Shown: piece by piece, positions 1 through 64,000 of the stretch | Layout of the letters: every line of letters begins with the position of its first letter | Numbering within the stretch: position 1 is the stretch's first letter | Origin: Sphingopyxis sp. | GTDB taxonomy: Bacteria > Pseudomonadota > Alphaproteobacteria > Sphingomonadales > Sphingomonadaceae | Direction of reading: 5' to 3' | Length of the DNA: 64,000 nt | Assembly: GCA_016793775.1 (NCBI GenBank) | Contig: JAEULK010000011.1 | Coordinates: forward strand, 2,686 to 66,685 | Notes under the pieces: model-generated | The model's database searches: none | What the model saw: only the letters and a program-made list of their open reading frames with translations | Told to the model about the DNA's origin: nothing | Program-made: the position numbers and the translations under genes

Positions 1-798
1 ATGCGGCAGCGTTTCGGCCTGTCTGGGATATACAACGCGACCTATCGACCGTTCTCGGTCGAACACGCGCCTCTTGGCTTCCTCAAGCGCGCGCGCGGGG
101 GCCTCGGTCCAGATGTGGGGTGCCTTCGCGTCGCCAATGGAGAAAAGCCAAAGGAAGGGAATGCAGGTCACTTCCATCGCGGGAAGCTTGCCAACGTTAG
201 TGACCTCGGCCCTCACATGAGCGCTGATAAAATCGCCATGGGTTTCACTATGCCTCAGTTCGTATCGATCAACATTTACGTTGTTTATCTTCACCCATGG
301 GCGCTGAGCCATGCGCGCAATATCGTTGGACTGAATAACGGCAAGCGCGTTTTTCTCAGCGATTCCCAGCGCATCCCCAGCCCCCTTGGCGGCCTCCTGA
401 GCGATTTCTACCGTTCTTTCAGTCGCCACGGCAGCGCGCTTCGCATACCAGGCGGCGGCAATGGCAGCGCCCATGGTGAAAGCGCCGAGGACGAGGCCGA
501 CGCCACCAAGCACGACTTGCCACCAAGACCAATGGGAACTGTCATAGGCAGCGTCAGCCGCTTTCCACTGGGCGCAAAGATCGGACTTGCGGTCATCGCG
601 GCCACGCTCGCAACCCTCATCTGGGCGCGGGGAAATTGGCTGTTCTGGGGCAGCAGGATCGGTGGGCGCGGCCTTGCTGGTTACGGCCTTGGCAGCTTGG
701 GGATTTTCGCTCTGAGCGCCGCCCTGTTTGCTTGGGCTAGCCCCTACTAAGGCTAGTCCCGCAACACCAATGAGGATGCACCTATAGCCTCTAAGCAT
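1..798 (-). CDS. Membrane-anchored hypothetical protein, 3'-truncated by the window edge (absent from the ORF track)
   Basis: Hand translation from ATG at 798 is open to base 1: MLRGYRCILIGVAGLALVGASP (signal-like)...DLCAQWKAADAA...WSWWQVVLGGVGLVLGAFTMGAAIAAAWYA (TM)...QRPWV...VTNVGKLPAMEV. The track's 1..750 + ORF is its antisense shadow. Confidence 0.75.
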   Translation of the reverse strand, partial: MLRGYRCILIGVAGLALVGASPSKQGGAQSENPQAAKAVTSKAAPTDPAAPEQPISPRPDEGCERGRDDRKSDLCAQWKAADAAYDSSHWSWWQVVLGGVGLVLGAFTMGAAIAAAWYAKRAAVATERTVEIAQEAAKGAGDALGIAEKNALAVIQSNDIARMAQRPWVKINNVNVDRYELRHSETHGDFISAHVRAEVTNVGKLPAMEVTCIPFLWLFSIGDAKAPHIWTEAPARALEEAKRRVFDRERSIGRVVYPRQAETLPH

Positions 799-992
799 TG
801 CAGCATGAACGCCGCTGAGAAGCCGCCCCGGCTGATCTTGTTGTTAAGGTTCCGCTCGTTCTCTGTGACGCCAACCGACGCCAGCTTTTCCGCAAGCTGC
901 GCATAGGTAACCCCCCGCCTTTTCAGCTCGCCTTTTAACAAGTTTTTGGCGCGAGTCTCATACTCAACGGTGGCAGGATCGGCCTTCGCCAT
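753..992 (-). CDS. DUF6471-like small HTH transcriptional regulator
   Basis: 79 aa, LLKGELKRRGVTYAQLAEKL...NLNNKISRGGFSAAF. XRE-like HTH, divergent from the transposase. Confidence 0.8.
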   Translation of the reverse strand: MAKADPATVEYETRAKNLLKGELKRRGVTYAQLAEKLASVGVTENERNLNNKISRGGFSAAFMLQCLEAIGASSLVLRD

Positions 993-1005
993 ATCAGCAT
1001 CCTTT

Positions 1006-1025
1006 TATCATCAAAAATGATGATA
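1006..1025. promoter_or_regulatory. Putative operator in the repressor/transposase divergent promoter
   Basis: Perfect inverted repeat TATCATCA-AAAA-TGATGATA, 13 bp from the HTH start; TTGACT at 1033-1038. Confidence 0.6.
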
Positions 1026-1085
1026 TAGACCCTTGACTTTGGTTATGTCTACCCTCATATCCGGTGCACAACATCACTGGATACG

Positions 1086-2060
1086 ATGACAATGACCACC
1101 AAAGGCCAACATTTCCTCCTCTCTGCCAAGGCTCGCACTCTGAGCCTCAAGGCTGTTTTCACCATGGGCGAAGAGGGCGCCTACAAGACGTTCTGCCAGA
1201 TGCGCTGGCCTGAGACGGACGGCGAGGCTGTGTGCCCGCGCTGCGGCTGTGTCGAAACCTACGACATTGCCACCCGCCGCAAGTTCAAGTGCGTTGCCTG
1301 TCACCACCAGTTCTCGGTCACCAGCGGCACGATCTTCGCCAGCCGCAAGCTGGGCTTCGTCGATCTTCTCGCCGCAATCGTCATCTTCGTGAACGGCGCC
1401 AAGGGCATTGCTGCCCTGCAACTGAGCCGCGATCTAGATTGCCAGTACAAGACCGCCTTCGTGCTTACCCACAAGCTGCGCGAAGCAATGGCGCGTGAGC
1501 AGATGGGTCGCCAGCTCGACGGCATTGTCGAAATCGACGGCGCCTATTTCGGCGGCTACGTGAAGCCGGAAAACCACAAGGACGACCGCAAGGACCGCCG
1601 TCTGGTCGCCAACCGTTCGGGCAAGCGCCAGTGCGTCGTCGTGATGCGCGAGCGCGGCGGTAAGTCGCTTCCCTTCGTCGTCGCCAACGAAGGCGACGCC
1701 GTTCCTTACGTCCGCGATCATGTCGCCAACCTTGCCGTTCTCCACGCCGACGAAGGCACCGGCTGGGATGCCCTCCACGCCGGTTGGATGACTGAGCGCG
1801 TCAATCACTCGGTCCAGTTCTTCGACAAGGGTGCATGCACCAATCAGGCCGAAAGCTATTTCAGCCGCCTTCGCCGGATGGAAGTCGGCACCCACCACCA
1901 TATCGCCGGTCCGTACATCGGCGCCTATGCCCGCGAAGCTTCATGGCGCGAAGATAACCGCCGCGTATCGAACGGCGATCAGGCTGCGATGGTAACGGCC
2001 GCGGCGATGGCCTCGCGCGTCAGCCGGGACTGGAAGGGCTACTGGCAGCGAACCAACTAA
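1086..2060 (+). CDS. IS1595-family DDE transposase with N-terminal Zn ribbon
   Basis: CPRCG...FKCVAC Zn ribbon, SVTSGTIF, EIDGAYFGG, ADE, NQAESYFSRLRR, YAREASWR; reading frame intact. Confidence 0.95.
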   Translation: MTMTTKGQHFLLSAKARTLSLKAVFTMGEEGAYKTFCQMRWPETDGEAVCPRCGCVETYDIATRRKFKCVACHHQFSVTSGTIFASRKLGFVDLLAAIVIFVNGAKGIAALQLSRDLDCQYKTAFVLTHKLREAMAREQMGRQLDGIVEIDGAYFGGYVKPENHKDDRKDRRLVANRSGKRQCVVVMRERGGKSLPFVVANEGDAVPYVRDHVANLAVLHADEGTGWDALHAGWMTERVNHSVQFFDKGACTNQAESYFSRLRRMEVGTHHHIAGPYIGAYAREASWREDNRRVSNGDQAAMVTAAAMASRVSRDWKGYWQRTN

Positions 2061-2455
2061 GAACAAGCGCCGAACACCATGGGAATCCGGGACACATAAA
2101 GCAGACCTTATATGCGCCTGTGCATAACGTGGTGTGCAAAATATGCTCTAAAATGCCCTCAGAGGGCACAGGAAGCGCGTTAACCAAGCGGAGTACTCCT
2201 CTTGGCATTTTTGCGATTGTCGCATCCACAGGGCTTTAAAACCGAAAATTTGGCACTCTCTTGCGACAAGTGCTTGCCTCTAAACCTGAACGGCCCTAAA
2301 CAGCAAAAGGCCCCGGACGGTGGAAACGTCCGAGGCCTCGAGAGCCCCGCGCTGGTGGCGGGGGATTTGCTATAGCGAGGGGGTTTTATACCCCGGGGAT
2401 AGCAAGGTCAACTGCCACCACGCGCATCAGAAGCGTTTTAATGGTGGAGTTCGAC

Positions 2456-2728
2456 ATGGCTACATACAACGTCACGATCTTGTGCGGCGCGTGCAAGTGC
2501 CCAGCGCAAACCGTCGCTAATCCGAAACCTCATGACAAGGTGACCTGTCCCAGGTGCAACCGAAGCGACCGTTTCGATAACGTCCATCGGACGGTGGGCG
2601 AGCATGTCCAATATGAGACTGCCCGCGCCCTCAATGAAAGCATGGCCCGCGCCACTCGCGGCAGCCGCTTCGTTAAGTTCAAGCCAAAGCACCTCCCCCA
2701 GCGGTCGTTCCGCTGGATTGCCGGCTAG
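2456..2728 (+). CDS. Small Zn-ribbon protein (90 aa)
   Basis: CGAC...CPRC pairs; GGTGGAG SD at 2443-2449 supports the ATG at 2456. Confidence 0.65.
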   Translation: MATYNVTILCGACKCPAQTVANPKPHDKVTCPRCNRSDRFDNVHRTVGEHVQYETARALNESMARATRGSRFVKFKPKHLPQRSFRWIAG

Positions 2729-2783
2729 AGCGATATTGAGTTTCTGAGTTTTCATTCGCCCAATCGGAAAGGGGGTGATTTCA

Positions 2784-2918
2784 TTGGCAAACAAGACCCA
2801 CGAACGTGGACGGGACGCTGGTAGCGGCCAGTTCATTCCCGTCCACGTCGCAGAACGTCGTCCTAAGACGACGGTGGTTGAGACCTATAAGGTCGGCAAG
2901 AAGGGACCGAAGAATTAA
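2784..2918 (+). CDS. 44-aa basic hypothetical protein (below the ORF-track cutoff)
   Basis: SD AAAGGGGGTGAT then TTG: MANKTHERGRDAGSGQFIPVHVAERRPKTTVVETYKVGKKGPKN, stop TAA, followed by a hairpin. Confidence 0.7.
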   Translation: MANKTHERGRDAGSGQFIPVHVAERRPKTTVVETYKVGKKGPKN

Positions 2919-2932
2919 TCGGTCCTAATATG

Positions 2933-2962
2933 GGTCGCCGGGGCTGCACGGTCCCGGCGACC
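2933..2962. terminator. Hairpin between convergent cargo units
   Basis: GGTCGCCGGG-N10-CCCGGCGACC, a 10-bp perfect stem; no clear U-tract. Confidence 0.55.
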
Positions 2963-2964
2963 AA

Positions 2965-3129
2965 TCAGGGACGAATGTTTGCGAGGCAATCCGCTGGCGG
3001 TTTTGATGCGGCCTTTTTGCGGTCCACGGACATCGACACGCCTTCGGCCTGACGATACTCGTATCGAGGCATCTTCAGATCAAAGACGACCTTAGGCCGT
3101 GCGTTCGCCCCGCTGCTCTTTTTAGACAT
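2965..3129 (-). CDS. 54-aa basic hypothetical protein coupled to the Ntn hydrolase
   Basis: GGAGG SD then ATG overlapping the last codons of the upstream gene; MSKKSSGANARPKVVFDLKMPRYEY. Confidence 0.5.
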   Translation of the reverse strand: MSKKSSGANARPKVVFDLKMPRYEYRQAEGVSMSVDRKKAASKPPADCLANIRP

Positions 3130-3970
3130 AATCTGCCTCCAAGGGGTTAAGCTTTCGATCAAAGTGATGCTTCCGTTTTATCCACTTAAAACCTTCGTGT
3201 TTCGTTACGACGCAAATGTCGGTTTCACCGCCGACGGTGTCAGCGCCGGGTAGGAAACGCACGTATGCCTTCGTTGTTTCAACCAAGAAATTTGCGAGCG
3301 CAATCGCGTCCTGTACAGGCATCGCGGGCGATATCAACGGGGCTCTGGTCCGACTTTCTATGTGGGTCAGCACCGCGTCTAAGTTTTCTGGCAACAATCC
3401 AATGTCTAAGAGCGCGTTCGGCAAAAATTGGCTGTAGCCGTTTACGATGCGGTTGATCGCTTCGGGTTGGCCGTCATAGAGGATATCAAATTCGTCCTTC
3501 CCCGCGAGGCATTCCGGCTCTGAGCACTCGCCATTCACGATCTGAATGCGCCATATTTCGCCGTGCATTTCCTTCGCGCAATTGCCCGCGATCCAGAACT
3601 GAAATTCGCTTTGCGGCTTGTCTTCCAGCTTCTGAAAATGCTCCTCAAAGAAGAACGTCCGCGCACGGTTGGCCACCTGTTCGATGGTGTAGTTTTTCGG
3701 GTCGATATGCCATTCGTCGTCTTCCGCGGTGAATCTCGCCCGAAGATCCTTGGCCAGCGTGCTAATGGAGATCGGACCGATGTTCCCCATGCCACACGTC
3801 ATCGCGGCAATTGGAAGACCCTTGCGCAGGTTGAACACCTTATTGCCGTGGGAATAGACATTGGCGATCAAGGGGCGGCCATCATCCAGCGAGGATTCAA
3901 TGAGTGATGACGCGCTATCGGCAGCAAACACGATACAGTCGTGTACTTTGACCGCGACGCAAACCGTCAT
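3122..3970 (-). CDS. Proteasome beta/HslV-like Ntn-hydrolase fold protein
   Basis: N-terminus M-TVCVAVKVHDCIVFAADS matches the Thr1...AAD pattern; GNKVF Lys; C-terminal DTVGGETDICVV; SD GAGGGGG. Confidence 0.7.
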   Translation of the reverse strand: MTVCVAVKVHDCIVFAADSASSLIESSLDDGRPLIANVYSHGNKVFNLRKGLPIAAMTCGMGNIGPISISTLAKDLRARFTAEDDEWHIDPKNYTIEQVANRARTFFFEEHFQKLEDKPQSEFQFWIAGNCAKEMHGEIWRIQIVNGECSEPECLAGKDEFDILYDGQPEAINRIVNGYSQFLPNALLDIGLLPENLDAVLTHIESRTRAPLISPAMPVQDAIALANFLVETTKAYVRFLPGADTVGGETDICVVTKHEGFKWIKRKHHFDRKLNPLEADYV

Positions 3971-4032
3971 AAATCCCCCTCACCGCCGATGAATCATAGT
4001 GTGCCGTTCATGTCAATCACTCGCGACGGCAA

Positions 4033-4467
4033 CTAACGTACCAGCTCCCATTCAAGATATTGACCGCCGCGAGTTTCAACGTTGCGAACCAATGATTGAT
4101 CGCGACGATCACGAAGGCACGTTGAGACGCGCTTGGTCATCAACCCGAGCAACTTGGGGGTCGCGGTCAATCCGCGCTGTACGATCATCTGAGCGGCAAT
4201 CTCACGCGACGTAAGCGGCTTGTTCGCAACGCGCATGATCGACAGGACGACGCGGGACATTTCGCCGCGCTTCGACCAGTCGTCGGGCGGGCGGACGAAC
4301 TTGGGGGCAATGGCGGGAATATCCAGATCGGGCGCGACCAGCTTTATCGCGGCGTCGAGCGTTTCCAGATCGCGCGCCATCTGAGCCAGCGCGTCCTGTG
4401 TCCGCGTCATCTCGCCCGCCAGTTCCGCGCGGCGCTTCACCAGCCCTGTCACCATGTAATCTGTCAT
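4033..4467 (-). CDS. Coiled-coil plus winged-helix hypothetical protein at the transposon end
   Basis: N-terminal heptads (LVKRRAELAGEM...LETLDAAIKL); C-terminal wHTH-like RVVLSIMR...PLTSREIA...LEWEL; starts 67 bp inside the terminus. Confidence 0.8.
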   Translation of the reverse strand: MTDYMVTGLVKRRAELAGEMTRTQDALAQMARDLETLDAAIKLVAPDLDIPAIAPKFVRPPDDWSKRGEMSRVVLSIMRVANKPLTSREIAAQMIVQRGLTATPKLLGLMTKRVSTCLRDRRDQSLVRNVETRGGQYLEWELVR

Positions 4468-4469
4468 GG

Positions 4470-4534
4470 TGCTACATTACGAAAAGTTCACTAGACAGGG
4501 CAGATGGTCGTTGGTGCGTTTGCTACATAATGCC
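4470..4534 (-). repeat. Transposon terminal sequence with subterminal repeat
   Basis: TGCTACATAA (4521-4530) and TGCTACATTA (4470-4479) are direct repeats 51 bp apart; terminus GGCATTATGTAGC on the - strand. Confidence 0.75.
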
Positions 4535-5260
4535 GAGCGCCTCGCCGGGATCGAGGTCGGGCAAGATGCCGGGCAGGCACGCCGCCATCAGCGACTTGCC
4601 CGCGCCGGGCGGGCCGACCATCAGCAGATTATGCCCGCCCGCCGCGGCGATTTCGAGCGCGCGCTTGGCGACCTCCTGCCCCTTGACCTGCGCGAGGTCG
4701 GCCATGCGGCGCGGCTCCTCGACCTCACCGGGGCGCGGCGGGGCGAGCAGTGCGCGGCCCTTGAAATGGTTGAGCAGCGAGAGGAGGTCGGGCGCCGCGA
4801 GCACCTCGACATTGCCCGCCCACGCCGCCTCAGGCCCCTGCGCGACGGGGCAGATCAGCCCGCGATCCTGGCTGCCCGCGTGAAGCGCCGCGAGCAGCAC
4901 CCCGGGCGAGGCGGCGACGCGGCCGTCGAGGCCGAGCTCGCCGACGACCACATAGGCGCCGATCGTTTCGGCATCGATGACGCCCATCGCGCCGAGCAGC
5001 GCCAGCGCGATGGGCAGGTCGTAGTGCGATCCCTCCTTGGGCAGGTCGGCGGGCGACAGGTTGACGGTGATGACCTTGGGCGGGAGCGACAGGCCGATCG
5101 CGGCGATCGCGGCGCGGACGCGCTCGCGGCTTTCGCCGACCGCCTTGTCGGGCAGGCCGACGACGACGAAGCGCGGCACGCCGGGGGTGATCTGGCACTG
5201 CACCTCGACCCCGCGCGCTTCGAGGCCGAGATAGGCGACGGTGGACACGATCGCGACCAT
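4535..5260 (-). pseudogene. comM: 5' half (242 codons) of comM/yifB Mg-chelatase-like AAA+ ATPase, interrupted
   Basis: GLPDKAVGESRERVRAA, VNLSPADLPKEGSHYDLPIA, VKGQEVAKRALEIAAAGGHNLLMVGPPGAGKS. After LDPGEAL it reads into the element (GIM-stop). Full ComM is about twice this length. Confidence 0.95.
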
Positions 5261-5409
5261 GGATATCCCCCAAAGCGGACCCCAAAACGGACGATGTGCC
5301 CGGTTTGTTCTCATGCCCTTTTAGGGCAAAGTCGCGCGAAGGCGAGTCTTTTCGGATGTTGGCGAAGGTGCCGCGCAGCGTGACGTTTGGGGCAAGCCCG
5401 ATTGTCGAT

Positions 5410-5438
5410 TTGACAACATACCGACTGGTCGGTATGGT
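5410..5438 (+). promoter_or_regulatory. Sigma70 promoter with TetR-type operator
   Basis: TTGACA-17 bp-TATGGT; perfect palindrome CATACCGAC-TG-GTCGGTATG (5417-5436) covers the spacer and the -10. Confidence 0.8.
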
Positions 5439-5445
5439 GATTCTT

Positions 5446-6114
5446 ATGACGACTCAGCCCCCTTGCCTTCCCTCCGCCGCGGGCGATGGCGCTGCGACGG
5501 GCAGCCGCACCCCGCGCGGCAGCGCGCGGGCGGCGTTGATCGCGGCGGCACACAGCACGGTGCGCAAGCAGGGCTATGCCGCGACGAGCGTCGACGAGAT
5601 TTGCGCCGCGGCGGGCGTCACCAAAGGCGCCTTTTTTCACCATTTTGCGTCGAAAGAGGCGCTCGCCGTCGCGGCCGCCGAGGGCTGGACCGAGCGCGCG
5701 CGGCCGATGTTCGAGCTGGCGCCGCACACCAGGCTGGACGACCCGCTCGACCGCTTGCTCGGCCATATCGATTTCCGGCTGGCGATGCTCGACGGCCCGA
5801 CCGAGGATTATACCTGCTTCGTCGGCACGATGGTGCAGGAGGCCTATTCGACCAACGACCGCATCCGCGCCGCGTGCGAGGCGAGCATCAACGCCTATTG
5901 CGAGGCGCTCGCCCCCGACATCCAGGCCGCCATGGATGTTTATGGCGCGCCCGAAGATGTCACCGCGATCGGACTCGCTCAGCATGTCCAGTCGGTGCTG
6001 CAGGGCGCCTTCGTCCTGGCGAAAACGACGAACGACCCGGCGATTGCGCGCGGCACCGTCACCCATCTGAAGCGTTATGTCCGGATGCTGTTCGGACGCG
6101 GAGGCGCGGCATGA
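5446..6114 (+). CDS. TetR/AcrR family regulator (NemR/LmrA-like)
   Basis: GYAATSVDEICAAAGVTKGAFFHHFASKEAL HTH; C-terminal CFVGTM, QGAFVLAK. Confidence 0.92.
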   Translation: MTTQPPCLPSAAGDGAATGSRTPRGSARAALIAAAHSTVRKQGYAATSVDEICAAAGVTKGAFFHHFASKEALAVAAAEGWTERARPMFELAPHTRLDDPLDRLLGHIDFRLAMLDGPTEDYTCFVGTMVQEAYSTNDRIRAACEASINAYCEALAPDIQAAMDVYGAPEDVTAIGLAQHVQSVLQGAFVLAKTTNDPAIARGTVTHLKRYVRMLFGRGGAA

Positions 6115-6184
6115 TGCGACAGGCAATTGCGGCCGCGTGCCGTCCCCGCCGACCGACGCCCCCCACCCCCGAAGGAGAGAGCAG

Positions 6185-6619
6185 ATGCCCCAGATGATTT
6201 TCGTGAACCTGCCGGTCACCGACCTTCCCAAGTCGAAAGCCTTTTACGAGGCGGTCGGCGCGGCCAACAACCCGGCCTTCACCGACGAGACCGCCGCGTG
6301 CATGGTGGTCGAGGAAGGATCGATCCACGTCATGCTGCTGACGCATGAAAAATGGGCGACCTTCACCTCGAAGGCGATCCCCGACGCCCACACGACCGCG
6401 CAGGTGCTGATCTGCGTGTCGGCCGACAGCCGCGAGGCGGTCGACGGCCAGGTCGACAAGGCGATCGCCGCGGGCGGCAAGGCCGACCCGACCCCGACGC
6501 AGGATCATGGCTTCATGTACGGCCGCAGCTTCGAGGATCCCGATGGCCATATCTGGGAAGTGATGTGGATGGACCCGGCCGCCATTCCGTTCGGCGCACC
6601 CGCCGAAGCCGAAGCCTGA
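6185..6619 (+). CDS. VOC/glyoxalase family protein
   Basis: MIFVNLPVTDLPKSKAFYEAVG...MYGRSFEDPDGHIWEVMWMD. Confidence 0.9.
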   Translation: MPQMIFVNLPVTDLPKSKAFYEAVGAANNPAFTDETAACMVVEEGSIHVMLLTHEKWATFTSKAIPDAHTTAQVLICVSADSREAVDGQVDKAIAAGGKADPTPTQDHGFMYGRSFEDPDGHIWEVMWMDPAAIPFGAPAEAEA

Positions 6620-6644
6620 CGCAGGATAGGAGAGGAGGAAGATC

Positions 6645-7061
6645 ATGGCCGACGCAGTCCCCTCCAAGGGTCAGACGATCGCCGGCCGCATCTTGGGCGG
6701 GCTGGTGATCCTCTTCCTCCTCTTCGACGCCGGCCTGAAGCTGATCGCGCCGCAAATCGCGATCATGCATAGCCCGTCCGGCCTCGGATGGCCGCTCGAC
6801 GGTCCGACAATGTATCTGCTCGGCCTCCTGCTGCTGATCCCGACGTTGCTCCATATCTGGCGGCCGACCGCGGTCCTCGGCGCGATCCTGATCACCGGCT
6901 ATCTCGGCGGCGCGATCGCGACGCACGTCCGGATCGGCAGCCCGTTGTTCAGCCACAGCCTGTTCGGGGTCTATCTGGGCCTGATGCTGTGGGGCGGGCT
7001 GTGGCTGCGCGACCCGCGCGTCCGCGCGCTGATCCCCTTTGCGAAAGGAGCCGCAGCATGA
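6645..7061 (+). CDS. DoxX-like membrane protein
   Basis: FLLFDAGLKL...LGAILITGYLGGAIATHVRIG. Confidence 0.85.
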   Translation: MADAVPSKGQTIAGRILGGLVILFLLFDAGLKLIAPQIAIMHSPSGLGWPLDGPTMYLLGLLLLIPTLLHIWRPTAVLGAILITGYLGGAIATHVRIGSPLFSHSLFGVYLGLMLWGGLWLRDPRVRALIPFAKGAAA

Positions 7062-7276
7062 GCTTCCAGGCCTATGTGGACAATGTCGCGGCCAAGACCG
7101 GCAAATCGCCCGAGGATCTGAAGGCGATCGCGATCGAAAAGGGACTCGCCGACGACGAGGGGCTGGCCCCCGGGGTCAAGGCCGGCACGATCATCGACTG
7201 GCTGAAGCAGGATTACGACCTCGGCCACGGCCACGCCATGTCGATCGTCGCCTATCTCAAAGGCAAACGGAGCTAG
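7058..7276 (+). CDS. DUF4287-like small protein
   Basis: MSFQAYVDNVAAKTGKSP...WLKQDYDLGHGHAMSIVAYLK; ATGA overlap with the DoxX stop. Confidence 0.85.
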   Translation: MSFQAYVDNVAAKTGKSPEDLKAIAIEKGLADDEGLAPGVKAGTIIDWLKQDYDLGHGHAMSIVAYLKGKRS

Positions 7277-7317
7277 ACTCCGTTTTCAACCAAACGACGC
7301 GATCAAAGGAGAGGATC

Positions 7318-7779
7318 ATGTCCATCGACTCCAGTGCCAGCATCGAGATCACCGCGCTCGACTGGGTCCCCGATTTCGCGCGCGCCTATGTCCGCGACAT
7401 TCGCCCGCGCTCGGCGTGCGAGGAGATCGGGCTCGATTATGCCGAGCATCTGATCAGCGCGATCAACCGCCCCGCCGACCATTTCCTGTTCCAGCCCTGG
7501 GGCCAGGTGCCCGTGCTGAAGGACGGCGGGATCCGCCTGTTCGAAAGCGGCGCGATCCTGCTCCACCTCGCCGAAAAGGACGCGCGCCTGATGCCGCGCA
7601 ACGCGCAGGCGCGCGCGCGAGCACGCTCGCCTGGCTGTTCGCCGCCTATAATAGCGTCGAGCCGATGTTTTTCGAGCTGGGCAATGTCGACCTCTTCTCG
7701 AAGGACGAGGAGTGGGCGAAATTGCGGCGGCCGAGCCTGATCGACGTCATCCACGGTCGGCTCGGACGCCTCGAGGACA
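7318..7779 (+). pseudogene. Glutathione S-transferase, frameshifted and 3'-truncated
   Basis: QPWGQVPVLKDGGIRLFESGAILLHLAEK, then a frame change in the GC run at 7609-7619, resuming STLAWLFAAYNSVEP. The usual C-terminal helices are missing. Confidence 0.8.
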
Positions 7780-8270
7780 ATGAACCGGTCACCATGTGCC
7801 TGTGGTTCGACAAGGATGCCGAAGCGGCGGCGAAATTCTATGCCGCGACCTTCCCGAACAGCGAGTTCCACGGCGCCGCGCAGTCCCCGAGCGACTATCC
7901 CGACGGCAAGGCGGGCGATGTGCTGACGGTGGAATTCACGGTGATGGGCATTCCCTTCATCGCGATCAACGGCGGGCCGGCGTTCAAGCAGGACGAGGCC
8001 TTTTCTATCGTCATCAACACCGACACGCAGGAAGAGACCGACCGTTACTGGAACGCGATCGTGGGTAACGGCGGGTCCGAGAGCATGTGCGGCTGGTGCA
8101 AGGACAAATGGGGGGTCAACTGGCAGATCAGCCCGCGCGTGCTGACCCGCGCGATGACCGACCCCGACCGCGCCGCGGCGAAGCGCGCGATGGACGCGAT
8201 GATGGGCATGAAGAAGATCGACATCGCCGCTATCGAGGCGGCGCTGAGGGGCGACACGGTTGACGCCTGA
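7780..8270 (+). CDS. PhnB-like VOC protein (3-demethylubiquinone-9 methyltransferase-like family); start region damaged
   Basis: MCLWFDKDAEAAAKFY...AFKQDEAFSI...CGWCKDKWGVNWQI...AMMGMKKIDIA. The ATG at 7780 with GAGGA is one base out of frame; the next in-frame ATG is 7794. Confidence 0.8.
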
Positions 8271-8709
8271 TCGTACGGTCCGCGCCTGGCTGCTCTGCGG
8301 CACGCTCGACATCGTCTATGCGGCGGTGTGGAGCGTGCTGGCGGGCGGCAGTGTCGGCGGCATGCTGCGCGGGGTGGCCAAGGGGCCGTTCGGCGACGGG
8401 GCGGGCGACTGGGGGATCGGCGGCGCGATCGCCGGGCTTGCAACGCATTATGCGATCATGGGCGCGATGGTCGCTTTCTGGTTCGGGGCGGTGCGCCGCG
8501 TGCCGGCCATCGCGAAGCAGCGCTGGTGGCTCAGCGGAACTCTTTATGGTTTCGGCCTTTATCTGGTGATGAACGCGATCGTGCTGCCGCTGCGCTTCGG
8601 CGCGCCCTTCCCGCCCCCCGACCTGGTCAAGGGCGTAGTGGCGCTGTTCCCGCACATATTTTTCATCGGCTGGCCGCTGGCCTGGCTGACCCGCAAGGAT
8701 GTTCGTTGA
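8260..8709 (+). CDS. Hypothetical 4-TM membrane protein
   Basis: TTG start overlapping the upstream stop; hydrophobic segments, GLATHYAIM. Confidence 0.75.
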   Translation: MTPDRTVRAWLLCGTLDIVYAAVWSVLAGGSVGGMLRGVAKGPFGDGAGDWGIGGAIAGLATHYAIMGAMVAFWFGAVRRVPAIAKQRWWLSGTLYGFGLYLVMNAIVLPLRFGAPFPPPDLVKGVVALFPHIFFIGWPLAWLTRKDVR

Positions 8710-9362
8710 TGCTGATCTTCTATGGCCACCCCTTTTCGAGCTACACATGGAAGGCGCTGATCGCGCTTCACGAAAAGGGCATCGATTTCGACTATCGCAA
8801 CGTCGATCCCGAATTTCCCGAACACGGCCCCGAACTCAAGGCGCATTGGCCGGTCGGGCAATTCCCGCTGATCGTCCACGACGGAGTGCCCTGGTTCGAA
8901 TCGTCGATCATCATCGAATATCTCGACCGGCTGGTACCCGAACCGCGGATGATCCCCGAGGATCCCGACGCGGCGCTGAAGGTCCGCTTCTTCGACCGCA
9001 TCTTCGACCATCATGTGATGGGACAGGGGCAGCATATCGTGAACGACGCGATCCGCGGTCCCGACGGCCATGTCCAATCGATCGTCGATGGCGCGAAGGC
9101 AAAGCTCGAGACGATCTACGCCTGGCTCGACAAGGAACTGGCGGGTGGCGGCTGGGCGACGCCCTATGGTTTCACGCTCGCCGATTGCGCCGCGGCGCCG
9201 GCGCTCTTCTACGCCGACTGGGTGCACCGGATCGACGAAAGATACGAGAATTTGCGCGGGTACCGCGCGCGATTGCTCGCCCACCCATCGGTGTCGCGGT
9301 GCATCGAGGACGCGCGACGCTATCGCCATTATTTCCCGCTGGGGGCGCCGGATCGGGATTGA
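8709..9362 (+). CDS. Glutathione S-transferase family protein
   Basis: YGHPFSSYTWKALIALHEKG, WPVGQFPL, ESSIIIEYLD, FTLADCAAAPALFYA. Confidence 0.92.
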   Translation: MLIFYGHPFSSYTWKALIALHEKGIDFDYRNVDPEFPEHGPELKAHWPVGQFPLIVHDGVPWFESSIIIEYLDRLVPEPRMIPEDPDAALKVRFFDRIFDHHVMGQGQHIVNDAIRGPDGHVQSIVDGAKAKLETIYAWLDKELAGGGWATPYGFTLADCAAAPALFYADWVHRIDERYENLRGYRARLLAHPSVSRCIEDARRYRHYFPLGAPDRD

Positions 9363-9469
9363 CCGGCGACGGGGCGCCGTCCCGAAACGGCACGGCGGGG
9401 CTCTGGTTAATGAACCGCTGACATTGCCGCTTTGCCTTTTGGCAAGCGCCCGCGCGCGAAAGCGGTGGC

Positions 9470-10276
9470 ATGATGTCGGCCGCCGCCCTGCTCCGCACCC
9501 TGATCGTCGCGTGCCTCGCGTCGGTGCTGGCGTTCGCGCCGGCGCACGCGCAGCAGGTCGTGACGACGACGGTGTCCTGGACCTACACGACGGGCGGCGA
9601 TGTCTTCGACGATGGCGACTTTGCCGACGAAGGCGATGTCATCGACGAGGATGCGGCGTTGCTCGACGACGAAGGGCTTGCCGCCGACGCGGGCGCCGAC
9701 GATTTTGGGCGCGCGACGCGGCGCTATGCGCCATCGGCACACCTCGCAACGCCCGGACGCGCGCAGGCCAAGTTCGGACCTTTTTCGGTGATCGACGCGA
9801 CCACGGTGCGCATGGCGGGCGATGTCGATAGCACGACGCCGCGCCAGTTCGCCGCGATGCTCGCCGCCTTTCCGACGCTGAAGCGGATCGAGATGGTCGA
9901 TTGCCCCGGCAGCCTCGACGAAGCCGCGAACCTTATCCTGGCCCGCGCGATCCGCCGGGCGGGCATGGAAACGGTGGTACCGCGCGGCGGGTCGGTACGC
10001 TCGGGCGCGGTCGAATTGTGGATGGCGGGGGTCAAGCGCAGCGCCGCCCCCGATGCCGAATTCGGCGTCCACAGCTGGGCCGACGAATATGGCCGCGAGG
10101 CGCGCGACTATCCCGCCAACGACCCGGTGCACGCCGAATATCTGGGCTATTATCATGAGATGGGGCTCGACGATGCGAAGGCGCGCGCCTTTTACGCGAT
10201 GACCAACGCGACGCCGTTCGACGATGTCACCTATCTGACGCGCGACGACATGGCGCGCTATGTGACGCTGAACTGA
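9470..10276 (+). CDS. Exported ClpP/crotonase-like fold protein with acidic linker
   Basis: Signal peptide AHA-Q; D-rich stretch; DCPGS...RSGAVELWMAG...FGVHSW. Confidence 0.6.
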   Translation: MMSAAALLRTLIVACLASVLAFAPAHAQQVVTTTVSWTYTTGGDVFDDGDFADEGDVIDEDAALLDDEGLAADAGADDFGRATRRYAPSAHLATPGRAQAKFGPFSVIDATTVRMAGDVDSTTPRQFAAMLAAFPTLKRIEMVDCPGSLDEAANLILARAIRRAGMETVVPRGGSVRSGAVELWMAGVKRSAAPDAEFGVHSWADEYGREARDYPANDPVHAEYLGYYHEMGLDDAKARAFYAMTNATPFDDVTYLTRDDMARYVTLN

Positions 10277-10319
10277 TTTAGCCTTGTAACACGGCTGGGC
10301 CTTCCCCACATCGGCCCGC

Positions 10320-10658
10320 ATGGCAAAGCGCAGCCTTTACCAGCGATTGCGGTCGACCGCGCAGGTGCGGCTGGCGCTGTTCGTGCTCGGGTGCCTGTTC
10401 ATGCTGCTTGCGCCGTTGCTCGGGCCGCTGCCCGGTCCGGGCTTCATCATCCTCTTTCCGCTCGGCCTGGCGCTCGCCTTGCAGAACAGCGCCTGGGCGA
10501 AGCGCATCTATGTGCGCTTCAAGCGGCGGCACCCCCGCTATGCCGGCTGGACCGACCGGCTGATGCGGCGGACGAGCGCGGCGCGAAAGCGCGAGCGCGA
10601 GGCGCTGGAGGCGAGCGTCAATGCGAAAGCCGCGGAACGGCGCCCAAATGACGATTGA
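10320..10658 (+). CDS. PGPGW-type small membrane protein
   Basis: LLGPLPGPGFIILFPLGLAL followed by a basic tail. Confidence 0.7.
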   Translation: MAKRSLYQRLRSTAQVRLALFVLGCLFMLLAPLLGPLPGPGFIILFPLGLALALQNSAWAKRIYVRFKRRHPRYAGWTDRLMRRTSAARKREREALEASVNAKAAERRPNDD

Positions 10659-10786
10659 TCGCTGAATGCGACCGGGGCCGATTGACTTTCGCCCGAATCC
10701 TGCTTATTCGCGCCCCCATCAGTGGCCGCCCACGTTTGGCGGCCCTTTTCTGTTAGAGCCTATTGAGCGAATTAGGGACAACCGCG

Positions 10787-10921
10787 ATGAAGCGTACCTT
10801 TCAACCGAGCAACCTCGTGCGCGCCCGTCGCCACGGTTTCCGCGCCCGCAAGGCAACGGTTGGCGGCCGCAAGGTTCTGGCCAATCGCCGCGCCCAGGGC
10901 CGCAAGAAGCTGTCGGCCTGA
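10787..10921 (+). CDS. rpmH: 50S ribosomal protein L34
   Basis: Hand translation [44 protein letters not shown]. Confidence 0.99.
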
Positions 10922-10947
10922 CCGCAGCCCGCGTGTCGGCTGGCCCG

Positions 10948-11313
10948 ATGCGCACGCTTAGCAAACGCAGCGAATTCCTGGCCGCCAACCGCGGCCTGCG
11001 CTTTCCCATGCCCGGGTTCGTTTTGCTTGTGCATCCGCGCGGCGACGCGGATGCCGGAATCGGCATCGGTTACACCGTCAGCAAGAAGGTCGGCAACGCC
11101 GTCACCCGCAACCGGATGAAGCGCCGGCTGCGCGCGCTGTGCCGTGCAGTGCTGCCCGTCGCGGGAATCGCCGGCGCCGACCATGTGCTGATCGGGCGCC
11201 CCGGCGGCAACGACATCGTCTTTGCCGAGCTTGGCGAGCAGCTGGCGGGCGCCCTTGCTCGCGCCGCGAAGAAGCTGGCGAAACAGGCCGCGGTGGAAGC
11301 GCCCGCCGCATGA
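10948..11313 (+). CDS. rnpA: Ribonuclease P protein component
   Basis: GYTVSKKVGNAVTRNRMKRRLR. Confidence 0.96.
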   Translation: MRTLSKRSEFLAANRGLRFPMPGFVLLVHPRGDADAGIGIGYTVSKKVGNAVTRNRMKRRLRALCRAVLPVAGIAGADHVLIGRPGGNDIVFAELGEQLAGALARAAKKLAKQAAVEAPAA

Positions 11314-11522
11314 TCGCCAAGCTGATGATCCTGATCGCGCGCGGCTGGCAGATGGGTCCGTCGCGCATCCTGCCCCCCACCTGTCGTTATGCCCCGTCAT
11401 GCAGCGCCTATGCGATCGAGGCGGTGCAGAAATATGGCGCGATCAAGGGTGGCTGGATCGCGACAAAGCGGCTATTGCGCTGCCATCCTTGGGGCGGCCA
11501 TGGCTACGACCCGGTTCCGTGA
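11310..11522 (+). CDS. yidD: Membrane protein insertion efficiency factor
   Basis: CRYAPSCSAYAIEA...RLLRCHPWGGHGYDPVP. Confidence 0.96.
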   Translation: MIAKLMILIARGWQMGPSRILPPTCRYAPSCSAYAIEAVQKYGAIKGGWIATKRLLRCHPWGGHGYDPVP

Positions 11523-11566
11523 CACCGCATTTCCCCGACATCAGACGATAAGAGAGACCGAAGAGC

Positions 11567-13321
11567 GTGGACGACAAGCGTAACTGGATCACGGCATTAT
11601 TGCTGTCGGCGGCCATCCTGCTGAGCTGGAGTTTCATCTCCAACCGCTTTTTCCCGACCCCGGACAAGCCCGATGTGACCAAGACGGTCGCGGGCACCAC
11701 GGCGGCGGCCGCGCCCGCCGCAGGCAGCGCCGAACCCGCGCTGCCCGGCCAACCCCCCGCGCCGGTCGCCGCCGCCCCCGAAACGACGACGCTGCGCCCG
11801 ATCGAAACGGTGCTTGCCGAGGGGCAGCGCGTGCGAATCGAAACGCCGAAGCTGGCGGGGTCGATCAACCTGGTCGGCGCACGCATCGACGACATCACGC
11901 TCACCAAATATCGCCAGACGATCCGGAAGGATTCGCCGCCGGTTCGCCTGTTCGCGCCCGCGGGCACCAAAGCCGCCTATTTCGCGAGCCCGGTGTGGTC
12001 GGGCCAGGGCGTCGCGGTGCCCGGCGCGACGACGGTCTGGACCGCAAGCGGTGCCAAGCTGACCCCGACGACCCCGGTGACGCTGAGCTGGGCGAATGGC
12101 GCGGGCCAGACGTTCCGCATCGTCTATAGCATCGACAACGACTATCTGATCACCGCCAAGCAGACCGTCGCCAACAGCGGCACTGCCCCGGTGCAGGTGC
12201 GCAGCGGCGCCTATATCGACCGCACCGGCAAGCCGACCGACCCGCACGAGCAGGACAGCTGGACGATCCATGTCGGTCCGACCGGCTATCTCGATGCCAA
12301 GTCGAACTTCACCAATTATGACGAGGTCGCGGAGGCATCGGGCGAGACCCTGTCTTATATGGCGGCGGGCTGGCTCGGCTTTACCGACAAATATTGGCTG
12401 GCCGCGGTCATCCCCGCGAGCGGGGAAAAAGTGTCGGCGGCGTTCAACGCGCTGCCGGGCGAGCGCTATCGCGCCGCCTTTGCCGGCAACCAGGTGCAGG
12501 TCGCGCCGGGCCGCCAGGTGACGACGACGAGCCGCATCTTCGCCGGCGCCAAGGAAGTCCGCACGCTGTCGGCCTATCAGAACGACCAGGGTATCACCCG
12601 CCTGTCGAACGCGATCGATTGGGGCTGGTTCGAATTTTTCGAGGTGCCGATCTTCAAACTGCTCGACTGGCTGTTCAAGCAGGTCGGCAATTTCGGCGTC
12701 GCGATCATGGCGCTGACCCTGATCATCCGCCTGCTGATGTTCCCGATCGCGCAGCGCCAGTTCCATTCGATGGCGCAGATGCGCATCGTCCAGCCGAAGA
12801 TGAAGGCGCTGCAGGAAAAATATAAGGACGACAAGCCGAAGCAGCAGCAGGAGCTGATGAAGCTCTACAAGGACGAGAAGATCAATCCGCTGGCCGGCTG
12901 TCTGCCGATCCTGATCCAGATCCCGATCTTCTATGCCTTGTACAAGGTGCTGATGCTGACGATCGAAATGCGGCACCAGCCGTTCATCCTGTGGATCAAG
13001 GATCTGTCGGCGCCCGATCCGTTGCACATACTGAACCTGTTCGGGCTGCTGCCCTTCACCCCGCCGTCGATCCTGGGGATCGGCGTGATGGCGGTGATCC
13101 TGGGCATCACCATGTGGTTGCAGTTCCGCCTGAACCCGCCGCCGGCCGACCCGGTGCAGGCGCAGGTGTTCAAGATCATGCCGTGGATGTTCATGTTCAT
13201 CATGGCGCCCTTCGCCGCGGGCCTGCTGCTCTACTGGATCACCAACAACTGCCTGTCGATCGCGCAGCAGCAGTGGATGTACCGCAAGTTCCCGGCGCTG
13301 AGGACGGCAGCGGCGAAGTGA
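11567..13321 (+). CDS. yidC: Membrane protein insertase YidC
   Basis: [45 protein letters not shown]. Confidence 0.98.
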
Positions 13322-13992
13322 GCGACGTTGGTTCTGGAATGGGCGAGCCTGCACCGGGCGCCGACCCCGAGCGCCCCGAACGCGCGCGCAAGCTGTTTTC
13401 GGGGCCGATCGCGTTCCTGAAATCCGCGCCGGCGCTGGAGCATCTGCCCGCGCCGGGCGCGCCCGAGATCGCGTTCGCGGGCCGGTCGAACGTCGGCAAA
13501 TCGTCGCTGCTCAACGCGCTGACCAACCGCAACAGCCTGGCGCGCACCTCGGTGACGCCGGGGCGGACGCAGGAGCTCAATTATTTCGACGTCGGATCGC
13601 CTTTGGTGTTCCGGCTGGTCGATATGCCGGGCTATGGTTTCGCCAAGGCGCCGAAGGATGTCGTCAAGAAGTGGCGTTTCCTGATCAACGATTATCTGCG
13701 CGGGCGGCAGGTGCTGAAGCGCACGCTGGTGCTGATCGACAGCCGCCACGGGATCAAGGACGTCGACCGCGACGTGCTCGAAATGCTCGACACCGCGGCG
13801 GTGAGTTACCGCATCGTGCTGACCAAGGCCGACAAGGTGAAGGCGACCGAACTGGCGAAAGTGTTGGCCGAGACCGAAGTCGAGGCGCGCAAGCATCCCG
13901 CCGCGCATCCCGAAGTGATCGTGACGAGCAGCGAAAAGGGCATGGGGATTGCGGAGCTGCGTACCGCGGTGCTGGAGGCGGTCGAGGTATAA
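13318..13992 (+). CDS. engB: Ribosome biogenesis GTPase YihA/YsxC
   Basis: [31 protein letters not shown]; GTG start overlaps the yidC stop. Confidence 0.96.
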
Positions 13993-13995
13993 TAT

Positions 13996-14095
13996 CTCCC
14001 CTCCTGCTTGCGGGAGGGGTCGGGGGAGGGCATGTACCGACCCGACCGTGGCCTTACAGGCCCTCCCCTAGCCCCTCCCGCAAGCGGGAGGGGAA
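13996..14095. repeat. Palindromic intergenic repeat, family A
   Basis: CCCCTCCTGCTTGCGGGAGGGG ... CCCTCCCCTAGCCCCTCCCGCAAGCGGGAGGGG; related copies at 30398 and 40179. Confidence 0.9.
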
Positions 14096-14107
14096 TCCGG
14101 AGATCGC

Positions 14108-14779
14108 ATGAAACTGTTTATCGGCAATAAGGCGTACTCGAGTTGGAGCCTGCGCGGCTGGCTGGCGGCCAAGCATAGCGGGCTGCCCTTCGAGGAGGTC
14201 ACCGTCCCGCTGTATGACGAGGATTGGTCGAACCGCCGCGAGGGCGACGAGTTCGCGCCGTCGGGGGGCAAGGTGCCGATATTGTGGGACGGCGAGGATA
14301 TCGTCGTCTGGGATAGCCTCGCGATCATCGACTATCTCAACGAAAAGACCGGCGGGACGCGCGGCTTTTGGCCCGAGGACATGGCGGCGCGCGCGATGGC
14401 GCGGTCGATGGCCGCCGAGATGCACAGCAGTTTCGCGGCGCTGCGCCGCAACCACAGCATGAACATCCGCCGCATCTATCCCGCCGCCGAACTGCTGCCC
14501 GAGGTGCAGGCCGATGTCGTGCGCATCCTGCAGATCTGGGCCGAGGCGCGCGCCCGTTTCGGCGGCGAGGGCGACTATCTGTTCGGCGACTGGTCGGCGG
14601 CGGACATCATGTTCGCGCCGGTGGTGACGCGCTTCGTCACCTATTCGATTCCCCTGCCGCGCTTTGCCGTCCCCTATTGCCAGAGGGTGATCAGCCATCC
14701 GTGCATGCAGGAATGGATCGGCGGCGCGCAGGCCGAGGATTGGGTGATCGAGAAATTCGAGGGGCCGACCGCCGACTGA
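14108..14779 (+). CDS. Glutathione S-transferase family protein
   Basis: GNKAYSSWSLRGWL, SGGKVPIL, WDSLAIIDYL, AEMHSSF, SAADIMFAPVVTRF. Confidence 0.93.
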   Translation: MKLFIGNKAYSSWSLRGWLAAKHSGLPFEEVTVPLYDEDWSNRREGDEFAPSGGKVPILWDGEDIVVWDSLAIIDYLNEKTGGTRGFWPEDMAARAMARSMAAEMHSSFAALRRNHSMNIRRIYPAAELLPEVQADVVRILQIWAEARARFGGEGDYLFGDWSAADIMFAPVVTRFVTYSIPLPRFAVPYCQRVISHPCMQEWIGGAQAEDWVIEKFEGPTAD

Positions 14780-14841
14780 GATGGCGCGGCGATGAACGGG
14801 GCGTTCAGCGCGCGATGGGACGGCGGCGCTAGAAGGACGGC

Positions 14842-15480
14842 ATGAAGAAGATTCTCCTCGCCTCCGCCCTTGCGCTCGGCGCGGCCGTGGTTGCCGCCGC
14901 GGCGGCGCCCGCATCCGACTGGGAAATCGGGCCGGTCATTCGCGGCAAGAATTATTCGGTCGGCATGCCGCCCGCGCCGCGGGCCGAGCGCGGCGGCTGG
15001 TCGTTCGACTTTCCCGTCGGCAGCAAGGCCGCGGGGCATGTCCATTATGTGACCTTTCGCCCCGAATCGCTGGCGGGCAAGTCGCGGATCGTGGTGCGCT
15101 ACCGCGTCGATGCGCGGGCGGGCACGCGCTTCGTGCCGCAGGCGAACCCCGATCGCGCGGGCACCGTCTCACTCTATCTCCAGCGGCGCGGCGACAACTG
15201 GAATGCACGCGGGAATTATCAATATTATCGCTGGTACGCCCCCGCCGCGACGGTACGCGAACTGGCGCCGGGCGTCGGCGAGATCAGCGTGGACCTCGAC
15301 GATCCGCAGTGGATTTCGGTGCTGGGTCGGCCCGCGGCGAACAGCCCCGAAGCGCTCGAAGACGCGCTGGCCGATGTCGAACGGGTCGGGCTGGTGTTCG
15401 GATCGTCGAACGCGCGCGGCCACGGCGTCTATGCGACCGCGCCGGCGAAATTCGTGCTGACGGGTTTTCGGATCGAGTAA
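14842..15480 (+). CDS. Secreted hypothetical protein (beta-rich, aromatic)
   Basis: Signal peptide; W/Y-rich; no family recognised. Confidence 0.75.
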   Translation: MKKILLASALALGAAVVAAAAAPASDWEIGPVIRGKNYSVGMPPAPRAERGGWSFDFPVGSKAAGHVHYVTFRPESLAGKSRIVVRYRVDARAGTRFVPQANPDRAGTVSLYLQRRGDNWNARGNYQYYRWYAPAATVRELAPGVGEISVDLDDPQWISVLGRPAANSPEALEDALADVERVGLVFGSSNARGHGVYATAPAKFVLTGFRIE

Positions 15481-15485
15481 TCCTT

Positions 15486-15581
15486 CGTCATTGCGAGCGA
15501 AGCGAAGCAATCTCCAGCCACCAGTCTCGCGCAAAGTCGGGGCTGGAGATTGCCGCGTCGCCTTCGGCTCCTCGCAATGAC
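15486..15581. repeat. Palindromic repeat, family D
   Basis: GTCATTGCGAG...GCAATCTCCAGCC / GGCTGGAGATTGC...CTCGCAATGAC nested inverted arms between convergent genes. Confidence 0.88.
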
Positions 15582-15586
15582 ACGGT

Positions 15587-16054
15587 TCAGGGAATCCGTT
15601 TGGCCGGATAGGGCGTGCCGTCCTTGTGGAAATAGCCGTCGGGCGTGAACAGCATGTCGATGTCCGAATAGCCGCCGCCGGTGTCATATTTCTTGCCGCC
15701 GCCGAGCGCGACGAGGATGCAGTCGACATCGCTCTCGTTGATCAGGTGATGGCCGTTGGTGCTGCCCTTGGGCCACACCGCGATATCGCCAGGGCGCATC
15801 GGATATCGTCCATCATCCTCGACGAGTATCGCCTCGCCCGCGATCAGGACCACCATCTCGTCCTCGCCGTCGTGCCAGTGGCGCTGCGACGACATCGCAC
15901 CGGGCTTGAGCGTGACATGCGTTGCGGCAAAATCGCTGAGACCCGTGACGGGGGCGAGGCGGCGGTACCAGCGCCCCTCTACCGCCGTATTATAGGGCGC
16001 GGGATAGCCGGTCGCGTTGGTTTGCGGGATGGCGTCGAGATCGAGCTTGGGCAT
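15587..16054 (-). CDS. Cupin domain protein
   Basis: LKPGAMSSQRHWHDGEDEMVV...GHHLINES. Confidence 0.9.
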   Translation of the reverse strand: MPKLDLDAIPQTNATGYPAPYNTAVEGRWYRRLAPVTGLSDFAATHVTLKPGAMSSQRHWHDGEDEMVVLIAGEAILVEDDGRYPMRPGDIAVWPKGSTNGHHLINESDVDCILVALGGGKKYDTGGGYSDIDMLFTPDGYFHKDGTPYPAKRIP

Positions 16055-16101
16055 GGCGCGGTCCTCTTGCGGCGCGTGTCGAGGCGCCGTCGTGTCGATT
16101 G

Positions 16102-16251
16102 TTTCGCACAAAGCCGCGAAGCCACAAAGGGGGATGCTCATGCATGATGGCAGGCCGGTCCCGCGAAGCGCTTTCAAATGATTGCCTGCGGCGGCAAGCC
16201 AACCGGGCGACCGGGCGCGGCCTCTTCGTGGCTTTGTGGCTTTGTGCGAAA
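16102..16251. repeat. Inverted-repeat element, family E
   Basis: TTTCGCACAAAGCCGCGAAGCCACAAAG ... CTTCGTGGCTTTGTGGCTTTGTGCGAAA. Confidence 0.85.
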
Positions 16252-16299
16252 TATTTCTCCATCTCGACTAAGCACCGCGCCAGAGCGTATGGCGCGACC

Positions 16300-17430
16300 A
16301 TGAGCACCGACCCCGTGGACCTCGCCAAGGCGCTGATCGCCGCCCCATCCGTCACCCCCGCTACGGGCGCGGTATTCGATGTGCTCGAGGCGGCGCTCAC
16401 CCCGCTCGGCTTCACCGTCGAGCGTTTCATCGACGGAATCGAGCCCGACGGGCCGGTCGAGAATCTGCTCGCGGTGCGCACCGGCAAGGGGCCGAGGCAT
16501 TTCGGTTTCGCGGGGCATCTCGACGTCGTGCCGCCGGGGGTGGGCTGGACGGGCGATGCCTTTGCCCCCGAGGTCCGCGGCGAGCTGCTTTATGGCCGCG
16601 GGGCGGTCGACATGAAGGGGTCGATCGCGGCCTTCGTCGCGGCGGCGGCGGCGACCCCCGTCGAGGCGGGAACGATCAGCCTGATCATCACCGGCGACGA
16701 GGAAGGCCCGGCAATTTTCGGCACCCGCGCGCTGATGGAGCATATGGCGGGGCGCGGGGTACAGCCCGACATGATCGTCGTCGGCGAGCCCACGTCGGTC
16801 AACAAGCTGGGCGACATGGTGAAGATCGGGCGGCGCGGGTCGGTCAATATCTGGATCGACGTGCCGGGGACGCAGGGGCATGTCGCTTACCCGCACCTTG
16901 CCGACAATCCGATCCCCAAGCTGGTCCGGATCATGGCGGCGATCGACGCGGTGGTGCTGGACACCGGCAACGACTGGTTCCAGCCGTCGAACATCGAATT
17001 CACCGACATCGAGGTCGGCAATGGCGCGACCAACGTCATCCCGGCGTCGGCGCGCGCGCGATTGTCGATCCGTTTCAACGACCAGCACAAGGGCGCCGAA
17101 CTGGTCGCGATGATCGAGCGGATCGCGCATGGCGTCGAGCCCGCCGCCAAGGTGCTGGGCAAGATATCGGGCGAAGCCTTCCTGACCCCGCCGGGCGATT
17201 TGTCAGGGCTGGTCGCCGAGGCGATCCATGCCGAGACCGATATCATGCCCGAAATGTCGACGACGGGCGGCACGTCCGACGCGCGCTTCCTGCACGCCTT
17301 GTGCCCGGTGGTCGAATTCGGGCTGACCAATGCGACGATGCACAAGCTCGACGAGGCGGTCGCGGTTGCGGATGTGCACAAGCTGGCGGCGATCTATCGC
17401 GGGATATTGGTGCGGGCGCTGGCGGGCTGA
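16300..17430 (+). CDS. dapE: Succinyl-diaminopimelate desuccinylase
   Basis: FAGHLDVVPPG, GRGAVDMKG, GDEEG, VGEPT, GGTSDARF, HKLDE. Confidence 0.95.
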   Translation: MSTDPVDLAKALIAAPSVTPATGAVFDVLEAALTPLGFTVERFIDGIEPDGPVENLLAVRTGKGPRHFGFAGHLDVVPPGVGWTGDAFAPEVRGELLYGRGAVDMKGSIAAFVAAAAATPVEAGTISLIITGDEEGPAIFGTRALMEHMAGRGVQPDMIVVGEPTSVNKLGDMVKIGRRGSVNIWIDVPGTQGHVAYPHLADNPIPKLVRIMAAIDAVVLDTGNDWFQPSNIEFTDIEVGNGATNVIPASARARLSIRFNDQHKGAELVAMIERIAHGVEPAAKVLGKISGEAFLTPPGDLSGLVAEAIHAETDIMPEMSTTGGTSDARFLHALCPVVEFGLTNATMHKLDEAVAVADVHKLAAIYRGILVRALAG

Positions 17431-17432
17431 GA

Positions 17433-17659
17433 TTTTTCGCGCGAAGACGCGAAGACGCCAAGAAAAGGAAAAAGATGGACTCGCACAAAGGCACGAAGGC
17501 ACAAAGGGGTGCCGTGCCGGAAGGCTGGCGCGTCGCCGCAGGCGAATAGGATAATGCGCTGCGCGCAATCCTGAAGCGCCGCCGCCGGTCTCTTCCCTCT
17601 TTGTGCCTTCGTGCCTTCGTGCGAGACATTTTTGCGCGTCTTCGCGTCTTTGCGCGAAA
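17433..17659. repeat. Nested pair of family-E-like inverted-repeat elements
   Basis: Outer arms TTCGCGCGAAGACGCGAAGACG / CGTCTTCGCGTCTTTGCGCGAAA; inner arms TCGCACAAAGGCACGAAGGCACAAAG / CTTTGTGCCTTCGTGCCTTCGTGCGA. Confidence 0.85.
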
Positions 17660-17661
17660 CC

Positions 17662-18246
17662 CTATTCCTCGCGCCCCCGACGCAAGATCACATAGACCGC
17701 CCCTGCCCCGCCATGGCTGATATGCGCGGGGCGGAGCGCGACGATGTGGTCGGCATAGGGCGAATAGGCGAGCCAGTCGGGGAGCGAGGCGCGGATCGCG
17801 CCGCGCGGACGGGGGTCGCCGTGCATCGTCGGGAGCCGGTCGGCGCCGGGGCGGAGGCGGCCCGCGACGACAAGCAGCACGCGCGCGCCGCGGATCAGCG
17901 CGCGATGGATGCTCTCGTCGAGCAAGGCCTGCGCCGAGGCCAGCGTGTGACCATGAAGATCGATGCTCATGTCGGGGCGGACGAGCCCCTTGCGTAGGCG
18001 GCGGTCCCAATGGCCGTCGAGCGTCGCATTGCCGTGCGTGCGGCGCGGCGGCGGCAGCGGTGACGGCGCCAAGGACGGACGCGCGGCGGCGGGAGGCGCG
18101 GCGAGGCGCGGCTGCGGCCTGGGCGGTTTGATCGTCGGCGGCGCGGCAATGGGCGCGAGCGGGGCGGGCGCCCTGGCGAGCGGCTTTACCGTCGCCGCGA
18201 CCCTTTTCCAGAGCGCGGCTTCGTCGGGATCGAGGCGCCGCGGCAT
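17662..18246 (-). CDS. Smr/MutS2 domain protein
   Basis: IDLHGHTLASA...VLLVVAG...HGGAGAVYVILRR. Confidence 0.9.
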   Translation of the reverse strand: MPRRLDPDEAALWKRVAATVKPLARAPAPLAPIAAPPTIKPPRPQPRLAAPPAAARPSLAPSPLPPPRRTHGNATLDGHWDRRLRKGLVRPDMSIDLHGHTLASAQALLDESIHRALIRGARVLLVVAGRLRPGADRLPTMHGDPRPRGAIRASLPDWLAYSPYADHIVALRPAHISHGGAGAVYVILRRGREE

Positions 18247-18253
18247 CGCGCGA

Positions 18254-19588
18254 TCAGCGGATGAGCCGCGCGATGCTGGTGCGCGGCAGCAGCAGCAGCG
18301 CCGAGCCGCGCCCCGCCATGCCGCCGGCGATCGCGCGCGCGTCGTTGCCCGCGCCCCAGAAGCTGTCGAAGCGGTTGGCGCCGCGGATCGCGCCGCCGGT
18401 GTCCTGCGCGATCCACAGCCCATTGGGTTCGGCGCGGTCGAGCGACAGGAATACGGGGGCGCCCAAGGGCACATATTTGGGATCGGCGGCGACGCTGGCG
18501 CGGCTGGTGACGGGCACACCCAGAGCGCCGAGCGGGCCGGGGCCGGTGATCTCGCGGAAAAAGACCCAGCTGGGATTCTCGTTCATCACCGCGGCGCCGC
18601 GCACCGGGTCGGCGCGCAGATAATCGAGGATGCCCTGCATCGAGGTCTGGCCGGCTTTGAGTTCGCCGCGGTCGGCGAGCAATTTGCCGATGCCGACATA
18701 GTCGCGGCCGTTCTGCGTATCGTAACCGATACGCATCACCTCGCCGTCGGGCAGGCGCAGGCGGCCCGAGCCCTGGATCTGGAGGAAGAAGAATTCGGCG
18801 GCGTCGGCGGCCCAGGCGATTTCGAGTCCGCGCCCTTCGAGCGCGCCGCGTTCGATCGTGGCGCGGTCATAATAGCGCACCAGATTGCTGCCCTCGACGC
18901 GGCCGCGGATCTTCTTGCCCTTCAGCTCGTCGGAAAATTGGCCGAGGTCGACATCGACGAGATCGGCGGGCCGGCGGTAGACGGGGACGTCGTAACCCGC
19001 GCGCTTGGTCCGCGATCCGGCGATTTCGGGTTCATAATAGCCGGTGACGAAGGCGGTGCCCGCGCCGACCTGCACCGTGCCGAAATAGCGGGTGAAGAAG
19101 GCGGCGGCATCGCTGTCGCGCCAGTTTTTCGCGGCGGTGCAGCTGTCGGCCCAGTCGGCATTCTGGGTCAGGCCGCTGGTGTCGGCGCGGCGGGTGACCG
19201 AGGGGCAGCTGAGCCGGAAGGCGGCGAGCGCGGCGCTCGCCTGCGACGCCGAAACGCCGAGGTCGGCGAATTCGGGACCCGCGACGACCCCGGCTTCGGC
19301 GGCGGTCGTCGCGCTCGCGGGCACCGCCGGCGCGGCGAGCACCGGATTGGGGGTCGCGGGAATCGGCTTCGCCGCGACCGAGCCGCTTTCGGAGGGGCGC
19401 GGGGTATAGGGGCGCGTCGAACCCGAGGGGGTCGGCGTCGGGGCGGGGGTCTGCGCAGGGGTCGGGCGCGGCGCGGTTTCGACGCGGCCGCCACCTGCAT
19501 CGGGAATCACCGACGAACAGGCCGACAGCGCGGGCGTGAGGGCAAAGAGGGCGAATCCCAGCGCCCGGGTGGAGACGGGGCCGGGCAT
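18254..19588 (-). CDS. mltA: Membrane-bound lytic murein transglycosylase A
   Basis: Lipobox LSAC; FVTGYYEP, FFLQIQGSG, AQDTGGAIRG, DSFWG. Confidence 0.95.
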   Translation of the reverse strand: MPGPVSTRALGFALFALTPALSACSSVIPDAGGGRVETAPRPTPAQTPAPTPTPSGSTRPYTPRPSESGSVAAKPIPATPNPVLAAPAVPASATTAAEAGVVAGPEFADLGVSASQASAALAAFRLSCPSVTRRADTSGLTQNADWADSCTAAKNWRDSDAAAFFTRYFGTVQVGAGTAFVTGYYEPEIAGSRTKRAGYDVPVYRRPADLVDVDLGQFSDELKGKKIRGRVEGSNLVRYYDRATIERGALEGRGLEIAWAADAAEFFFLQIQGSGRLRLPDGEVMRIGYDTQNGRDYVGIGKLLADRGELKAGQTSMQGILDYLRADPVRGAAVMNENPSWVFFREITGPGPLGALGVPVTSRASVAADPKYVPLGAPVFLSLDRAEPNGLWIAQDTGGAIRGANRFDSFWGAGNDARAIAGGMAGRGSALLLLPRTSIARLIR

Positions 19589-19593
19589 CGGGA

Positions 19594-20256
19594 TCAGGCG
19601 ACGTCGGCTTCGTCGAGCAGCCAGTTGGGATCGTTGCTGCCGATCGCGCGGCGGAAGGTCCACAGATCGTTGGTCTCGCGCGCGTCGATCATCGACCCCG
19701 CGATCATATTGCCCTCGCCGTCGCGGGTGATCGCGCTGATGTCGGCACGGTAGCGCACGGTGATCCGCGCTTCGCCGCCCGCCAGTTCGACGTCGGTGAT
19801 CTTCGAAGAATCGATGCGAACGAGGCGGTTGTCGAGCCGTTCGCCGCGCGCTTCGCGCGCCGCGATCGCTTCGACGAAGCCGTCATAGCTGTCCTGATCG
19901 CAGAGATCGCGCAGCGTGTCGCGATCGCCCGCCCAGAAGGCTTCGAGGATCATCCGGTACGCGGCCTCCGCCCCTTCCATGAAGCGACCGGCGTCGAAGC
20001 TGCGATCGGTCGCGAGCAGGGCGCGCAGGCCCGCTTCGGCGCCGGATTCGTAAACGAGGCCCGAGGTATCGGCGGCCCCGCCCTGCGGCGCCGGAGCTTC
20101 GTCGTCGAGGCGGACCGGTGCGGGGGCGGCGCGATCGTCGCGGCGCGGTAGCACGGGTTCCTGTTCATGCCCCGTGCGCTTGCCGAGCACCGAATAGAGC
20201 CGCATGCCGAGGAAGGCGGCGATCATGGCGAGCAGGACGATCGAAATGGCTGTCAC
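19594..20256 (-). CDS. Tim44/TimA family protein
   Basis: N-terminal TM, VLGKRTGHE, F..GA..AY..I, WTF...NWLL. Confidence 0.9.
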   Translation of the reverse strand: MTAISIVLLAMIAAFLGMRLYSVLGKRTGHEQEPVLPRRDDRAAPAPVRLDDEAPAPQGGAADTSGLVYESGAEAGLRALLATDRSFDAGRFMEGAEAAYRMILEAFWAGDRDTLRDLCDQDSYDGFVEAIAAREARGERLDNRLVRIDSSKITDVELAGGEARITVRYRADISAITRDGEGNMIAGSMIDARETNDLWTFRRAIGSNDPNWLLDEADVA

Positions 20257-20520
20257 GGGCTGAAGTCCAATATGGTTCTTGTGAATAGTTCGGACCGATA
20301 CATAGGCTATCGGCGGCCATGTTTCAAATCACCATGGCCGCAGCCAGCGGGCAGGTCAACGCTGGCGCAACGCGGGATCGGCCGATCGGGTTGCCGGATA
20401 CGGCCATTGTGCCGCCCGTCCGCCGCTGCTAAGCGCCGCCGCAACCGCTCGCGGAGGTCCGGTCGTCCGATCGCGACGCCGCGGGAGACTTTATCAGACG
20501 ACAGGGAAAGCAAGACCGAC

Positions 20521-21033
20521 ATGGCCGACGAAACGACGCCCGAATTCACCCCCGAAACGCTGCCCAACGGCGAAGACAACAGCCCGGCGATCGGCCTGAT
20601 CTCGCAATATGTGAAGGATTTGTCGTTCGAAAACCCGAACGCGCCGGCCATCTATCAGGTCCAGGACGCGCCGCAGATCGACGTGCAGTTCAACATCGGC
20701 GCCGACCAGGTCGGCGACGGCCTGTTTGAAGTCGCGCTGAAGGTCGACATCACCTCGAAGGCGGGCGAGCTGACCGCGTTCGTCGTCGAGCTGAAATATG
20801 CCGGCCTGTTCGGGGTGCGCAATGTGCCCGACGACCAGTTGCAGCCTTTCTTCCTGGCCGAAGCGCCGCGCATCCTGTTCCCCTTCGCGCGCCGCATCGT
20901 CGCCGACGTCGTGCGCGACGGCGGTTTCCCGCCGCTGCTGCTCGAGCCGATCGATTTCATGGGCCTGTTCCAGCAGCAGCTGCAGGCGCGCGACGCCGAG
21001 CAGGCGGGCGACGTCCTGGTCGGCCAGGCCTGA
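20521..21033 (+). CDS. secB: Protein-export chaperone SecB
   Basis: QYVKDLSFENPNAP...LFPFARRIV...GGFPPLLLEPIDF. Confidence 0.97.
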   Translation: MADETTPEFTPETLPNGEDNSPAIGLISQYVKDLSFENPNAPAIYQVQDAPQIDVQFNIGADQVGDGLFEVALKVDITSKAGELTAFVVELKYAGLFGVRNVPDDQLQPFFLAEAPRILFPFARRIVADVVRDGGFPPLLLEPIDFMGLFQQQLQARDAEQAGDVLVGQA

Positions 21034-21060
21034 TCGACATAATGGGGGCGGGCTGACGGG

Positions 21061-22665
21061 GTGAGCAGCCTGGTCAAGAGCGTCGGGACGATCGGCGGTC
21101 TGACGATGGTCAGCCGCCTGTTCGGTTTCGCGCGCGACATGCTGCTGGCCCGCGTGCTCGGCGCGGGGCTGGCGGCCGACGCCTTCCAGCTCGCCTTCAC
21201 CCTGCCCAACACCTTTCGCCGGCTGTTCGCCGAGGGCGCCTTTTCGGTCGCCTTCGTGCCGATGTACAGCCGCGCGCTGCATGGCGCCGACGACCTTGGG
21301 GGCGGCGAGGAAGCCGCCGCGAAATTCGCCGACGATGTGCTCGGCATCTTCCTGTGGGTGCTGCTGGTCTTCTCCGCCATCGCGATGATCGCGATGCCCG
21401 GCATCGTGTGGATCCTCGCGCGCGAATATCAAGCGGTGCCGGGCAAGTTCGAGCTCGCGGTGTTTTTGAGCCGCATCACCTTTCCCTATCTGGGGCTGGT
21501 CAGTCTGGTCGCGATGCTGTCGGGGCTGCTCAATGCGCGCTCGCGCTTCGCGCCGGGCGCGGCGGCGCCGGTGCTGCTCAACATCGTGCTGATCACCGGC
21601 ATATTGATCGGCGCCGAAATACGCGGCGACCATGGCGACGACCGCATCGTCGCGCTGGCGCTGGCGATCTCGGTCGCGGCGGCGGGGGTGGTGCAGCTTG
21701 CCTATCTATGGTGGTCGGTGCGGCGCGCGGGGCTGAAGCTGCACATCCGCCTGCCCAAGGTCACGCCCGAGGTGAAGAAGCTGGGCCTGCTGATCCTGCC
21801 CGCGACCTTCGGCGCCGGGATTTACCAGATCAGCCAGTTCGTCGACACCTTCTTCGCCACGAGCCTGCCGCAGGGGTCGCTGACCCTGCTCAAGCTCGCC
21901 GACCGGCTGAACCAGCTGCCGCTCGGTATCGTCGGCATCGCGCTCGGCACCGCGATCCTGCCGATGCTGGCGCGCCATATCCACAGCGACGACGGCGCCG
22001 AGGCGCAAAGGTTGCAGGCCAATGCGTTCGAGATCGCGACCCTGCTGACGCTGCCCGCCGCCGCCGCGCTGGCGATCTGCGCGCCCGCCTTTACCGCCGC
22101 CTTTTTCGTCGGGGGCAAGTTTACCGCCGCCGACGGGGCGCTGATGGCGCAGATCGTCGTCGCGCTGGTCGCGGGCCTGCCCGCCTACGTCATCGTGAAA
22201 ATCCTGAATCCCGGCTTTTTCGCGCGCGAGGATACGCGCACCCCGGTGTGGACCGCGCTTGCCTCGCTGATCGTCAATGTGGCGATCAACCTCTATGTCG
22301 TCGAACGCTATGGCATCGTCGGTCTGGCCGGGGCGACCGCGGTGTCGGCCTCGATCAACTGCCTCTTGCTCTATATCATCCTGCACCGGCGCGGCTGGTT
22401 CCATTTCACCGCCAAGCTGGGCGGACGCATCCTGCGCCAGATCGTCGCGGTCGCCGCGATGGCGGGGATGCTGTGGTGGCTGATGCCGCAGATGGCGGCC
22501 TATTATGCGGGATCGGTGATCGAGCGGATCGCCTCGCTCGGCGCACTGTGCGCGGCCGGCGGCGCGGTGTTCTTCGCCGCCGCTTTCCTCGTCGGTGCGC
22601 TTGACAAGGATCTGATCGCCATGCTGACGCGGCGGCGCGCCAAACCGGCGCCAACAGAGGAATAG
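21061..22665 (+). CDS. murJ: Lipid II flippase MurJ
   Basis: SRLFGFARD, LPNTFRRLFAEGAFSVAFVP, YQISQFVD, ADRLNQLPLG. Confidence 0.97.
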   Translation: MSSLVKSVGTIGGLTMVSRLFGFARDMLLARVLGAGLAADAFQLAFTLPNTFRRLFAEGAFSVAFVPMYSRALHGADDLGGGEEAAAKFADDVLGIFLWVLLVFSAIAMIAMPGIVWILAREYQAVPGKFELAVFLSRITFPYLGLVSLVAMLSGLLNARSRFAPGAAAPVLLNIVLITGILIGAEIRGDHGDDRIVALALAISVAAAGVVQLAYLWWSVRRAGLKLHIRLPKVTPEVKKLGLLILPATFGAGIYQISQFVDTFFATSLPQGSLTLLKLADRLNQLPLGIVGIALGTAILPMLARHIHSDDGAEAQRLQANAFEIATLLTLPAAAALAICAPAFTAAFFVGGKFTAADGALMAQIVVALVAGLPAYVIVKILNPGFFAREDTRTPVWTALASLIVNVAINLYVVERYGIVGLAGATAVSASINCLLLYIILHRRGWFHFTAKLGGRILRQIVAVAAMAGMLWWLMPQMAAYYAGSVIERIASLGALCAAGGAVFFAAAFLVGALDKDLIAMLTRRRAKPAPTEE

Positions 22666-22668
22666 ATC

Positions 22669-23667
22669 ATGCGGACCTTGTCGGGCATCCAGCCCACCGG
22701 AAATTTGCACCTGGGCAATTATCTGGGTGCGATCCGCAACTGGGTGCGCATGCAGGACGAGATGGAGGGCGAGAAGCTCTATTTCCTCGCCGACCTGCAC
22801 GCGATCACCGTCTATAACGACCCCGCCGAGCTGACCGCGAACACGCGCGAGATGGCGGCGGCGCTGATGGCGGCGGGGATCGACCCCGCCCGCTCGATCC
22901 TGTTCAACCAGGCGCGCGTGCCCGCGCATGCCGAACTCGCCTGGCTCTTGTTCTGCACCGCGCGGATCGGCTGGCTGAACCGGATGACCCAGTTCAAGGA
23001 AAAGTCGGGCAAGAACCGCGAGGGCGCGAGCGTCGGCCTCTATGCCTATCCCGTGCTGCAGGCGGCCGACGTGCTGCTGTACCAGACGACGCATGTTCCC
23101 GTCGGCGACGACCAGAAACAGCATCTCGAGCTGGCGCGCGATATCGCGACCAAGTTCAACCTCGACACCGGGACCGAGACCTTCGCTTTGCCGGAACCGA
23201 CGATCCCGCCGGCGGCGGCGCGGATCATGAGCCTGCGCGACGGGTCGGCAAAAATGTCGAAATCGGACCCGAGCGATGCGAGCCGGATCAACCTGATCGA
23301 CGATGCCGACACGATCATGGCCAAGATCCGCAAGGCGAAGACCGACGCCGAACCGCTGCCGTCCGAGGCGGCGGGGCTGGAAGGGCGGGCCGAGGCGAAG
23401 AATTTGGTGTCGATCTATGCCGCGATGGCCGACGAGAGCGTCGATGCGGTGCTGGCGCGCTTTGGCGGACAGGGTTTCGGCGCGTTCAAGCCCGCGCTCG
23501 GCGAGTTGCTGGTCGAGACGCTGACCCCCATCGCGACGCGGCTGAATGCGCTCAAGGCCGACACCGCGGCGATCGACGCTGCGCTCGAGGATGGCGCCGC
23601 GCGCGCCAAGGCACTGGCGCAGCCGACGCTCGACGCCGCTTATGCCGCGCTGGGGCTGTGCCGCTGA
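22669..23667 (+). CDS. trpS: Tryptophan--tRNA ligase
   Basis: [31 protein letters not shown]. Confidence 0.98.
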
Positions 23668-23729
23668 AAGTCGATGGGCCGAGCGGCGAATCGGCTTGCG
23701 CACCTGTGGGGGTGCGATATGCTCGCCCC

Positions 23730-24605
23730 ATGCGGGGGCTGTGGGGGATATTGGTCGCGCTGAGCGCATTGCTGCCGGGGGCGACTCCGGCGCGCGCGGG
23801 CGACCGCGTCCAGGACGCCTATTATTATGCCCGCGGCTGCGAGGACGGCCGCGCCGATGCCTGTTCGAGCCTGGGCTGGATGTTCGAGAATGGCGACGGC
23901 GTCAGCCGCGATTATGGGCAATCGGCGCGGCTCTATGCGCGCGGCTGCGAACTGGCCGACACCTATAGCTGCTATAATCTCGCCAATCTCTACCTCGACG
24001 GGCGCGGGGTGAAGCGCAGCCCGTCGGCGTTCATGATGATGCAGCGCCAGGCATGCGAAAAGGGTCTGGCCGACGGATGCACCAGCTATGGCTATGCGCT
24101 GGCCGAGGGTGTCGGGGTGAGCGTCGACGAGGTGGCGGCGGCCAAATATTTCACCATCGCCTGCAACAGGAAGAATGCGGTCGGATGCCGCAACCTCGGC
24201 ATGCTCGCCTATAACGGACGCGGTCGACCGGTCGATTATGCCGCGGCGTGGAAATATTGGCGGCTCGGCTGCGCGGGCAACAATGCCGACGCGTGCAACG
24301 ACATGGGGGTCGCCTATGAGCGCGGCCATGGCGTCGCGGCGAGCCGGACGCTGGCGCTGCAGATGTACGACAAGGCCTGCAATATGGGCGACAGCCTGGC
24401 GTGCGGCAACGCCCGCAGCCTGCGCGCGCCGCCGGTGACCTATTCGGGGGGTTATGATTCGGGCTATCGCGGCAGCGGGCCCGAGCCCGTCGATCTGCGC
24501 GATTATGAGCGCCCGCCGACGCCGAGCCCGCCGCTGCCGCCACCGATACCGGTGACGCCGATCGGCGGCTGGAACGGGCTGTACGGATGCGGACCCGCAT
24601 GTTGA
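23730..24605 (+). CDS. Secreted cysteine-rich Sel1-like repeat protein with Pro-rich tail
   Basis: Signal peptide; about six 36-aa repeats with C-x7-C and G.GV..D; PTPSPPLPPPIP tail. Confidence 0.88.
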   Translation: MRGLWGILVALSALLPGATPARAGDRVQDAYYYARGCEDGRADACSSLGWMFENGDGVSRDYGQSARLYARGCELADTYSCYNLANLYLDGRGVKRSPSAFMMMQRQACEKGLADGCTSYGYALAEGVGVSVDEVAAAKYFTIACNRKNAVGCRNLGMLAYNGRGRPVDYAAAWKYWRLGCAGNNADACNDMGVAYERGHGVAASRTLALQMYDKACNMGDSLACGNARSLRAPPVTYSGGYDSGYRGSGPEPVDLRDYERPPTPSPPLPPPIPVTPIGGWNGLYGCGPAC

Positions 24606-24622
24606 TGCCAAGGGGGACCAGG

Positions 24623-25312
24623 ATGAAGCGGTGGATGATGGCGGCGATACCGGTCGCGGCGCTGGCGGCGATGGTGCCGGGCGGCGGCGCCGCGGCGGCC
24701 GAATGCAAGGGCGTCAAGCTGCCCGACGGATCGACCGAGCAATATTGCAAGGATCCCGCCGGCAAATGGGTGCCCGCCGCCTCTCTGTCCCGCGCGTTGC
24801 TGCCCGCCAAGGCCGAGGCGCAATATGATGGGACCTATGTGCTGACCGTGTCGAAACCGCAGCGCCGCAAATCGAAGATCACGCTGGGCGATCTGATCGC
24901 CAGCGCCGCGGAAAAGGGCGATCGGTATGAGGGCGCGATGACGATGAAGCTGGTCATCAACGGCGCCTCGGTGACCGGGCAGGTGTCGGGCACCGGCGGC
25001 ATCAGCACGCTGCGCGTGTCGGGGCTGGTCCAGAACGGCCGCTGCCGCCTGATCGACGACCGCAACATGTTCGTTTACGAAGGCGCGTGCAACGCCGAGG
25101 GGTTCAGCGGCACGGTGAACAGCACGTCGAACAGCCGGACGGTGCAGAAGGCCGACTTCGCCCTGACCCTATCGAGCCTGGTCGATGTCGTCGCGCGCGA
25201 CGCGCAGGCGCAGCAGGCGGGCGCCGAGCTGGCGGCGAAGCGCGCGCAGCTGAAGGCACAGTGCGACGCCGGCAAGATCACCGCCTGCGTCGAGATGGAC
25301 CAATTGCGCTGA
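24623..25312 (+). CDS. Secreted hypothetical protein
   Basis: Signal peptide; Cys pairs; C-terminal QCDAGKITAC. Confidence 0.78.
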   Translation: MKRWMMAAIPVAALAAMVPGGGAAAAECKGVKLPDGSTEQYCKDPAGKWVPAASLSRALLPAKAEAQYDGTYVLTVSKPQRRKSKITLGDLIASAAEKGDRYEGAMTMKLVINGASVTGQVSGTGGISTLRVSGLVQNGRCRLIDDRNMFVYEGACNAEGFSGTVNSTSNSRTVQKADFALTLSSLVDVVARDAQAQQAGAELAAKRAQLKAQCDAGKITACVEMDQLR

Positions 25313-25480
25313 AGCGGCGAACCCCTGTTCGGTCCGCGTTATTCTTGTTTTTCCGGGCCGCGCCCCCATATCGGGACATGGAACCGCCGTGCGATGAAGC
25401 GAGTTCAACCAAGGTTAAGTCGCTTTGGCATAGTCATGTTATAAAGAGCGGCCTTTGCGTGCACGACTCACGGAGCCAAG

Positions 25481-26179
25481 ATGATGATGAACAAGACCTC
25501 TATTCGCCGGTTGAGCCTCGCAGCACTGACCGCCGCGACGCTGGCGATCACCGGCTGCGCCACCCCCTTCAAGGCCGATGTGGCGCGCTTCCAGACCCAG
25601 CTGCCCGCGCCGCAGGGCCAGAGCTTCGTCGTCGAGGCGGGCAATCCGCAGCTCGCCGGCGGGATCGAGTTCGGCCAATATGCGAGCCTGGTCGCGGGCG
25701 AGCTGACGCGCTTCGGCTATCGCCCCGCGGCGCCGGGCGAACGCGCCGACATGGTCGTGCGCATGGCCTATGACGTCGACAAAGGCCGCGAGCGCGTGCG
25801 CAGCACCGGTTTCGGCGACCCCTGGTACGGCGGCTATTATGGCCGCGGTTTCCATGGCCCGCCGGTGATCGTGCGCGGCCACGGCGGTCGCCGCTTCGTC
25901 TATGGCTATCGCGATCCCTTCCTTTGGGGCGGCTTCGGCCCGGGCTTCGGCGGCTATAACGATGTCCAGAGCTTCACCGTCTATACCAGCGGCCTCGACC
26001 TGCAAATCAGCCGCGCTTCGGACGGCTACCGCCTGTTCGAAGGCCGCGCCGAGGCGCAGTCGCGCGACAACAATCTCCAGGCGATCGTCCCGAACCTGGT
26101 CGAGGCGATGTTCACCGGCTTTCCGGGCAATTCGGGCGAAAAGGTGCGGATCACCTTGGCGCCGCCCGAAAAGAGCTGA
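25481..26179 (+). CDS. DUF4136-like lipoprotein
   Basis: Lipobox ITGC; G/Y-rich middle; LFEGRAE...LVEAMFTGFPG. Confidence 0.8.
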   Translation: MMMNKTSIRRLSLAALTAATLAITGCATPFKADVARFQTQLPAPQGQSFVVEAGNPQLAGGIEFGQYASLVAGELTRFGYRPAAPGERADMVVRMAYDVDKGRERVRSTGFGDPWYGGYYGRGFHGPPVIVRGHGGRRFVYGYRDPFLWGGFGPGFGGYNDVQSFTVYTSGLDLQISRASDGYRLFEGRAEAQSRDNNLQAIVPNLVEAMFTGFPGNSGEKVRITLAPPEKS

Positions 26180-26200
26180 GCGCGCTGTCATCCGCCTGAC

Positions 26201-26237
26201 AAAAGGCCCGCTTTCCGAGAGGACTGCGGGCCTTTTT
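26201..26237. terminator. Bidirectional intrinsic terminator
   Basis: AAAAGGCCCGC...GCGGGCCTTTTT between convergent genes. Confidence 0.85.
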
Positions 26238-26244
26238 CATATCG

Positions 26245-26319
26245 GTCGCCCCCGCGAAGGCGGGGCCGCAAGCCATCTGGCGCTAAGCCGACAGCAGCCC
26301 CCGCCTTCGCGGGAACGAC
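26245..26319. repeat. Palindromic repeat, family B
   Basis: GTCGCCCCCGCGAAGGCGGGG ... CCCCCGCCTTCGCGGGAACGAC; related copies at 35585 and 63231. Confidence 0.88.
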
Positions 26320-26375
26320 GGTGTATAAGTCAGTGGACAAGTCCTGGGACAACCCCGGCAGAAGCCTGTGGATCA
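26320..26375 (-). promoter_or_regulatory. Cluster of DnaA-box-like 9-mers at the dnaA 3' end
   Basis: - strand: TGATCCACA (26367-75), TTGTCCCAG (26344-52), TTGTCCACT (26332-40), TTATACACC (26320-28). Confidence 0.55.
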
Positions 26376-27734
26376 GCTGTTCAGGCTGCGCCGGATCGCG
26401 GCGATTTCGGCGTCGAGTTCGCTGTCGCTGACGCGCAATGCCTCGACCGTGCGCACCGCGTGAATCACCGTCGAGTGATCGCGCCCGCCGAAGCGGCGCC
26501 CGATTTCGGGATAGGAGCGCGGCGTGAGTTCCTTCGCCAGATACATGGCGACCTGGCGCGGGCGCGCGATCGCGCGGACGCGGCGCTTGGACGCCATTTC
26601 CGATTTGTCGAGGCGATAATGGGCGCAGACCGCGCGCTGGATCTCGTCGATCGTGATGCGCGGGCGCGCGCTGCGGACATTTTCCGCCAGCCGGTCCTCG
26701 GCGAGCGCGAGGTCGAGCCGCGCGCCGGTGAGCGCCGCATAGGCGAGCAATTTGTTGAGCGCGCCTTCGAGTTCGCGGATGTTGCGGGTGAAATGCTTGA
26801 CCAGATAAGCGACGACGTCGTCCGGCACCTCGACCATCGGCATCGCGGCGAGCCGCTGACGGATGATGCGTTCGCGCAAATCGTCCTCGGGCGCCTCGAT
26901 ATCGGCGACGAGGCCGCCCGACAGCCGCGACAGCAGCCGCGCCTCGACCCCGTCGAGCATCGCCGGCGGGCGGTCGGCGGTGACCACCAGCCGCTTGCCC
27001 GCTGTCATCAGGTCGTCGATCGTGTGGAGCAATTCCTCCTGCGTCGAATTCTTGCCGATCACGAATTGCAGATCGTCGAGCAGCAGCAGGTCGGCGGCGC
27101 GCAGCCGCGCCTTGAACGCCATCATGTCGCCACCGCGCATCGCGCCGACGAATTCGAGCATGAACTTTTCGGCCGACATCAGGATGATGGTGGCGGTCGG
27201 GTGCGCTGCGGCATGGTCCTGCGCGATCGCCTGGAGCAGGTGCGTCTTGCCCTGGCCGGTGCCCGAGCAGAGGTAGAGCGGGTTGAACTGCGGCGCTTCG
27301 ATCATCGCCATACGGCGCGCGGCGTTGGCGGCGAGGATGTTGCTGCGCGCGACGACGAAGCGGTCGAACGACTGGCGCGGGTCGAAGCCGAGCAGCGCGG
27401 GGTTCGCGGCGGGCGCCGGCGGCGTCTCGAAAGCGGGCAGCGGCGGCTGCGCGAGGATCGCGGCGCGCTCGGCGCCCGCGCTGGCGCCGCGCACGCTGAC
27501 GCTGCGCACGGCGGGCAGATGCTGGCGCCAGGCGAGCTCGAGCCGGTCGCCGAAGCGTTCGTTGATCCAGTTGGCCGAGAAGCGGCTCGCGGCCTCGAGG
27601 GTGACGACGCCCGACAGGCTGCAATAGTCGGCGAAGCGCACCGGCTTCAGCCAATGGTCGAAGGTGCGCGCGCCGAGGTCGCGGCGGAGCCCTTCGGCCA
27701 CGCGCGGCCACAGCGTCGCGGCATCGCCGCTCAT
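26373..27734 (-). CDS. dnaA: Chromosomal replication initiator DnaA
   Basis: FNPLYL.SGTGQGKTHLL, LLLDDLQF, NIRELEGAL, RPRQVAMYL, FGGRDHSTVIHA; start may be slightly further upstream. Confidence 0.98.
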   Translation of the reverse strand: MSGDAATLWPRVAEGLRRDLGARTFDHWLKPVRFADYCSLSGVVTLEAASRFSANWINERFGDRLELAWRQHLPAVRSVSVRGASAGAERAAILAQPPLPAFETPPAPAANPALLGFDPRQSFDRFVVARSNILAANAARRMAMIEAPQFNPLYLCSGTGQGKTHLLQAIAQDHAAAHPTATIILMSAEKFMLEFVGAMRGGDMMAFKARLRAADLLLLDDLQFVIGKNSTQEELLHTIDDLMTAGKRLVVTADRPPAMLDGVEARLLSRLSGGLVADIEAPEDDLRERIIRQRLAAMPMVEVPDDVVAYLVKHFTRNIRELEGALNKLLAYAALTGARLDLALAEDRLAENVRSARPRITIDEIQRAVCAHYRLDKSEMASKRRVRAIARPRQVAMYLAKELTPRSYPEIGRRFGGRDHSTVIHAVRTVEALRVSDSELDAEIAAIRRSLNS

Positions 27735-28199
27735 CGCCGTTTCTCCGCCACGCTGGCCATAGCTCTCCCCGCTTGAAATCACGCCTGTCCCCCGCCTTGC
27801 TCGGTCATCGGTATGCCCCCCGGCATCGCCGCTGCCGCACAGCATCCCTCGCGCCCCGGTCGCAGGACGCAGCTTCCCGTTCCGCGCAAGCAGCGAAGGA
27901 CGGCGAATCATGTGATGTGGCGGCCAGCGGCGAAGGCCGATGACACCCCTGTCTAGGCAGGCGAGCGCGAGTCTATCAAGAGCGGCCCGTGTAAAAATAT
28001 TGAAATAAAAATCTTGACTCGCCAAGCATGCCGGATTCGCGCGAAATGGCATATTTTTCGTTATTTTTCAGCCATTTAATTGTGACAACCATGTCGGCAA
28101 GCAACGAATCGCGGTAAATCCGCGACTTACCGCGTTGCAACACTATTGCCATGGCGCTGTCACAAAAGCGGTCGCAAAGCGGCGTCCCGAAACGGGCAC

Positions 28200-28239
28200 A
28201 AAAAAGGACCCGCGGGCGGTGCGCCGACGGGTCCTTTTT
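28200..28239. terminator. Intrinsic terminator of rpsT
   Basis: AAAAAAGGACCCG...CGGGTCCTTTTT. Confidence 0.85.
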
Positions 28240-28274
28240 GCGTCTGACCGGCCAAAGGCCGAATCGACCGGCGA

Positions 28275-28538
28275 TCAGGCGATCGCGTTGACGCTCTTGG
28301 TCAGGCGCGAATATTTGCGCGCGACGGTATTCTTGTGGAGCACGCCCTTGGCGACACCGCGGGCCATTTCGGGCTGCGCGGCCTTCAGCGCGGCGGCGGC
28401 GGCATCCTTGTCACCGGCGGCGACGGCATTCTCGACCTTCTTGACCAGCGTGCGAATGCGCGAGACGCGATTCTTGTTCACGACGGTGCGCGCGGTGTTG
28501 CGGCGGATGCGCTTTTTTGCCTGGGGCGTGTTGGCCAT
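28275..28538 (-). CDS. rpsT: 30S ribosomal protein S20
   Basis: [12 protein letters not shown]...[16 protein letters not shown]. Confidence 0.98.
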
Positions 28539-28736
28539 AAATTCCTCGGTTTTTCAAACGGTCAAAGTCGGTCGGAGCACAGCGTCACCGGAGCAGCCGA
28601 ATCGCGCGCAATGTGCGAATCAATGTCCGGATACGGCCGGTTCCGGAACACCGGACCCTGCTCGAAGGGTGCGCCCATAGCCAGCAAGGCCGCTTTGGTC
28701 AATGGGTTTGCGGCACATCTGCCGCATTATGCCGCA

Positions 28737-29549
28737 TCAACGCTGGCATTTGGGGCAATAGAAAGTCGAGCGGCCCGACTGGACGATGCGGGCGATCGGG
28801 CCGCCGCATTCGCACGCCTCGCCCTCGCGACCATAGACGCGCCAGTCCTTGGCGAAATAGCCGAGGTCGCCCTCGGGGCTCAGGAAATCGCGCAGGGTCG
28901 AACCGCCCGCAGCGATCGCGGCGGTGAGTACAGCCTTGATCGCGGGCACGAGCAGCGCGAGTTTCGCCTTCGACACGTCGGCGGCGGGCTTGGCGGGATG
29001 GATACGCGCCATGTTGAGCGCCTCGCACACATAGATGTTGCCGAGCCCCGCGACCACGGTCTGGTCGAGCAGCATCGCCTTGATCGGGGCGCGGCGACCG
29101 GCGAGCGCTTTGGCCAGATAGGCGGCGTCGAAAGCGTCCGACAAGGGTTCGGGGCCGAGCGTCACAAAGGCGGGGAAGGCGGTGAGCGGATCGCCCGCGA
29201 CGAGATCGACCGAGCCGAAGCGACGCGGGTCGTGCAGGAAGAGGCGGTGCCCCGATCCGGTTTCGAGCAGCAGATGGTCGTGTTTGCCCGCCTCGCCGCC
29301 CTCGGTCCGCCAACGCCCCGACATGCCGAGGTGGAAGATCATATGATCGTCGCGGTCGGTCGAGACGATGCCATATTTGGCACGCCGCGACAGGGCGATG
29401 ACCGTCGCGCCGGTCAGCCGCTGCGCGAGATCGGCGGGAAAGGCGCGGCGCAGGTCGGGGCGGAAGGTGATGACCGAGGTCAGGCGCTGCCCTTCGAGGA
29501 AGGGCGCGAGGCCGCGGACGGTGGTTTCGACTTCGGGTAACTCTGGCAT
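28737..29549 (-). CDS. mutM: Formamidopyrimidine-DNA glycosylase
   Basis: MPELPEVET, HLGMSG, DPRRFG, GLGNIY, C-terminal Zn finger. Confidence 0.98.
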   Translation of the reverse strand: MPELPEVETTVRGLAPFLEGQRLTSVITFRPDLRRAFPADLAQRLTGATVIALSRRAKYGIVSTDRDDHMIFHLGMSGRWRTEGGEAGKHDHLLLETGSGHRLFLHDPRRFGSVDLVAGDPLTAFPAFVTLGPEPLSDAFDAAYLAKALAGRRAPIKAMLLDQTVVAGLGNIYVCEALNMARIHPAKPAADVSKAKLALLVPAIKAVLTAAIAAGGSTLRDFLSPEGDLGYFAKDWRVYGREGEACECGGPIARIVQSGRSTFYCPKCQR

Positions 29550-29643
29550 CAGGCTTCAGCCGCTACGCGCCATTTGCGCGGGCGGCAAGGCCCCGCTAAA
29601 GGCCGGTCAGACTTCGGCATCTCCCCCGCAAAGGCGCGACCCC

Positions 29644-30381
29644 ATGACCACCCCCGACACCGTCAGCTTCGGCTATGAGCAGGTCCCCGCGGGCGACAAG
29701 ACCGCGATGGTCGGCGAGGTGTTCAGCCGCGTCGCGCGCAAATATGACATCATGAACGATGCGATGTCGGGGGGCCTGCACCGGCTGTGGAAGGACCGCT
29801 TCGTGCGCCGCGTCAAGCCGCGCGCCGGCGAGGCGATCCTCGACATGGCGGGCGGCACCGGCGACATCGCGTTCCGCATGGAAAAGTCGGGCGCGAGCAT
29901 CACCGTCGCCGACATCAACCCCGACATGCTGGGCGTCGGCGTCGAGCGGGCGGCGGAGCGCGGTATCGACACCTTGGTATGGTCCGAACAGAATGCCGAG
30001 AAGCTCAGCTTCCCCGGCCAGTTTTTCGACGCCTATACGATCGCCTTCGGCATCCGCAACGTCACCGATATCCCGGCGGCGCTGAAAGAAGCGCATCGCG
30101 TGCTGCGCTATGGCGGGCGTTTCTTCTGCCTCGAATTTTCGACCAACGAATGGCCGGGCTTCGCCCAGGCCTATGACGCTTATTCGCACCACCTCGTCCC
30201 CAAGCTCGGCAAGCTGATCGCCGACGACGAGGACAGCTATCGCTATCTGATCGAATCGATCCGCCGCTTTCCGCCGATGCCCGAATTCGCGAAGATGATC
30301 GGCGCGGCGGGCTTCACCGCGGTGAAGGTCGAGCCGATCATGGGCGGGCTGGTCGCGATCCACAGCGGGTGGAAGGCGTGA
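29644..30381 (+). CDS. ubiE: Ubiquinone/menaquinone C-methyltransferase
   Basis: VARKYDIMNDAMSGGLHRLWK, LDMAGGTGDIA, AFGIRNVT. Confidence 0.96.
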   Translation: MTTPDTVSFGYEQVPAGDKTAMVGEVFSRVARKYDIMNDAMSGGLHRLWKDRFVRRVKPRAGEAILDMAGGTGDIAFRMEKSGASITVADINPDMLGVGVERAAERGIDTLVWSEQNAEKLSFPGQFFDAYTIAFGIRNVTDIPAALKEAHRVLRYGGRFFCLEFSTNEWPGFAQAYDAYSHHLVPKLGKLIADDEDSYRYLIESIRRFPPMPEFAKMIGAAGFTAVKVEPIMGGLVAIHSGWKA

Positions 30382-30397
30382 GCGAAAGGCATTTCTA

Positions 30398-30533
30398 CCC
30401 CCTCCCGCAAGCGGGAGGGGCAGCGAGACTTACGAACTTGTTCGTTAGTCGCAGCGGGGTGGGCAAGCCCGCAGCGTCGGATGCTCGCCGCGCTCGCGCC
30501 CACCCCCAACCCCTCCCGCCTGCGGGAGGGGAG
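30398..30533. repeat. Palindromic repeat, family A (longer variant)
   Basis: CCCCTCCCGCAAGCGGGAGGGG ... CCCCTCCCGCCTGCGGGAGGGG with an internal hairpin. Confidence 0.88.
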
Positions 30534-30538
30534 ACAGA

Positions 30539-32083
30539 ATGACCCGTCCGATCGTCCATATTGCCCGCCTGCTGAAATGGGGCCGCATTCTCGCGCGCCA
30601 CGGGGCGCTGCGCGGGATCGAGAGAGCACCTCAGACGCCGATCATCGTCAAAAGGCTGTGCCGCATCGCGCGCTTCGGGACCTCGCAGCCGGTCGTGCCC
30701 GACTATGCCGCGGCCTTTCAGGCGATCGGCCCCGCGGCGGTGAAGCTGGGCCAGACGCTCGCGACGCGCCCCGACCTGGTCGGCGAGGAGGCGGCGCGCA
30801 ACCTGCTGACCTTGCAGGACGCGCTGGCACCGGTAGCATTCGAGCGCATCCGCCAAGAAATCGAGTTCACCTTCGAGGTGCCGCTGGAAACGCTGTACAG
30901 CGACTTCGATCCTGTTCCGGTCGGATCGGCGTCGATCGCGCAGGTCCACCGCGCGGTGACGACCGACGGGCGCACCGTAGCGGTCAAAGTCCGCCGCCCC
31001 GGCATCGACAAGCAATTCGCGCGCGACATCGACACCTATGAATGGGCGGCGGCGCATCTCGAAGCCTTTGGCGGCGAGGCGACGCGGTTGCGCCCGCGCG
31101 AGGTGATCGCCAATTTCCGCCGCTGGACCTTGCGCGAACTGGATTTGCGGCGCGAGGCGGCGTCGGCATCGGAGCTGGCCGATGCGATGGCGGCGGTGCC
31201 GCATTATGAGGTGCCCGCGATCGATTGGGACCGCACTGCCAGCCGCGTGATGACGATGAGCTGGATCGACGGGATCAAGATCTCGCACCGCGACAGACTG
31301 GTCGCCGCGGGGCACGACATGGAGGCTTTGTCGGCGAACCTCGTCAACGCCTTCCTGCGCCAGGCGATCGCCGAGGGTTTCTTCCACGCCGACATGCACC
31401 AGGGCAATTTGTTCGTGAAGGCCGACGGCACGATCGCCGCCGTGGACTTTGGCATCATGGGGCGGATCAACCGGCAGGCGCGCTACTGGCTCGCCGAGAT
31501 CCTCTATGGCCTGACCACGGGCAATTACCGCCGCGTTGCCGAAATCCATTTCGAGGCGCAATATGTGCCCGACTATCACAATGTCGAGGAATTCGCGACG
31601 GCGCTGCGCGCGGTGGGCGAGCCGATGCGCGGCAAACCGGTGAGCGAACTCAGCGTCGGCCAGATGCTCGACGGGCTGTTCGCGATCACGCGCGATTTCG
31701 ACATGCAGACCCAGCCGCATCTTTTGCTGTTGCAAAAGACGATGGTGATGGTCGAGGGCGTCGCGACGATGCTGAATCCCAGGATCAACATGTGGGACGT
31801 GTCGGGGCCGTTCGTCAGCGAATGGATCCGCGACGAGCTTGGACCCGAGGCGGCGCTCGCCGACGGCCTGCGCCAGCAGGGCAAGACGTTGGCGTTGATC
31901 CCCGACATCATCCGGCGGTTGGACGAGCAATTGCCGAAGAAGGGCGCCGCGCCGCCGGCGCCGCCGCTGCCGGAGATTTCACTGATTATCGGCAATGGCG
32001 CGCGATCGATGTGGTGGCGATATGCGCTGACGGCACTGGTGGGCGCGGCCGCTGGCGCAGCGGCGCTGAACTGGCTTGCTTGA
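30539..32083 (+). CDS. ubiB: UbiB atypical kinase (ubiquinone biosynthesis)
   Basis: VKLGQTLATRPD, ASIAQVH, VAVKVRRP, FHADMHQGN, DFGIMG. Confidence 0.96.
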   Translation: MTRPIVHIARLLKWGRILARHGALRGIERAPQTPIIVKRLCRIARFGTSQPVVPDYAAAFQAIGPAAVKLGQTLATRPDLVGEEAARNLLTLQDALAPVAFERIRQEIEFTFEVPLETLYSDFDPVPVGSASIAQVHRAVTTDGRTVAVKVRRPGIDKQFARDIDTYEWAAAHLEAFGGEATRLRPREVIANFRRWTLRELDLRREAASASELADAMAAVPHYEVPAIDWDRTASRVMTMSWIDGIKISHRDRLVAAGHDMEALSANLVNAFLRQAIAEGFFHADMHQGNLFVKADGTIAAVDFGIMGRINRQARYWLAEILYGLTTGNYRRVAEIHFEAQYVPDYHNVEEFATALRAVGEPMRGKPVSELSVGQMLDGLFAITRDFDMQTQPHLLLLQKTMVMVEGVATMLNPRINMWDVSGPFVSEWIRDELGPEAALADGLRQQGKTLALIPDIIRRLDEQLPKKGAAPPAPPLPEISLIIGNGARSMWWRYALTALVGAAAGAAALNWLA

Positions 32084-32096
32084 ACCGACTCTCTAA

Positions 32097-32115
32097 TGCG
32101 CATAATATATGCGCA
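32097..32115. promoter_or_regulatory. Putative CcdA operator
   Basis: TGCGCATA-ATA-TATGCGCA inverted repeat just before the SD AGGAG. Confidence 0.65.
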
Positions 32116-32127
32116 AGGAGAATGGCG

Positions 32128-32373
32128 ATGAACCGTCCGGCGCGATTCGAGGGACCCAAGAAGCCGACCAATGTGTCGCTCAGTGCCGAACTGGTCGAAG
32201 AGGCAAAGCGCCTCGGCATCAACGTCAGCGAAGCGTGCCAGTCGGGGCTAGCGGCCGAGGTCAAGAAGGCGCGCGAGGCGGCGTGGAGGGAAGAGAATCG
32301 GGCCGCGATCGAAAGCTGGAACGATTATACGCGCAGGAACGGGCTGCCGCTTGCCAAATACCGGCGGTTCTGA
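32128..32373 (+). CDS. ccdA: CcdA-family antitoxin
   Basis: KKPTNVSL...AKRLGINVSEAC...WREENRAAIESWN...NGLPLAKYRRF. Confidence 0.92.
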   Translation: MNRPARFEGPKKPTNVSLSAELVEEAKRLGINVSEACQSGLAAEVKKAREAAWREENRAAIESWNDYTRRNGLPLAKYRRF

Positions 32374-32669
32374 TGGCGCAGTTCGACGTGCATGAAGGTC
32401 GGGTCGGCAAGGAGCTTTTGCTCGATTGCCAGAGCGACCTGCTCGATCATTTCGACACGCGCCTGGTCGTTCCGCTGGTTCCGACCCAGACGGCGCAGAC
32501 CTTGCCACGATTGCACCCGACTTTCGAGATTGCAGGCACACCGCATATCATGGCAACCCAACTCGCCTCGGCGGTCGGCGTCGAGGAACTCGGCCCGACG
32601 GTGGCTTCGCTTGCCGATCGGCGCTATGATATATTGAACGCGCTCGACATACTGATCACGGGGTTTTGA
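32373..32669 (+). CDS. ccdB: CcdB-family toxin
   Basis: MAQFDV...LLDCQSDLLDHFDTRLVVPL...RLHPTF...ALDILITGF; TGATG coupling to the antitoxin. Confidence 0.9.
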   Translation: MAQFDVHEGRVGKELLLDCQSDLLDHFDTRLVVPLVPTQTAQTLPRLHPTFEIAGTPHIMATQLASAVGVEELGPTVASLADRRYDILNALDILITGF

Positions 32670-32673
32670 GACC

Positions 32674-33930
32674 ATGACCAAGCCCCGCATCCTCCTTATC
32701 ATCGGCGGCGGGATTGCCGCGTACAAGAGCATCGAGCTCGTCCGGCTGCTGCGCAAGGCGGGCTATGTTGTGCGCTGCGTCATCACGCGCGCGGGCGAGC
32801 AGTTCGTGACGCCGCTGACGCTCGCGGCGCTGAGCGAGAACAAGGTCTATACCAGCCTCTTCGACCTCAAGGACGAGGTCGAGATGGGGCATATCCAGCT
32901 GAGCCGCGAGGCCGACCTGGTCGTCGTCGCGCCGGCCACCGCCGACCTGATGGCGAAAATGGCGAACGGGATCGCCGACGATCTGGCGACCACCTTGCTG
33001 CTTGCGACCGACAAGCCGGTGCTCGCGGCGCCCGCGATGAATGTGCGCATGTGGCTGCACGCCGCGACGCGGCGCAATGTCGCGACCTTGCGCGGCGACG
33101 GCGTGACCGTGATGGCGCCCGACGAGGGCGAGATGGCGTGCGGCGAATATGGGCCGGGGCGGCTGCCCGAGCCGGCCGCGATCTTCGATGCGATCAAGGA
33201 TGCGCTCGCCAAGGCGCCCGCGCCATCGCTCCTGGTCGGCCAGCCCGACTTTGCGCCCGCCAACCACCGCCCGATGCACGGGCGCCGCATCCTCATCACC
33301 GCGGGGCCGACGCACGAGCCCATCGACCCGGTGCGCTATATCGCCAACCGCTCGAGCGGGAAGCAGGGCTTTGCGATCGCCGCCGCCGCCGCCGAGGCCG
33401 GCGCCGAGGTGCTGCTGATTGCCGGCCCCGTGCCGCTGCCGACCCCGCCCGGGGTAATTCGCGTCGACGTGGAAACCGCGCGCGAGATGGCGGCCGAGGT
33501 CGCGGCGGGCCTGCCCGTCGATGCCGCGATCATGGTCGCCGCGGTCGCCGACTGGCGCGCCGCCGACACATCGGCGCAGAAGATCAAGAAGGATGGCAGC
33601 GGCCAAGTGCCGCCGCTCGCGCTCGCCGAAAATCCCGACATCCTCGTCGGCGTCGCGAAAAGTGTGCAGCGCCCGCCGCTGCTGATCGGCTTTGCCGCCG
33701 AGACCAATGATGTGCTCGCGCATGCGCGGGCGAAGCTGGCGCGCAAGGGGTGCGACTGGATCGTCGCCAACGATGTCGCCGCCGACCCGATGGGGGGCGA
33801 GACGAATCGGGTACATATCGTTAGCAAAGACGGCGTAGACAGCTGGGATCGGCTGCCCAAACAGGCCGTCGCCCGCAAATTGATGGAAAAGATCGCCGAT
33901 GAGCTCGATGCGCGTGTCCCCCCAGAATAG
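32674..33930 (+). CDS. coaBC: Bifunctional PPC decarboxylase/synthetase
   Basis: [52 protein letters not shown]. Confidence 0.98.
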
Positions 33931-34477
33931 TCCGGCAAGTCCGATTGAAATCCGGATCCAGCGCCTGCCCAATGGCGGCGGCCTGCCGCTGCCCGCCTAT
34001 GCGTCGGACGGTGCGGCGGGGATGGATGTGGTCGCGGCCGAATCGCTGACGATCCGCCCCGGCACGCGCCACGCGGTCGCGACGGGCTTCGCGATGGCGA
34101 TCCCGCCGGGTTACGAGGTGCAGGTGCGCCCACGCTCCGGCCTCGCGCTCAAGCATGGCATCACCTGCCTCAACACGCCGGGCACGATCGACAGCGACTA
34201 TCGCGGCGAGGTGAAGGTGATCCTCGCCAACCTCGGCGACGACAATTTCGAGATCAAGCGCGGCGACCGCATCGCGCAGCTGGTGCCCGCGCCGGTGCAG
34301 CGCGCGAGCTTTGCCGAGGTCGAGACGCTGGACGACACCGCGCGCGGAGCGGGCGGCTTCGGCTCGACCGGGGTGACGAGCGCAAGCGGCGACGGTGAGG
34401 ACGAGCCGGTCGACGACAATGTCCCCGACAATGTCGGCTCGCTGTCCGGGATCAAGCTGCGGCGGCCGGGGGAGTAA
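33899..34477 (+). CDS. dut: dUTP diphosphatase with acidic C-terminal extension (start uncertain, possibly GTG at 33914)
   Basis: [38 protein letters not shown]. Confidence 0.96.
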
Positions 34478-35227
34478 TTGCTCTTAGACGCGGAACTCGA
34501 CCGCTATGCCCGCCAGATCGTCCTGCCGCAGTTCGGCGGCGCGGGGCAGGCCAGGCTGAAGGCGGCGCATGTCGCGGTGATCGGCGCGGGCGGGATCGGC
34601 TGTCCGGCGATCACCTATCTGGCGGCGGCGGGCGTGGGCCGGCTGACGATCGTGGATCACGACCATGTCGAATTGTCGAATTTGCAGCGCCAGCCCTTGT
34701 TTACCGATGCCGATATCGGCGCGGCCAAGGCCGAGGTCGCGGCGGCGGCGACGCGGCGGATCAATCCGCATGTCGAAGCGGTGCCGGTGGTGCAGCGGAT
34801 CGACGGCGGCAATGCGGCGACGGTGCTGGCGGGCGCGAGCCTGATCCTCGACGGGTGCGACAATTTCGATACGCGGCTCGCGGTCAATGCTGCTGCGGTG
34901 GCGCTGCACATCCCTTTGCTCTCCGCCGCGATCGGGGCGTTCGAGGGGCAGGTCGCACTGTATGAGGGGTGGCGCGCCGATGCCCCCTGCTACCAGTGCC
35001 TCGTCGGCGCCGATCCCGACCGCGAGGGGATCAATTGCGCCGAGACCGGGGTGATGGGCGCGCTGGCCGGCATGGTCGGGACGATGGCGGCGCTGGAAGC
35101 CGTGCGCGCGCTGACCGGCTGGGGATCGGGCCTGACGGGGCGGCTGGCGATCATCGACATGCTCGACCGGCGCTGGCGCGAGGTCGGCATTGCCAAGGAC
35201 CCGGGGTGCCCGACATGCCAAGCCTGA
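34478..35227 (+). CDS. MoeB/ThiF family adenylyltransferase
   Basis: RYARQIVL, GAGGIG, DHDHVELSNLQRQ, DGCDNFDTR, CYQC...CPTC. Confidence 0.92.
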   Translation: MLLDAELDRYARQIVLPQFGGAGQARLKAAHVAVIGAGGIGCPAITYLAAAGVGRLTIVDHDHVELSNLQRQPLFTDADIGAAKAEVAAAATRRINPHVEAVPVVQRIDGGNAATVLAGASLILDGCDNFDTRLAVNAAAVALHIPLLSAAIGAFEGQVALYEGWRADAPCYQCLVGADPDREGINCAETGVMGALAGMVGTMAALEAVRALTGWGSGLTGRLAIIDMLDRRWREVGIAKDPGCPTCQA

Positions 35228-35580
35228 ACATCATCGTCGCGGGCGCCGACGGGCAACGGCTCTATGGCGCGATCGAAACCGCGATGGCGGCGGCGGCGCT
35301 GGGATCGACGGCGCGGATATTCCTGCAGGGCGAGGCGGTCGGCTTGCTCCGCGAGCCCGTGTCGGCCGCGGGCGACATGGCGCGCAAGGCGGCGGGGCTG
35401 CCCGAACTCGCCTGGATGATCGGCGAAGCGGCGGCGATGGAGGTCGGCCTGTTCGTGTGCCAGACGGGCATGGCGCTGGTCGGGCTGACCGCGGCGGACA
35501 TGGCGCCGCAGGTGCGGTCGGCGGGGTTGGTCAGTTTCCTGCGCGACGTCGGCGATGAGGATCGGTTGGTGGTCTATTGA
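35215..35580 (+). CDS. DsrE/DsrF-like small protein
   Basis: AAALG...IFLQGEAV...LFVCQTGM; overlaps the MoeB stop. Confidence 0.7.
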   Translation: MPSLNIIVAGADGQRLYGAIETAMAAAALGSTARIFLQGEAVGLLREPVSAAGDMARKAAGLPELAWMIGEAAAMEVGLFVCQTGMALVGLTAADMAPQVRSAGLVSFLRDVGDEDRLVVY

Positions 35581-35584
35581 CCAT

Positions 35585-35674
35585 CGCCGCCCCCGCGAAG
35601 GCGGGGGCCGCCGCCCGTTTACGCAGCGGCAAAGAACAAGGCCGCCAACGGCCCCCGCCTTCGCGGGGGCGGCG
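35585..35674. repeat. Palindromic repeat, family B
   Basis: CGCCGCCCCCGCGAAGGCGGGGGCC ... GGCCCCCGCCTTCGCGGGGGCGGCG. Confidence 0.9.
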
Positions 35675-35679
35675 GGGAC

Positions 35680-36405
35680 TCACGGATTCTCGCAGACCTT
35701 GATATCTTCGGGCTTGGGCTGTTTGCCCTGGGGCACGAAGCGCGCGAGGTAGCCGCCGGCGTGCTGCTTGTCGTCGTAGGACAGCAATTTATACCCCACC
35801 GCCTGGAACTCGCAGACGAGCAGGCGGAACGGCGTGCCATGGTCGGCGATCGGGCGGTCACCATCGACGACGAGCACCTGCCCGCCCTTGCGCAGCGCCG
35901 GACGCAGCCGCCACAGGAAGGCGTAAGGCTCGCCGATCTCGTGATACATATGGACCATGAAGACGCGGTCGAAGCTGGCGGCGGGAAGCCGCGGATCGTC
36001 GACCGCGCCGAGTTTCACCGAGACATTGTCGAGCCGTTCGCGCGTGACGCGGTCGGCGAGGCGCTCGATCACCTCGGGCATGATGTCCTGCGCGAGCACG
36101 CGCCCGCCGGCGCCGACGCGCTGCGCGAGGCGGACGGTATAATAGCCGTCGCCCGCGCCGATATCGGCGACGGTCATGCCCGGGCGGACGTCGGCGGAGT
36201 CCATGACATCCTCGGCCTCGTTCAGCCGGTCGCGCGCTTCCTCGGTCGACCATTTGGTCGAGACGGTCGGCGCGACGGGGCGGTCGGCGGGCGGGAAGTC
36301 GCGCGCGGTTTCGGCGCGGTCGCCCTCGCCGCTCCACGGCGCGTCGCAGCCCGACAGCAGCGGCAGAGCCGCCAACGCAAGGAGGATCGCCGCGCGGGTC
36401 ATCAA
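35680..36405 (-). CDS. Class I SAM-dependent methyltransferase, lipoprotein signal
   Basis: LSGC lipobox; VADIGAGDGYY; MYHEI. Confidence 0.88.
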   Translation of the reverse strand: MMTRAAILLALAALPLLSGCDAPWSGEGDRAETARDFPPADRPVAPTVSTKWSTEEARDRLNEAEDVMDSADVRPGMTVADIGAGDGYYTVRLAQRVGAGGRVLAQDIMPEVIERLADRVTRERLDNVSVKLGAVDDPRLPAASFDRVFMVHMYHEIGEPYAFLWRLRPALRKGGQVLVVDGDRPIADHGTPFRLLVCEFQAVGYKLLSYDDKQHAGGYLARFVPQGKQPKPEDIKVCENP

Positions 36406-37529
36406 TCGATATCCTCGACCTCGACCTTTTCGCCGGTCACCTTCTGCGACAGCGCGGCGGCCATGAAGGGATCGAGCGCGCCGTCGAGCACGTCGCCGGG
36501 GGCGGTCGAGGTGACGCCGGTGCGCAGGTCCTTCACCAGCTGATAGGGCTGGAGGACGTACGACCGGATCTGGTGGCCCCAGCCGATTTCGGTCTTGGCC
36601 TGATATTCGCCCGATGCCGCGGCCTCGCGCTTCTGGAGCTCGGCCTCGTACATGCGCGCCTTCAGCATGCCCATCGCGGTGGCGCGGTTCTTGTGCTGCG
36701 AGCGGTCGTTCTGCGACGCGACGACGATGCCTGTCGGGATGTGCGTGATGCGCACCGCCGAATCGGTGGTGTTGACGTGCTGGCCGCCCGCGCCCGAGGC
36801 GCGATAGGTGTCGATCTTGAGGTCGCCTTCGTTGATCTCGATATCGATATTATCGTCGATCACCGGATAGACCCAGACGCTGGAGAAGCTGGTGTGGCGG
36901 CGCGCCGAACTGTCGTAAGGCGAGATGCGGACGAGGCGGTGGACGCCGCTTTCGGTCTTTGAATAGCCATAGGCATTCTCGCCCTTCACGAGCATCGTCG
37001 CCGATTTGATGCCCGCCTGCTCGCCCGCCTGATATTCGACCAGCTCGACCTTGAAGCCGCGCTTTTCGGCCCAGCGGCTGTACATGCGCTGGAGCATTTC
37101 GGCCCAGTCCTGGCTCTCGGTGCCGCCGGCGCCGGCATGAACCTCGATATAGGCGTCGTTCGCGTCGGCCTCGCCCGCGAGCAGGGCTTTGATCTTGTCT
37201 TCCTCGGCGCGCGCGGCGAGCGCCGCGAGGCTGGCCACCGCTTCGTCGCCCAGCGCGGTGTCGCCTTCCATGTCGGCGAGTTCGATCAGTTCGGCGGTGT
37301 CGGCGCATTCCTGCTCGATCGCGCGCGTCGCGGTGATCGCCTCGTCGAGGCGGCGACGCTCGCGCATCACCTCCTGTGCCGCCTTGGCGTTGTTCCACAG
37401 GGTCGGATCCTCGACCTTGGCATTGAGTTCGTCGAGACGCCGCACCGCGCGGTCCCAGTCTAGGAAGCGGCGCAGCAGCGCCAGCGCGGCGCCAATCTTG
37501 TCGATATGATCCTGCGCTTCGGCGCGCAT
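36402..37529 (-). CDS. prfB: Peptide chain release factor 2 (no internal frameshift)
   Basis: GAGGTESQDW, GVHRLVRISPY (SPF-like), ASGAGGQHVN, WGHQIRSYV. Confidence 0.98.
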   Translation of the reverse strand: MRAEAQDHIDKIGAALALLRRFLDWDRAVRRLDELNAKVEDPTLWNNAKAAQEVMRERRRLDEAITATRAIEQECADTAELIELADMEGDTALGDEAVASLAALAARAEEDKIKALLAGEADANDAYIEVHAGAGGTESQDWAEMLQRMYSRWAEKRGFKVELVEYQAGEQAGIKSATMLVKGENAYGYSKTESGVHRLVRISPYDSSARRHTSFSSVWVYPVIDDNIDIEINEGDLKIDTYRASGAGGQHVNTTDSAVRITHIPTGIVVASQNDRSQHKNRATAMGMLKARMYEAELQKREAAASGEYQAKTEIGWGHQIRSYVLQPYQLVKDLRTGVTSTAPGDVLDGALDPFMAAALSQKVTGEKVEVEDID

Positions 37530-37602
37530 GGTCTTGCTCCTGAAAATATGCTGGTCATGCCCTTACGGCCTGGGACGCCGAAGGGGAAGAAGGCGCGGCG
37601 CG

Positions 37603-40116
37603 TCAGATGATGCCGCCGCGATCCTCCAGGAAGTCGTTGTCGCTGCGCCCGCCCTTGCCCTGTTGCACCGGCGCGTCCTGGCGCTTGGCGGCCTTGGCGG
37701 GTTTGATTTCCTCCTCGCGGATCGTCCGCCGGGGTTCGCTCTCGGGCTTGAACGCTTCCCAGATGATCGAAGCCTTGGGATCGGTGCCCGGCCAGCTGCC
37801 ATAAACGCGGCGGCCCGACTGGCGGTCGATGCGCACCATACGGATGCCCCTGGGGGCGCTGAACGGGATCGGCTGGCGATCGTCGAGCGCGACGAGCGCG
37901 AAATCCTTGAAGATCGGTGCCGCGAGGCTGCCGCCCTGGGCATAGCCGCCCATGTTCCGCGGCTGGTCGTACCCGATATAAACGCCCGCGATGACGTCCG
38001 GCGAACCGCCGACGAACCAGACGTCCTTGGGCCCCGAGGTGGTGCCGGTCTTGCCGAACAGGGGCACGCCCAGATCGCGCAGCCGCACCGCGGTGCCGCG
38101 CTGGACGACGCCTTCGAGCATATGGACGACCTGATAGGCGGTGAGCGGGTCCATCAGCTGCTTGCCGGTCTTGGCGAAGCGCGGCATCGGGCGCCCGTCC
38201 CAATCCTTCTTGTTGCAGCCCTCGCACGCTTTCCACTTCACCGGGAAGATCACCTTGCCGCGGCGGTCCTGGACATAGTCGATGACGCGCGGCTTGAGCT
38301 CGCGGCCATGATTGGCGAGCATGGCGTAGGCGTTGGTGATCTTTTCGACCGTGGTCGATCCGGCGCCGAGCGCGGTCGAGAGATAGGGTTCATGCTCGCC
38401 GATGCCCATGGTGCGGATGGTGTCGACGATCGGTTCCATGCCGACCTGGCTCGCGGTGCGCACCGTCATCAGGTTGCGCGACTGTTCGAGGCCCCAGCGC
38501 ATCGTATGTTCGCCCGACCCGCCGCCGCCGCCGAAGTTGCGGAAACATTTATTGCCGAAACGCGCGCCCTGATAGACGCAGAAGCTGCCGTCCACGATCA
38601 TCGTCGCGGGGGTCATGCCATTGTCAAGCGCGGTCGCATAGACGAAGGGCTTGATCGTCGAGCCCGGCTGGCGTTCGGCCTGGGTCGCGCGGTTGAAGGG
38701 CGACAGCTTGACGTCGAAACCGCCCTGCATCGCATAGATGCGTCCCGAATGCGGGCTTTCGACGATCATGCCGCCCGACACCTCGGGAATGTTGCGCAGC
38801 GCATAGACGCCGCCGCTGCCCTTGACTGCGATCAGGTCGCCGGGGCGCATCGCCGAGAAAGCGCTGCCGCCGGTCTTGCGATAGCCCAGCGTCGCGGACC
38901 CCGCGGGCAGCGAGCCGGTGGTGCCGTCGGCGAAACCGATGCGCGCCGCGGCGGCGCTTTTCGACAGCACCGCGGCGACGCGCCAGCCGTCGTAATCGAT
39001 GCCGATGAAGCTCGAGGCGAGGCGGCTCTGCCACTGGTCGTCGGCCTCGATCGTCGCGATCGGCCCCGACCAGCCCTTGCCCGCATCGTAGCGGATCAGG
39101 CCCTTGCGCAGCGCGCTGGTCGTCGCCCCCTGCATCTTGCCGTCATAGGCGGTGCGCACCCACAGACCGCCGGCATAGACGCTGTGCGGTCCGTCCTCGG
39201 CGGTTTCGCCGAACTCGGCCATCAGCTGGCGCCGCACCTCTTCCATATAATAGCCGCCGACCTGCGCGATCGCGCGGTTGCCGGTTTCGGACAGGCCGAG
39301 TGGCATCGCGCGCGCGGCGTCGCGCTGCGCGGCGGTGATCCATTCGTTGCGGTACATTTCCCCGAGCACGAAATTGCGCCGTGCCAGCCCTTCGGCGGCG
39401 AAACGCGACCGGCCGTATTTTTCGGGCGCCTTGGGCAGGATGGCGAGAAATGCCATTTCGTGGAGCGCAAGCTGATCGACATCCTTGTCGAAATAGGCGC
39501 GCGCCGCGGCCTGGATCCCGAAGCTGCGGCGGCCGAGCGGAATCTCGTTGAGATAGAGTTCGAGAATCTGTTCCTTGGTCAGCGCCGCCTCGATGCGGCG
39601 GGCGAGGATCAGCTCGCGAATCTTGCGGCGATAGCTGAGCTCGTTGGTCAGCAGCAGGTTCTTGGCCACCTGCTGGGTGATCGTCGAGGCGCCGACCGGG
39701 CGCCCGCTGTTCGTCATATTGGTGACGATCGCGGTCGCGATGCCCGGATAGTCGATGCCGCCATGGCTGAAGAAGGTGCGGTCCTCGGCGGCGAGGAAGG
39801 CGCGGACGAGCAATTGCGGATATTCGCTATATTCGAGCTGGACGCGGCGTTCGCGCGCATAGCTGTGCACCGGCTTGCCCTCGGCATCGCGGACCATCGT
39901 CGGCAGCGGCGGTTCGTAATCGCGCAATTGTTCGACCGAGGGCAGATCGCGCGCGAAAATCAGCCAGATCAGGAAGAGGCCGAGCAGCGCTGTGAGGACG
40001 AGATAGCCGAGCCAGCGGAACCAGCGGCGCGTCCACATGGTACGGAACCAGCCGAAAACGGCATTGCTGTCGCGGCGCAGGCGCAGGCGGAAATCGGGCG
40101 GGCTGTCGGCGACCAT
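37603..40116 (-). CDS. mrcA: Class A penicillin-binding protein 1A
   Basis: AAEDRTFF, GASTITQQVAKN, RK..E; transpeptidase motifs STIK, SRN, KTGT. Confidence 0.95.
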   Translation of the reverse strand: MVADSPPDFRLRLRRDSNAVFGWFRTMWTRRWFRWLGYLVLTALLGLFLIWLIFARDLPSVEQLRDYEPPLPTMVRDAEGKPVHSYARERRVQLEYSEYPQLLVRAFLAAEDRTFFSHGGIDYPGIATAIVTNMTNSGRPVGASTITQQVAKNLLLTNELSYRRKIRELILARRIEAALTKEQILELYLNEIPLGRRSFGIQAAARAYFDKDVDQLALHEMAFLAILPKAPEKYGRSRFAAEGLARRNFVLGEMYRNEWITAAQRDAARAMPLGLSETGNRAIAQVGGYYMEEVRRQLMAEFGETAEDGPHSVYAGGLWVRTAYDGKMQGATTSALRKGLIRYDAGKGWSGPIATIEADDQWQSRLASSFIGIDYDGWRVAAVLSKSAAAARIGFADGTTGSLPAGSATLGYRKTGGSAFSAMRPGDLIAVKGSGGVYALRNIPEVSGGMIVESPHSGRIYAMQGGFDVKLSPFNRATQAERQPGSTIKPFVYATALDNGMTPATMIVDGSFCVYQGARFGNKCFRNFGGGGGSGEHTMRWGLEQSRNLMTVRTASQVGMEPIVDTIRTMGIGEHEPYLSTALGAGSTTVEKITNAYAMLANHGRELKPRVIDYVQDRRGKVIFPVKWKACEGCNKKDWDGRPMPRFAKTGKQLMDPLTAYQVVHMLEGVVQRGTAVRLRDLGVPLFGKTGTTSGPKDVWFVGGSPDVIAGVYIGYDQPRNMGGYAQGGSLAAPIFKDFALVALDDRQPIPFSAPRGIRMVRIDRQSGRRVYGSWPGTDPKASIIWEAFKPESEPRRTIREEEIKPAKAAKRQDAPVQQGKGGRSDNDFLEDRGGII

Positions 40117-40178
40117 CGTGATGAGCCTCTAAAGCGTGTCCCGGCGAAAGGGAAGTATGGTTGCGGTGGCGTGCGAGA

Positions 40179-40277
40179 CTCCCCTCCCGCTGGCGGGAGG
40201 GGTCGGGGGAGGGACTGTTTGTTAGGCCCTAGTCTCGACAGGCCCTCCCCTAGCCCCTCCCGCCAGCGGGAGGGAGA
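40179..40277. repeat. Palindromic repeat, family A
   Basis: Shares GGGGTCGGGGGAGGG and ACAGGCCCTCCCCTAGCCCCTCCCGC with the 13996 copy. Confidence 0.9.
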
Positions 40278-41414
40278 CTACCGCGCCCGGCCGCGCGCGC
40301 TGACCGGCCAGATCGCGACCAGAGTCTCGCCCTCGACGACATGATAATGGTCATAGAGGTTCACCGTCGGGTCGCAGTGCGGGACCGTGAGCGTGACCGG
40401 ATCGCCGGGAGCGAGCGCGTTACCGATGCCCGGCGCGATCAGCGCGGCATGTTCGTCGCCCATGAAAGCGAAGAAGGCGGTCTCCGGCGCGCCCCGCCGC
40501 ACGACCGCGACGCCGCCGTCGGTCGAGAGCGACTTGATGCCGGCATCGATGGTGACGAGGCCGCTGTGGTTGGCGCTGACGACGCGGGTATCGACGCCGA
40601 GCGATGTCTCGAACGGGATGGAGCCGTCGCCGGTCAGGTCGCAGTCGCCATATTGCTTGTCCATGAAGACATAGCTGCCGGCCTGCAGTTCGGTGAAGAT
40701 ACCGAGGTCGAGGTCGATGCGGTGGGTGCCGGTGCCCGACCCGGTGACGATTTCGGGCTTGTGGCCGGCTTCGGTGAGCGCGGCGATGACGCTCTGCAGA
40801 TAGGCGGTACGCTCCTCGATCACGGCGCGGCGCTCGGCAAAGCTTTCGATATGCTGTTGCGAGCCGCAATAATATTGCACGCCGCGATAGTGGAGGTTCG
40901 GAAGGGCGGCGATCGTCTCGGCCAGCGCCACCGCCGCTTCGGGCGAGGCGACGCCGGTACGGGCGATGCCGGGATCGATGTCGATGATGACATCGAGGCT
41001 GGTTTCGAGCGTCGCGGCGATTCGCGTGGCGACCGCCGGGTGATCGACGACCGCCATCAGGCCTTCGGCGCTGTTCGCCAATGCAGCGAGCCGTTCGATC
41101 GCCTGCGGTGCGGCGACAGGCGAGGTGATCAGGATGCCGGTGACGCCGCCACCCGCCAGCACCTCGGCCTCGCCGATCTTGGCGCAGCAGACGCCGGCGG
41201 CGCCCGCGGCGAGCTGGCGCTTGGCGATATCGACGCTTTTGTGGGTCTTGGCGTGCGGGCGAAGGCCAACGCCGCGCGCCGCGACCAGCTCCGCCATCGC
41301 GGCGATATTGCGGTCGAGCGCGTCCGCATCGAGGACGAGAACCGGGGTATTGAGGTCGGCGCGGCTGCCTTGCTGCCCGATCAAATGGCGGTGCAGCGTC
41401 GGATCGTCGGTCAT
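40278..41414 (-). CDS. DSD1/D-threonine aldolase-like fold-III PLP enzyme
   Basis: TPVLVLD, RPHAKTHKS, GSGTGT, ELQAGSYVFMD, EH, HCDPTVNL. Confidence 0.9.
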   Translation of the reverse strand: MTDDPTLHRHLIGQQGSRADLNTPVLVLDADALDRNIAAMAELVAARGVGLRPHAKTHKSVDIAKRQLAAGAAGVCCAKIGEAEVLAGGGVTGILITSPVAAPQAIERLAALANSAEGLMAVVDHPAVATRIAATLETSLDVIIDIDPGIARTGVASPEAAVALAETIAALPNLHYRGVQYYCGSQQHIESFAERRAVIEERTAYLQSVIAALTEAGHKPEIVTGSGTGTHRIDLDLGIFTELQAGSYVFMDKQYGDCDLTGDGSIPFETSLGVDTRVVSANHSGLVTIDAGIKSLSTDGGVAVVRRGAPETAFFAFMGDEHAALIAPGIGNALAPGDPVTLTVPHCDPTVNLYDHYHVVEGETLVAIWPVSARGRAR

Positions 41415-42664
41415 GCGAAAAGGTCTTCCAGATGCGGGTTGAGGAATTTGCCGCCCGGATCGGCGGCGCGGCGGACGGCGCGATAGCGCTCGGCCATCGG
41501 GTAGAGGCTGTCAACGTCGGCACGGGTCAGCGTGTGGCGCTTGGCCCAATGCGGCCGGCCGCCCGCGCTGCGGAAAATCGCCTCGGCATCGGCGAACAGG
41601 CCGACCCACGGCATCTTGGCATATTGGTGCATCGAGATCGCCGCGACCGGCCCCGCGTTCATCGGGCTCATCCAGATGTCGTCGGCGGCGACGGTGCGAT
41701 ATTCGAAGGGGAAGGTGACGGGCAGGCGTTTTTTTCGGATCCAGCCGACGACCTCGGCCAGCGCATCGATCCCTGCCGCGCGCGGCAATTCATATTCCAT
41801 CTCCTCGAAGCGGATGGTGCGATCCGACGGGAAGATTGTGTGGGCGGGGCCGCGGCGGTGGCCGTTGAAGCCGGTCTTCATCATGCCGCGCTGGAGCCAG
41901 GGGGTGAGGAACGGCAGGCGCGCCGCGCTGTCGAGCACGCGGCGAAAGGCGGTTTCCTCCATGTCGGTGGTGGTCGGCGGCGGGTCGCAGGGATCGCAAA
42001 GGTCGAGCGTTTTCAGGATCACATGATCGGCGTGAGGGAAGAACCAATATTCGATATGCCTGTGCTGCGCGGCGAGATCGTCATAGCTTTCGCGCACCTC
42101 ATCCCAGCGGCGTTTTTCGATGCGTTCGGACAGGTGGAAGGCGGGTACCACCGCCGCTTCGATTTCGGTCGCGATGCCGAACATGCCGAGCGACACGCGC
42201 TGCGCTTGATACAGATCGGGATGGGCGTCGGCGTCGCACCATCGCGCCTCGCCGTCGGCGCCGACCAGGCGAAACCCGCGTGCCATCGTCGCGAGGCTGC
42301 CGAGGTCGACCCCGGTGCCATGGGTACCCGTCGCCATCGCGCCCGCGAGCGACTGTGGGTTGACGTCGCCTTGATTGGCGAGCGCCAGCCCTTCGTCCCA
42401 CAGCGCGGCGGTCAGCCGCTTGATGCTCCAGCCCGCGGGGATGCGGGCGGTGGCGCGATCGGGTGCGATGGCGATCTGGCCCGGCAGATCCTCGAGGCCG
42501 AGAATCAGTTCGTGCGATTCGCACAGCGGCATGAAGCTGTGCCCGGCGCCCGTGGCGCGCACCTTTCGGGCTTTGCGGACGAGGCTCGCGAGTTCGTCCT
42601 CGCTTTGCGGGCGGGTGACGGCGACGGGCGCAGCGACGCTGCCCGACCAGTTGCTCCAAGACAT
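41411..42664 (-). CDS. D-arabinono-1,4-lactone oxidase-like FAD oxidoreductase
   Basis: WSNW, GAGHSF, GAMATGTHG, FEEMEY, GGRPHWAK. Confidence 0.9.
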   Translation of the reverse strand: MSWSNWSGSVAAPVAVTRPQSEDELASLVRKARKVRATGAGHSFMPLCESHELILGLEDLPGQIAIAPDRATARIPAGWSIKRLTAALWDEGLALANQGDVNPQSLAGAMATGTHGTGVDLGSLATMARGFRLVGADGEARWCDADAHPDLYQAQRVSLGMFGIATEIEAAVVPAFHLSERIEKRRWDEVRESYDDLAAQHRHIEYWFFPHADHVILKTLDLCDPCDPPPTTTDMEETAFRRVLDSAARLPFLTPWLQRGMMKTGFNGHRRGPAHTIFPSDRTIRFEEMEYELPRAAGIDALAEVVGWIRKKRLPVTFPFEYRTVAADDIWMSPMNAGPVAAISMHQYAKMPWVGLFADAEAIFRSAGGRPHWAKRHTLTRADVDSLYPMAERYRAVRRAADPGGKFLNPHLEDLFA

Positions 42665-42676
42665 GCCGCTCTCCCT

Positions 42677-42750
42677 CGTCATCCCGGACTTGATCCGGGA
42701 TCCGCCTTTTCCTTCAAGAAGGCAGGCCCCGGGTCAAGCCCGGGGTGACG
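42677..42750. repeat. Palindromic repeat, family C
   Basis: CGTCATCCCGGACTTGATCCGGGATCC ... CCCCGGGTCAAGCCCGGGGTGACG. Confidence 0.88.
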
Positions 42751-42769
42751 AGGGTGGATCCACGCAGGG

Positions 42770-44032
42770 TCAGTTCGATGCGATCTGGCGCGCGAAATGG
42801 ATCTGCACCGCGTCGCGGACGCCGCGCGCGAGCTTTTTCTGCCCCGCCGCCGAGGCGAGGAATTCGGAATCGCTTTCGTTCGAGATGAAGCCGGTTTCGA
42901 ACAGGACCGACGGCGTATCAGGCGCCTTCAGCACCACGAAGGAGGCGAAGCGGTGCGCGGTGGTGCGGAACTTGACGTCGTCGGCCGCCTCGCGCTGGAG
43001 CAGCCGGGCGAAGTCGGAGGCGACATTCATCGTTTCGCGCTGGGTCAGGTCGAGCAGGATCGAAGACACCTCGCTGCTGTGCGCGCCGAGATCCACGCCG
43101 TTGATGATGTTGGCCTTGTTCTCGCGCGCCGCGAGCCGGGCGGCTTCGCGGTCGGAGGCGACTTCGGAGAGGGTGTAGATCGACGCGCCGCTCGCCTGCT
43201 GATTCTCGGCGGCGTCGGCGTGGACCGAAATGAACAGGTCGGCCTTCAGCCGGCGCGCGATGCCATAGCGTTCCTCGAGCACCAGATAGCGGTCGTCGCC
43301 GCGCGTCAGCGCGACGCGGACGCGCCCCGAGGCGATCAGGTCGTCGCGAATCGCGCGCGCGATGCCCAGCGTGATGTCTTTTTCGCGCTTGCCGCTGTGC
43401 GGGCTGATCGCGCCCGGATCATGCCCGCCATGCCCGGCGTCGATGACGACGAGCGGAAGGCGCGCATTGTTCGGCCCCTCGATGCGCGGCAGCGAGACCG
43501 CGGGCTTGGGTTTGCCGATCGGCACCGTCACAGAATAGCGTTTTTCGGGCGGTTTGGCGCGGAATTCGGCGGGCGGTTGCAGCTGGAGCCGGGGGCCACG
43601 CGAGGCGCGCTGGAATTCGTCGGCCGACACCGGATGGAGCTTGAACGACAGGCTGCGCCCGTCGGCGGCGAAATGGGCGTTGGACACGAGCGCCGGCTGG
43701 TCGAGGTCGAGCACGACGCGCGCGGTCCCCGGCCCCTGCTGGCCCTGGCGCACCGCGCGGACGAGCCCGGCGCCCCGCGGCGAATGGCCGGCGTCGGCGC
43801 CCGCAATATCGAGTGCGATCCGGTCGGGACCCGCGAGCAGCAGGGTCGAGGCACCCGCGACAAAATCGTCGAACCGCACCGTCACATCGCCACCCTCGAT
43901 CTCGATCGCGCCGATATTGCCCGCGAGCACGGCGGGTCCGGCCATCAGCCACGAGAGGAAGAGCGAAGCGAGAAGCACGGAACGATTATGCCGTCGGGCG
44001 GGACGGTTGGTCCAGTCTTTATCCGAAAACAT
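42770..44032 (-). CDS. amiC: N-acetylmuramoyl-L-alanine amidase (AMIN plus Amidase_3); start uncertain
   Basis: VVIDAGHGGHDPGA, EK, FISVHAD, VLKAPDTPSVLFETGFISN. Confidence 0.93.
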   Translation of the reverse strand: MFSDKDWTNRPARRHNRSVLLASLFLSWLMAGPAVLAGNIGAIEIEGGDVTVRFDDFVAGASTLLLAGPDRIALDIAGADAGHSPRGAGLVRAVRQGQQGPGTARVVLDLDQPALVSNAHFAADGRSLSFKLHPVSADEFQRASRGPRLQLQPPAEFRAKPPEKRYSVTVPIGKPKPAVSLPRIEGPNNARLPLVVIDAGHGGHDPGAISPHSGKREKDITLGIARAIRDDLIASGRVRVALTRGDDRYLVLEERYGIARRLKADLFISVHADAAENQQASGASIYTLSEVASDREAARLAARENKANIINGVDLGAHSSEVSSILLDLTQRETMNVASDFARLLQREAADDVKFRTTAHRFASFVVLKAPDTPSVLFETGFISNESDSEFLASAAGQKKLARGVRDAVQIHFARQIASN

Positions 44033-44656
44033 CCAAGGCCACCTGCGGGTCATCACGATGAACCGGTCATTAGGGATGGCGCGTCAAGTCGCGGTGAAAG
44101 GTCAGGGTTAACCGGCAGTTCAGCATGATGCGGCGAACGGCACCCCTTGCCGCCGTCATCGTCATACCCATATTTTTCCGGTGCTTGCTGTTGCCGTTCG
44201 ATGACGCCGATGCTAGCACCCGCAACGCTGACGGTGTCATTGCCTGACCCGTCGGGCCTTATGCGGGGAACGCGCCCAACCGGCACCGGAATGACGGACC
44301 GAACGGCAGCTCTCCCCCGGTGCCCGACAATCCAGGCCTGGCAACCTGCCGTCGGCCCACCCGGATGCCCGGGCAGCGAAGGAAGATCAGCCGCTGGTCG
44401 ATTCGCGCTGGCCGGTCATCCCGCTAAACAGGTTGATGCCGCATGAGGCTTGCCATGCCCTCTTCTCTCCGCGACGCAGGCGCTTTCGCGCGCGCTGTCG
44501 GCCGGGCGGAAGACCGCATGCGCGTCCAGGACAGGACGCAGGCTCCCCGCGGCAATAACGTCTTTTTTCGTTTGAACCCTATCGACCGCAGCCATCCCGA
44601 CCGGATGTCCGCGGCCTTTTTTGTTGGCGCGCCACGGCGTGCCTGGAGTGATAATA

Positions 44657-47293
44657 ATGACCACGCGCATGTTGATCGACGCGCGGCACCGGGAAGAAAC
44701 CCGTGTCGCCGTCACCCAGGGAAACCGCATCGAGGAGTTTGATTTCGAGTCCGCCGAGCACAAGCAGCTCAAGGGCAATATCTATCTGGCCAAGGTGACC
44801 CGCGTCGAACCGTCGTTGCAGGCGGCGTTCGTCGAATATGGCGGCAATCGCCACGGTTTCCTGGCGTTCAGCGAAATCCACCCCGACTATTACCAGATTC
44901 CGAAGGAAGATCGCGAAGCGCTGCTTCGCGAGGAGGCCGAGCATGCCGCCGAAGCGGCGATGCGCGCCGAAGAGGATCTCGACGAGCTGGAAGGCGATAT
45001 CGCCGAGGTCGAGCGTCCCGACGAGGACGAGAATGGCGACGTCCCCGCCCCCGAAACCGTCGGCGAAGAGCAGGACGGCGACGACGGCGATGAGGATAAT
45101 GGCGATGCCGAGGGCGAGACCGAAGAGGGCGGCGAAGAATCGAAGGACGGCCGCGGCGATCGCAAGGGCCGTGGGCGTGGCCGCGACGGCCGCAACGGCA
45201 AGGGCGGCCGGGGCCGCGGGCGCCGCCGCGATGAGGACGAGGACGGCGAGAGCCGCATGTCGCTGCGCCGCCGTTACAAGATTCAGGACGTCATCCGCCG
45301 CCGCCAGGTGATGCTGGTGCAGGTCGTCAAGGAAGAACGCGGCAACAAGGGCGCCGCCCTCACCACCTATCTGAGCCTCGCCGGCCGCTATTGCGTGCTG
45401 ATGCCCAACACGATGCACGGCGGCGGCATCAGCCGCAAGATTTCGAACGGCGCCGACCGCCGCAAACTCAAAGCCATGGTCGACGAGCTCAACCTGCCGC
45501 CGACGATGGGCTGCATCGTCCGCACCGCGGGCATGAGCCGCACCAAGGTCGAGATCAAGCGCGACTTCGATTATCTGGCGCGCGTCTGGGATGAGATTCG
45601 CGAAAAGACCCTGGGGTCGAGCGCCCCGGCGCTGATCCATTCGGACAGCGACCTGGTCAAGCGCGCGATCCGCGATATCTATCACAAGGATATCGAGGAA
45701 GTGATCGTCGAGGGCGAGGAGGGCTATAAGGCCGCCAAGCAGTTCATGAAGCTGCTGATGCCGAGCCACGCCAAGCGCGTCCAGCAATATGCCGACCCGG
45801 TCTCGCTGTATCAGCGTTACGGCGTCGAGGACCAGCTCGCCGGGATGCTCAATCCGGTCGTCCAGCTGAAATCGGGCGGTTATCTGGTGATCAACCCGAC
45901 CGAGGCCTTGGTGTCGATCGACATCAACTCGGGCCGGTCGACGCGCGAGCATAATATCGAGCAGACCGCGCTCAGCACCAACCTCGAGGCCGCGCACGAG
46001 ATCGCCCGCCAGCTGCGCCTGCGCGACATGGCCGGACTGATCGTGATCGACTTCATCGACATGGATCATGGCTCGAACGTCCGCAAGGTCGAGCGCGCGA
46101 TGAAAGACGCGCTGAAGAACGACCGTGCGCGCATCCAGATCGGCCGCATCTCGGGCTTCGGCCTGATGGAGATGAGCCGCCAGCGGCTGCGCACCGGCGT
46201 GCTCGAAGCCTCGACGCGCCCCTGCCCGCATTGCGAAGGCACCGGGCTGGTCCGCACCGCATCGTCGGCGGGCCTTTCCGCGCTGCGCATGATCGAAGAG
46301 GAAGCCGCACGCGGCAAGGGCAGCAAGATCATCCTGCGCGCGAGCCAGGAAGCGACCTTCTACCTGCTCAACGAAAAGCGCCGCGAACTGCGCGAGATCG
46401 AGGAACTGTACGGCGTCAGTGTCGAAATCCTGCCCGACGGCGAGACCGAAGGCGCGCGCATGGCGATCGAGGTCGGCGGTCCGCCGCCGGTCGCGCGCCG
46501 CAGCTTCGCCCCGATCGCGCCGATCGAGGATGACGACGACGAGGATTATTTCGAAGAAGAGGAAGAAAAGGCCGAAGCCGAGGTCGAGAAGGCCGAGCGC
46601 CCGGCGCGCCGCGAACGCGAAGAGGGCGAGGGCGACACCGATGGGGATGGCCGCAAGCGCCGCCGCCGCCGCCGCCGCGGCCGCCGCGGTCGCCGCGACG
46701 AGGACGGCAACGAGATCGCCGAGGGCGGCGAAGGCGAAGCGCCCGAGGGCGACGATTCCGAAACCGGCGCCGGCGAGAACGACAATGAGCCGGTGACGGC
46801 CGAAGCCGACGCCGAAGCCGCCGAAGTCGAGGCCGAAGCGGGCGCCAAGCCACGCCGCCGTCGTGGCGGTCGTGGCCGCAAGCCGCGCGATGAAGGCGCC
46901 GAGGGCGCGGAAGCCGAGGCTGTCGAAGCCGAAGCCCCCGTCGCGGTCGAAATCGCCGCCGAGCCGGTGATCGAGGAAGCGCCCGCCGCAGAGGAAAAGC
47001 CGAAGCGCAAGCCGCGCCGGACCAAGGCGCAGATCGCCGCCGAAGAGGCCGCGGCCGCCGAGGCACCGGTCGAAAGCGTCATCGAAGCCGAACCCGAGGC
47101 CGAACCCGCCAAGCCCGCGCCCAAAAAGCGCGCGCCGCGCAAGACCAAGGCCGCAGCCGCGGCGGCGGCCGACGAGGCAGCCACGGCATCCACCGAGGCC
47201 ACCGCAAAGGAAGGCGAACCGGCCATGGCCGGCGACGAGACCAGCGATGGCGAACCGCGCCGCGGCTGGTGGCAGCGCACCTTTGGCAATTGA
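44657..47293 (+). CDS. rne: Ribonuclease E
   Basis: KGNIYLAKVTRVEPSLQAAFVEYG, acidic S1 insert, IDINSG, IDFIDM, CPHC, R/E-rich disordered tail ending RRGWWQR. Confidence 0.98.
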   Translation: MTTRMLIDARHREETRVAVTQGNRIEEFDFESAEHKQLKGNIYLAKVTRVEPSLQAAFVEYGGNRHGFLAFSEIHPDYYQIPKEDREALLREEAEHAAEAAMRAEEDLDELEGDIAEVERPDEDENGDVPAPETVGEEQDGDDGDEDNGDAEGETEEGGEESKDGRGDRKGRGRGRDGRNGKGGRGRGRRRDEDEDGESRMSLRRRYKIQDVIRRRQVMLVQVVKEERGNKGAALTTYLSLAGRYCVLMPNTMHGGGISRKISNGADRRKLKAMVDELNLPPTMGCIVRTAGMSRTKVEIKRDFDYLARVWDEIREKTLGSSAPALIHSDSDLVKRAIRDIYHKDIEEVIVEGEEGYKAAKQFMKLLMPSHAKRVQQYADPVSLYQRYGVEDQLAGMLNPVVQLKSGGYLVINPTEALVSIDINSGRSTREHNIEQTALSTNLEAAHEIARQLRLRDMAGLIVIDFIDMDHGSNVRKVERAMKDALKNDRARIQIGRISGFGLMEMSRQRLRTGVLEASTRPCPHCEGTGLVRTASSAGLSALRMIEEEAARGKGSKIILRASQEATFYLLNEKRRELREIEELYGVSVEILPDGETEGARMAIEVGGPPPVARRSFAPIAPIEDDDDEDYFEEEEEKAEAEVEKAERPARREREEGEGDTDGDGRKRRRRRRRGRRGRRDEDGNEIAEGGEGEAPEGDDSETGAGENDNEPVTAEADAEAAEVEAEAGAKPRRRRGGRGRKPRDEGAEGAEAEAVEAEAPVAVEIAAEPVIEEAPAAEEKPKRKPRRTKAQIAAEEAAAAEAPVESVIEAEPEAEPAKPAPKKRAPRKTKAAAAAAADEAATASTEATAKEGEPAMAGDETSDGEPRRGWWQRTFGN

Positions 47294-47417
47294 TCGGCGG
47301 CCACGCTGCGACTGATCGCATCGTGGCCCCTGCGGCCTTGCCACCGAGCGTCCCGAACCCCACAAGGCCATCATGGCTTCAGTTGAGGTTCAGGCGCTCG
47401 GCGCAAGGACGCACCCG

Positions 47418-48821
47418 ATGAGTTTTTCCCTGCCGCCGTCCGCACATCGGGCCGAAGCGTGGCGTTCGCTGGGGCGGCTGCTGCTGACCTTCGTCGTCCT
47501 GCTCGCGGTCGCCGTCCGCCCGGCCGCAGCGCAGTCGATCCTGCGCGATGCCGAGACCGAAGCCCTGTTCCAGGACATGATGGACCCGCTGCTCGTCGCC
47601 GCCGGGCTCCAGCCCGGACAGGTGCGCGTCCATCTGCTCGGCGACCGCAGCGTCAACGCCTTTGTCGCGGGCAGCCAGGACATCTATGTCTTCAGTGGGC
47701 TGATCGAGGCCGCCGACAGCGCCGAAGAGGTGCAGGGCGTGCTCGCGCACGAACTGGGCCATGTCATGGGCGGCCATGCGATCCGCGTCAACGATGGCGC
47801 CAAGGCGGCGACCGGCATCTCCCTGCTCAGCCTGCTCTTGGGCGCCGCGGCGATCGCCGCGGGCGGCGGCGAAGCGGGTATGGGCATCATGATGGCGGGG
47901 CAGCAGGCCGCGCTCGGAAAATTCCTGGCGTTCAGCCGCGTGCAGGAATCGACCGCCGATGCGGCGGGCGCGCAATATCTGTCGAAGGCGGGGATCAGCG
48001 GCCGCGGCAGCCTGGCCTTTTTCAAGAAGCTCCAGAATCTGGAGTTCCGTTATGGCGTCAAGCAGGACGACGATCAGGCCTATGGCCGCACCCACCCGAT
48101 GTCGGGCGACCGCATCCAGGCGCTGCGCGAGGTTTATGTGATCGATCCGGCCTGGGAAAAAACCGCCGATGCCGCGATCGAAGCGCGCTTTCAGCGTATC
48201 AAGGCCAAGCTGTCGGGCTATATCGCCGAACCCGAACGCACGCTGCGCAAATATCCCGAAAGCAATAGCAGCATCCCTGCGCGCTATGCCCGCGCCTATG
48301 CCTGGCACAAGAGCGCCTATCCCGAAAAGGCGCTGACCGAGGTCGAAGGGCTGCTCAAGACCAATCCCGACGATCCCTATTTCCTCGAACTCGAAGGCCA
48401 GGTGCTGCTCGAATCGGGGCGGCCTAAGGAAGCGATCCCGGCGCTGCGCAAGGCGGTGAACGGATCGCGGTCGCAGCCGCTGATCGCCGCGACGCTGGGC
48501 CATGCGCTGATCGCGACCGAAGACCCTGCCAATTTCCCAGAGGCCGAGGAGGTGCTGAAGACCGCGGTCGCGCTCGACAACCAGAATCCGTTCGCGTGGT
48601 ATCAGCTCGGTATCGTCTATGCGAACAAGGGCGACCAGGCGCGCGCCGCGCTCGCCTCGGCGGAACGCTATAGCCTGGAGGGTGGACAGGCGGGGCTCGC
48701 GCTGCGTAACGCCGACATGGCGATGCAGGGCCTGCGCGAAGGGTCCCCCGACTGGATTCGTGCACAGGATATTTCGCTGGTCGCGCGCGCCGAGGTGGAA
48801 CGCGAGCGGAAACGGCGCTAG
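47418..48821 (+). CDS. M48 metalloprotease with TPRs (BepA/YfgC-like)
   Basis: VNAFV, VLAHELGH, FSRVQESTAD, RTHP. Confidence 0.92.
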   Translation: MSFSLPPSAHRAEAWRSLGRLLLTFVVLLAVAVRPAAAQSILRDAETEALFQDMMDPLLVAAGLQPGQVRVHLLGDRSVNAFVAGSQDIYVFSGLIEAADSAEEVQGVLAHELGHVMGGHAIRVNDGAKAATGISLLSLLLGAAAIAAGGGEAGMGIMMAGQQAALGKFLAFSRVQESTADAAGAQYLSKAGISGRGSLAFFKKLQNLEFRYGVKQDDDQAYGRTHPMSGDRIQALREVYVIDPAWEKTADAAIEARFQRIKAKLSGYIAEPERTLRKYPESNSSIPARYARAYAWHKSAYPEKALTEVEGLLKTNPDDPYFLELEGQVLLESGRPKEAIPALRKAVNGSRSQPLIAATLGHALIATEDPANFPEAEEVLKTAVALDNQNPFAWYQLGIVYANKGDQARAALASAERYSLEGGQAGLALRNADMAMQGLREGSPDWIRAQDISLVARAEVERERKRR

Positions 48822-48888
48822 ATTCGCCAAATTGACTGGGATACGAAGTGGGGAACGCATCGAACCGATCGATGCGCAAGGGCAACAA

Positions 48889-50526
48889 GTGACGGATAAA
48901 AAAGACGATTATTACCAGCCATGGCTGCGCGACCCAGCACCGACATCGGTGCCCGCCGAAGCGGACACGCGCCCGGCGCAGACCAGCACGCCCGACGACG
49001 GCGGCCTTGCCAAGCCGCGCGCGGTGCCGCCGGTCGGGCTCGACGTGTCGCGCTATCCCGCCGAGGAGCGCATCCCCGCCAAGCCGATCGTCGACAGCGA
49101 GCGACTGAAGGCCGGCGCGAGCGGGCTGTGGCGGGCGATCCGCGATGGCAGCAGCGCCTTTGCCGAGTGGACGATCCGCGTCGGTGAACGCGCCGACATT
49201 CCCGCGCGCGTCGAGGCGATGGAAATCCCGCGCCGCTCGCGCGAACTGGCCGGGCGCGCAGCCAATGCCACCGCGCGCGCCGCGAAAGCCGCCGGACGCG
49301 GGACCGCGCGCGGCAGCGCCGCCGCTGCGGAAGCCAGCGCGAGGGCGTGGGACAAGATGGCGCTCGGCGAAAAGGTCGGCAAATTGTCGAGCGACGCGCA
49401 GCGCGGGCTGGGCGAGGTCGCGGGCAAGGCCGGCGACGCGCTGGGCCAGGCGGCGAAGGCCGGTAAGGACAGCCTGGGCGAGGCAGCGACCAAGCTGCGC
49501 CCGGCGCCGCGCGAAGAGGCCGCGCCGCCCCCTTCGGGGCTCGAACAATTGCTCGCGCGCGAGGCCCGCGAAGAGGCAGAGGGGACAACGAGTGCGGCGC
49601 CAGCAAAGCCCGCCGCGCCCGACCTGCCGCTCTTTGCGAGCGAACCCGGCCTCGACCTCGCCGCGCCCAAGGCGGTCCCGGCGAAGACGACCAGGGCGGC
49701 CTCCGCCACCCCGCCCCCGTCGGTTTCGGCACCCGCCCCCGACGAGCGCATGCCGCACCGTCCGACCCCGCCGCGCACTGGCGCGGGCGGCAGCGGATTC
49801 GCCCTGCCCGCGCCCGGCTGGCTGGTCACGCTCGGCGCTGTGTTCCTGCTCGGTGCCGCCTTCTGGCTCGGCGGACGCTTCGGCGGCGGCCTGTCGAAGA
49901 GTGAGGTCGAGACCGTCGTCGCGGACTATATCGCCGCGAACCCCGAAATCATCCCCGCGGCGTTCGAGGCGCAGCGCGGCCGCGAAATGGCGAAAGCGAT
50001 CGACGCGATCCGCCCGGCGCTCGAAAAACCCTATGCCGGGGCTTGGGCGGGCAATGCCGACGGCGATGTGACGCTGACGGTGTTCACCGATTATGCCTGT
50101 GGCTATTGCCGCGCCAGCCTGCCCGATCTCGACCGGCTGATCCGCAGCGACCGGCGCGTGAAAGTGGTGTTCCGCGAACTGCCGATCATCTCGCCGCAAA
50201 GCCGCGACGCCGCGATCATGGCGCTCGCCGCCGCGCGGCAGGGCAAATATGACGCCTTCCACCATGCGATGTTCGCCGCCCCCTCGCTCGACCGGGGCGC
50301 AATCGCCGCGGCGGCCGAAAAGGCCGGTGTGGTCACCGACGGCAGCGCCGATGCGACCGCCAACGAAGCACTGTTCCAGCGCGAGATCGACAGCAACCTG
50401 GCGATCGCCAGCCAGTTGCAGCTGAACGCCACCCCGACCTGGGTCATCGGCGACCAGTTGCTGCAGGGGCAGATCGGCTACGACGGCCTGCGCACCGCGG
50501 TCGCCAAGGCGCGGGCGAAGGGTTGA
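48889..50526 (+). CDS. DsbA-family thioredoxin with long N-terminal low-complexity extension
   Basis: FTDYACGYC, ELPII, ATPT (cis-Pro); TM segment preceded by more than 300 A/P-rich residues; GTG start inferred. Confidence 0.85.
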   Translation: MTDKKDDYYQPWLRDPAPTSVPAEADTRPAQTSTPDDGGLAKPRAVPPVGLDVSRYPAEERIPAKPIVDSERLKAGASGLWRAIRDGSSAFAEWTIRVGERADIPARVEAMEIPRRSRELAGRAANATARAAKAAGRGTARGSAAAAEASARAWDKMALGEKVGKLSSDAQRGLGEVAGKAGDALGQAAKAGKDSLGEAATKLRPAPREEAAPPPSGLEQLLAREAREEAEGTTSAAPAKPAAPDLPLFASEPGLDLAAPKAVPAKTTRAASATPPPSVSAPAPDERMPHRPTPPRTGAGGSGFALPAPGWLVTLGAVFLLGAAFWLGGRFGGGLSKSEVETVVADYIAANPEIIPAAFEAQRGREMAKAIDAIRPALEKPYAGAWAGNADGDVTLTVFTDYACGYCRASLPDLDRLIRSDRRVKVVFRELPIISPQSRDAAIMALAAARQGKYDAFHHAMFAAPSLDRGAIAAAAEKAGVVTDGSADATANEALFQREIDSNLAIASQLQLNATPTWVIGDQLLQGQIGYDGLRTAVAKARAKG

Positions 50527-52352
50527 GCGGCGCGGGCATGGCGACGGTTACCCATGACGAAGCGCTCGCCAATGCCCGCCGCCTGCTGAGCGAACAGCCC
50601 GGCGCGGCGCTGGCGCAGGCGCTGGCGATCCTCGAGGCCGTGCCGACCTCAGCCGACGCGCACCGGCTCGCGGCGCATGCGTTGCGCGTGCTCGGACGCG
50701 AGGAGGAAGCACAGGCGGCGTCGCTCGAGGCCGTCGCGGCGACGATCCACGACGAGGCGATGATCGACGCCGCGCTCGCGCTCGCCGAAAACCGCCTATC
50801 CGACGCCGAGGGTGCGCTGCGCGCGCGGTTGAAGGCCGACGCGACCGACGTCGCGGCGATCCGCATGCTCGCCGAGGTCGCGGGGCGGATCGGGCGTTAC
50901 GCCGACGCCGAAAAATTGCTGCACCGGGCGCTCGAACTGGCGCCGGGATTCGGCGCGGCACGCGCCAATCTGGCGACCGTTCAATATAAGCAGAACCGCT
51001 TCGCCGACGCCGTGGCGACATTGAGCGACGTACTCGGCGAGGATCCCGACAATCCGGCGCATGCCAATCTGAAGGCCGCGGCGCTCGGGCGGATCGGCGG
51101 GTATGACGAGGCGCTGAGCCTTTATGCCGAATTGACGCGGCGTTTCCCCGACCATGGCAAATTGTGGATGAGTTATGGCCATATGCTGAAGACCGTTGGA
51201 CGGCAAGATGACGGCATCGCCGCCTATCGCCACGCGCTGGCCAGCGAGCCGGGGCTCGGCGAGGTGTGGTGGAGCCTTGCGAACCTCAAGACGATCCGTT
51301 TCGGCGCCGACGACCGCGCCGCGATGGAGGCGGCGCTGGACGCGATCGGCGCCGCCGATGCAGCGCGCGACGACGACCGACTGCACCTGCATTTTGCGCT
51401 CGGCAAGGCGTATGACGACGCCGGCGAGGCCGAAGCGGCGTTCCGCCATTATGCCGCGGGCAACAGGATCCGTGCCGGCCAGCTCGGTTATGAGGCGAGC
51501 GACACGACCGCGCTGGTCGATGCGACGATCGCGACCTGCACCGCCGATTTTTTCGCGGCGCGCGCCGGCAGCGGCGATCCCAGCCCCGACCCGATCTTCA
51601 TCCTCGGGATGCCACGCGCCGGATCGACGCTGGTCGAACAAATCCTGGCGAGTCACTCCGCTATCGAAGGCACGATGGAATTACCCGACATTCCGGCGCT
51701 CGCACTCGGACTCGGGCGCGCCGCGAAAGAGGACGGGCGGCGCTGGGTCGAGGCGCTCGCCGGGCAGCCGCGCGAAAAGCTTGCCGAACTCGGGGCTAAA
51801 TTCCTTCACGACACCGCGGTGCAGCGCAAGACGGACAAGCCCTTCTATATCGACAAGCTGCCGAACAACTGGCTCTATCTGCCGCTGATCCGGCTGATCC
51901 TGCCCAATGCCAGGATCATCGACGCGCGGCGCCATCCGCTCGACTGCGGCTTTTCCAATTTTCGCCAGCATTATGCCAAGGGACAGGCGTTCAGCTATGG
52001 CTTGGCGGACATGGGCGCCTATTACCGCGATTATGTGCGGCTGATGGCGCATATCGACGCGGTCCAGCCGGGCGCCGTGCACCGCGTGATCCACGAAAGG
52101 CTGCTCGACGATCCCGAGGGCGAGGTGCGCGCGCTGCTGGCCTTTCTGGGCCAGCCGTTCGAGGCGGCGTGCATGGATTTTCATCGCAACGCCCGCGCGG
52201 TGCGCACCGCGTCGAGCGAGCAGGTGCGCCGCCCGATCAACCGCGAGGGGGTCGACCAGTGGCGGCCCTATGACGCCTGGCTCGGCCCGCTGAAGGAGGC
52301 GCTCGGTCCGGTGCTGGACGCCTATCCGGCAGCCCCGCCGCGGTTCGGATAA
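50523..52352 (+). CDS. TPR-repeat sulfotransferase
   Basis: N-terminal TPRs; IFILGMPRAGSTLVEQILASHS (5'-PSB loop), DKLPNN, RHPLDCGFS (3'-PB), TASSEQVR. Confidence 0.92.
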   Translation: MSGAGMATVTHDEALANARRLLSEQPGAALAQALAILEAVPTSADAHRLAAHALRVLGREEEAQAASLEAVAATIHDEAMIDAALALAENRLSDAEGALRARLKADATDVAAIRMLAEVAGRIGRYADAEKLLHRALELAPGFGAARANLATVQYKQNRFADAVATLSDVLGEDPDNPAHANLKAAALGRIGGYDEALSLYAELTRRFPDHGKLWMSYGHMLKTVGRQDDGIAAYRHALASEPGLGEVWWSLANLKTIRFGADDRAAMEAALDAIGAADAARDDDRLHLHFALGKAYDDAGEAEAAFRHYAAGNRIRAGQLGYEASDTTALVDATIATCTADFFAARAGSGDPSPDPIFILGMPRAGSTLVEQILASHSAIEGTMELPDIPALALGLGRAAKEDGRRWVEALAGQPREKLAELGAKFLHDTAVQRKTDKPFYIDKLPNNWLYLPLIRLILPNARIIDARRHPLDCGFSNFRQHYAKGQAFSYGLADMGAYYRDYVRLMAHIDAVQPGAVHRVIHERLLDDPEGEVRALLAFLGQPFEAACMDFHRNARAVRTASSEQVRRPINREGVDQWRPYDAWLGPLKEALGPVLDAYPAAPPRFG

Positions 52353-52493
52353 GGGTTTCAGGACAAAACGTTGCCTTTGGGCAACAGGGCGCGACATTTT
52401 CGACCAACAGTCGGCCCGCGTGGCCAACAAGGCTTGCGCTTGCGCTGCACCGCGTCATTCTCCGTCACATAGCTGTCATTTGTGGGGGGTCAC

Positions 52494-54881
52494 ATGCGTA
52501 ACGTTCATACCGTATTGGCACGCGCCAGCGGTGCTTTGCTGGCAACAACGATCCTGTGCACGTCGGGAACGGCGCTGGCGCAGGAAGCGAGCGACACCAA
52601 CGACGACAACGACATCGTCGTCACCGCGTCGAAGCGCGAGGAAAATCTGCAGGATGTGCCGCTGGCGATCACGGCGATCGGCAACGAGCGGCTGAACGAA
52701 CTGCAAGTCAAGGAATTCCAGGACGTCGTCAAATTCCTGCCGTCGGTGACGATCCAGACGCTCGCCCCCGGTTTCAGCCAGGTCTATTTCCGCGGCGTCG
52801 CGAGCGGCGAAAATGCCAACCACTCGGCGTCGCTGCCGACTGTCGGCACCTATCTGGACGAAATGCCGATCACGACGATCCAGGGCGCGCTCGACATCCA
52901 CGCTTACGACTTCGCCCGCGTCGAAGCGCTCGCGGGGCCGCAGGGCACGCTTTATGGCGCCAGCTCGATGGCGGGCACGATCAAGCTGATCACCAACAAG
53001 CCCGACACCAGCGGCACCTATGGCTCGGCGGGGCTGGAGCTCAACAGCGTGTCGCGCGGCGGCATCGGCGGCGTCGCCGAAGGCTTTGTCAACGCTCCGC
53101 TGGGCGAGAGAGCGGCGCTGCGCCTCGTCGCCTGGTACCGCCGCGACGCGGGCTATATCGACAATATCGCGGGCAGCCGCACCTATCCGTCGAGCGGCAT
53201 AACCCAGAACAACAGCGCGCTGGTCGAAAAGGACTATAACGACGTCGATACCTATGGCGCTCGCCTCGCGCTCGGCATCGACCTCAACGACGACTGGACG
53301 ATCCGCCCTACCCTCATGGGCCAGATCCAGAAAGCGAACGGCAGCTTTGCGCAGGAACGCTCGGCGGCGGTTACCCGCTCGCTCCAGACCGTCCAGTACA
53401 ACCCCGAGGGCAGCAAGGACAAATGGCTCCAGGCGGCGATGACCATCGAGGGCAAGATCGGCAATTGGGACCTGACGCTGACCGGCGGCCATCTGCGGCG
53501 CAAGACGACCACCGAAAGCGACTATTCGGATTACGCCTATTTCTACGACGCGCTCTACGGGTCGGGCGCCTTTCTGTACGACAATGCGAACAATCTGGTT
53601 TCGCCGAACCAATATATCCAGGGCATCGACCGCTATAAGCGGACCTTCGGCGAAGCGCGTATCGCCTCGCCGGCCGACGCCCGCATCCGCTTTATCGGCG
53701 GGCTTTTCTATCAGCGCCAGGCGCATAATATCGAACAGAATTACATCATCGACAATATCGCCGACGTCATCACGGTCACCGGCACCGACAGCAATATCTG
53801 GCTGACCAAGCAGCTGCGCGTCGATCGCGATTATGCGGCGTTCGGTGAAATCAGCCTCGACATCACCGACCAGCTGACGCTGACCGGCGGCGGGCGCGTC
53901 TATAAGTTCGACAACAGCCTGGTCGGCTTTTTCGGCTATTCCGCCGGCTATTCGAGCCGCACCGGCGAGGCGGCCTGTTTCGGGCCGGCGATCGTGACAG
54001 GATCGCCCTGTACCAACCTCGACAAAAGGACAAACGACACCGGCTTCATCCACAAGCTCAACCTCAACTACAAGATCAACGACGATGTCATGCTCTATGG
54101 CACCTGGTCGCGCGGTTTCCGCCCCGGCGGCATCAACAGGCGCGGCACGCTGCCGCCCTATAGCCCCGACACGCTCGACAATTACGAGTTCGGCTGGAAG
54201 ACCAGTTTTGGCCCGCTGCGCTTCAACGGCGCGGTCTATCAGGAGGATTGGAAGAATATCCAGCTGTCCTTCCTGGGCGAGAACGGCCTGACCGAGATCC
54301 GCAGCGCCGGCATCGCGCGTATTCGCGGTTTCGAGGTCGACCTGGGCTATCGCGCCGGCGGCTTCTCGCTCAACCTTGGCGGCAGCTATAACGACGCGAC
54401 GATCCGCCGCGATTTCTGTGCGATCGCCAATCCGCAGTTCGACTGCACGATCAACCCGCCGAGCCAGACCAATGCCCTGCTCGCCCCCGCGGGCACGCGC
54501 CTCCCGGTCACCGCGAAGTTCAAGGGCAATGCCGTCGCGCGCTATGAATTCCCGATCAGCGGGATGGACGGCCATGTCCAGTTCGCGGTCAACCATATCG
54601 GCAAGCGGCGGTCGGACCTGCGTATCGTCGAGAACGACATCGTCGGCAATTTCGGCGGTTATACCACTGCCGATTTCAGCATGGGGGTGAAGGGCGAAGG
54701 CTGGAGCGCCGAGCTGTTCGCAACCAATTTGTTCGACAGTCGCGGCGTCATCAACAGCGCGGTGCAATGCGGCGAGAGGATCTGCGGCGATGCCGGCGGC
54801 GGCACCGCCAACGGCGGCGTCTTTTACGATAATGTCATCCGGCCGCGCCTGATCGGGATCAAGGTCAGCAAGGATTTCTGA
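52494..54881 (+). CDS. TonB-dependent receptor
   Basis: Signal peptide; IVVTASKREENLQDVP, RVEALAGPQGTLYGASSMAG, C-terminal F. Confidence 0.96.
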   Translation: MRNVHTVLARASGALLATTILCTSGTALAQEASDTNDDNDIVVTASKREENLQDVPLAITAIGNERLNELQVKEFQDVVKFLPSVTIQTLAPGFSQVYFRGVASGENANHSASLPTVGTYLDEMPITTIQGALDIHAYDFARVEALAGPQGTLYGASSMAGTIKLITNKPDTSGTYGSAGLELNSVSRGGIGGVAEGFVNAPLGERAALRLVAWYRRDAGYIDNIAGSRTYPSSGITQNNSALVEKDYNDVDTYGARLALGIDLNDDWTIRPTLMGQIQKANGSFAQERSAAVTRSLQTVQYNPEGSKDKWLQAAMTIEGKIGNWDLTLTGGHLRRKTTTESDYSDYAYFYDALYGSGAFLYDNANNLVSPNQYIQGIDRYKRTFGEARIASPADARIRFIGGLFYQRQAHNIEQNYIIDNIADVITVTGTDSNIWLTKQLRVDRDYAAFGEISLDITDQLTLTGGGRVYKFDNSLVGFFGYSAGYSSRTGEAACFGPAIVTGSPCTNLDKRTNDTGFIHKLNLNYKINDDVMLYGTWSRGFRPGGINRRGTLPPYSPDTLDNYEFGWKTSFGPLRFNGAVYQEDWKNIQLSFLGENGLTEIRSAGIARIRGFEVDLGYRAGGFSLNLGGSYNDATIRRDFCAIANPQFDCTINPPSQTNALLAPAGTRLPVTAKFKGNAVARYEFPISGMDGHVQFAVNHIGKRRSDLRIVENDIVGNFGGYTTADFSMGVKGEGWSAELFATNLFDSRGVINSAVQCGERICGDAGGGTANGGVFYDNVIRPRLIGIKVSKDF

Positions 54882-54885
54882 TCGG

Positions 54886-56214
54886 GTGACCGACGTCAGC
54901 ACCAACCACGAAAGGCCGGGCCAAAAGCTCGGCCTTTTGATGTGCGTCGCGCTGGGCATGGGCAATATGATCGGGTCGGGGGTGTTCCTGCTGCCGCGAT
55001 CGCTCGCGCCGCTCGGGTGGAACGCGGTCATCGGGTGGGGATTGTCGATCGCCGGTACCCTCTGCCTCGCGGTCGCGCTTGCGCGGCTTGCCAAAAAGCT
55101 GCCCGGCGGCAGTGCGACCTATACCTATGCGGCGACCGCCTTTGGTCCGGGCGTCGGGTTCCTCGTCGCGTGGAGTTACTGGATCAGTTGCTGGACCGTT
55201 GTCTCGACGCTGGCCGTCGCGGCGATCAGCAATTTTTCGATTCTCGCGCCCTCCCTGGCCGGCGGCGGCCACACCGCGGCGCTGATCGCGATCAGCTTCA
55301 TCTGGCTCTTCACCCTGGTGAACCTGATGGGCGTGCGCCGCGCCGGCCGCGCGCAATTGGTCACGCTGGGCCTCAAGTTGATCCCCATACTCGGCGCGGT
55401 AGTCGTCGCATTGTGGTTGTACGGCACCGGCGACGCCCCGACCCCGACGATGGCGCAGACCAAACCCGTCAGCCTCCATAACATCGGCAATGCGGCGACG
55501 CTGACCCTCTTCGCGCTGCTCGGCTTTGAAAGCAGCTGCGTTGTCGGCAACCGCGTGCACGACCCCGAACGCACCATCCCGCGCGCAACGATAATCGCCG
55601 CTGCCGCGACAGGGCTGCTTTATCTTCTCTCATGTACGACGGTCACCTTGCTGCTCCCGCTCGAAACTCTCGAAGCATCGAACTCCCCCTATGCGACTTT
55701 TTTCGGCACGCTCGTCAGCCCATCGGCGGGACAGGCGGTGGCGCTGTTCGCGGCGATCGCGGCGCTCGGCGCGCTCAACGGCTTTGTCCTGTTGCAGGGG
55801 GAAATTCCGCGCGATCTTGCGCATCGGGGACTTTTGCCGCCCATTTTCGCGCGCGATAACCGTTTCGCTGTACCCTGGTTCACCCAGATCTTGTCGAGCG
55901 CCCTTGCCAGCATCGTCGTCTACGCCAATTATTCGCGCGGCCTCGCCAAATTGTTCGAGTTCATGGTGCTGGTGACGACCTCCACCGCGATCATCTTTTA
56001 TATCGTCAGCGCGCTTGCCGCTTTGAAGCTCGAGCATGACGGCACGATCAAGGCGTCACCCGCCTTCGTGACGGTGACGATCCTTGGTTTTCTTTACAGC
56101 TGCTGGGCGTTTTACGGCGCCGAGCTGGAGCCCGGGCTTTGGAGCATCGGCCTGACCGCCGCCGGACTGCCGATCTACCTCGCGATGCGTCGCGCCAGAC
56201 CCGCCATCGCCTGA
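54886..56214 (+). CDS. APC-family amino acid/polyamine permease
   Basis: KLGL...GNMIGSGVFLLP, GFES, PERTIPRA; about 12 TM segments. Confidence 0.93.
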   Translation: MTDVSTNHERPGQKLGLLMCVALGMGNMIGSGVFLLPRSLAPLGWNAVIGWGLSIAGTLCLAVALARLAKKLPGGSATYTYAATAFGPGVGFLVAWSYWISCWTVVSTLAVAAISNFSILAPSLAGGGHTAALIAISFIWLFTLVNLMGVRRAGRAQLVTLGLKLIPILGAVVVALWLYGTGDAPTPTMAQTKPVSLHNIGNAATLTLFALLGFESSCVVGNRVHDPERTIPRATIIAAAATGLLYLLSCTTVTLLLPLETLEASNSPYATFFGTLVSPSAGQAVALFAAIAALGALNGFVLLQGEIPRDLAHRGLLPPIFARDNRFAVPWFTQILSSALASIVVYANYSRGLAKLFEFMVLVTTSTAIIFYIVSALAALKLEHDGTIKASPAFVTVTILGFLYSCWAFYGAELEPGLWSIGLTAAGLPIYLAMRRARPAIA

Positions 56215-56258
56215 TACTTGCCCCAATGGGCAAAAGCGCCTATCGGCCTGTTCCCGTT

Positions 56259-56280
56259 GGCCCGGAACCGGGCCTTTTTG
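56259..56280 (+). terminator. Intrinsic terminator after the permease
   Basis: GGCCCGG-AA-CCGGGCC-TTTTT. Confidence 0.8.
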
Positions 56281-56460
56281 GAGACGTGACGTGTCGGACC
56301 GCCGAATAATTCAGGGTTTGAATCTCTGCGGCATCCGCCCGCTGTCGTAGCGCGTTTTTCCCGACGCGGTGCGCTTCGGGCGCTGCCGCAATTTCTCCAA
56401 CCCGCCCATCATACTTCTGCCGCCGGGCGCCGTGCGTCCGCCGGCCGCAGGCAGGACTTT

Positions 56461-58452
56461 ATGTTGTACGACAGCCATTGGGCGCGTGCGCTGGCGCGCG
56501 CCATCGCCACGGATCATCCGGGCAAGAGCAAGACCGGGCGAGCCCTGCTCGCCTGGGTCCGCGCGCGCGCCGCCGCGCTCGGGCTGGACGAGAAGAATAT
56601 CTCGCGCGCCGCGCTGCTGGGGGACCCCGTGGTTCCGTCCGCGGACGCGCGCGAGGACGAGAGCCTGGTGCAGGCCAGCCGGCTGGCCGACGCGCTCGAG
56701 TTGCCCGGCACCGAACGCGCGTTGCTGCTGCTCGCGACGGCGCTCGATCGCGCCCCGCTGACCCGTAGTCTGGAACAGCTGATCGGGACCGAAAAGCTCG
56801 ACATGGAGACGCTGGCGGGCGCGGTCGCCGGGATCGCGCCGCACGCGCTGCGCCGCGCCGAGGTGGTGCGGCTCGACCTCGTGGGACGCTGGACCGACAA
56901 GAGCGGCGCGGTCGAACTCGGCCTGTGCTGGGCCTTCGAGCGGCTGCTCGACGCACCGCCTGGGCGCCACGACAGTCTGCTCGACGGGCTGCTGGGGGCG
57001 CGGCAGGTCGCGCGGCACGGCCTCGACGATTTCCCGGCCTACCGTAGCGAGGCCGAGTTGGCGACGCGGCTGCTGCGCGGGGCGATCGATCGCGGGGCGC
57101 GCGGAATCAACATCCTGATCCACGGGCCGCCGGGCACGGGCAAGACCGAGCTGGCGCGCAGCCTGGCCGCCGCGGTCGGCGAACCGCTGCACGGGGTTGG
57201 CGAGGCCGACAGCGACGGCGACGAACCGGCGCGGCACGACCGCGTCGCGGCGCTGAAGCTCGCGCTGCGCACGCTCGAAAAGCGCGGGCGCGCGCTGCTG
57301 CTGTTCGACGAAATGGAGGATCTGCTCGGCAACACGCAGGTCGAACAGGATGGCCGGGTGCGCCAGCGCGCCGGCTCGAAGCTGTTCGTCAACCGCCTGC
57401 TCGAAGAGAATGTCGTGCCGGTGATCTGGACGTCGAACGCCGTTGCCGACGTCGATCCCGCAATCCTGCGGCGCTTCAGCCTGTCGATCCGCATGGACTT
57501 CCCCGGCTCCGCGCACAGCCCCGCGATGCTCGAACGGGTGAGCGCCGAGGAGAGCGTCGCGGTCGATCCGGCGCTGCAGGCGCTGGCGGCGACCGCGCCC
57601 GAGGCCGCGTCGCTGTTCCGCGTCGCGGCGCGCGCCGCCGCGCTGGCGGGCGACGCCGCGAGCGCCAGCCGCTTCGCGGGGTCGGTGTTGGGCACGCTGC
57701 ACGGCCGCGAGGTCGCGCCGCGACCGCCGCGTGCGTTCGACGAGACGCTGCTGACCGCCGACACCGACCTGCCTGCGCTGTTCGCGAGCCTGGCGCGCGT
57801 CGACGCGCCCGCCGATGTCTCGCTGCTGCTCACCGGCGAGCCTGGGACGGGCAAGACCGAGGCGGTACAGGCGCTGGCGCGGCGGCTGGGCCGGCCGCTG
57901 CATATCAAGCGGGCGTCGGACCTGATGTCGAAATGGGTCGGCGAGACCGAGAAGGCGATCGTACGCGCCTTTGCCGACGCCAGGCGGCAGGGCGCGATGC
58001 TGTTCTTCGACGAGGTCGATTCGCTGCTCGCCGACCGGCAGGGCGCGTCGCAGAGCTGGGAGGTCAGCCAGGTCAACGAACTGTTGACCTGGATGGAGGA
58101 TCATCCTTTGCCCTTCGCCGCAGCGACCAACCATGTCGCGAAGCTCGACCCCGCGTCGGCGAGGCGCTTCGTGTTCAAGGTCGAGATGCGGGCGCTCGAT
58201 GCCGAACGCGCGCGGCGGGCGTTCGTCCATTTCTTCGGCCGCGAGGCGCCGGCGACGCTCGACCGGATCGGCGCGCTGACGCTCGGCGACTTTGCGGTCG
58301 TCGCGCGGCAGATGCGCTTTGTCGGAGGGATCGACGATCGGGCGTTGATCGATCGGCTGCGGCGCGAGCGCGCGGCGCGCCCGGCGCTGCCGCAGCCGAT
58401 CGGTTTCGGGTCAGACGCGCCACTTCGGCGCGAAGAAACCCCGGTCGCGTAA
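56461..58452 (+). CDS. Tandem (double) AAA+ ATPase
   Basis: GPPGTGKT / LLLFDE and GEPGTGKT / MLFFDE; SKWVGE pore loop; AATN. Confidence 0.9.
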   Translation: MLYDSHWARALARAIATDHPGKSKTGRALLAWVRARAAALGLDEKNISRAALLGDPVVPSADAREDESLVQASRLADALELPGTERALLLLATALDRAPLTRSLEQLIGTEKLDMETLAGAVAGIAPHALRRAEVVRLDLVGRWTDKSGAVELGLCWAFERLLDAPPGRHDSLLDGLLGARQVARHGLDDFPAYRSEAELATRLLRGAIDRGARGINILIHGPPGTGKTELARSLAAAVGEPLHGVGEADSDGDEPARHDRVAALKLALRTLEKRGRALLLFDEMEDLLGNTQVEQDGRVRQRAGSKLFVNRLLEENVVPVIWTSNAVADVDPAILRRFSLSIRMDFPGSAHSPAMLERVSAEESVAVDPALQALAATAPEAASLFRVAARAAALAGDAASASRFAGSVLGTLHGREVAPRPPRAFDETLLTADTDLPALFASLARVDAPADVSLLLTGEPGTGKTEAVQALARRLGRPLHIKRASDLMSKWVGETEKAIVRAFADARRQGAMLFFDEVDSLLADRQGASQSWEVSQVNELLTWMEDHPLPFAAATNHVAKLDPASARRFVFKVEMRALDAERARRAFVHFFGREAPATLDRIGALTLGDFAVVARQMRFVGGIDDRALIDRLRRERAARPALPQPIGFGSDAPLRREETPVA

Positions 58453-60018
58453 CACCACCTCGGCGGCGTTGTGCCCCGGCGCGCCGGTGACGCCGCCGCC
58501 GGGGTGGGCGCCCGCGCCGCACATATAGAGGTTCTTCACCGGCCCGCGATAACCGCCATTGCCGAGCACGGGGCGCGCGGCCCAGAGCTGGTCGAGCGTC
58601 ATATTGCCGTGCATGATGTCGCCGTCGATCAGGCCGAACTTGCGTTCGAGGCCCTTGGGCGACAGGCGCGTCTGGCCGACGATGCTGGCGCGAAAGCCGG
58701 GGGCATGTTGCTCGACGGTATCGATGATCGCGTCGGCGGCGGCGCCTTCCTCCTCGTCCCAGTCCCGACCGTCCGGCAGCTCGGGCGCGAATTGCTGGCA
58801 GAAGAGGCTGGCGACGTGGCTACCGGGAGGGGCGAGGCTGGCGTCGACGGTCGAGGGGATGAGCATCTCGACGATCGGCTTCTTCGACCAGCCATATTGT
58901 TTCGCGTCGAGGAAGGCGCGGTCCATATAATCGAGTGTCGGCGCGAGGATGATGCCCGACTGGTGATGCTCGCCGGGTTCGGGGAGACAGGTGAATTTGG
59001 GGAGTTCGCTGAGCGCGACGTTCATGCGGAAGGTGCCGCTGCCGGCCTTGAAGCCGCGGATACGGCGCTGGAAATCGCCCGGCAGATCGGAGGCGTCCAT
59101 CAGCCGTTCGTAGAGCAGTTTCGGCCCGACATTAGCGATGACGCGCGCGGCGGCGATCTCCTCGCCGCCGACGAGCTTCACCCCAACCGTCTTGTCGCCG
59201 TCGACGAGCACCTTCTCTACCGGGCTTTCGAGGCTGATCTCGACGCCGAGGTCGCGGCAGACCTTGGCCATGATCTCGGTGATCTTGCCCATGCCGCCGA
59301 CGCTGTGGCCCCAGGCGCCCTTCTTGCCGTTCACTTCGCCGAAGACGTGGTGGAGCAGCACATAGGCGCTGCCCGGGGTGTCGGGGCTCGCATAATTGCC
59401 GACGACGGCGTCGAAGCCGAAGGCGGCCTTGACCGCCTCACTCTCGAACCAAGCGTCCAGCATCGTGCGCGCGGACTTGGTGAACAGGTCCAGCACGTCG
59501 CGCTGCTGTTCGAGGCTGAGCCCCGCAAAGCGCCGCCCCTGCCGCGCGCCGTCGATCAGGGTGCGGAAGCCTTCGCCCACATTGGGCGGCACGCGCAGCG
59601 CGAGGTCGCGGAGCAGTTCGGCGACATTTTCGAGCGCATCATAATATTGGGGCAGCACGTCGGCGTCGTGGTTGCTGAACTTACGGAACTCAGCCTGGGT
59701 GCGTTCGAGCCCGCCACCCAGCTTCAAATAGCCGCCATCCTCCTGCGGCAGGAAGTTGCTGATCGGCCGCTCGATGACGCGATAGCCATGATCGGCGAGC
59801 TTCATGTCGGCGATCACCTTGGGCTGGAGCAGGCTGACCGTGTAGCTGGCGACCGAATTGCGGAAACCCGGTGCGAATTCCTCGGTCACTGCGGCACCGC
59901 CGACGACGTCGCGCGCCTCGACGATGCGCACCTTGAGCCCCGCCCTCGCGAGATAGAAGGCGCAAACGAGGCCATTGTGGCCGGCGCCGATAATCAGGGC
60001 GTCATAAGCTTTGGTCAT
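58411..60018 (-). CDS. Phytoene-desaturase-like FAD-dependent oxidoreductase
   Basis: IIGAGHNGL, EARDVVGGAA, LYMCGAGAHPGGGVTGAPG. Confidence 0.9.
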   Translation of the reverse strand: MTKAYDALIIGAGHNGLVCAFYLARAGLKVRIVEARDVVGGAAVTEEFAPGFRNSVASYTVSLLQPKVIADMKLADHGYRVIERPISNFLPQEDGGYLKLGGGLERTQAEFRKFSNHDADVLPQYYDALENVAELLRDLALRVPPNVGEGFRTLIDGARQGRRFAGLSLEQQRDVLDLFTKSARTMLDAWFESEAVKAAFGFDAVVGNYASPDTPGSAYVLLHHVFGEVNGKKGAWGHSVGGMGKITEIMAKVCRDLGVEISLESPVEKVLVDGDKTVGVKLVGGEEIAAARVIANVGPKLLYERLMDASDLPGDFQRRIRGFKAGSGTFRMNVALSELPKFTCLPEPGEHHQSGIILAPTLDYMDRAFLDAKQYGWSKKPIVEMLIPSTVDASLAPPGSHVASLFCQQFAPELPDGRDWDEEEGAAADAIIDTVEQHAPGFRASIVGQTRLSPKGLERKFGLIDGDIMHGNMTLDQLWAARPVLGNGGYRGPVKNLYMCGAGAHPGGGVTGAPGHNAAEVVLRDRGFFAPKWRV

Positions 60019-61181
60019 TTTCGGCTCCATCCCGCACGCGGGGCTTGTTCGAGGCGGGATTCGGGAATCAGGTCGCGCATGCGCGAACAGAAATGCTTGA
60101 GGCAGACTTCCTTGTCGCTGAGCGGGCCCATGGTGAAGGTCTTGGACTGCATACCCGCCTGCACGCGCGTGATCAGTTCGGTATCCTCGGCGTTGACCTG
60201 GCGGTTGATGCGCCAGTTCAAATAACGCGCGGCCTTCATCTCGCGGCGCTCATCGGGAAGCACATAGGAAATTTCGCGGATCAGGCACGTCGTCGGCCCG
60301 GTCGGCAGCCATTGCATGAAATCGACCTGGTCGGGATAGATGTCGAACGCGACATTGGGCCAGAGCTTGAAATAGAGCCAGTGGCGCTGGCGGTCTTCGG
60401 GCAGGTGCGGGACCGGCGGCAGCAGCCGCTGATACATGCGTTCGGACCAATTGGCCGAGGGCCGGTCGATCAGATCGCCCCACATGCGATCGACATCATC
60501 CTCCGCCTCGACGCCATAGCTTTTGCCGAACAGGCGCGTGAGGCCGGGGTGCGCGACGGGGATGTGGAGGCCATCGGAATAATTGTCGCCGACATTCTTC
60601 CAGTTCACCTCGCGCGGGCGCAGCGTGACGCGGCCGAGAGCGCCGAGGCCCTCGAAGCGGTACGGCTCCACTATCGCCTCATATGGCGCCATCATCGACG
60701 CCACCGTAGGTCCGCCGTCATCCTCGAGCCGGACGAACCAGAAGCCACGCCATTGTTCGAGGCCGACCGGGACGAGCCCCGCCTTGCCCTTATCGAGCGT
60801 GGGGTAGCTCATACTGTCGGGCACGCCGGTGAGGCGTCCGTCGAGGTCGTAGGTCCAGGCGTGATAGGGGCAGACGAGTTTCTTGGCGCAGCCCGCCGCG
60901 CCGTCGACGAGGCGCGAGCCGCGGTGGCGGCAGACGTTGGTGAAGGCGCGCACGACGCGGTCGGCACCGCGCACGACGAGGACGCTCTCGCCGCAATAAT
61001 CGATGCTGTGCCAGTCGCCGGAGTTCGGGATGTCGCTGTCGTGGCAGACGACCTGCCAGCTCGGGCGGAAGATGCGCGCAATTTCGGCGGCGTGGAAGTC
61101 GGGGTCGCTGTAGGTCCAGGCGGGCAGCGACCAGCCGTCGAGCGGGTCGATGTTGGTGAAAGTGTCGCGCAGCGTTGCCAT
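60015..61181 (-). CDS. Rieske non-heme iron oxygenase alpha subunit
   Basis: NVCRHRG...CPYHAW Rieske motif; NWK...DGLHIPVAH iron site; ED. Confidence 0.93.
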   Translation of the reverse strand: MATLRDTFTNIDPLDGWSLPAWTYSDPDFHAAEIARIFRPSWQVVCHDSDIPNSGDWHSIDYCGESVLVVRGADRVVRAFTNVCRHRGSRLVDGAAGCAKKLVCPYHAWTYDLDGRLTGVPDSMSYPTLDKGKAGLVPVGLEQWRGFWFVRLEDDGGPTVASMMAPYEAIVEPYRFEGLGALGRVTLRPREVNWKNVGDNYSDGLHIPVAHPGLTRLFGKSYGVEAEDDVDRMWGDLIDRPSANWSERMYQRLLPPVPHLPEDRQRHWLYFKLWPNVAFDIYPDQVDFMQWLPTGPTTCLIREISYVLPDERREMKAARYLNWRINRQVNAEDTELITRVQAGMQSKTFTMGPLSDKEVCLKHFCSRMRDLIPESRLEQAPRAGWSRK

Positions 61182-61190
61182 GAGTCGATC

Positions 61191-61214
61191 CTTGTTGTAC
61201 AGACGTATAACAAG
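61191..61214. promoter_or_regulatory. Putative TetR operator filling a 33-bp divergent gap
   Basis: CTTGTTGTAC-AGAC-GTATAACAAG (9 of 10 arm positions match). Confidence 0.75.
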
Positions 61215-61808
61215 ATGCAGCCCGCTCGCCAAGCCTTTACGCGCGAAAGCGCCGATGCCCGGAGGGCCGACCTGATCGAGGCGACCGCCGCGGTGCTCGC
61301 CGAAGCTGGCCTGGTCGGCACCAATGTGCGCGCGATCTGCGCGCGGGCCGGGGTGTCACCCGGCCTTTTGCGCCATTATTTCGGCGGCATCGACGATCTG
61401 GTCGCCGCCACCTACCAGGCGACGAGCGACCGGATGGACGCGATCTTCGCCGCCGCGGTCGAGCGCGCGGGGCCCGACCCGCGCGCCCGGCTGAACGCCT
61501 ATCTGACCGCGAGCTTTCGCCCGCCGGTGACCGATCCCGAGCTGCTCGGCGCCTGGACCGCCTTTTGGGCCTTGGCCAGAAGCGACGCGCGCATGACGTG
61601 CATCCACGCGGAAAGCTATGCCGGTTACCGCGCGCGGCTGGCCGACCTGCTCGCAGCGTGCGGGGCGCAGGACGCCGGGCGGCTGGCGATCATACTGACC
61701 GCGATGGTCGACGGGCTGTGGCTCGAACTATCGCTCGACGCCGACAGCTTCGGCGCCGCGGCGGCGACGGCGATGATCGAACAGGCGGTGGCGGCGCTGC
61801 TGCCCTGA
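61215..61808 (+). CDS. TetR family regulator with BetI-type C-terminus
   Basis: RRADLIEA...GVSPGLLRHYF; WTAFW; MVDGLWL. Confidence 0.9.
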   Translation: MQPARQAFTRESADARRADLIEATAAVLAEAGLVGTNVRAICARAGVSPGLLRHYFGGIDDLVAATYQATSDRMDAIFAAAVERAGPDPRARLNAYLTASFRPPVTDPELLGAWTAFWALARSDARMTCIHAESYAGYRARLADLLAACGAQDAGRLAIILTAMVDGLWLELSLDADSFGAAAATAMIEQAVAALLP

Positions 61809-61811
61809 CCC

Positions 61812-63185
61812 TCATTTCGACAGGTCGCGCAGCAAGCTGTCCCAATGCGCGAGCGCGGGGGCGATGGCGGCGACGGGGACACGCTCGTTCAGGCCGTGCG
61901 CGAAGCTGTCGCTCGCCTTGCTGAACAGCCCGGCGACGCCGTAGCTCGGCACGCCCTGGATGCGGAAATGATAGCTGTCGGTCGCGCCCGCGCTCATCGA
62001 CGGGATGATCGGCAGGCCGGGGGCGCGGGCGTGGACCGCCTTGGTTACCGCCGCCATGACGTCGGGGCGCAGCGGCGAGGCGTCGCTGGCGCTGGCGTCG
62101 GGATCGGGGTTCACCTTGACCGCGGGGTCGGCGATCACCTTTTCGAGTTCGGCGCGCACGGTCTCGACCGGCACGCCGGGGAAGATGCGGCAGTTGATGT
62201 TCGCGGTCGCGCGCTGGGGCAGCGCATTTTCGGCGTGGCCGCCCTTGACCAGCGTGGGCACACAGGTGGTACCGATCTGGCCGATATATTCGGGGTCGGC
62301 GCGGATCGCGGCGATCGCCTTGGCATCGGTCGGATCGGCGGCAAAGGCTTTCAGCGCCGCGCCGATCCCGCCGCCGACCTGGTCGGCGACGATCGGCATG
62401 CCGACCTTGGTCAGCTCGTTCTGCCGCGGCGTGAAACGATAGGCGCCGACCTTCGCCAGCGCGTTCGACAGTTGCACGATGGCATTGGTATCCGACGGGC
62501 GCGAGCTGTGGCCGCCGGGATTGGTGACCTCGAGCGCGAAGTCGGCATAGGTCTTCTCGCCGGCCTGCAGCCCATAATATTTGGGCTTGCCGTCCTCGCC
62601 GATCAGGCCGCCGCCGCCGTCGCCGTTGAGCGCGAATTCGGCGCCCTTATATTTGGCGGCGAGCGCGCGCGTCGTCGTCATCGAGGTTTCCTCGTCGCCC
62701 GAGAGCAGCAGGATGATCGTGCGTTTGGGCTTGAACCCGTCCTTCTTGAGCTGTGCCATGGTGGCGACCATCATCGCGACGTCGAACTTGTTGTCGTCCG
62801 ACCCGCGGCCGAAGATATAGCCATCTTCCTCGACCGGCACGAAGGGATCGCGGGTCCAGTCCTTCGCATCGGCCTCGACCACGTCCATATGGCCGAGCAG
62901 CACGATCGGCTTGCCCGTGCCCGTGCCGTGCAGCGTCGCGGCGAAGGTCGCGGTTTCGCCCATCGGGGTGATCTCGATATCGGCGTCGGCATAACCCGCC
63001 GCCTTGAGGATGCCGGCAAAATAAGCGGCGAGTTCGGGCACCTTGCCGCGCCCCATGACGGTCGGGATCGCGACGCTGTCCATCAATATCTTCTTCGCCG
63101 TGTCGGCATCGGCGGGCTTGGCGTGGACGGGCGCGGCGGCAACGAGGGCGGCGGCGAGGGCGAGGGGGGCGGTAAGGTTTCGCAT
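61812..63185 (-). CDS. Exported M20-family metallopeptidase
   Basis: Signal peptide; GHMDVV, GRGSDDNK, GDEE, HGLNE. Confidence 0.92.
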   Translation of the reverse strand: MRNLTAPLALAAALVAAAPVHAKPADADTAKKILMDSVAIPTVMGRGKVPELAAYFAGILKAAGYADADIEITPMGETATFAATLHGTGTGKPIVLLGHMDVVEADAKDWTRDPFVPVEEDGYIFGRGSDDNKFDVAMMVATMAQLKKDGFKPKRTIILLLSGDEETSMTTTRALAAKYKGAEFALNGDGGGGLIGEDGKPKYYGLQAGEKTYADFALEVTNPGGHSSRPSDTNAIVQLSNALAKVGAYRFTPRQNELTKVGMPIVADQVGGGIGAALKAFAADPTDAKAIAAIRADPEYIGQIGTTCVPTLVKGGHAENALPQRATANINCRIFPGVPVETVRAELEKVIADPAVKVNPDPDASASDASPLRPDVMAAVTKAVHARAPGLPIIPSMSAGATDSYHFRIQGVPSYGVAGLFSKASDSFAHGLNERVPVAAIAPALAHWDSLLRDLSK

Positions 63186-63230
63186 GGCAACGGGTTATGG
63201 CGCGTTGATTGCGCGCGGCAAGTGTCATTT

Positions 63231-63321
63231 CGTCGCCCCCGCACAGGCGGGGGCCGCAGTCGGTCTGTCTCTGTCGCCGATGCATAATCCGATGGCGGCC
63301 CCCGCCTTCGCGGGGGCGACG
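63231..63321. repeat. Palindromic repeat, family B
   Basis: CGTCGCCCCCGCACAGGCGGGGGCC ... GGCCCCCGCCTTCGCGGGGGCGACG. Confidence 0.9.
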
Positions 63322-63322
63322 A

Positions 63323-63979
63323 CTACGACGCCTTTTTGGCCTTCAGCGCCGGGGTCTTCGGCTTGAACCGGCACAAATCGTCGACCGGGCAGCGCCAGCA
63401 CTCCGGGGTGCGCGCCTTGCAGATGTAGCGGCCGTGGAGGATCAGCCAGTGGTGGGCGCCGACGCGAAACGGCTGCGGGGTTTCCTTGTCGAGCTTTTTT
63501 TCGACCGCGAGCACGGTCTTGCCGGGGGCGAGGCCGGTGCGGTTGCCGACGCGGAAGATATGGGTGTCGACCGCGAAAGTCTCTGCCCCGAAGGCGCAAT
63601 TCATCACGACATTGGCGGTCTTGCGCCCGACGCCGGGCAGCTCGACGAGGGTGTCGCGGTCGGCGGGCACGTCGCCGCCGAAGTCGCGGACGAGGATTTC
63701 GCTGAGCGCGATGACATTCTTCGCCTTGGCATTGAACAGCCCGATGGTCTTGATGTGCTGCTTGAGGCCCGCTTCGCCGAGATCGACCATTTGCTGCGGG
63801 GTCTTCACCTCCTGGAACAGCAGCCGCGTCGCCTTGTTCACGCCGACGTCGGTCGCCTGCGCCGAGAGTAGGACCGCGACGAGCAACTGGTAGGTGTTGC
63901 CATAGCGCAGCTCGGTCTCCGGGCTGGGGTTCAGTTCGGCGAGGCGGCGGTAGAATTCAAAGATATCGGCCTTCTTCAT
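63323..63979 (-). CDS. nth: Endonuclease III
   Basis: LLSAQATD, LPGVGRKTAN, VDTH, C-x6-C-x2-C-x5-C. Confidence 0.98.
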   Translation of the reverse strand: MKKADIFEFYRRLAELNPSPETELRYGNTYQLLVAVLLSAQATDVGVNKATRLLFQEVKTPQQMVDLGEAGLKQHIKTIGLFNAKAKNVIALSEILVRDFGGDVPADRDTLVELPGVGRKTANVVMNCAFGAETFAVDTHIFRVGNRTGLAPGKTVLAVEKKLDKETPQPFRVGAHHWLILHGRYICKARTPECWRCPVDDLCRFKPKTPALKAKKAS

Positions 63980-64000
63980 TTCGGCGCGGGCGGCTTTCCG

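Follow-up and report, generated by a model that had tools for sequence, protein, structure and literature searches.

A gene for a 90-aa zinc-ribbon protein in Sphingopyxis sp. (2456..2728, plus strand) is preceded by a leader that can fold in mutually exclusive ways, and the locus raises the question of whether these foldings gate the ribosome-binding site of the gene and, if they do, what sets the gate. The original prediction named a two-state translational switch or an antisense-controlled leader; we find support for both at once, in alternative pairings of one leader segment that recur among homologues and in a conserved convergent promoter and terminator. We propose that positions 2274-2458 of the window (the whole 64-kb stretch of DNA analysed, to which all coordinates refer) form a compact antisense-operated translational switch for the zinc-ribbon gene, with two convergent promoters. 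The probability of this reading, which is built on sequence comparison, we place at about 0.58.

The zinc-ribbon gene and its mobile setting

The module is carried on an IS1595 transposon inserted in comM. An IS1595-family transposase gene (1086-2060; Pfam DDE_Tnp_IS1595 together with its zinc ribbon) lies upstream of the leader region, which follows it after 245 bp, and to the right of the module the minus strand encodes the N-terminal half of ComM (4523-5314), the Mg_chelatase_C part of which is on another contig. A transposase gene stands directly upstream in five loci, as in the window; none is nearby at L008, L013, L019 and L020, the last of which adjoins phage portal and prohead-protease genes, i.e., the context of a phage remnant, and some copies of the leader are found on IMG/VR contigs. 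The 400-bp intergenic region occurs once in the genome and finds no DNA match among 100 relatives, and the idea of a repeat or a MITE was dropped.

The zinc-ribbon protein is characterized by a CxxC-17-CxxC arrangement, a long helix and a C-terminal RSFRW motif. Alignment of homologues fixes its start codon as the ATG at 2456 and not 2457, and its cysteines are invariant in 15 close homologues (48-72% identity). AlphaFold2 models a zinc ribbon, a 28-residue helix and a C-terminal strand with a mean pLDDT of 84.8. A profile search recovers 286 representative clusters at E ≤ 0.001, nearly all of ~90 aa; the family is nevertheless rare, occurring in 2/401 genomes of the order and 4/401 of the class. 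Annotation resources say little about it: Pfam returns only weak DUF matches, PHROGs an unknown family, PADLOC no match, NCBIfam a weak match to ECs_2282 below cut-off, and the Atlas only hypothetical proteins, while a sequence-profile search of the PDB finds nothing, the best Foldseek match is ZifS (E = 0.017) and VIA-align Z scores stay below 4. Searches of PLSDB and INPHARED by tblastn find nothing for the protein, nor do literature searches for either the gene or its leader RNA. Distant homologues in other Alphaproteobacteria (L023, L024 and L026) are without the leader, and in one genome distant relatives make up the N-terminal domain of two larger proteins, a Peptidase_M23 protein and one that carries a peptidoglycan-binding domain. 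Longer fused forms were looked for and none turned up, which is weak evidence.

A conserved and covarying leader

We find that the leader (2305-2470) has a folding energy of −74 kcal/mol in RNAfold, compared with −55.7 ± 4.1 kcal/mol for 200 dinucleotide shuffles (z = −4.4), none of which is as stable, and that the minus strand folds equally well (z = −4.7). The four sequence elements of the original prediction, two hairpins, a stem and a segment with two possible partners, are all in place, and the stability expected of a structured leader is borne out. Hairpin 1 (2308..2338, plus strand) consists of 6 + 5 pairs and a 7-nt loop and would form the 5′-terminal stem-loop of the predicted mRNA; hairpin 2 (2345..2363, plus strand), with six G-C pairs and a 7-nt loop, would be the target stem-loop in that mRNA. 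The apical hairpin P3 (2367..2405, plus strand) encloses an inner GGGG/CCCC hairpin and sits within a long helix that joins segment A (2349-2361, plus strand), i.e., the loop and 3′ arm of hairpin 2, to the switch segment B (2410..2425, plus strand). B has two alternative partners. Nucleotides 2412-2425 pair with 2349-2361 of A in 13 bp with one bulge (−26.4 kcal/mol), and an overlapping stretch, 2410-2420, pairs with 2441-2451 (−12.4 kcal/mol). The latter falls in the translation initiation region (2441..2458, plus strand) and includes the Shine-Dalgarno (SD) sequence, GGAG at 2446-2449, ahead of the ATG at 2456-2458.

This architecture is not peculiar to the window. A scan of genome, metagenome and viral collections yields 12 distinct loci with the leader, all in Sphingomonadales and representing ~7 clades, with named members in Sphingobium, Sphingorhabdus, Erythrobacteraceae and Sphingomonadaceae. 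The leader is found 5′ of every close homologue of the zinc-ribbon gene, with ~180 bp before the start codon sharing one architecture, and similarity between loci starts exactly at the plus-strand −35 element, with background identity further upstream; the conserved unit is thus promoter, leader and gene. A covariance model of the leader, R1, matches only the genome of the window and one other (G242, an L003-type copy) among 150 genomes of the family. Three further weak R1 matches proved to be plain terminators. The L003 copy has a cultured carrier, Sphingobium xanthum NL9.

The structure is conserved with compensatory changes, as the original prediction would have it. On a plain MAFFT alignment, RNAalifold picks hairpin 1 and a long-range helix that joins segment B to hairpin 2, and 20/35 pairs are compensated. 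Because MAFFT alignments of these divergent leaders are not structure-consistent, covariation was counted on an alignment fitted to the modelled structure with R1, and from the energies of helix arms. In the R1-fitted alignment, whose 12 sequences amount to only ~7 independent clades, 89.7% of cells are paired, compared with 69.5% for shuffles and ~40% for slid controls, and compensatory change on both sides is seen in 30/35 modelled pairs, values that 0/500 shuffles reach. By element, 10/11 pairs of hairpin 1 and 10/13 of A:B show compensatory change, and the P3 helices are 67-90% paired, also with compensatory changes. A fitted alignment favours the model, and we therefore added an alignment-free test, in which the duplex energy of a leader's own arms is compared with that obtained with arms from other clades. 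Cognate arms are more stable throughout: −23.0 versus −14.4 kcal/mol for A:B, −27.8 versus −12.8 kcal/mol for hairpin 1, and −11.9 versus −7.1 kcal/mol for hairpin 2. No foreign partner matches the cognate one for A:B in 10 of the 12 sequences. The position of hairpin 2 forms a local hairpin in 12/12 homologues, with differing stem sequences. Covariation is less clear for the pairing of B with the start region than for A:B.

The strand on which these structures are selected can be read from their G.U pairs. In 12/12 homologues the plus-strand form of the A:B helix is the more stable one, with 39 G.U pairs compared with 8 on the minus strand, and A:B is therefore a structure of the mRNA. The part made up of hairpins 1 and 2 has no such bias, and in four homologues the minus strand gives it a markedly better fold, as expected if it serves in both a sense and an antisense RNA.

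Rfam offers no name for this RNA. The leader matches none of its families on either strand, and the whole 64-kb window is without a gathering-level match, including to ctRNA_pGA1, ctRNA_p42d, CopA, C4, fstAT and others; around 2300-2450 only chance-level matches are found (E = 1.5-9), e.g., fstAT at 16.9 bits against a threshold of 72 bits. The leader and its predicted cis-antisense small RNA thus appear, as judged from sequence, to constitute a new structured RNA family that is absent from Rfam yet of a familiar regulatory type.

Predicted convergent promoters and an antisense RNA

The predicted mRNA promoter (2274..2302, plus strand) consists of a −35 element TTGCCT (2274-2279), a 17-nt spacer and a −10 element TAAACA (2297-2302). 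The element T[TC]Gnnn-N17-TAnnnn is present in 15/15 leaders and ends 5-10 nt before hairpin 1, a conserved placement that puts the predicted mRNA start at ~2308-2310 and hairpin 1 at the very 5′ end. A second predicted promoter faces it (2383..2411, minus strand), with TTGACC at −35 (2411-2406), a 17-nt spacer and TAAAAC at −10 (2388-2383). In 13/13 leaders the minus-strand TTGAC is invariant and spaced by exactly 17 nt from a TA/CAnAnn hexamer, while the sequence of the spacer varies. TTGAC-N18-TANA has a single match in the window on both strands together, with 0.18 expected, and most loci have it at the corresponding position. The motif agrees with the alphaproteobacterial sigma-70 consensus CTTGAC-N17-CTATAT (PMC2873474), though the last −10 position is usually not T. 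A generic scan for E. coli-type promoters calls none in 1900-3300. Of the two, the minus-strand promoter looks the stronger.

The invariant positions of the leaders point to the same elements. Over 15 leaders only GTCAA and two single T's are invariant; GTCAA (2407-2411), which is TTGAC on the minus strand and the only long invariant motif, lies unpaired in an internal loop of the consensus structure, and it and one of the invariant T's coincide with the predicted antisense −35 and −10. The U-rich loop and the 3′ side of P3 carry the −10 and the spacer. The stem at 2367-2405 thus exists as originally described, its chief role, however, appearing to be that of housing the predicted antisense promoter, which the earlier picture had not foreseen.

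Hairpin 1 likewise takes on a second function that was not part of that picture. Its complement has the form of an intrinsic terminator on the minus strand, with a U tail running from 2308 down to ~2297, and a terminator scan flags the minus strand at 2339..2307 (13 pairs, a G+C-rich stem and a T-rich tail). A U tail follows the hairpin 1 complement, ~70 nt past the minus-strand promoter, in all homologues; the plus strand of these leaders lacks a conserved U tract after hairpin 1. Between promoter and terminator lies a predicted cis-antisense small RNA of ~72 nt (2301..2376, minus strand, both ends predicted), built from a 13-nt 5′ tail, stem-loop 1 (the complement of hairpin 2), a short C-rich linker and a terminator hairpin that runs into a U tail. 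The same two-hairpin build, 70-100 nt long with a 5′ tail of 9-14 nt and a C/A-rich linker, is seen in 12/12 homologues. As in cis-encoded antisense modules of the plasmid countertranscript type, whose short RNAs of ~50-150 nt contain at least one stem-loop, the RNA would start at an opposite-strand promoter and end at a Rho-independent terminator, both of them sequence predictions. Given its extent from 2376 to 2301 and an mRNA start at ~2308, the small RNA would be complementary throughout to the 5′-terminal ~70 nt of the mRNA. The two predicted promoters are convergent and about 70-100 bp apart, and the predicted small RNA terminates inside the mRNA promoter. We infer that both promoters fire and that the small RNA exists.

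A proposed translational switch, its rivals and its relatives

These elements suggest the following mechanism. A weak plus-strand promoter would start the mRNA at ~2308, exposing first hairpin 1 and then hairpin 2, the latter being the first available to a partner; a minus-strand promoter would start an abundant RNA of ~72 nt at ~2376, which would run through the complements of hairpins 2 and 1 and end at the hairpin-1 terminator. With the small RNA absent, A (2349-2361) would pair with B (2412-2425), leaving the ribosome site comparatively open. With the small RNA bound to A, B would be freed to fold onto the SD and start region (2441-2451 in the window), and translation would fall. B is not covered by the antisense RNA, and it pairs with the very nucleotides of hairpin 2 that the small RNA would occupy, thus competing with that RNA from within the leader. 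Collision of convergent polymerases and cleavage of the duplex would probably strengthen repression.

The energetics of the start region favour this direction of the switch, as far as a folding model can tell. An SD-containing hairpin is present in every homologue, and B can extend it down to the start codon in most. We calculated the ensemble energy required to open positions −18 to +6 around the start codon, a thermodynamic quantity that takes no account of kinetics or proteins, and find that its mean over 12 homologues is 7.9 kcal/mol in the free leader and 14.1 kcal/mol when the antisense-complementary part is blocked, with a rise in 12/12. Blocking segment A alone reproduces the rise (13.4 kcal/mol), while blocking hairpin 1 and the linker has no effect (7.4 kcal/mol). 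In the window leader, the cost goes from 7.5 to 14.7 kcal/mol on blocking the antisense target. In L008, L009 and their relatives, the clade nearest the window, a separate anti-SD adjacent to B already sequesters the SD well in either state, and the predicted difference is accordingly smaller (3.9-5.3 kcal/mol).

The same RNA mechanism could instead serve a type I toxin-antitoxin pair, with the zinc-ribbon protein as the toxin and the antisense RNA as an unstable antitoxin that stabilises the mobile element, the role then being addiction or defence. Consistent with such a pair are the architecture, in which a predicted cis-antisense RNA overlies a long structured leader whose SD is sequestered, the overlap of this RNA with the first ~70 nt of the mRNA, the residence of the module on mobile DNA (IS1595 in comM, the phage remnant at L020, the IMG/VR contigs) and its very patchy distribution (2/401 genomes of the order). 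The product, however, is a hydrophilic, zinc-binding protein of 90 aa, while the usual toxins are small membrane proteins, usually of <60 aa; PADLOC has no match, fstAT scores 16.9 bits against its 72-bit threshold, and the distant homologues, found without the leader and as N-terminal domains in larger proteins, argue against intrinsic toxicity. We consider a toxin-antitoxin pair unlikely, and judge about equally unlikely a purely cis-acting switch (a thermosensor, a ligand- or protein-binding leader, or autoregulation by the zinc-ribbon protein) that involves no functional antisense RNA and in which the promoter-like motif is an internal-loop RNA motif. Selection of A:B on the plus strand and SD hairpins in all homologues are what such a switch would show; GTCAA, unpaired in the consensus, could act at the RNA level, and the generic scan called no promoter. 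A cis-acting switch nonetheless leaves unexplained the fixed 17-nt spacing to an A/T-rich hexamer, the U tail that follows hairpin 1 on the minus strand only, and the fact that in four homologues the 5′ part folds better as minus strand. Nor does it find a counterpart among known families in Rfam: promoter-like elements aside, the leader has no invariant unpaired core of the riboswitch kind, no Rfam riboswitch matches, and the invariant nucleotides lie mostly in the predicted antisense −35 and −10. SD hairpins exist here as in RNA thermometers, without an Rfam match to ROSE or fourU, families to which a long-range conserved A:B helix is foreign.

Antisense action could also proceed mainly without refolding of B: transcription from the convergent promoters might interfere, the mRNA might end prematurely past hairpin 2, or RNase III might cut the duplex and so remove a protective 5′ hairpin. 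The promoters do face each other, with the small RNA ending inside the mRNA promoter; a short T-rich stretch after hairpin 2 is flagged as terminator-like in the window, and RnaG, the icsA antisense RNA, promotes premature termination of its target mRNA (PMC2879508). This T-rich stretch is, however, absent from the L005, L007, L011, L014 and L020 leaders, and we reject a conserved transcription attenuator after hairpin 2 on account of its absence in several clades. Strong, plus-strand-specific covariation of A and B would be left unexplained as well, and we regard such a route as improbable for the main effect, though it is compatible with, and not exclusive of, the refolding switch that we prefer. 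Least credible, to the point of being nearly negligible, is that the inverted repeats are DNA-level sites (transposon ends, or sites of recombination or binding) and not RNA structure. The region does lie in a transposon, 245 bp past the transposase gene, and holds a palindrome at a conserved position (described below), yet G.U pairs make A:B strand-specific, the module also occurs at L008, L013, L019 and L020 without a nearby transposase gene, and the region is single-copy in the genome.

The antisense-operated switch that we favour has precedents on plasmids. In pT181, pIP501 and pAMbeta1, countertranscript-driven attenuation makes use of an inhibitory hairpin that is a transcription terminator before the rep gene. 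The logic is alike, in that an antisense RNA and an internal segment compete for an upstream leader segment and the freed segment forms the inhibitory hairpin; here, however, that hairpin contains the SD and start codon, no conserved U tract follows it, and the predicted output is translational. CopA/CopT of R1 and Inc RNA/repZ of ColIb-P9 control replication initiators, in R1 via a leader peptide and in ColIb-P9 via an activating pseudoknot. As is predicted for the present module, they use a small antisense RNA (~70-90 nt) that contains stem-loops, ends in a terminator and is driven by a strong promoter within the leader, and its effect on a distant start codon is mediated by RNA structure; they differ in that neither a conserved leader peptide nor a pseudoknot is seen in the present leaders. 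The C4 RNAs of phages P1 and P7 and the CI RNA of P4 are processed from the same transcript and strand as their target and pair with repeated upstream sites. The likeness to C4 and CI drawn in the original prediction holds only loosely: C4 and CI, too, are small structured RNAs from mobile elements and mask the ribosome site of a gene downstream, but the RNA proposed here is predicted to be transcribed off the opposite strand from a promoter of its own and to end at its own terminator, and Rfam C4 is unmatched.

Among toxin-linked systems, SR4 is described as a cis-encoded antisense RNA that binds bsrG mRNA away from the ribosome site and lengthens an SD-sequestering helix from 4 bp to 8 bp, thereby inhibiting translation (PMC3834814). 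On this description, antisense-triggered refolding that extends an SD-sequestering helix is the feature that is common to both, here as a prediction; SR4, however, is described as overlapping the 3′ end of its target, whereas here the 5′ ~70 nt are overlapped, BsrG is a small hydrophobic toxin and not a 90-aa zinc-ribbon protein, and there is no sequence or Rfam relationship between the two. In hok/sok of plasmid R1 (PMC1635323), with which other type I leaders may be grouped, an antisense RNA of ~65 nt has its complement in the mRNA leader, and extensive alternative mRNA structures hide the ribosome site; Hok is a 52-aa membrane toxin whose translation is coupled to that of mok and whose activation involves 3′ processing. 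The leader-complementary antisense RNA and the alternative structures hiding the ribosome site recur here, while the membrane toxin, the mok coupling and the 3′ processing are not found in the present module.

For a case built purely by computation, the comparative support for the new RNA family is unusually clean: both predicted promoters are conserved and accompanied by a terminator, the alternative helices covary, and G.U pairs are biased towards one strand. The proposed module would give Sphingomonadales, in which few regulatory RNAs have been characterised, a compact and testable antisense switch, and would provide a regulatory handle on an uncharacterised family of ~90-aa zinc-ribbon proteins that travels with phage remnants as well as IS1595 transposons. 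Should the gene under its control turn out to encode a toxin or a transposon regulator, the switch would also bear on the upkeep and mobilisation of elements that target comM.

At the predicted start of the antisense RNA lies a perfect 8-bp palindrome, GCTATAGC (2369..2376), and a perfect palindrome of 6-10 bp is found 6-7 nt after the minus-strand −10 in 12/12 homologues, compared with 19/222 background windows. It is too short for an RNA hairpin, looks like the site of a dimeric protein and may, speculatively, be an operator. A parallel is provided by RNAII of pMV158, a small antisense RNA that is described as having a single-stranded 5′ tail critical for target binding and inhibition of translation, and as being paired with the repressor CopG (PMC4485353). 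The present RNA is likewise predicted to be small and 5′-tailed and, following that description, the palindrome could be an operator; RNAII differs in overlapping the repB translation initiation region directly. One may go further and picture the module as a bistable switch, in which a dimeric, DNA-binding zinc-ribbon protein recognises the palindrome at 2369-2376 and shuts off its own repressor RNA, in a circuit that times the movement or cargo expression of the IS1595 transposon or other carriers, a scenario that we regard as a long shot. The sequence of the palindrome differs clade by clade, and the only gene that always accompanies it is the zinc-ribbon gene.

Probable boundaries of the Zn-ribbon transcription unit

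Two hairpins lie 3' of the stop codon of the IS1595-family transposase gene, at 2146-2162 and 2184-2215, and a T run follows the second (2184-2205). This second hairpin with its T run resembles a terminator for transcription of the transposase gene, in which case the Zn-ribbon gene would need a promoter of its own. On the other side, a 47-aa ORF (2775-2918, plus strand) sits immediately 3' of the Zn-ribbon gene and is itself followed by a G+C-rich hairpin (2934-2963). This ORF is probably a second gene in the operon of the Zn-ribbon gene; it is kept only at the L008, L009, L010 and L013 homologous loci, at 61-77% identity, and searches of Pfam, PHROGs, PADLOC and NCBIfam return no family match for it.

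The predicted antisense RNA start and the hairpin linker

A perfect palindrome of 6-10 bp falls exactly at the predicted start of the antisense RNA in all 12 homologues compared, at 2369-2376 in the window and at the equivalent place in loci L003-L020. Its sequence is clade-specific, and we regard it as a possible operator. The linker that separates the two leader hairpins (2339-2344 in the window) also differs among clades, ranging in length from 2 to 14 nt; its plus strand consists of a GT repeat, e.g., in L004 (L004:2890-2901) and L012, which makes this part of the predicted small RNA C/A-rich.

Genomic settings of the module

The comM gene is split, with its N-terminal half in the window (4523-5314, minus strand, ending at 4523) and its Mg_chelatase_C part on a separate contig (G000 contig C66:2438-2725). 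At homologous loci L003 and L005, gene order is the same, and the homologue of the 144-aa gene is separated by a similarly short distance from the point where the comM-homologous stretch stops. Elsewhere, in L004 and L012, a distant IS1595-family transposase gene with ~30% identity to that of the window sits downstream of the module and is encoded on the other strand (L004:5038-6003 and L012:2405-3250, both minus). At L020:3788-5786, on an IMG/VR contig, the module adjoins genes for a phage portal protein and a prohead serine protease; no capsid gene lies between these two, and the surroundings look like what is left of a prophage or GTA.

In genome G765, two larger proteins have a distant relative of the Zn-ribbon protein as their N-terminal domain, a 269-aa Peptidase_M23 protein (L023:1492-2298) and a protein of >590 aa with a PG_binding_1 domain (L026:1495-3270); this arrangement hints at a link to cell-wall enzymes.

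What the first reader, a model, noticed from the sequence alone, without database searches (positions are those of the whole stretch)
4033..4534. Terminal coiled-coil/winged-helix protein with an end-motif copy at its start: candidate target selector or transposase partner
Seen: the 144-aa gene starts 67 bp inside the terminus. A second copy of the terminal core (T[T/A]ATGTAGCA) ends 2 bp before its ATG. The TAATGT within that copy is 6 nt upstream of the ATG and there is no SD, which fits a leaderless transcript repressed by whatever binds the ends. Inference: a dimerising DNA-binding protein wired to the end sequence is likelier to be core transposition machinery than cargo, and could supply comM recognition.
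Basis: partly seen in the sequence, partly recalled or inferred. Interest (0 to 1): 0.72.

Follow-up and report, generated by a model that had tools for sequence, protein, structure and literature searches.

The report
Target-choosing protein of a comM-homing transposon
This small DNA-binding protein is a fixed component of a widespread family of IS1595-type transposons that insert into the competence gene comM, and comparison of about 130 related elements suggests it chooses where in comM the element lands.

Summary
A 144-aa gene (4033-4467, minus strand) starts 68 bp inside the right end of a 4,825-bp IS1595-family transposon. The element has perfect 25-bp inverted repeats and an 8-bp target duplication, and it splits comM. 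A 9/10 copy of the terminal core ends 2 nt before the ATG.

That copy is peculiar to this element. It is not conserved in relatives, many relatives have ordinary ribosome-binding sites, and in some the gene sits in an operon behind the transposase. The leaderless, end-repressed reading is therefore not supported.

The main inference is supported. The protein has no Pfam family and is predicted as a long N-terminal helix plus a winged helix. A homologue is found in every complete related element examined. The other two core genes are the transposase and a DUF6471 helix-turn-helix protein.

Clade A of the protein goes with one comM position, 17 codons after Walker A (30 of 30 comM insertions). 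Clade B goes with the Walker B codons (23 of 23, plus about 12 further junctions). The transposase and DUF6471 trees mix the two sites, and an AU test rejects one clade (p = 1.4e-8).

Best reading (about 0.6): a swappable target selector for a one-protein DDE transposase. No paper in the library searched describes this. No binding or transposition data exist.

The parts
4033..4467 (-). Gene for the 144-aa protein P0001: N-terminal long helix (residues 2-44), linker carrying the clade-A motif PPxDWSKRGEM, and a C-terminal winged helix (69-142). Proposed target selector.
   Evidence: ORF and translation. No Pfam or NCBIfam family. AlphaFold2 model with mean pLDDT 80. Foldseek matches only generic winged-helix regulators, probability about 1 and E about 0.01. 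278 close and 1,918 profile-level 90%-identity clusters, none with a Pfam domain.
4470..4479 (-). Second copy (9/10) of the terminal core, TAATGTAGCA, 2 nt before the ATG. Most likely part of the gene's translation or promoter signals. At the same position relatives carry TAAGGT, TAATGT or TATGTA.
4511..4535 (.). Right 25-bp terminal inverted repeat of the transposon. Its partner lies outside the window at G000:C53:2396-2420.
   Evidence: 25/25 complementary. The same repeat with 0-6 mismatches bounds the elements in about 50 loci.
4536..4543 (.). 8-bp target-site duplication AGCGCCTC. On the comM sense strand it reads GAGGCGCT, the codons E-A-L. The other copy is at C53:2388-2395.
   Evidence: 24 complete site-1 elements have perfect 8-bp duplications at the same comM codons.
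4523..5314 (-). N-terminal fragment of comM (ChlI domain plus the start of Mg_chelatase, including Walker A). It ends at a TAG inside the inverted repeat.
   Evidence: Pfam PF13541 and PF01078, TIGR00368. The C-terminal fragment is at C53:1922-2401.
1086..2060 (+). IS1595-family DDE transposase, 324 aa, with an N-terminal zinc ribbon.
   Evidence: PF12762 (1.5e-35), PF12760 (1e-13), NF033547 (1.1e-41).
753..992 (-). DUF6471 protein, 79 aa, helix-turn-helix-like, transcribed divergently from tnp. Third conserved core gene and the likely regulator.
   Evidence: PF20075, 6e-32. Present in 30 of 39 loci. Conserved promoter and repeat architecture between it and tnp.
993..1085 (.). Divergent control region. 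It holds the palindrome TATCATCA-AAAA-TGATGATA (1006-1025) followed by TTGACT (1034-1039), upstream of tnp.
   Evidence: Relatives carry TTGACA, 17 nt, TATAxA, flanked by repeats of CATCATATACGATRC.
2061..4032 (.). Variable cargo slot between tnp and P0001. Here it holds a 282-aa ORF (3122-3970, minus) and a 132-aa ORF (2438-2836, minus), neither with a family match.
   Evidence: The 282-aa ORF is absent from relatives; the 132-aa ORF is shared with L012 only.
1..752 (.). Second variable cargo slot between DUF6471 and the left end. A roughly 300-aa ORF on the minus strand runs out of the window.
   Evidence: shared with only 4 of 39 loci. No Pfam match.

Best explanation
P0001 is the sequence-specific DNA-binding accessory protein of a family of cargo-carrying IS1595 transposons, and it acts as their target-site selector.

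Proposed mechanism:
- It dimerises through the long N-terminal helix.
- The winged helix, probably together with the conserved arm just before it, recognises conserved comM DNA beside the insertion point.
- It then recruits or activates the transposase-end complex.
- The transposase cuts with an 8-bp stagger. Because the two ends are identical, the element enters in either orientation.

The clade-A protein in this window directs insertion to the E-A-L codons 17 codons after Walker A. Clade-B relatives direct it to the Walker B codons (LDELPEF). DUF6471, together with the conserved repeats around the tnp promoter, would supply regulation.

Shown here: the anatomy of the element, the conservation of the three core genes, the link between protein clade and insertion site, the discordance with the transposase and DUF6471 trees, and the predicted fold.

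Inferred only: DNA binding, dimerisation, contact with the transposase, and that the protein causes the site choice.
For: (1) Linkage. 31 of 39 species-level loci have the layout IR - P0001 - cargo - tnp - DUF6471 - cargo - IR. A family HMM finds a homologue in every complete element, including six that tblastn missed.

(2) Site specificity. 24 complete elements have perfect 8-bp duplications at the same comM codons, 11 in one orientation and 13 in the other.

(3) Clade tracks site. In the IQ-TREE tree, clade A holds 30 site-1 and 0 site-2 elements, and clade B (support 97/70) holds 5 site-2 and 0 site-1. A metagenome scan seeded with clade B gave at least 23 comM junctions, all at comM residues 319-327. 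About 12 more junctions were found. The combined tree gives clade A as 30 site-1 and 0 site-2, and clade B as 23 site-2 and 0 site-1.

(4) The other parts do not track the site.
- In the transposase tree the two sites are interleaved, needing 6 changes, 4 of them on well-supported branches.
- Holding the clade-B-linked transposases together costs 154 log-likelihood units (AU p = 1.4e-8).
- This window's DUF6471 is 81% identical to that of a site-2 element.
- The inverted repeats are nearly the same in both clades.

(5) Fold. Helix 2-44 plus a winged helix, with a weak profile match to a BlaI-like repressor, 2g9w.

(6) A clade-specific motif switch lies just before the winged helix: DWSKRGEM in clade A against HxAFKGEV in clade B.

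(7) Precedent. Separate selector proteins direct Tn7-like Tn6022 and Tsy elements to the comM Walker B region (PMC10293859).
Against: - There is no experimental or structural evidence of DNA binding or of contact with the transposase.
- Independent module swaps on the transposase tree number only 4-6, so the sign test is not significant. The clade-B group for the AU test was named after the trees had been seen.
- Seven of 44 clade-A or clade-B elements lie outside comM at unrelated places.
- Deep-branching relatives (L071, L075, L077-L080, L085) share no common target.
- DNA around site 1 is conserved only at codon-constrained positions, and the inside of the duplication varies.
- The predicted recognition helix (KRVxxCLR) is largely shared by clades A and B. 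Specificity would therefore have to lie in the arm, the wing or the start of the helix.
Confidence: 0.6

Rival explanations
1. P0001 is a transcriptional or transpositional regulator, in the manner of IS1 InsA. It would bind its own promoter or the element end and hold transposition down, while target choice lies in the transposase.
For: The gene starts 68 bp from the end, and in this window a 9/10 copy of the end core abuts the ATG. The fold resembles MarR, Fur, PadR and BlaI repressors.
Against: The end-motif copy is not conserved. The inverted repeats stay nearly identical while the protein diverges to about 33% identity. In some elements the gene is an operon partner of tnp, far from the end. 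The transposase tree mixes target sites. A better regulator candidate exists: DUF6471 with conserved repeats around the tnp promoter. A dual role is not excluded.
Confidence: 0.2
2. P0001 is an architectural cofactor needed to assemble the transposase-end complex. The tie between its clade and the insertion site would be a by-product of something else inherited with that end of the element.
For: It is universal in the element family and usually lies next to an end.
Against: No other conserved feature is linked to it. The 45 bp between the repeat and the ATG differ even among close relatives with the same target. The cargo is variable. In operon-type elements the gene has moved but the target is still site 2 (L086, L092, L094).
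Confidence: 0.12
3. P0001 is passenger cargo with a host-directed function unrelated to transposition.
For: It has no recognised family and is a small regulator-like protein.
Against: It is present in all complete elements, while the true cargo slots vary from element to element. The family was essentially not found away from these elements.
Confidence: 0.03

Closest known systems
Tn7-like target selectors: TnsD/TniQ, and TnsF of Tn6022 and Tsy (Faure et al. 2023, PMC10293859)
   Same: A separate element-encoded DNA-binding protein directs a transposon to a conserved, non-essential host gene. TnsF-guided elements target the comM Walker B region, the same motif hit by the clade-B relatives here. 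Selectors are modular and are exchanged between transposition cores.
   Different: There is no TnsA, TnsB or TnsC machinery and no AAA+ adaptor; the core is a single 324-aa IS1595 DDE transposase. The selector is a 144-aa helix plus winged helix, not a TniQ or a tyrosine-recombinase derivative. Insertion occurs in both orientations and inside the recognised motif, with an 8-bp duplication rather than 5 bp.
IS1595 family insertion sequences, including subgroups listed by ISfinder as carrying passenger genes (from my own knowledge of Siguier et al. 2009; not read here)
   Same: Transposase domains PF12762 and PF12760, terminal inverted repeats, 8-bp duplication, extra genes inside the element.
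   Different: As far as I know and could find, classical members are not reported to have an accessory protein or a gene-specific target. Here two small DNA-binding proteins are conserved, and most copies sit at one exact position in comM.
IS1 InsA (my own knowledge)
   Same: A small element-encoded DNA-binding protein encoded next to an end, in a family thought to be related to IS1595.
   Different: InsA binds the inverted repeats and represses. Here the repeats do not co-vary with the protein, and no Pfam IS1 domains were detected.
Winged-helix repressors: BlaI/MecI, MarR, PadR, Fur
   Same: The fold of residues 69-142.
   Different: Only generic fold similarity (Foldseek E about 0.01, sequence E 0.6). 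The N-terminal 44-residue helix and the DWSKRGEM arm are particular to this family.

Membership tests
IS1595 family transposon (the element as a whole) | DDE_Tnp_IS1595 catalytic domain with an N-terminal zinc ribbon | tested here: met
   PF12762 at 122.9 bits (cut-off 27), PF12760 at 51.5 bits (cut-off 25.4), NF033547 at 143 bits (cut-off 75).
IS1595 family transposon (the element as a whole) | Terminal inverted repeats and an 8-bp target-site duplication | tested here: met
   25/25 inverted repeat and AGCGCCTC on both sides. The same holds in 24 complete site-1 relatives.
IS1595 subgroup assignment (ISNwi1, ISSod11 and others) | Subgroup-specific catalytic motif and similarity to ISfinder type elements | not testable with these tools
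   ISfinder is not available. No named reference element was retrieved.
Winged helix-turn-helix DNA-binding domain | Three helices followed by a beta hairpin wing | tested here: met
   The AlphaFold2 model has helices 69-80, 87-97 and 104-123 and strands 127-129 and 139-142, with pLDDT 84-92. Foldseek probability is 0.98-1.0 to MarR, Fur, PadR and TFE winged helices.
HARE-HTH (PF05066), the UniRef label on one homologue | Match to the Pfam HARE-HTH profile | tested here: not met
   No Pfam family at E <= 0.01. No precomputed Pfam domain for any of about 1,900 clusters.
TniQ/TnsD or TnsF target selectors | TniQ domain, or a tyrosine-recombinase-derived fold | tested here: not met
   No Pfam or NCBIfam hit. 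The fold is a simple helix plus winged helix.
Target selector in the functional sense | Insertion site co-varies with the selector and not with the transposase | tested here: met
   Clade A: 30 of 30 at site 1. Clade B: 23 of 23 at site 2. The transposase tree needs 4-6 switches. AU p = 1.4e-8.
Target selector in the functional sense | Binds target DNA and is required for targeted insertion | not testable with these tools
   Needs gel-shift and transposition assays.
IS1 InsA-type end-binding repressor | Binding sites in the terminal repeats that co-vary with the protein | tested here: not met
   The repeats are nearly invariant while the protein drops to about 30% identity. The internal copy of the end core is not conserved.

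The most novel reading that the evidence does not exclude
The P0001 family is an undescribed class of very small (about 145 aa), exchangeable target selectors that make a single-protein IS1595 DDE transposase site-specific. Different clades would home to different conserved motifs of comM: after Walker A, at Walker B, and a third site about 45 codons upstream of site 1. With the transposase this would be a two-protein (roughly 470 aa), orientation-free, site-specific DNA insertion system.
Probability: 0.55. Interest if true: 0.85.

Novelty: new variant of a known kind. Interest (0 to 1): 0.78.

Why it matters
Site-specific transposition guided by a dedicated selector is well known for Tn7-like elements, which need four or five proteins. 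I know of no report, and found none, of an accessory protein or a gene-specific target in the IS1595 family.

If the reading is right, a simple cut-and-paste type transposase is aimed by a 144-aa partner. Swapping that partner re-aims the element within comM. That makes three things directly testable: how a minimal DDE transposase is recruited to a target, how selector modules are exchanged, and whether such a compact pair could be re-targeted.

It also adds a further, unrelated lineage of mobile elements that knock out comM. This fits the idea that mobile DNA profits from disabling natural transformation (discussed in PMC10293859 and PMC11441513).

About 4% of a 400-genome sample of the window's class carried a related transposase. 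The protein family has about 1,900 clusters at 90% identity and no Pfam entry.

Tried and rejected
- Pfam and NCBIfam scans of P0001 found no family.
- The PDB profile search gave only a designed coiled coil and a weak BlaI-like hit.
- Foldseek against the PDB gave only generic winged-helix regulators.
- The promoter and terminator consensus scan of 3900-4600 found nothing.
- I tested whether the end-core copy near the ATG is conserved: 3 of 58 ends reached p <= 0.05, which is chance level.
- I considered guidance by RNA or by DNA homology from the 45 bp between the repeat and the ATG. I rejected it by eye only: that stretch differs among close relatives with the same target, and I saw no complementarity to the comM flanks. 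No systematic test was run.
- I first thought that elements without P0001 avoid comM. This was wrong, because the HMM showed those elements carry diverged homologues.
- Non-comM insertion sites showed no shared target gene: beta-lactamase-like, MatE, glycosyltransferase and unknown flanks.
It was repeated with 4 sequences.
- Literature searches for IS1595 with comM, ISNwi1, DUF6471, and IS1595 with passenger genes found nothing on this system.
- The plasmid collection held only two distant Skermanella homologues; in one of the two records the annotated features under the match include an IS1595 family transposase.
- The sign test on independent pairs is not significant because there are too few pairs.

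Full report
**Anatomy**

The window is G000:C53:2686-66685. On the minus strand, comM runs from about 5314 down to 4536 and is then interrupted. Its C-terminal continuation lies before the window, at C53:1922-2401.

Between the two comM pieces sits a 4,825-bp element, C53:2396-7220. It has perfect 25-bp terminal inverted repeats. The right one is at window 4511-4535. The left one is at C53:2396-2420, outside the window. The element is flanked by the 8-bp duplication AGCGCCTC, at window 4536-4543 and C53:2388-2395.

Reading from the right end inward, the element holds:
- the 144-aa gene of the finding (4033-4467, minus strand);
- a cargo stretch with ORFs of unknown function;
- an IS1595 transposase (1086-2060, plus strand; PF12762, PF12760, NF033547);
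- a divergently transcribed DUF6471 gene (753-992, minus strand);
- a second cargo stretch that runs out of the window.

**The observation**

The terminal core TTATGTAGCA (4521-4530) recurs as TAATGTAGCA at 4470-4479, two bases before the ATG. ATGTAGCA occurs nowhere else in the 64 kb. A 9/10 match in the 85 nt next to the repeat arose in 0.3% of shuffles.

I asked the same question of 29 elements, that is 58 ends. Only three ends reached p <= 0.05, which is what chance gives. At the same position Sphingomonadales relatives carry TAAGGT, TAATGT or TATGTA. More distant relatives carry plain GGAG-type ribosome-binding sites. In several clade-B elements the gene follows tnp after about 17 bp and is not next to an end at all.

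The motif copy is therefore real here, but it is not a design feature of the family. The leaderless, end-repressed reading has no comparative support.

**What the protein is**

P0001 has no Pfam or NCBIfam family. It belongs to a family of 278 clusters at the single-sequence level and 1,918 clusters at the profile level. The named members come from Alphaproteobacteria and none carries a Pfam domain.

The AlphaFold2 model has mean pLDDT 80. It shows one long helix (residues 2-44), a linker, and a winged helix (69-142). Foldseek finds only generic winged-helix regulators. A PDB profile search gives a weak BlaI-like match.

**It is core machinery**

A scan of one genome per species returned 39 loci. 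In 31 of them an IS1595 transposase lies within 7 kb, and in 30 a DUF6471 gene does. The fixed layout is repeat, P0001, cargo, tnp (opposite strand), DUF6471, cargo, repeat. Most of the remaining loci are cut by contig ends or are degenerate remnants.

Only these three genes are conserved. Every other ORF of the window's element is found in at most four loci.

A transposase search of 400 genomes of the same class found 19 more elements. In six of them tblastn saw no P0001. A family HMM then found a diverged homologue in each, usually next to an end.

**Site specificity**

Twenty-four complete elements, the window's among them, have perfect 8-bp duplications at exactly the same comM codons. These are E-A/M-L, just before E-V-S-M-I and 17 codons after Walker A; I call this site 1. 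In 11 elements the P0001 end faces the N-terminal fragment of comM, and in 13 it faces the C-terminal fragment.

Other elements sit at a second position, the Walker B codons L-D-E-L-P-E-F (site 2). One element sits about 45 codons upstream of site 1 (site 3). Two genomes carry a site-1 element and a site-2 element in the same comM (L016, L035).

**What tracks the site**

In an IQ-TREE tree of the P0001 family, clade A holds 30 site-1 elements and no site-2 element. Clade B (support 97/70) holds 5 site-2 elements and no site-1 element.

A metagenome scan seeded with clade B returned 80 loci. Every junction that abuts comM lies at residues 319-327, which is site 2. There were at least 23 such junctions found by repeat match, in both orientations, and about 12 more found by comM hit. 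None was at site 1. The combined tree gives clade A (support 97) as 30 site-1 and 0 site-2, and clade B (support 89) as 23 site-2 and 0 site-1.

The transposase tree interleaves the sites. With 13 added site-2 transposases it needs six site changes, four of them on well-supported branches. One example is L101 (site 2) inside the L011/L013 site-1 clade. Forcing the clade-B-linked transposases into one clade costs 154 log-likelihood units (AU p = 1.4e-8).

DUF6471 does not track the site either. The window's copy is 81% identical to that of a site-2 element. The inverted repeats are almost the same throughout.

Of the conserved parts, then, only P0001 predicts where in comM the element sits.

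**Limits**

- The number of independent swaps is small, so the sign test is not significant.
- The group for the AU test was named after the trees had been seen.
- Seven of 44 clade-A or clade-B elements lie outside comM at unrelated sites. One of them (L068) is a near-identical second copy in a genome whose comM site 2 is already occupied (L069).
- Deep clades have no common target.
- DNA around site 1 is conserved only where codons constrain it.
- Clades A and B share much of the predicted recognition helix. The clean switch is in the arm before the winged helix: DWSKRGEM in clade A against HxAFKGEV in clade B.
- Nothing here shows binding.

**Mechanism proposed**

P0001 would be a dimeric winged-helix protein that binds comM beside the insertion point and recruits the transposase-end complex. 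Because the two ends are identical, both orientations result.

Regulation more plausibly belongs to DUF6471. The region between it and tnp is conserved across the family as a TTGACA, 17 nt, TATAxA promoter. In most loci it is flanked by repeats of CATCATATACGATRC. In the window (1006-1025) and in L069 a palindrome takes their place.

**Comparison with known systems**

The closest functional analogue is selector-guided Tn7-like transposition. Faure et al. (PMC10293859) showed that TnsF of Tn6022 and of Tsy binds and targets the Walker B region of comM. That is the motif hit by the clade-B elements here, so this is convergence by an unrelated protein and an unrelated transposase.

The element meets the tests for IS1595 membership. 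P0001 fails the tests for TniQ, TnsF, HARE-HTH and InsA. No paper in the library links IS1595 to comM or mentions DUF6471.

The scan's notes hold nothing similar from other DNA.

**Verdict**

The end-motif wiring is not supported. The inference that the protein is core machinery and a possible comM selector is supported by comparative evidence. I class it as a new variant of a known kind: selector-guided transposition in a family where it has not been described, carried out by a new protein family.

Noticed in passing
G000:C53:75-1950 (locus L166), just before the window: comM of this genome is interrupted a second time, about 155 codons after site 1. The C-terminal fragment stops at C53:1922. 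It is followed by lower-GC DNA (50-55% against about 70%) that encodes a 556-aa large serine recombinase (PF00239, PF07508, PF13408) at the contig's start. This looks like a second, unrelated element using comM.
   Followed up: partly
window 4530-4543 and C53:2388-2401: Read outward, the repeat tip is ATGCCG. Joined to the duplication, it gives the C-terminal comM fragment an in-frame start (M-P-E-A-L-E-V-S...). The N-terminal fragment ends at a TAG inside the repeat (...E-A-L-G-I-M-stop). The same in-frame ATG arises at site 2 (M-P-E-F...). Because the two ends are identical, this holds in either orientation. Some relatives have ATA instead of ATG, so it is not universal.
   Followed up: partly
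window 993-1085; same region in L005-L030, L069, L072, L073: The tnp-DUF6471 intergenic region is conserved across the family as TTGACA, 17 nt, TATAxA with repeats of CATCATATACGATRC on both sides. The window and L069 instead share a palindrome (TATCATCA-AAAA-TGATGATA, 1006-1025) and also share the closest DUF6471 proteins (81% identity). This suggests regulator-operator pairs that swap as modules.
   Followed up: partly
loci L016 and L035: Two elements of the family, one clade A at site 1 and one clade B at site 2, sit in the same comM gene. In L035 the comM stretch between them and the facing repeats appear to be missing, as if deleted between the two elements.
   Followed up: no
loci L133, L141, L147, L131 (metagenome contigs): Some clade-B elements carry two P0001-family genes, one next to an end and a second beyond tnp.
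   Followed up: no
locus L031:6916-9419: A 2.5-kb element with family repeats, an 8-bp duplication and a P0001 homologue but no transposase. It is possibly a non-autonomous derivative and is inserted outside comM.
   Followed up: no
C53:2446-2475, inside the left end and outside the window: A stretch about 50-80 bp inside the left repeat matches the right junction (repeat tip plus duplicated target) at 16 of 17 positions, and is followed by a sense copy of the target octamer. It is not present in the closest relative (L014). It may be a relic of an earlier junction.
   Followed up: no
locus L084: A distant element (transposase 45% identical, P0001 30% identical) is inserted at a third comM position about 45 codons upstream of site 1, with a perfect 8-bp duplication (CCGTCTCC).
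   Followed up: partly

What the first reader, a model, noticed from the sequence alone, without database searches (positions are those of the whole stretch)
4033..4534. Terminal coiled-coil/winged-helix protein with an end-motif copy at its start: candidate target selector or transposase partner
Seen: the 144-aa gene starts 67 bp inside the terminus. A second copy of the terminal core (T[T/A]ATGTAGCA) ends 2 bp before its ATG. The TAATGT within that copy is 6 nt upstream of the ATG and there is no SD, which fits a leaderless transcript repressed by whatever binds the ends. Inference: a dimerising DNA-binding protein wired to the end sequence is likelier to be core transposition machinery than cargo, and could supply comM recognition.
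Basis: partly seen in the sequence, partly recalled or inferred. Interest (0 to 1): 0.72.

Follow-up and report, generated by a model that had tools for sequence, protein, structure and literature searches.

The report
Candidate target selector of comM-hunting IS1595 transposon
This 144-residue coiled-coil plus winged-helix protein is a conserved core gene of a family of small IS1595-type transposons that insert at exact positions in the competence gene comM. The insertion position follows this protein's lineage and not the transposase's, which makes it the likely site selector.

Summary
The gene (window 4033-4467, minus strand) is real and starts 68 bp inside the outer base of a perfect 25-bp terminal inverted repeat. 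It belongs to a 4825-bp IS1595-family element with an 8-bp target duplication that splits comM.

The second copy of the end motif before the ATG is present. It is absent from all related elements examined, so it is probably a lineage-specific accident built on a conserved -10-like TAATGT.

The main inference holds up. In about 150 related loci the gene nearly always travels with an IS1595 transposase and a DUF6471 protein. It usually lies 59-94 bp inside the same conserved repeat.

- One lineage of the protein always sits at one exact comM position (the E-A-L codons).
- A second lineage always sits just after the comM Walker B codons.
- Among 44 elements, the 144-aa protein's tree separates the two sites in one step (support 99.5).
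- The transposase tree mixes the two sites and rejects their separation (p-AU 3.6e-67).
- Two elements share 89% transposase identity but only 29.5% identity in this protein, and they use different sites.

The model has a 43-residue helix plus a winged helix. DNA binding, dimerisation and transposase contact are inferred and not shown. No paper in the held library describes this.

The parts
4033..4467 (-). Gene for the 144-aa protein (P0001): N-terminal 43-residue helix, linker holding the invariant PP-DWS-RGEM motif, and a C-terminal winged helix. Candidate target-site selector.
4511..4535 (.). Terminal inverted repeat on the 144-aa gene's side (25 bp, perfect match to the other end, which lies 265-289 bp before the window start in contig C53).
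   Evidence: I1: L001 2396-2420 and 7196-7220; window coordinate = L001 coordinate - 2685. Conserved in about 60 related elements.
4536..4543 (.). 8-bp target-site duplication AGCGCCTC. It covers the comM codons Glu-Ala-Leu (GAGGCGCT on the comM coding strand).
4470..4479 (-). Internal copy TAATGTAGCA of the end core. It contains a -10-like TAATGT 6 nt before the ATG. The 10-mer is not conserved; only the hexamer is.
1086..2060 (+). IS1595-family DDE transposase, 324 aa (zinc ribbon plus DDE_Tnp_IS1595).
   Evidence: E 1.5e-35 and 1e-13. Homologues lie in nearly all related loci.
753..992 (-). 79-aa DUF6471 protein, transcribed divergently from the transposase gene. Third conserved gene of the element.
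   Evidence: PF20075, E 6e-32.
1..798 (-). Variable gene next to the DUF6471 gene (300 aa, runs off the window start; L001 2581-3483). A homologue is present in only some elements.
2441..2728 (+). Cargo: 95-aa CxxC zinc-binding-like ORF (weak match to the ECs_2282 family). The overlapping 132-aa frame on the minus strand is the alternative reading.
   Evidence: A homologue was found only in L009.
3122..3970 (-). Cargo: 282-aa protein of no known family. Its N-terminus looks like an Ntn or proteasome-type hydrolase, which is a lead only.
   Evidence: A homologue lies next to the 144-aa gene in L086.
4536..5314 (-). N-terminal part of the interrupted comM gene (ChlI domain plus the first 56 positions of the Mg_chelatase AAA+ domain).
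   Evidence: The rest of comM lies at L001 1973-2395 and on contig C66.

Best explanation
The 144-aa protein is the target-site selector of a small family of IS1595-type (ISNwi1-like) transposons that insert site-specifically.

Proposed mechanism:
1. The protein dimerises through its long N-terminal helix.
2. It binds conserved comM coding DNA with its C-terminal winged helix. In this element and its clade the site lies next to the codons LP-x-L-xxx-E-A-L-E-V-S-M.
3. It directs or licenses the DDE transposase, which is bound to two identical 25-bp ends, to make an 8-bp staggered insertion at one fixed position.
4. Because the two ends are identical, the transpososome is symmetric and both orientations result.

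A sister lineage of the protein sends otherwise similar elements to a second fixed position, just after the comM Walker B codons.

Shown here: the anatomy of the element, the conservation and position of the gene, the exactness of the two sites, the co-variation of site with this protein and not with the transposase or the DUF6471 protein, and the fold.

Inferred: dimerisation, DNA binding to comM, and contact with the transposase.
For: 1. Element anatomy. A 4825-bp element with perfect 25-bp inverted repeats and an 8-bp duplication lies in comM. The transposase carries the IS1595 DDE and zinc-ribbon domains.

2. Core gene.
- There are 278 close homologues and 2012 50%-identity clusters, with no Pfam or NCBIfam family.
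- In 38 genome loci, and in 31 places in 26 of 401 sampled alphaproteobacterial genomes, the gene lies with an IS1595 transposase and a DUF6471 gene.
- A transposase lies within 6 kb in 28 of 30 and in 16 of 19 cases.
- The distance from the repeat's outer end to the start codon is 59-94 bp in 37 of 43 cases.
- Cargo between the genes varies.
- Two Skermanella megaplasmids show this gene and the transposase as adjacent convergent genes; in one they split a DUF2254 gene.

3. Site precision. In 23 elements from different orders the 8-bp duplication covers the same comM codons (GAR NNN CT), although many flanking bases differ. A second lineage inserts after LFLDELPEF. Perfect 8-bp duplications were found in 33 of 44 elements.

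4. Site follows this protein.
- All 29 site-1 elements fall in one clade of the 144-aa protein's tree (support 98).
- A metagenome scan seeded with site-2-type proteins returned 46 full-length genes in loci where comM is broken at site 2; the classifier did not test for site 1, and by eye no locus in the listing shows a site-1 break.
- Among 44 elements with both genes, the 144-aa protein's tree needs 1 change of site (split support 99.5). The transposase tree needs 7 and rejects site-2 monophyly (delta lnL 246.5, p-AU 3.6e-67; smaller set).
- At matched transposase identity of 60-65%, identity of the 144-aa protein is 46% for pairs at the same site and 34% for pairs at different sites. DUF6471 identity is 60% and 61%.
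- L008 (site 1) and L110 (site 2) share 89.2% transposase identity, 88.4% DUF6471 identity and near-identical repeats, but only 29.5% identity in the 144-aa protein. DNA homology stops at the borders of the transposase/DUF6471 module.

5. Fold. The AlphaFold2 model (mean pLDDT 88.7) has helix 2-44 and a winged helix at 69-142. Foldseek finds MarR, PadR, ArsR, Fur and TFE winged helices at rmsd 2.6-3 A over about 75 residues.

6. Both insertion orientations are about equally common at both sites. This fits identical ends.
Against: - No experiment and no direct evidence of DNA binding, dimerisation or transposase contact.
- The fold match is generic (best Foldseek E 1.9e-3) and would fit any winged-helix regulator.
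- Site groups were defined after the first trees had been seen, and related elements are not independent observations.
- The specificity determinant is mapped to the module that carries this gene, not to the protein itself. A short DNA stretch next to it cannot be excluded, although the repeats are near-identical between the two site types.
- Some elements whose protein belongs to the site-1 clade lie outside comM with perfect duplications (L011, L027). One near-identical pair in a single genome has one copy in comM and one elsewhere (L088, L089). Targeting is therefore not absolute.
- Deeper-branching relatives sit at diverse sites with no shared target recognised.
- The positions that differ consistently between the two clades lie mainly in the linker (DWS-RGEM against AFKGEVT) and are not obviously in the recognition helix.
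Confidence: 0.62

Rival explanations
1. The protein is a transposition regulator or transpososome accessory factor. It would bind the element's own end or promoter region and control transposase expression or assembly. Site choice would be made by the transposase or by another feature of the same module.
For: - Small winged-helix dimers are typical repressors (fold matches to MarR, PadR and ArsR).
- The gene lies next to the end in most elements.
- In this element an end-like 10-mer overlaps its putative promoter.
- A conserved TAGATGTAATCG...TAATGTCATCATATG region precedes the gene in sphingomonad elements of both site types.
Against: - The end-like 10-mer is not conserved.
- In many relatives the gene is not at the end but directly downstream of the transposase gene.
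- A pure regulator would not be expected to split cleanly by insertion site while the transposase and the repeats do not.
Confidence: 0.2
2. The protein acts after target choice. It might give target immunity, help excision or copy-number control, or silence the disrupted comM locus. It would co-evolve with the site for that reason.
For: It is strictly linked with the element and with the site. Nothing in the data shows at which step it acts.
Against: - Tandem elements only 8 bp apart occur (L087, L090, L095), which argues against effective target immunity.
- No other conserved gene is left to explain site choice. DUF6471 and the transposase do not track the site.
Confidence: 0.1
3. The gene is passenger cargo (for example a stand-alone transcription factor) with no role in transposition, as the extra genes of IS1595 'transporter IS' elements are usually described.
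For: Extra genes in IS1595-family elements have been described as passenger genes unrelated to transposition (Siguier et al. 2009, as cited in PMC3129680). The gene has no annotated function.
Against: - It is kept in nearly every element from 30% to 96% identity, while true cargo turns over.
- It stands next to the transposase gene as an adjacent convergent pair on two Skermanella megaplasmids.
- It is almost never found away from such elements.
- Its own genome has a single copy, beside one of four IS1595-type transposase genes.
Confidence: 0.03

Closest known systems
TnsF of Tn6022 (Tn7-like) and of Tsy elements, which target the comM Walker B motif (Faure et al. 2023, PMC10293859)
   Same: A dedicated element-encoded protein directs insertion to a conserved stretch of comM coding DNA. 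The second lineage found here inserts right after the same Walker B codons (LFLDELPEF). The selector module is exchangeable between transposition cores.
   Different: TnsF is a large protein related to tyrosine recombinases. It works with TnsABC or with a tyrosine recombinase. Here the candidate is a 144-aa helix plus winged helix with no sequence relation, and the transposase is a single IS1595 DDE enzyme. There is no AAA+ adaptor, the duplication is 8 bp, and both orientations are used.
TnsD/TniQ of Tn7 (attTn7 in glmS)
   Same: A sequence-specific DNA-binding selector reads conserved coding DNA of a conserved gene and fixes the insertion point at a set distance.
   Different: Tn7 needs TnsA, TnsB and TnsC, inserts downstream of the gene without disrupting it, and inserts in one orientation with a 5-bp duplication. 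The element here disrupts its target gene, has two identical ends, and has no TnsC-like protein. No TniQ or TnsD family was matched.
IS1595 family, ISNwi1 subgroup with extra genes ('transporter IS'; Siguier, Gagnevin and Chandler 2009, cited in PMC3129680; subgroup details recalled from ISfinder)
   Same: Transposase with a zinc ribbon plus the IS1595 DDE domain, an 8-bp duplication, ends beginning GGnnATTAT, a length of a few kb, and additional genes.
   Different: In that description the additional genes are passengers unrelated to transposition, and no site specificity for comM was described (from memory). Here one extra gene is conserved, sits at a fixed place, and tracks the insertion site.
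Winged-helix transcription factors (MarR, PadR, ArsR/SmtB, Fur; HARE-HTH label on one UniRef homologue)
   Same: The C-terminal three-helix plus beta-wing fold.
   Different: No Pfam family of these types is matched. The N-terminal single 43-residue helix and the invariant PP-DWS-RGEM linker are specific to this family. The genomic context is a transposon, not an operon under its control.

Membership tests
IS1595 family insertion sequence (the element as a whole) | Transposase with an N-terminal zinc ribbon and a DDE_Tnp_IS1595 catalytic domain | tested here: met
   PF12762 E 1.5e-35 over 153 of 153 positions; PF12760 E 1e-13.
IS1595 family insertion sequence (the element as a whole) | Terminal inverted repeats and an 8-bp target duplication | tested here: met
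   25 of 25 bp; AGCGCCTC on both sides; perfect 8-bp duplications in 33 of 44 related elements.
ISNwi1 subgroup with passenger genes | Ends of the form GGnnATTAT, length about 1.75-4.75 kb, extra genes (consensus recalled from ISfinder, not checked in a tool) | tested here: inconclusive
   The ends read CGGCATTATG, which fits. The length of 4825 bp is slightly above the remembered range. No ISfinder copy was available for comparison with ISNwi1 itself.
Winged-helix DNA-binding fold (the 144-aa protein) | Three-helix bundle followed by a beta-hairpin wing | tested here: met
   (H69-81, H87-97, H104-123, E127-130, E139-142; pLDDT about 90). (winged-helix chains at rmsd 2.6-3.0 A over 74-77 residues, best E 1.9e-3).
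MarR, PadR or HARE-HTH families (the 144-aa protein) | Match to the family profile above its threshold | tested here: not met
   no Pfam or NCBIfam family at E <= 0.01. Only one UniRef record carries an automatic HARE-type label.
TniQ/TnsD or TnsF target selectors | Sequence or fold relation to TniQ/TnsD (zinc-finger plus helical domains) or to a tyrosine-recombinase-like TnsF | tested here: not met
   No profile match. Fold hits are generic winged helices only. At 144 aa it is far smaller.
Tn7-like transposon | TnsA/TnsB heteromeric transposase and a TnsC AAA+ regulator | tested here: not met
   The element's ORFs are listed. No such domains were found.
Protein-guided site-specific transposon (functional class, not a sequence family) | Insertion at one exact position in a conserved gene across hosts, with the position determined by an element-encoded DNA-binding protein | tested here: inconclusive
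   The exact position is shown. That the protein determines it is supported only by phylogenetic co-variation and module swaps. Binding and requirement cannot be tested with these tools.

The most novel reading that the evidence does not exclude
A minimal, modular, protein-guided DDE transposition system. A 324-aa IS1595 transposase would be steered to an exact base position by a 144-aa dimeric winged-helix selector, with no AAA+ adaptor. Natural swaps of the selector module would retarget the element between two positions in comM, and possibly to other genes in deeper lineages. This would be a third, independent invention of comM targeting and a new class of transposon target selector.
Probability: 0.55. 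Interest if true: 0.85.

Novelty: new variant of a known kind. Interest (0 to 1): 0.78.

Why it matters
Site-specific targeting by a dedicated selector is well studied for Tn7-like elements, which need three or more core proteins. If a simple one-transposase IS achieves base-exact targeting with a 144-aa partner, three things follow.

- It shows that IS elements described as carrying 'passenger' genes can hide transposition functions.
- It adds an independent case to the question of why comM is hit by so many unrelated mobile elements. Here, as for TnsF, one of the sites is the Walker B motif.
- It offers a very compact pair of proteins, with natural selector variants, for studying how a target-bound protein activates a DDE transposase.

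The natural swap pairs, with about 89% identical transposases and about 30% identical selectors at different sites, make the hypothesis directly testable.

Tried and rejected
- Complex prediction of the transposase with the 144-aa protein gave no verdict (median score 0.11, mark 0.32). It is not evidence either way.
- RNA evidence for a leaderless start. A lake-water metatranscriptome holds the region, but only as contigs. These span the gene, the repeat and comM alike, so they show neither a start nor transcription.
- The simple sigma-70 and terminator scan of 3900-4600 found nothing.
- Profile searches of the 144-aa protein found no family in Pfam, NCBIfam or PADLOC. PDB sequences gave only coiled-coil noise.
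- AlphaFold DB clusters returned uncharacterised relatives and generic HTH proteins.
- Look-ups of three distant representatives gave contigs too short to show their context. They showed only variable neighbours, such as SocA_Panacea and Fic genes.
It was repeated with three proteins.
- Dyad symmetry around the site-1 target (TCGA at equal distances on both sides in this genome) was considered and dropped, because the left-hand TCGA is not conserved in other hosts.
- A shared sequence between the comM flank and the gene's upstream region (ATCGCC) was considered and dropped, because it is absent from this element.
- For elements outside comM, reconstituted empty sites gave no common target gene.
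- Literature searches for IS1595 with comM, for ISNwi1 and for DUF6471 found no description of these elements.

Full report
**1. What is in the window**

The window is bases 2686-66685 of contig C53 of a 3.9-Mb draft genome. Homologues point to a sphingomonad (Sphingopyxis-like names).

The flagged ORF (4033-4467, minus strand) encodes 144 residues. Beyond it lies a perfect 25-bp inverted repeat, CGGCATTATGTAGCAAACGCACCAA. The copy on the gene's side is window 4511-4535. Its partner lies 265-289 bp before the window start (I1, on locus L001 = C53:1-8200). The element is 4825 bp long and is flanked by the 8-bp direct repeat AGCGCCTC.

The element splits comM.
- The N-terminal part (ChlI plus the start of the Mg_chelatase AAA+ domain) follows at 4536-5314 on the minus strand.
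- The next 141 residues lie upstream of the element.

Inside the element are:
- a 300-aa variable gene;
- a 79-aa DUF6471 gene;
- a divergently transcribed IS1595 transposase gene;
- two to three cargo ORFs of no known family;
- the 144-aa gene, which starts 68 bp inside the outer base of the repeat.

**2. The observation**

All stated sequence facts are correct. The second copy of the end core (TAATGTAGCA, 4470-4479) is not a conserved feature.
- None of the 23 related element ends printed repeats its own end core before the start codon. Nor does L110.
- The nearest relative, L010, with a 96% identical transposase, reads ...GGAAGTAAGTTCCGGCAATG.
- What recurs among sphingomonad elements is a -10-like hexamer 6-9 nt before the ATG with no ribosome-binding site. 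It is often TAGATG-N17-TAATGT-CATCAT-ATG.
- Relatives from other orders have clear GGAG-type sites.

The 'end-motif copy' is therefore best read as a promoter-like TAATGT that happens, in this lineage, to be followed by AGCA. A leaderless mRNA is plausible for the sphingomonad group. Leaderless mRNAs are common in Alphaproteobacteria (my own knowledge). It is untested here: the only RNA data are contigs that cannot show starts.

**3. The protein**

It has no Pfam, NCBIfam or PADLOC family and no solved relative by sequence. The family is nevertheless large: 278 close homologues and 2012 clusters at 50% identity with E <= 1e-3.

An AlphaFold2 model built on 64 sequences has mean pLDDT 88.7. It shows:
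- one helix spanning residues 2-44;
- a lower-confidence linker that holds the invariant motif PP-DWS-RGEM;
- a winged helix at residues 69-142.

Foldseek finds MarR/ZitR, PadR, ArsR/SmtB, Fur/PerR and TFE winged helices at 2.6-3 A over about 75 residues. E-values are only about 2e-3, so this is a fold assignment and not a family assignment. AlphaFold DB clusters add only uncharacterised relatives. Dimerisation is inferred from the long helix only.

**4. It is a core gene of the element**

In 38 loci from species-representative genomes the same layout recurs. The order is: comM fragment, 24-25-bp repeat, the 144-aa gene, variable cargo, transposase gene (opposite strand), DUF6471 gene, sometimes a homologue of the 300-aa gene, repeat, other comM fragment. 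Elements are 3.1-5.7 kb long.

An unbiased sample of 401 alphaproteobacterial genomes has the family in 26 genomes of 26 genera.

Among full-length genes with at least 3 kb of downstream sequence, a transposase lies within 6 kb in 28 of 30 (genome loci) and 16 of 19 (sample). The exceptions are short transposase-less derivatives that keep both repeats (L027, L079, L080) or comM-adjacent remnants (L029, L085).

The repeat's outer end lies 59-94 bp before the start codon in 37 of 43 cases. In a second recurrent layout the gene sits directly downstream of the transposase gene on the same strand (L081, L095, L097, L131-L138, L145, L170, L184).

On two Skermanella megaplasmids the annotated features show this gene and an 'IS1595 family transposase' gene as adjacent convergent genes. 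In one case they split a DUF2254 gene. These are the only 2 of 72,556 plasmid records with a match.

The window's own genome has one copy of the gene and four IS1595-type transposase genes. Only the one in this element has the partner. In a phylum-wide sample the family is almost confined to Alphaproteobacteria.

**5. Site-specific insertion**

In 23 elements with complete ends, from sphingomonads to Hyphomicrobiales-type genomes, the 8-bp duplication covers the same three comM codons (GAR-NNN-CT, Glu-x-Leu). The protein context is LP(G/S)ILPxLxxx-E-x-L-EVSM(I/V)xS(V/L)AG. Many third-codon positions around it differ. The position is therefore fixed relative to conserved flanking bases, and the duplicated bases themselves do not fix it.

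A second group inserts about 65 codons further on, immediately after the Walker B codons LFLDELPEF (L082, L083, L089 and others). One element uses a third comM position (L091).

Both orientations are about equally frequent at site 1 (about 13 against 15) and at site 2 (about 23 against 19). A transpososome with two identical ends would be expected to behave this way.

Tandem elements 8 bp apart (L087, L090, L095) show repeated use of a regenerated site.

**6. Which gene goes with the site**

On the tree of the 144-aa protein, all 29 site-1 elements form one clade (support 98) and site-2 elements lie outside it. On the transposase tree the site-2 elements are scattered among site-1 elements. 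The transposase data reject holding them together (p-AU 0.0028).

I then seeded a metagenome scan with three site-2-type proteins. It returned 80 loci. In 46 of them a full-length gene lies in a locus where comM is broken at site 2. My classifier did not test for site 1, and by eye none of the 80 loci listed shows a site-1 break.

For the 44 elements that have both genes (25 at site 1, 19 at site 2):
- the 144-aa protein's tree needs one change of site, and the split has support 99.5;
- the transposase tree needs seven changes and rejects site-2 monophyly by 246.5 log-likelihood units (p-AU 3.6e-67).

One row, L119, carried an unrelated transposase on a very long branch. The close pairs below show the same conflict without relying on that row.

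Pairwise, at transposase identity of 60-65%, the 144-aa proteins are 46% identical for same-site pairs and 34% for different-site pairs. DUF6471 identity is 60% and 61%.

The clearest case is L008 (site 1) against L110 (site 2).
- Transposase identity is 89.2%, DUF6471 identity 88.4% and the repeats are near-identical, but identity of the 144-aa protein is 29.5%.
- DNA similarity covers only the transposase/DUF6471 module and the ends.
- The upstream TAATGTCATCATATG region is shared, so the exchange junction lies at the start of the gene.

Cargo differs even among same-site elements. The 144-aa gene is therefore the only conserved feature that co-varies with the site.

**7. Limits**

- Related elements are not independent samples.
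- The site groups were named after I had seen a first tree.
- The determinant is mapped to a module and not to residues.
- Clade-specific positions lie mainly in the linker.
- Off-target copies exist (L011, L027, L088).
- Deep-branching relatives occupy diverse sites with no common target.
- In a marine group the gene and a diverged repeat border a larger island that carries two ParB/RepB-like genes and a large serine recombinase. No IS1595 transposase lies within 8 kb.
- The complex prediction gave no verdict.

**8. Comparison with what is known**

The element meets the IS1595 family criteria that I could test. Its ends fit the ISNwi1 subgroup as I remember it from ISfinder. Extra genes in that family have been described as passengers unrelated to transposition (Siguier et al. 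2009, cited in PMC3129680).

Protein-guided targeting of comM is known for TnsF of Tn6022 and of Tsy elements, which recognise the Walker B motif (PMC10293859). The site-2 lineage here converges on the same motif with unrelated proteins.

The protein is not a TniQ, TnsD or TnsF relative, and the element has no TnsA, TnsB or TnsC. It works like a target selector but is not a member of those families.

Searches of the held literature found no description of IS1595 elements in comM or of DUF6471.

**9. Verdict**

- The sequence observation is correct, but the 'end-motif copy' is not a conserved feature.
- The main inference is supported by comparative evidence: this is core machinery and a likely supplier of comM recognition. 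It is directly testable by selector swaps.
- I rate it a new variant of a known kind, namely protein-guided site-specific transposition, in a much simpler transposon.
- Confidence that it is the selector is about 0.6. Confidence that it is a core gene of the element is about 0.9.

Noticed in passing
L001 75-1745 (contig C53, upstream of the window) and contig C66:2354-2743: comM in this genome is hit twice. A 556-aa large serine recombinase gene (Resolvase, Recombinase and zinc-ribbon domains) lies where comM breaks off about 141 residues after the IS insertion. The last 130 residues of comM are on another contig, and both pieces share about 8 residues.
   Followed up: partly
L082, L083, L089, L110, L132 and about 40 metagenome loci (L107-L183): A sister lineage of the element inserts immediately after the comM Walker B codons (LFLDELPEF). 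This is the same motif that the TnsF proteins of Tn6022 and Tsy recognise (PMC10293859).
   Followed up: yes
L091 8326-12513: One element with a very divergent transposase (45% identity) and 144-aa protein splits comM at a third position, around position 197-201 of the comM N-terminal profile used. Its ends did not match the repeat pattern.
   Followed up: no
L087 7677-12208; L090 5934-9509; L095 6164-9478: Two elements or element remnants lie head to tail with exactly 8 bp between their repeats. This looks like repeated insertion into the duplicated target copy and suggests no target immunity.
   Followed up: partly
L027 9916-12419; L079 8933-10436; L080 8933-11142: Short derivatives (1.5-2.5 kb) keep both repeats and the 144-aa gene but have no transposase gene. 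Two copies lie in one genome (G388), outside comM.
   Followed up: partly
L088 4453-9478 and L089 8943-13011 (same genome, G318): Two copies have near-identical transposase and 144-aa genes. One lies at comM site 2. The other lies at an unrelated site with a perfect duplication, CAGAAATC, which partly resembles the comM duplication GAGAATTC. This is an apparent off-target event.
   Followed up: partly
L129 7953-16414 (also L116-L130): In a marine metagenome group, the 144-aa gene with a diverged repeat sits at comM site 2. It is followed by two ParB/RepB-like genes, a large serine recombinase and a PNP_UDP-domain giant protein. No IS1595 transposase lies within 8 kb.
   Followed up: partly
window 3122-3970 (minus strand); L086 8090-8917: The 282-aa cargo protein has no family. 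Its N-terminus (MTVCVAVK..DCIVFAADS) resembles Ntn or proteasome-type hydrolases, and a related Atlas cluster carries PF00227 in 10% of its members. A 43% identical homologue again lies next to the 144-aa gene in L086.
   Followed up: partly
L005, L006, L009, L014-L016 and L110, the first 70 bp inside the end on the 144-aa gene's side; also the other end of L005, L006, L015, L016: A conserved subterminal block, TAGATGTAATCGCC...TAATGTCATCATATG, precedes the gene in one sphingomonad subgroup of both site types. GGCGATTAC, the complement of GTAATCGCC, lies just inside the opposite end. Both are absent from the window's own element.
   Followed up: no
L187 3989-5417 and L188 3489-4925 (Skermanella megaplasmids): The annotated features show the 144-aa homologue (annotated 'hypothetical protein') and an IS1595 transposase gene as adjacent convergent genes. 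In L187 they split a DUF2254 gene.
   Followed up: partly
L040 634-1589; L041 1000-1608: Cargo next to distant family members includes a SocA_Panacea-domain gene and a Fic-domain gene. This suggests that toxin-antitoxin-type or defence-type passengers ride in these elements.
   Followed up: no
G000 contigs C37:6408-6815, C4:41133-41480, C25:12070-12330: Three further IS1595-type transposase genes lie in the same genome, and no other match to the 144-aa protein's profile exists anywhere in it. One of the three has an in-frame TGA.
   Followed up: no

What the first reader, a model, noticed from the sequence alone, without database searches (positions are those of the whole stretch)
4033..4534. 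Terminal coiled-coil/winged-helix protein with an end-motif copy at its start: candidate target selector or transposase partner
Seen: the 144-aa gene starts 67 bp inside the terminus. A second copy of the terminal core (T[T/A]ATGTAGCA) ends 2 bp before its ATG. The TAATGT within that copy is 6 nt upstream of the ATG and there is no SD, which fits a leaderless transcript repressed by whatever binds the ends. Inference: a dimerising DNA-binding protein wired to the end sequence is likelier to be core transposition machinery than cargo, and could supply comM recognition.
Basis: partly seen in the sequence, partly recalled or inferred. Interest (0 to 1): 0.72.

Follow-up and report, generated by a model that had tools for sequence, protein, structure and literature searches.

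The report
Target-choosing protein of IS1595 transposons
This small DNA-binding protein sits at one tip of a 4.8-kb jumping gene that has split comM, and comparison with about 60 related elements indicates that it, not the transposase, decides the exact base pair where the element lands.

Summary
The gene is real: window 4033-4467 (-), 144 aa, ATG 68 nt inside the terminus. It belongs to a 4825-bp IS1595-family transposon with perfect 25-bp terminal inverted repeats and an 8-bp target duplication. The transposon splits comM at codon 245.

The "second copy of the end motif" is present (9/10 match, 2 nt before the ATG) but is not conserved. Only 2 of 61 relatives show anything similar. What is conserved is a -10-like hexamer about 6 nt before the ATG and no Shine-Dalgarno sequence (3 of 61). 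That fits a leaderless mRNA.

The protein, the transposase and a DUF6471 gene form a constant trio in every complete element examined.

Relatives insert to the base pair, in both orientations, at two comM sites, four GT2 glycosyltransferase sites, 6 nt past tRNA-Arg or tRNA-Gln, and elsewhere. On a 61-protein tree the target follows this protein (12 label changes, minimum 11, shuffled mean 24.8). It does not follow the transposase (16 changes, shuffled 18.1). Elements with 93-95% identical transposases but 35-37% identical selectors sit in different targets.

The predicted fold is a heptad-patterned helix plus a winged helix. All evidence is comparative; nothing has been tested biochemically. 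I found no published description.

The parts
4033..4467 (-). p144: 144-aa gene for the proposed target selector (N-terminal heptad-patterned helix 2-44, linker, winged helix-turn-helix 62-142)
   Evidence: ORF. No Pfam, NCBIfam or PADLOC hit. AF2 model with pLDDT 83. Foldseek finds only generic winged-helix regulators. The tree clusters by target.
4468..4510 (-). 43-nt leader between the terminal repeat and the ATG. It holds the -10-like hexamer TAATGT (4474-4479) 6 nt before the ATG, and no Shine-Dalgarno sequence. It includes the 9/10 look-alike of the terminal core (4470-4479).
   Evidence: The strict sigma-70 consensus scan finds nothing.
4511..4535 (-). Terminal inverted repeat at the p144 end (25 bp, perfect match to the other end, which lies 265-289 nt before the window start = L005 2396-2420)
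   Evidence: Nearly invariant in 28 delimited elements and found in 119 or more loci of Alphaproteobacteria.
4536..4543 (+). 8-bp target-site duplication AGCGCCTC (the other copy is at L005 2388-2395, outside the window)
   Evidence: The same 8 bp of comM (GARGCRCT on the coding strand) flank about 20 independent elements.
4536..5314 (-). 5' fragment of comM (ChlI and Mg_chelatase N-terminal domains), cut at codon 245. The 3' fragment is at L005 about 1925-2395, outside the window.
1086..2060 (+). IS1595-family DDE transposase, 324 aa (Zn-ribbon plus DDE_Tnp_IS1595)
   Evidence: Pfam 1.5e-35 and 1e-13. NCBIfam transpos_IS1595 1.1e-41.
753..992 (-). DUF6471 gene (79 aa), divergent from the transposase gene. 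Third constant gene of the element.
   Evidence: Pfam 6.1e-32. Present beside the transposase in 26 of 28 delimited elements and 16 of 17 later ones.
993..1085 (.). Divergent promoter region between the DUF6471 and transposase genes, conserved in relatives (TTGTCA-17-TATGAT type)
3122..3970 (-). Cargo: 282-aa protein of unknown function, directly downstream of p144
   Evidence: No Pfam, NCBIfam, PADLOC or PDB match. phrog_5990 (unknown function) 2.4e-14 over residues 216-275.
2441..2728 (+). Cargo: 95-aa CxxC zinc-ribbon protein
   Evidence: Weak ECs_2282_CxxC hit at 1.5e-4, below the family cut-off. Homologues in L041 and L063.
1..798 (-). Cargo: most of a 300-aa protein of unknown function with hydrophobic stretches (full gene L005 2581-3483)
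   Evidence: Weak relatives at the same place in L037, L044, L049, L065.

Best explanation
The gene encodes the target selector of a site-specific IS1595-family transposon.

Shown by sequence comparison:
- The element is a 4825-bp unit with 25-bp inverted repeats and an 8-bp duplication.
- It always carries three genes: a single-chain DDE transposase, a small DUF6471 protein read divergently from it, and this 144-aa protein, whose ATG lies 67-72 nt from one end.
- Members insert at a handful of sites with base-pair precision and in either orientation.
- Which site is used follows the lineage of the 144-aa protein and not that of the transposase, DUF6471, the terminal repeats, the 66-nt leader or the cargo.

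Inferred:
- The protein dimerises through its N-terminal heptad helix.
- Its winged helix reads a specific sequence in or next to the target. Here that is the comM segment encoding E-A-L-E-V-S-M.
- It recruits or licenses the transposase-end complex, so that strand transfer occurs at a fixed 8 bp.
- Because both ends are identical, the complex is symmetric and orientation is random.
- Destroying or occupying the unique site would explain why there is one copy per genome.
- The gene is probably expressed from a leaderless mRNA started by the -10-like hexamer 6 nt upstream of the ATG.
For: (1) Constant trio. In 401 Sphingomonadaceae genomes, p144 is found in 37 and the transposase in 40, with 34 shared. 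The 4 apparent transposase-only genomes each have a divergent p144-like gene (HMM E 5e-9 to 2e-16) beside a 35-44% identical transposase. All 17 complete elements found through the repeat alone contain p144 and the transposase.

(2) Base-pair precise targets with 8-bp duplications, in both orientations: comM codon 245 (about 20 loci), comM codon 309, GT2 gene codons 155, 169, 177 and 178, 6 nt past tRNA-Arg and tRNA-Gln, the mnmG-mnmE spacer, and a palindrome.

(3) On the 61-protein p144 tree, target labels need 12 changes (minimum 11; shuffled mean 24.8; 0 of 200 shuffles as low). comM245 forms one clade (99/92) and comM309 one clade (100/99). On the transposase tree the same labels behave as random: 16 changes against 18.1 shuffled, and each group is as scattered as its shuffles.

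(4) Natural swaps:
- L005 (comM245) vs L042 (palindrome): transposase 95%, DUF6471 92%, p144 37% identical.
- L047 (GT155) vs L049 (comM309): transposase 93%, first 66 nt 91%, p144 35%.
- Conversely, L005 vs L040, both at comM245: transposase only 67%.

(5) Fold. The model shows a long helix with a/d heptad hydrophobics followed by a winged helix. Clade-specific residues concentrate just before and inside the winged helix (62-66, 70, 71, 74, 88, 111, 116, 120-121), while several arginines are invariant.

(6) No stretch inside the elements matches the target beyond chance, so a nucleic-acid guide is unlikely.

(7) Transposase and p144 are single copy per genome in about 40 genomes.
Against: - Nothing was tested biochemically. 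DNA binding, dimerisation and contact with the transposase are all inferred.
- The Foldseek matches are weak and generic (best E 3.7e-3, TM about 0.35-0.43).
- Related elements share ancestry, so the label-on-tree statistics overstate independence. The argument rests mainly on the discordance with the transposase tree and on both orientations being seen at each site.
- Three elements break the rule. L039, inside the comM245 clade, lies in a TraI-like gene. L181 and L184 have flanks that do not match their clade's target.
- GT178 and GT155 are not each monophyletic, because that part of the tree is unresolved.
- The recognised DNA sequence could not be defined. All targets lie in conserved DNA, so conservation there is uninformative.
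- One genome (G049) has a p144 homologue with no transposase found.
Confidence: 0.65

Rival explanations
1. p144 is a transcriptional regulator or transposition inhibitor of the element, binding operators at its own promoter and perhaps in the transposase-DUF6471 promoter region. Under this view target choice is made by something else.
For: It has the size and fold of a small winged-helix repressor. In some elements the p144 promoter motif has a near-copy in the transposase-DUF6471 intergenic region, for example a 19-nt inverted match in L053.
Against: This does not explain why target site follows p144 while the transposase, DUF6471, the repeats and the leader are shared between elements with different targets. 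L047 and L049 share a 91% identical leader yet have 35% identical p144, so p144 is not co-evolving with its own promoter. The two roles are not exclusive.
Confidence: 0.15
2. The transposase itself (its Zn-ribbon N-terminus) or DUF6471 reads the target. p144 is a helper, for example in DNA bending or transpososome assembly, that merely happens to be linked.
For: Many IS transposases have intrinsic target preferences (general knowledge). DUF6471 is also constant and is probably a small helix-turn-helix protein.
Against: Transposases that are 93-95% identical, with only 8-12 differences in residues 1-90, and a 92% identical DUF6471, are found at unrelated targets. Transposases that are 66-67% identical are found at the same base pair. 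The transposase tree shows no clustering by target.
Confidence: 0.1
3. p144 binds the element ends, and acts as an end-recognition partner of the transposase, repressed by or repressing through the repeated terminal core.
For: There is a 9/10 copy of the terminal core 2 nt before the ATG in this element. The gene is always 67-72 nt from one end.
Against: The copy is absent from 59 of 61 relatives. The repeats are nearly invariant across elements whose p144 are only about 30% identical, and the most variable parts of p144 lie in and just before the DNA-binding domain.
Confidence: 0.07
4. p144 is cargo unrelated to transposition.
For: No family annotation. Sources name it hypothetical protein.
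Against: Position, orientation and presence are constant in every lineage examined, including those with 35-50% identical transposases and different repeats, while the true cargo varies from 0 to about 13 kb.
Confidence: 0.03

Closest known systems
Tn7-like transposons with TnsD/TniQ target selectors (including the comM-targeting Tn6022/AbaR group)
   Same: A separate, exchangeable DNA-binding protein directs a DDE transposon to one conserved chromosomal site such as comM or next to tRNA genes. There is one copy per genome, the elements carry variable and often defence cargo, and selector lineages correlate with attachment sites. What is known of Tn7 here is from my own knowledge, not a tool result.
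   Different: The element has no TnsA, TnsB, TnsC or TniQ genes. It has a single 324-aa IS1595-type transposase and no AAA+ regulator. The selector has no TniQ domain or any Pfam match. Duplications are 8 bp, not 5 bp. Insertion is in both orientations and inside the recognised gene, not oriented and downstream of it. The tRNA classes, which land 6 nt past the gene, are an exception to the last point.
IS1595 family insertion sequences (ISfinder), including subgroups said to carry passenger genes (ISNwi1+, ISPna2+; recalled from memory, not verified here)
   Same: Zn-ribbon plus DDE_Tnp_IS1595 transposase, terminal inverted repeats, 8-bp duplication.
   Different: Ordinary members are about 1-kb single-gene elements with multiple copies and no known site specificity. 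These are 1.6-17 kb, single copy and site-specific, and they always carry the p144 and (nearly always) DUF6471 genes. Database records annotate the neighbours only as hypothetical proteins. No paper linking IS1595 to comM targeting or to DUF6471 was found.
Small winged-helix transcription factors (MarR/ZitR, PadR/LmrR, Fur/PerR, RosR)
   Same: The fold of residues about 62-142 superposes at 2.7-4 A over about 77-85 residues.
   Different: There is no sequence relationship. The N-terminal 44-residue helix and proline-rich linker are not part of those families. The context is a transposon end, not a regulon.

Membership tests
IS1595 family transposable element | DDE transposase with N-terminal zinc ribbon and the DDE_Tnp_IS1595 (ISXO2-like) domain | tested here: met
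   PF12762 1.5e-35, PF12760 1e-13. NF033547 1.1e-41, above the family cut-off.
IS1595 family transposable element | Terminal inverted repeats and 8-bp target-site duplication | tested here: met
   Perfect 25-bp repeats and AGCGCCTC duplicated. An 8-bp duplication is seen in 26 of 28 delimited relatives. That 8 bp is the family norm is from memory.
IS1595 family transposable element | Simple IS: about 1 kb, transposase as the only gene | tested here: not met
   The element is 4825 bp with six genes. Relatives are 1.6-17 kb. It is a transposon built on an IS1595-type transposase, not a plain IS.
Tn7-like / TniQ-guided transposons | TnsB-type transposase, TnsC AAA+ regulator and a TniQ/TnsD-domain selector | tested here: not met
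   No such domains in any gene of the element. p144 has no Pfam hit.
Tn7-like / TniQ-guided transposons | Insertion at one conserved attachment site determined by the selector lineage | tested here: met
   This is likeness in how it works, not membership.
Tn7-like / TniQ-guided transposons | Single fixed orientation relative to the attachment site | tested here: not met
   At comM245 the p144 end lies on the 5' side in 10 sequences and on the 3' side in 6. Both orientations also occur at comM309, GT155 and GT178.
Winged helix-turn-helix DNA-binding proteins | Three-helix bundle plus beta-hairpin wing | tested here: met
   AF2 model: H69-81, H87-97, H104-123, strands 127-130 and 139-142, with pLDDT about 85-92 in this part. 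The top Foldseek matches are all winged-helix regulators.
HARE-HTH (PF05066) | Match to the family profile | tested here: not met
   No Pfam match at E<=0.01. The only link is one UniRef name for a homologue.
Leaderless mRNA gene | No Shine-Dalgarno sequence and a -10 element placed so that transcription starts at or next to the start codon | tested here: inconclusive
   A Shine-Dalgarno-like 4-mer occurs in 3 of 61 relatives. TAnnnT lies within -14..-5 in 32 of 61, and TAATGT is the commonest hexamer at -12..-7. The strict consensus scan finds no promoter. The transcription start was not measured.
Coiled-coil dimer | Heptad a/d hydrophobic pattern over a long helix; dimer formation | tested here: inconclusive
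   The a/d positions are hydrophobic in 10 of 13 cases over residues 2-44, and the model gives a single 43-residue helix. Oligomeric state is not testable with a single-chain model.

The most novel reading that the evidence does not exclude
This is a minimal two-protein, site-specific DDE transposition system: a 324-aa IS1595 transposase aimed by an exchangeable 144-aa winged-helix protein. Nature has repeatedly retargeted it, to the base pair, by swapping or evolving the small protein. The observed targets are comM (two sites), a GT2 gene (four sites), tRNA-Arg, tRNA-Gln, the mnmG-mnmE spacer and others. More than 5000 protein clusters at 50% identity are available as a reservoir of specificities.
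Probability: 0.6. Interest if true: 0.85.

Novelty: new variant of a known kind. Interest (0 to 1): 0.8.

Why it matters
Dedicated target selectors are well established for the large multi-protein Tn7 family. The simple single-transposase IS families are generally thought to land with loose preferences.

If a 144-aa winged-helix protein alone aims an IS1595 transposase at one base pair, three things follow:
- It would be the smallest natural protein-guided DNA insertion system.
- It would explain how a widespread group of alphaproteobacterial islands, some carrying anti-phage systems, choose comM, glycosyltransferase and tRNA sites.
- It would offer a large natural library of selector-target pairs (5204 clusters at 50% identity) for studying how DNA-recognition specificity evolves, and possibly for targeted insertion tools.

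It also adds another mobile element that silences comM, a gene needed for natural transformation.

Tried and rejected
- Family libraries. Pfam, NCBIfam and PADLOC give nothing for p144. PHROGs gives one weak hit of unknown function.
- PDB sequence search with the family profile. Only coiled-coil noise was returned.
- Foldseek against the PDB. Only generic winged-helix regulators were found, and no transposon protein.
- The search for related loci with the 37-sequence alignment. It failed because the family is too divergent for a conserved 7-10 column stretch. I replaced it with a scan for the terminal repeat.
- Nucleic-acid guide idea. The longest exact matches between each target (62 nt) and its element's interior are 8-12 nt, no better than shuffled targets. 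Rejected.
- End-motif repeat idea. Tested across 61 relatives and rejected as a family feature.
- Consensus promoter and terminator scan of 3900-4600. Nothing found.
- Fusion search (selector fused to transposase). The best 150 of 5204 family representatives are all 101-212 aa stand-alone proteins.
- Literature. Searches for IS1595 with comM, passenger genes, ISNwi1, DUF6471 and target site found nothing relevant.
- Recognition sequence. I considered defining it from occupied sites. All targets lie in strongly conserved DNA and about 20 sequences give too little power, so I left this as a next step.

Full report
**What is at the coordinates.**
The minus strand of window 4033-4467 holds a 144-aa ORF. 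Just beyond its start, the comM gene (ChlI and Mg_chelatase domains) stops abruptly at about 4536. The window is part of contig C53 of its genome, and the rest of comM lies about 300 nt before the window start. Reading the contig (L005) shows a perfect 25-bp inverted repeat, CGGCATTATGTAGCAAACGCACCAA, at L005 2396-2420 and at 7196-7220 (window 4511-4535). Each copy is flanked by AGCGCCTC.

The finding therefore lies at one tip of a 4825-bp transposon that has split comM at codon 245 with an 8-bp duplication. Starting from the end that lies before the window, its genes are:
- a 300-aa protein of unknown function;
- a DUF6471 protein (79 aa);
- an IS1595-family transposase (324 aa, zinc ribbon plus DDE domain), read divergently from DUF6471;
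- a 95-aa CxxC protein;
- a 282-aa protein of unknown function;
- the 144-aa protein, here called p144.

**The observation.**
The ATG is 68 nt from the terminus. TAATGTAGCA (4470-4479, minus strand) ends 2 nt before the ATG and matches 9 of 10 bases of the terminal core TTATGTAGCA. There is no Shine-Dalgarno sequence.

Whether this is more than chance needed relatives. I delimited 28 complete related elements, and later gathered 61 non-redundant p144-bearing ends. In these the ATG is always 67-72 nt from the repeat. The 10-mer copy is not conserved, however. Only 2 of the 61 match their own terminal core better than shuffled leaders at p<=0.05.

What recurs is TAATGT, TATGTA or a similar TAnnnT hexamer, mostly 6 nt before the ATG. 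A Shine-Dalgarno-like 4-mer is almost never present (3 of 61), whereas 26 of 27 neighbouring DUF6471 genes have one nearby, although that control window was loose. I read this as a -10 element for a leaderless or nearly leaderless mRNA. In this one element the hexamer happens to extend into a look-alike of the end. A strict sigma-70 consensus scan finds no promoter, so this remains an inference.

**What the protein looks like.**
No profile library recognises p144. A homology search finds 278 close relatives named only as hypothetical proteins, from Sphingopyxis, Sphingobium and Novosphingobium. A profile search finds 5204 clusters at 50% identity; the best 150 listed are stand-alone proteins of 101-212 aa.

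AlphaFold2 on a 37-sequence alignment gives a confident model with mean pLDDT 83. It has a 43-residue N-terminal helix, a proline-rich linker and a winged helix-turn-helix. The long helix has hydrophobic residues at heptad a/d positions. Foldseek finds only generic winged-helix regulators such as ZitR/MarR, PadR, PerR/Fur and RosR, with weak scores.

**Core gene or cargo.**
In a sample of 401 Sphingomonadaceae genomes, p144 homologues occur in 37, always once. The transposase occurs in 40 at E<=1e-40, once in 39 of them. Thirty-four genomes have both.
- Of the 6 transposase-only genomes, 4 have a 35-44% identical transposase with a p144-like gene directly beside it (HMM E 5e-9 to 2e-16). The other 2 have only a contig-end fragment or a frameshifted transposase.
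- Of the 3 p144-only genomes, G337 has the canonical repeat before p144 and the contig ends soon after, and G296 is a 310-contig assembly. For G049 and G337 no transposase was found in the genome with this query.

They come from Sphingomonadales and also from Hyphomicrobiales, Rhodobacterales, Caulobacterales, Acetobacteraceae and Rhodospirillaceae. All 17 complete elements among them contain p144 and the transposase, and 16 contain DUF6471. Cargo between the constant genes ranges from nothing (a 1.6-kb element) to about 13 kb.

**Where the elements sit.**
Every delimited element has an 8-bp duplication, two of them imperfect. Insertions fall at a small number of sites with base-pair precision:
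- comM codon 245, with duplication GARGCRCT, in about 20 non-redundant loci;
- comM codon 309, with duplication GARTTYCA;
- a family-2 glycosyltransferase gene at codons 155, 169, 177 and 178;
- another GT2 gene at its DYP motif;
- 6 nt past tRNA-Arg(CCG/ACG) and tRNA-Gln(CTG);
- the mnmG-mnmE spacer;
- a palindromic sequence;
- a YadA-like adhesin gene.

Both orientations occur at each well-sampled site. At comM245 the split is 10 to 6. The occupants differ in cargo and in host genus. These are therefore repeated independent insertions, not one inherited event.

**What decides the site.**
On a maximum-likelihood tree of 61 p144 proteins, the 12 target labels need 12 changes, where 11 is the minimum. 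Shuffled labels need 24.8 on average, and none of 200 shuffles is as low. comM245 (16 rows) is one clade with 99/92 support and comM309 is one clade with 100/99. All GT2-targeting proteins form one clade whose sub-clades differ in position, including a pair shifted by exactly 3 bp.

On the transposase tree the same labels are scattered: 16 changes against 18.1 for shuffles.

The elements are mosaics. L005 and L042, and L047 and L049, share only the repeats and a 1.27-kb transposase-DUF6471 block at 84-88% nucleotide identity. This produces natural swap experiments:

| Pair | Targets | Transposase identity | DUF6471 identity | p144 identity |
|---|---|---|---|---|
| L005 vs L042 | comM245 vs palindrome | 95% | 92% | 37% |
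| L047 vs L049 | GT155 vs comM309 | 93% | 73% | 35% |
| L005 vs L040 | both comM245 | 67% | 49% | 49% |
| L049 vs L043 | both comM309 | 66% | 58% | 59% |

L047 and L049 also share a 91% identical 66-nt end and leader. No sequence inside any element matches its target beyond chance, which argues against a guide RNA. p144 is the only component that co-varies with the target.

Within p144, the positions that are fixed within clades but differ between them cluster just before and inside the winged helix (62-66, 70, 71, 74, 88, 111, 116, 120-121). R13, R72, R79, R113, W140 and other residues are invariant.

**Caveats.**
Relatives are not independent samples, so the shuffle statistics overstate significance. 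Three elements do not obey the rule: L039, in a TraI-like relaxase gene, and L181 and L184. They may be off-target events or later rearrangements. GT155 and GT178 are not each monophyletic in an unresolved part of the tree. The recognised DNA sequence is undefined. No experiment supports binding, dimerisation or contact with the transposase.

**Most likely mechanism.**
The transposase binds the two identical 25-bp ends. p144, probably as a dimer, binds a specific sequence at the target and recruits or licenses the end complex, fixing the 8-bp staggered cut. Because the complex is symmetric, orientation is random. The unique site is destroyed or occupied, which keeps the element at one copy per genome. 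DUF6471, always read divergently from the transposase across a conserved promoter region, is most simply a regulator, though a bridging role is possible. I put about 0.65 on p144 being the target selector. The rivals are a pure regulator (0.15), specificity residing in the transposase or DUF6471 (0.10), an end-binding partner as first proposed (0.07) and cargo (0.03).

**Comparison with what is known.**
In how it works, the system resembles Tn7-like transposons, whose TnsD/TniQ proteins choose sites such as glmS, comM or tRNA genes. It is not a member of that family. It has no TnsB, TnsC or TniQ domains, its duplications are 8 bp, and it inserts in both orientations and usually inside the recognised gene.

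By its transposase, repeats and duplication it belongs to the IS1595 family, but it fails the simple single-gene IS criterion. I recall that ISfinder lists IS1595 subgroups with passenger genes; I could not verify this here. Public records annotate only an IS1595 family transposase and hypothetical proteins. Six literature searches found nothing on IS1595-type site-specific insertion, comM targeting by this family or DUF6471.

I rate it a new variant of a known kind: a selector-guided transposon built on a different, much simpler chassis with an unrelated selector.

**Verdict.**
Interest 0.8.

Noticed in passing
L005 75-1745 (-) and L005 about 1925-1970 (contig upstream of the window): comM of this genome is broken a second time. 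About 140 codons after the transposon, the reading frame leaves comM after '...SGPLLDRI'. The adjoining DNA begins with a 556-aa large serine recombinase gene, which points to a second, unrelated integrative element in comM. In L070 the comM homologue also diverges after 'SGPLLD'.
   Followed up: partly
L054 8915-18408; L193, L194 3661-16865, L195 816-17410: A sister lineage has divergent terminal repeats and 46-50% identical transposases, but p144 of the comM309 clade. It forms 13-17 kb elements at exactly the comM309 site. Its cargo looks like anti-phage systems: two cyclase-effector pairs of Pycsar type, a prokaryotic E2 domain protein, an MmeI-like enzyme and a helicase.
   Followed up: partly
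L093 1456-1463, L068 2793-2800, L159 1931-1938, L102 3538-3545, L144: Two target classes land 6 nt past the 3' end of tRNA-Arg(CCG/ACG) or tRNA-Gln(CTG). These are non-disruptive sites, in contrast with the gene-splitting comM and GT2 classes.
   Followed up: partly
L039 8929-12278: An element whose p144 lies inside the comM245 clade sits in a TraI-like relaxase/helicase gene (AAA_30, TraI_2B) instead of comM. This may be an off-target hop into a conjugative element. L181 and L184 are two further mismatches between clade and flank.
   Followed up: partly
L053 8971-8989 and 10892-10910; window 993-1085: The p144 promoter motif (GATGCGTAATGTCATCATA in L053) has an inverted near-copy in the transposase-DUF6471 intergenic region. 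GTATCGC recurs in both places in other elements. This may be a shared operator that co-regulates the three core genes.
   Followed up: no
window 3122-3970 (-): The 282-aa gene directly after p144 begins MTVCVAV... and matches nothing except the C-terminal 60 residues of phrog_5990 (unknown function). A 26% identical homologue follows p144 in L095. Its function is unknown.
   Followed up: partly
one search hit table (P0003, P0013-15, P0021-22, P0025, P0027, P0069): Many metagenome or Logan contigs carrying close p144 homologues are 4.0-5.1 kb long, about the length of the element. They could be repeat-bounded assemblies or excised circular forms.
   Followed up: no
L066 7902-9490: This is the smallest relative, at 1589 bp. 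It has only p144 and a 50% identical transposase, no DUF6471 gene, divergent repeats and an imperfect duplication (GAGAATTC / GAAAACTC). Either it is a minimal ancestral form or it is decaying.
   Followed up: no
L108 1280-5333: This is a complete element in a Methyloceanibacter MAG. Its p144 homologue is split over two frames and displaced next to the transposase, so it is probably a pseudogene.
   Followed up: no
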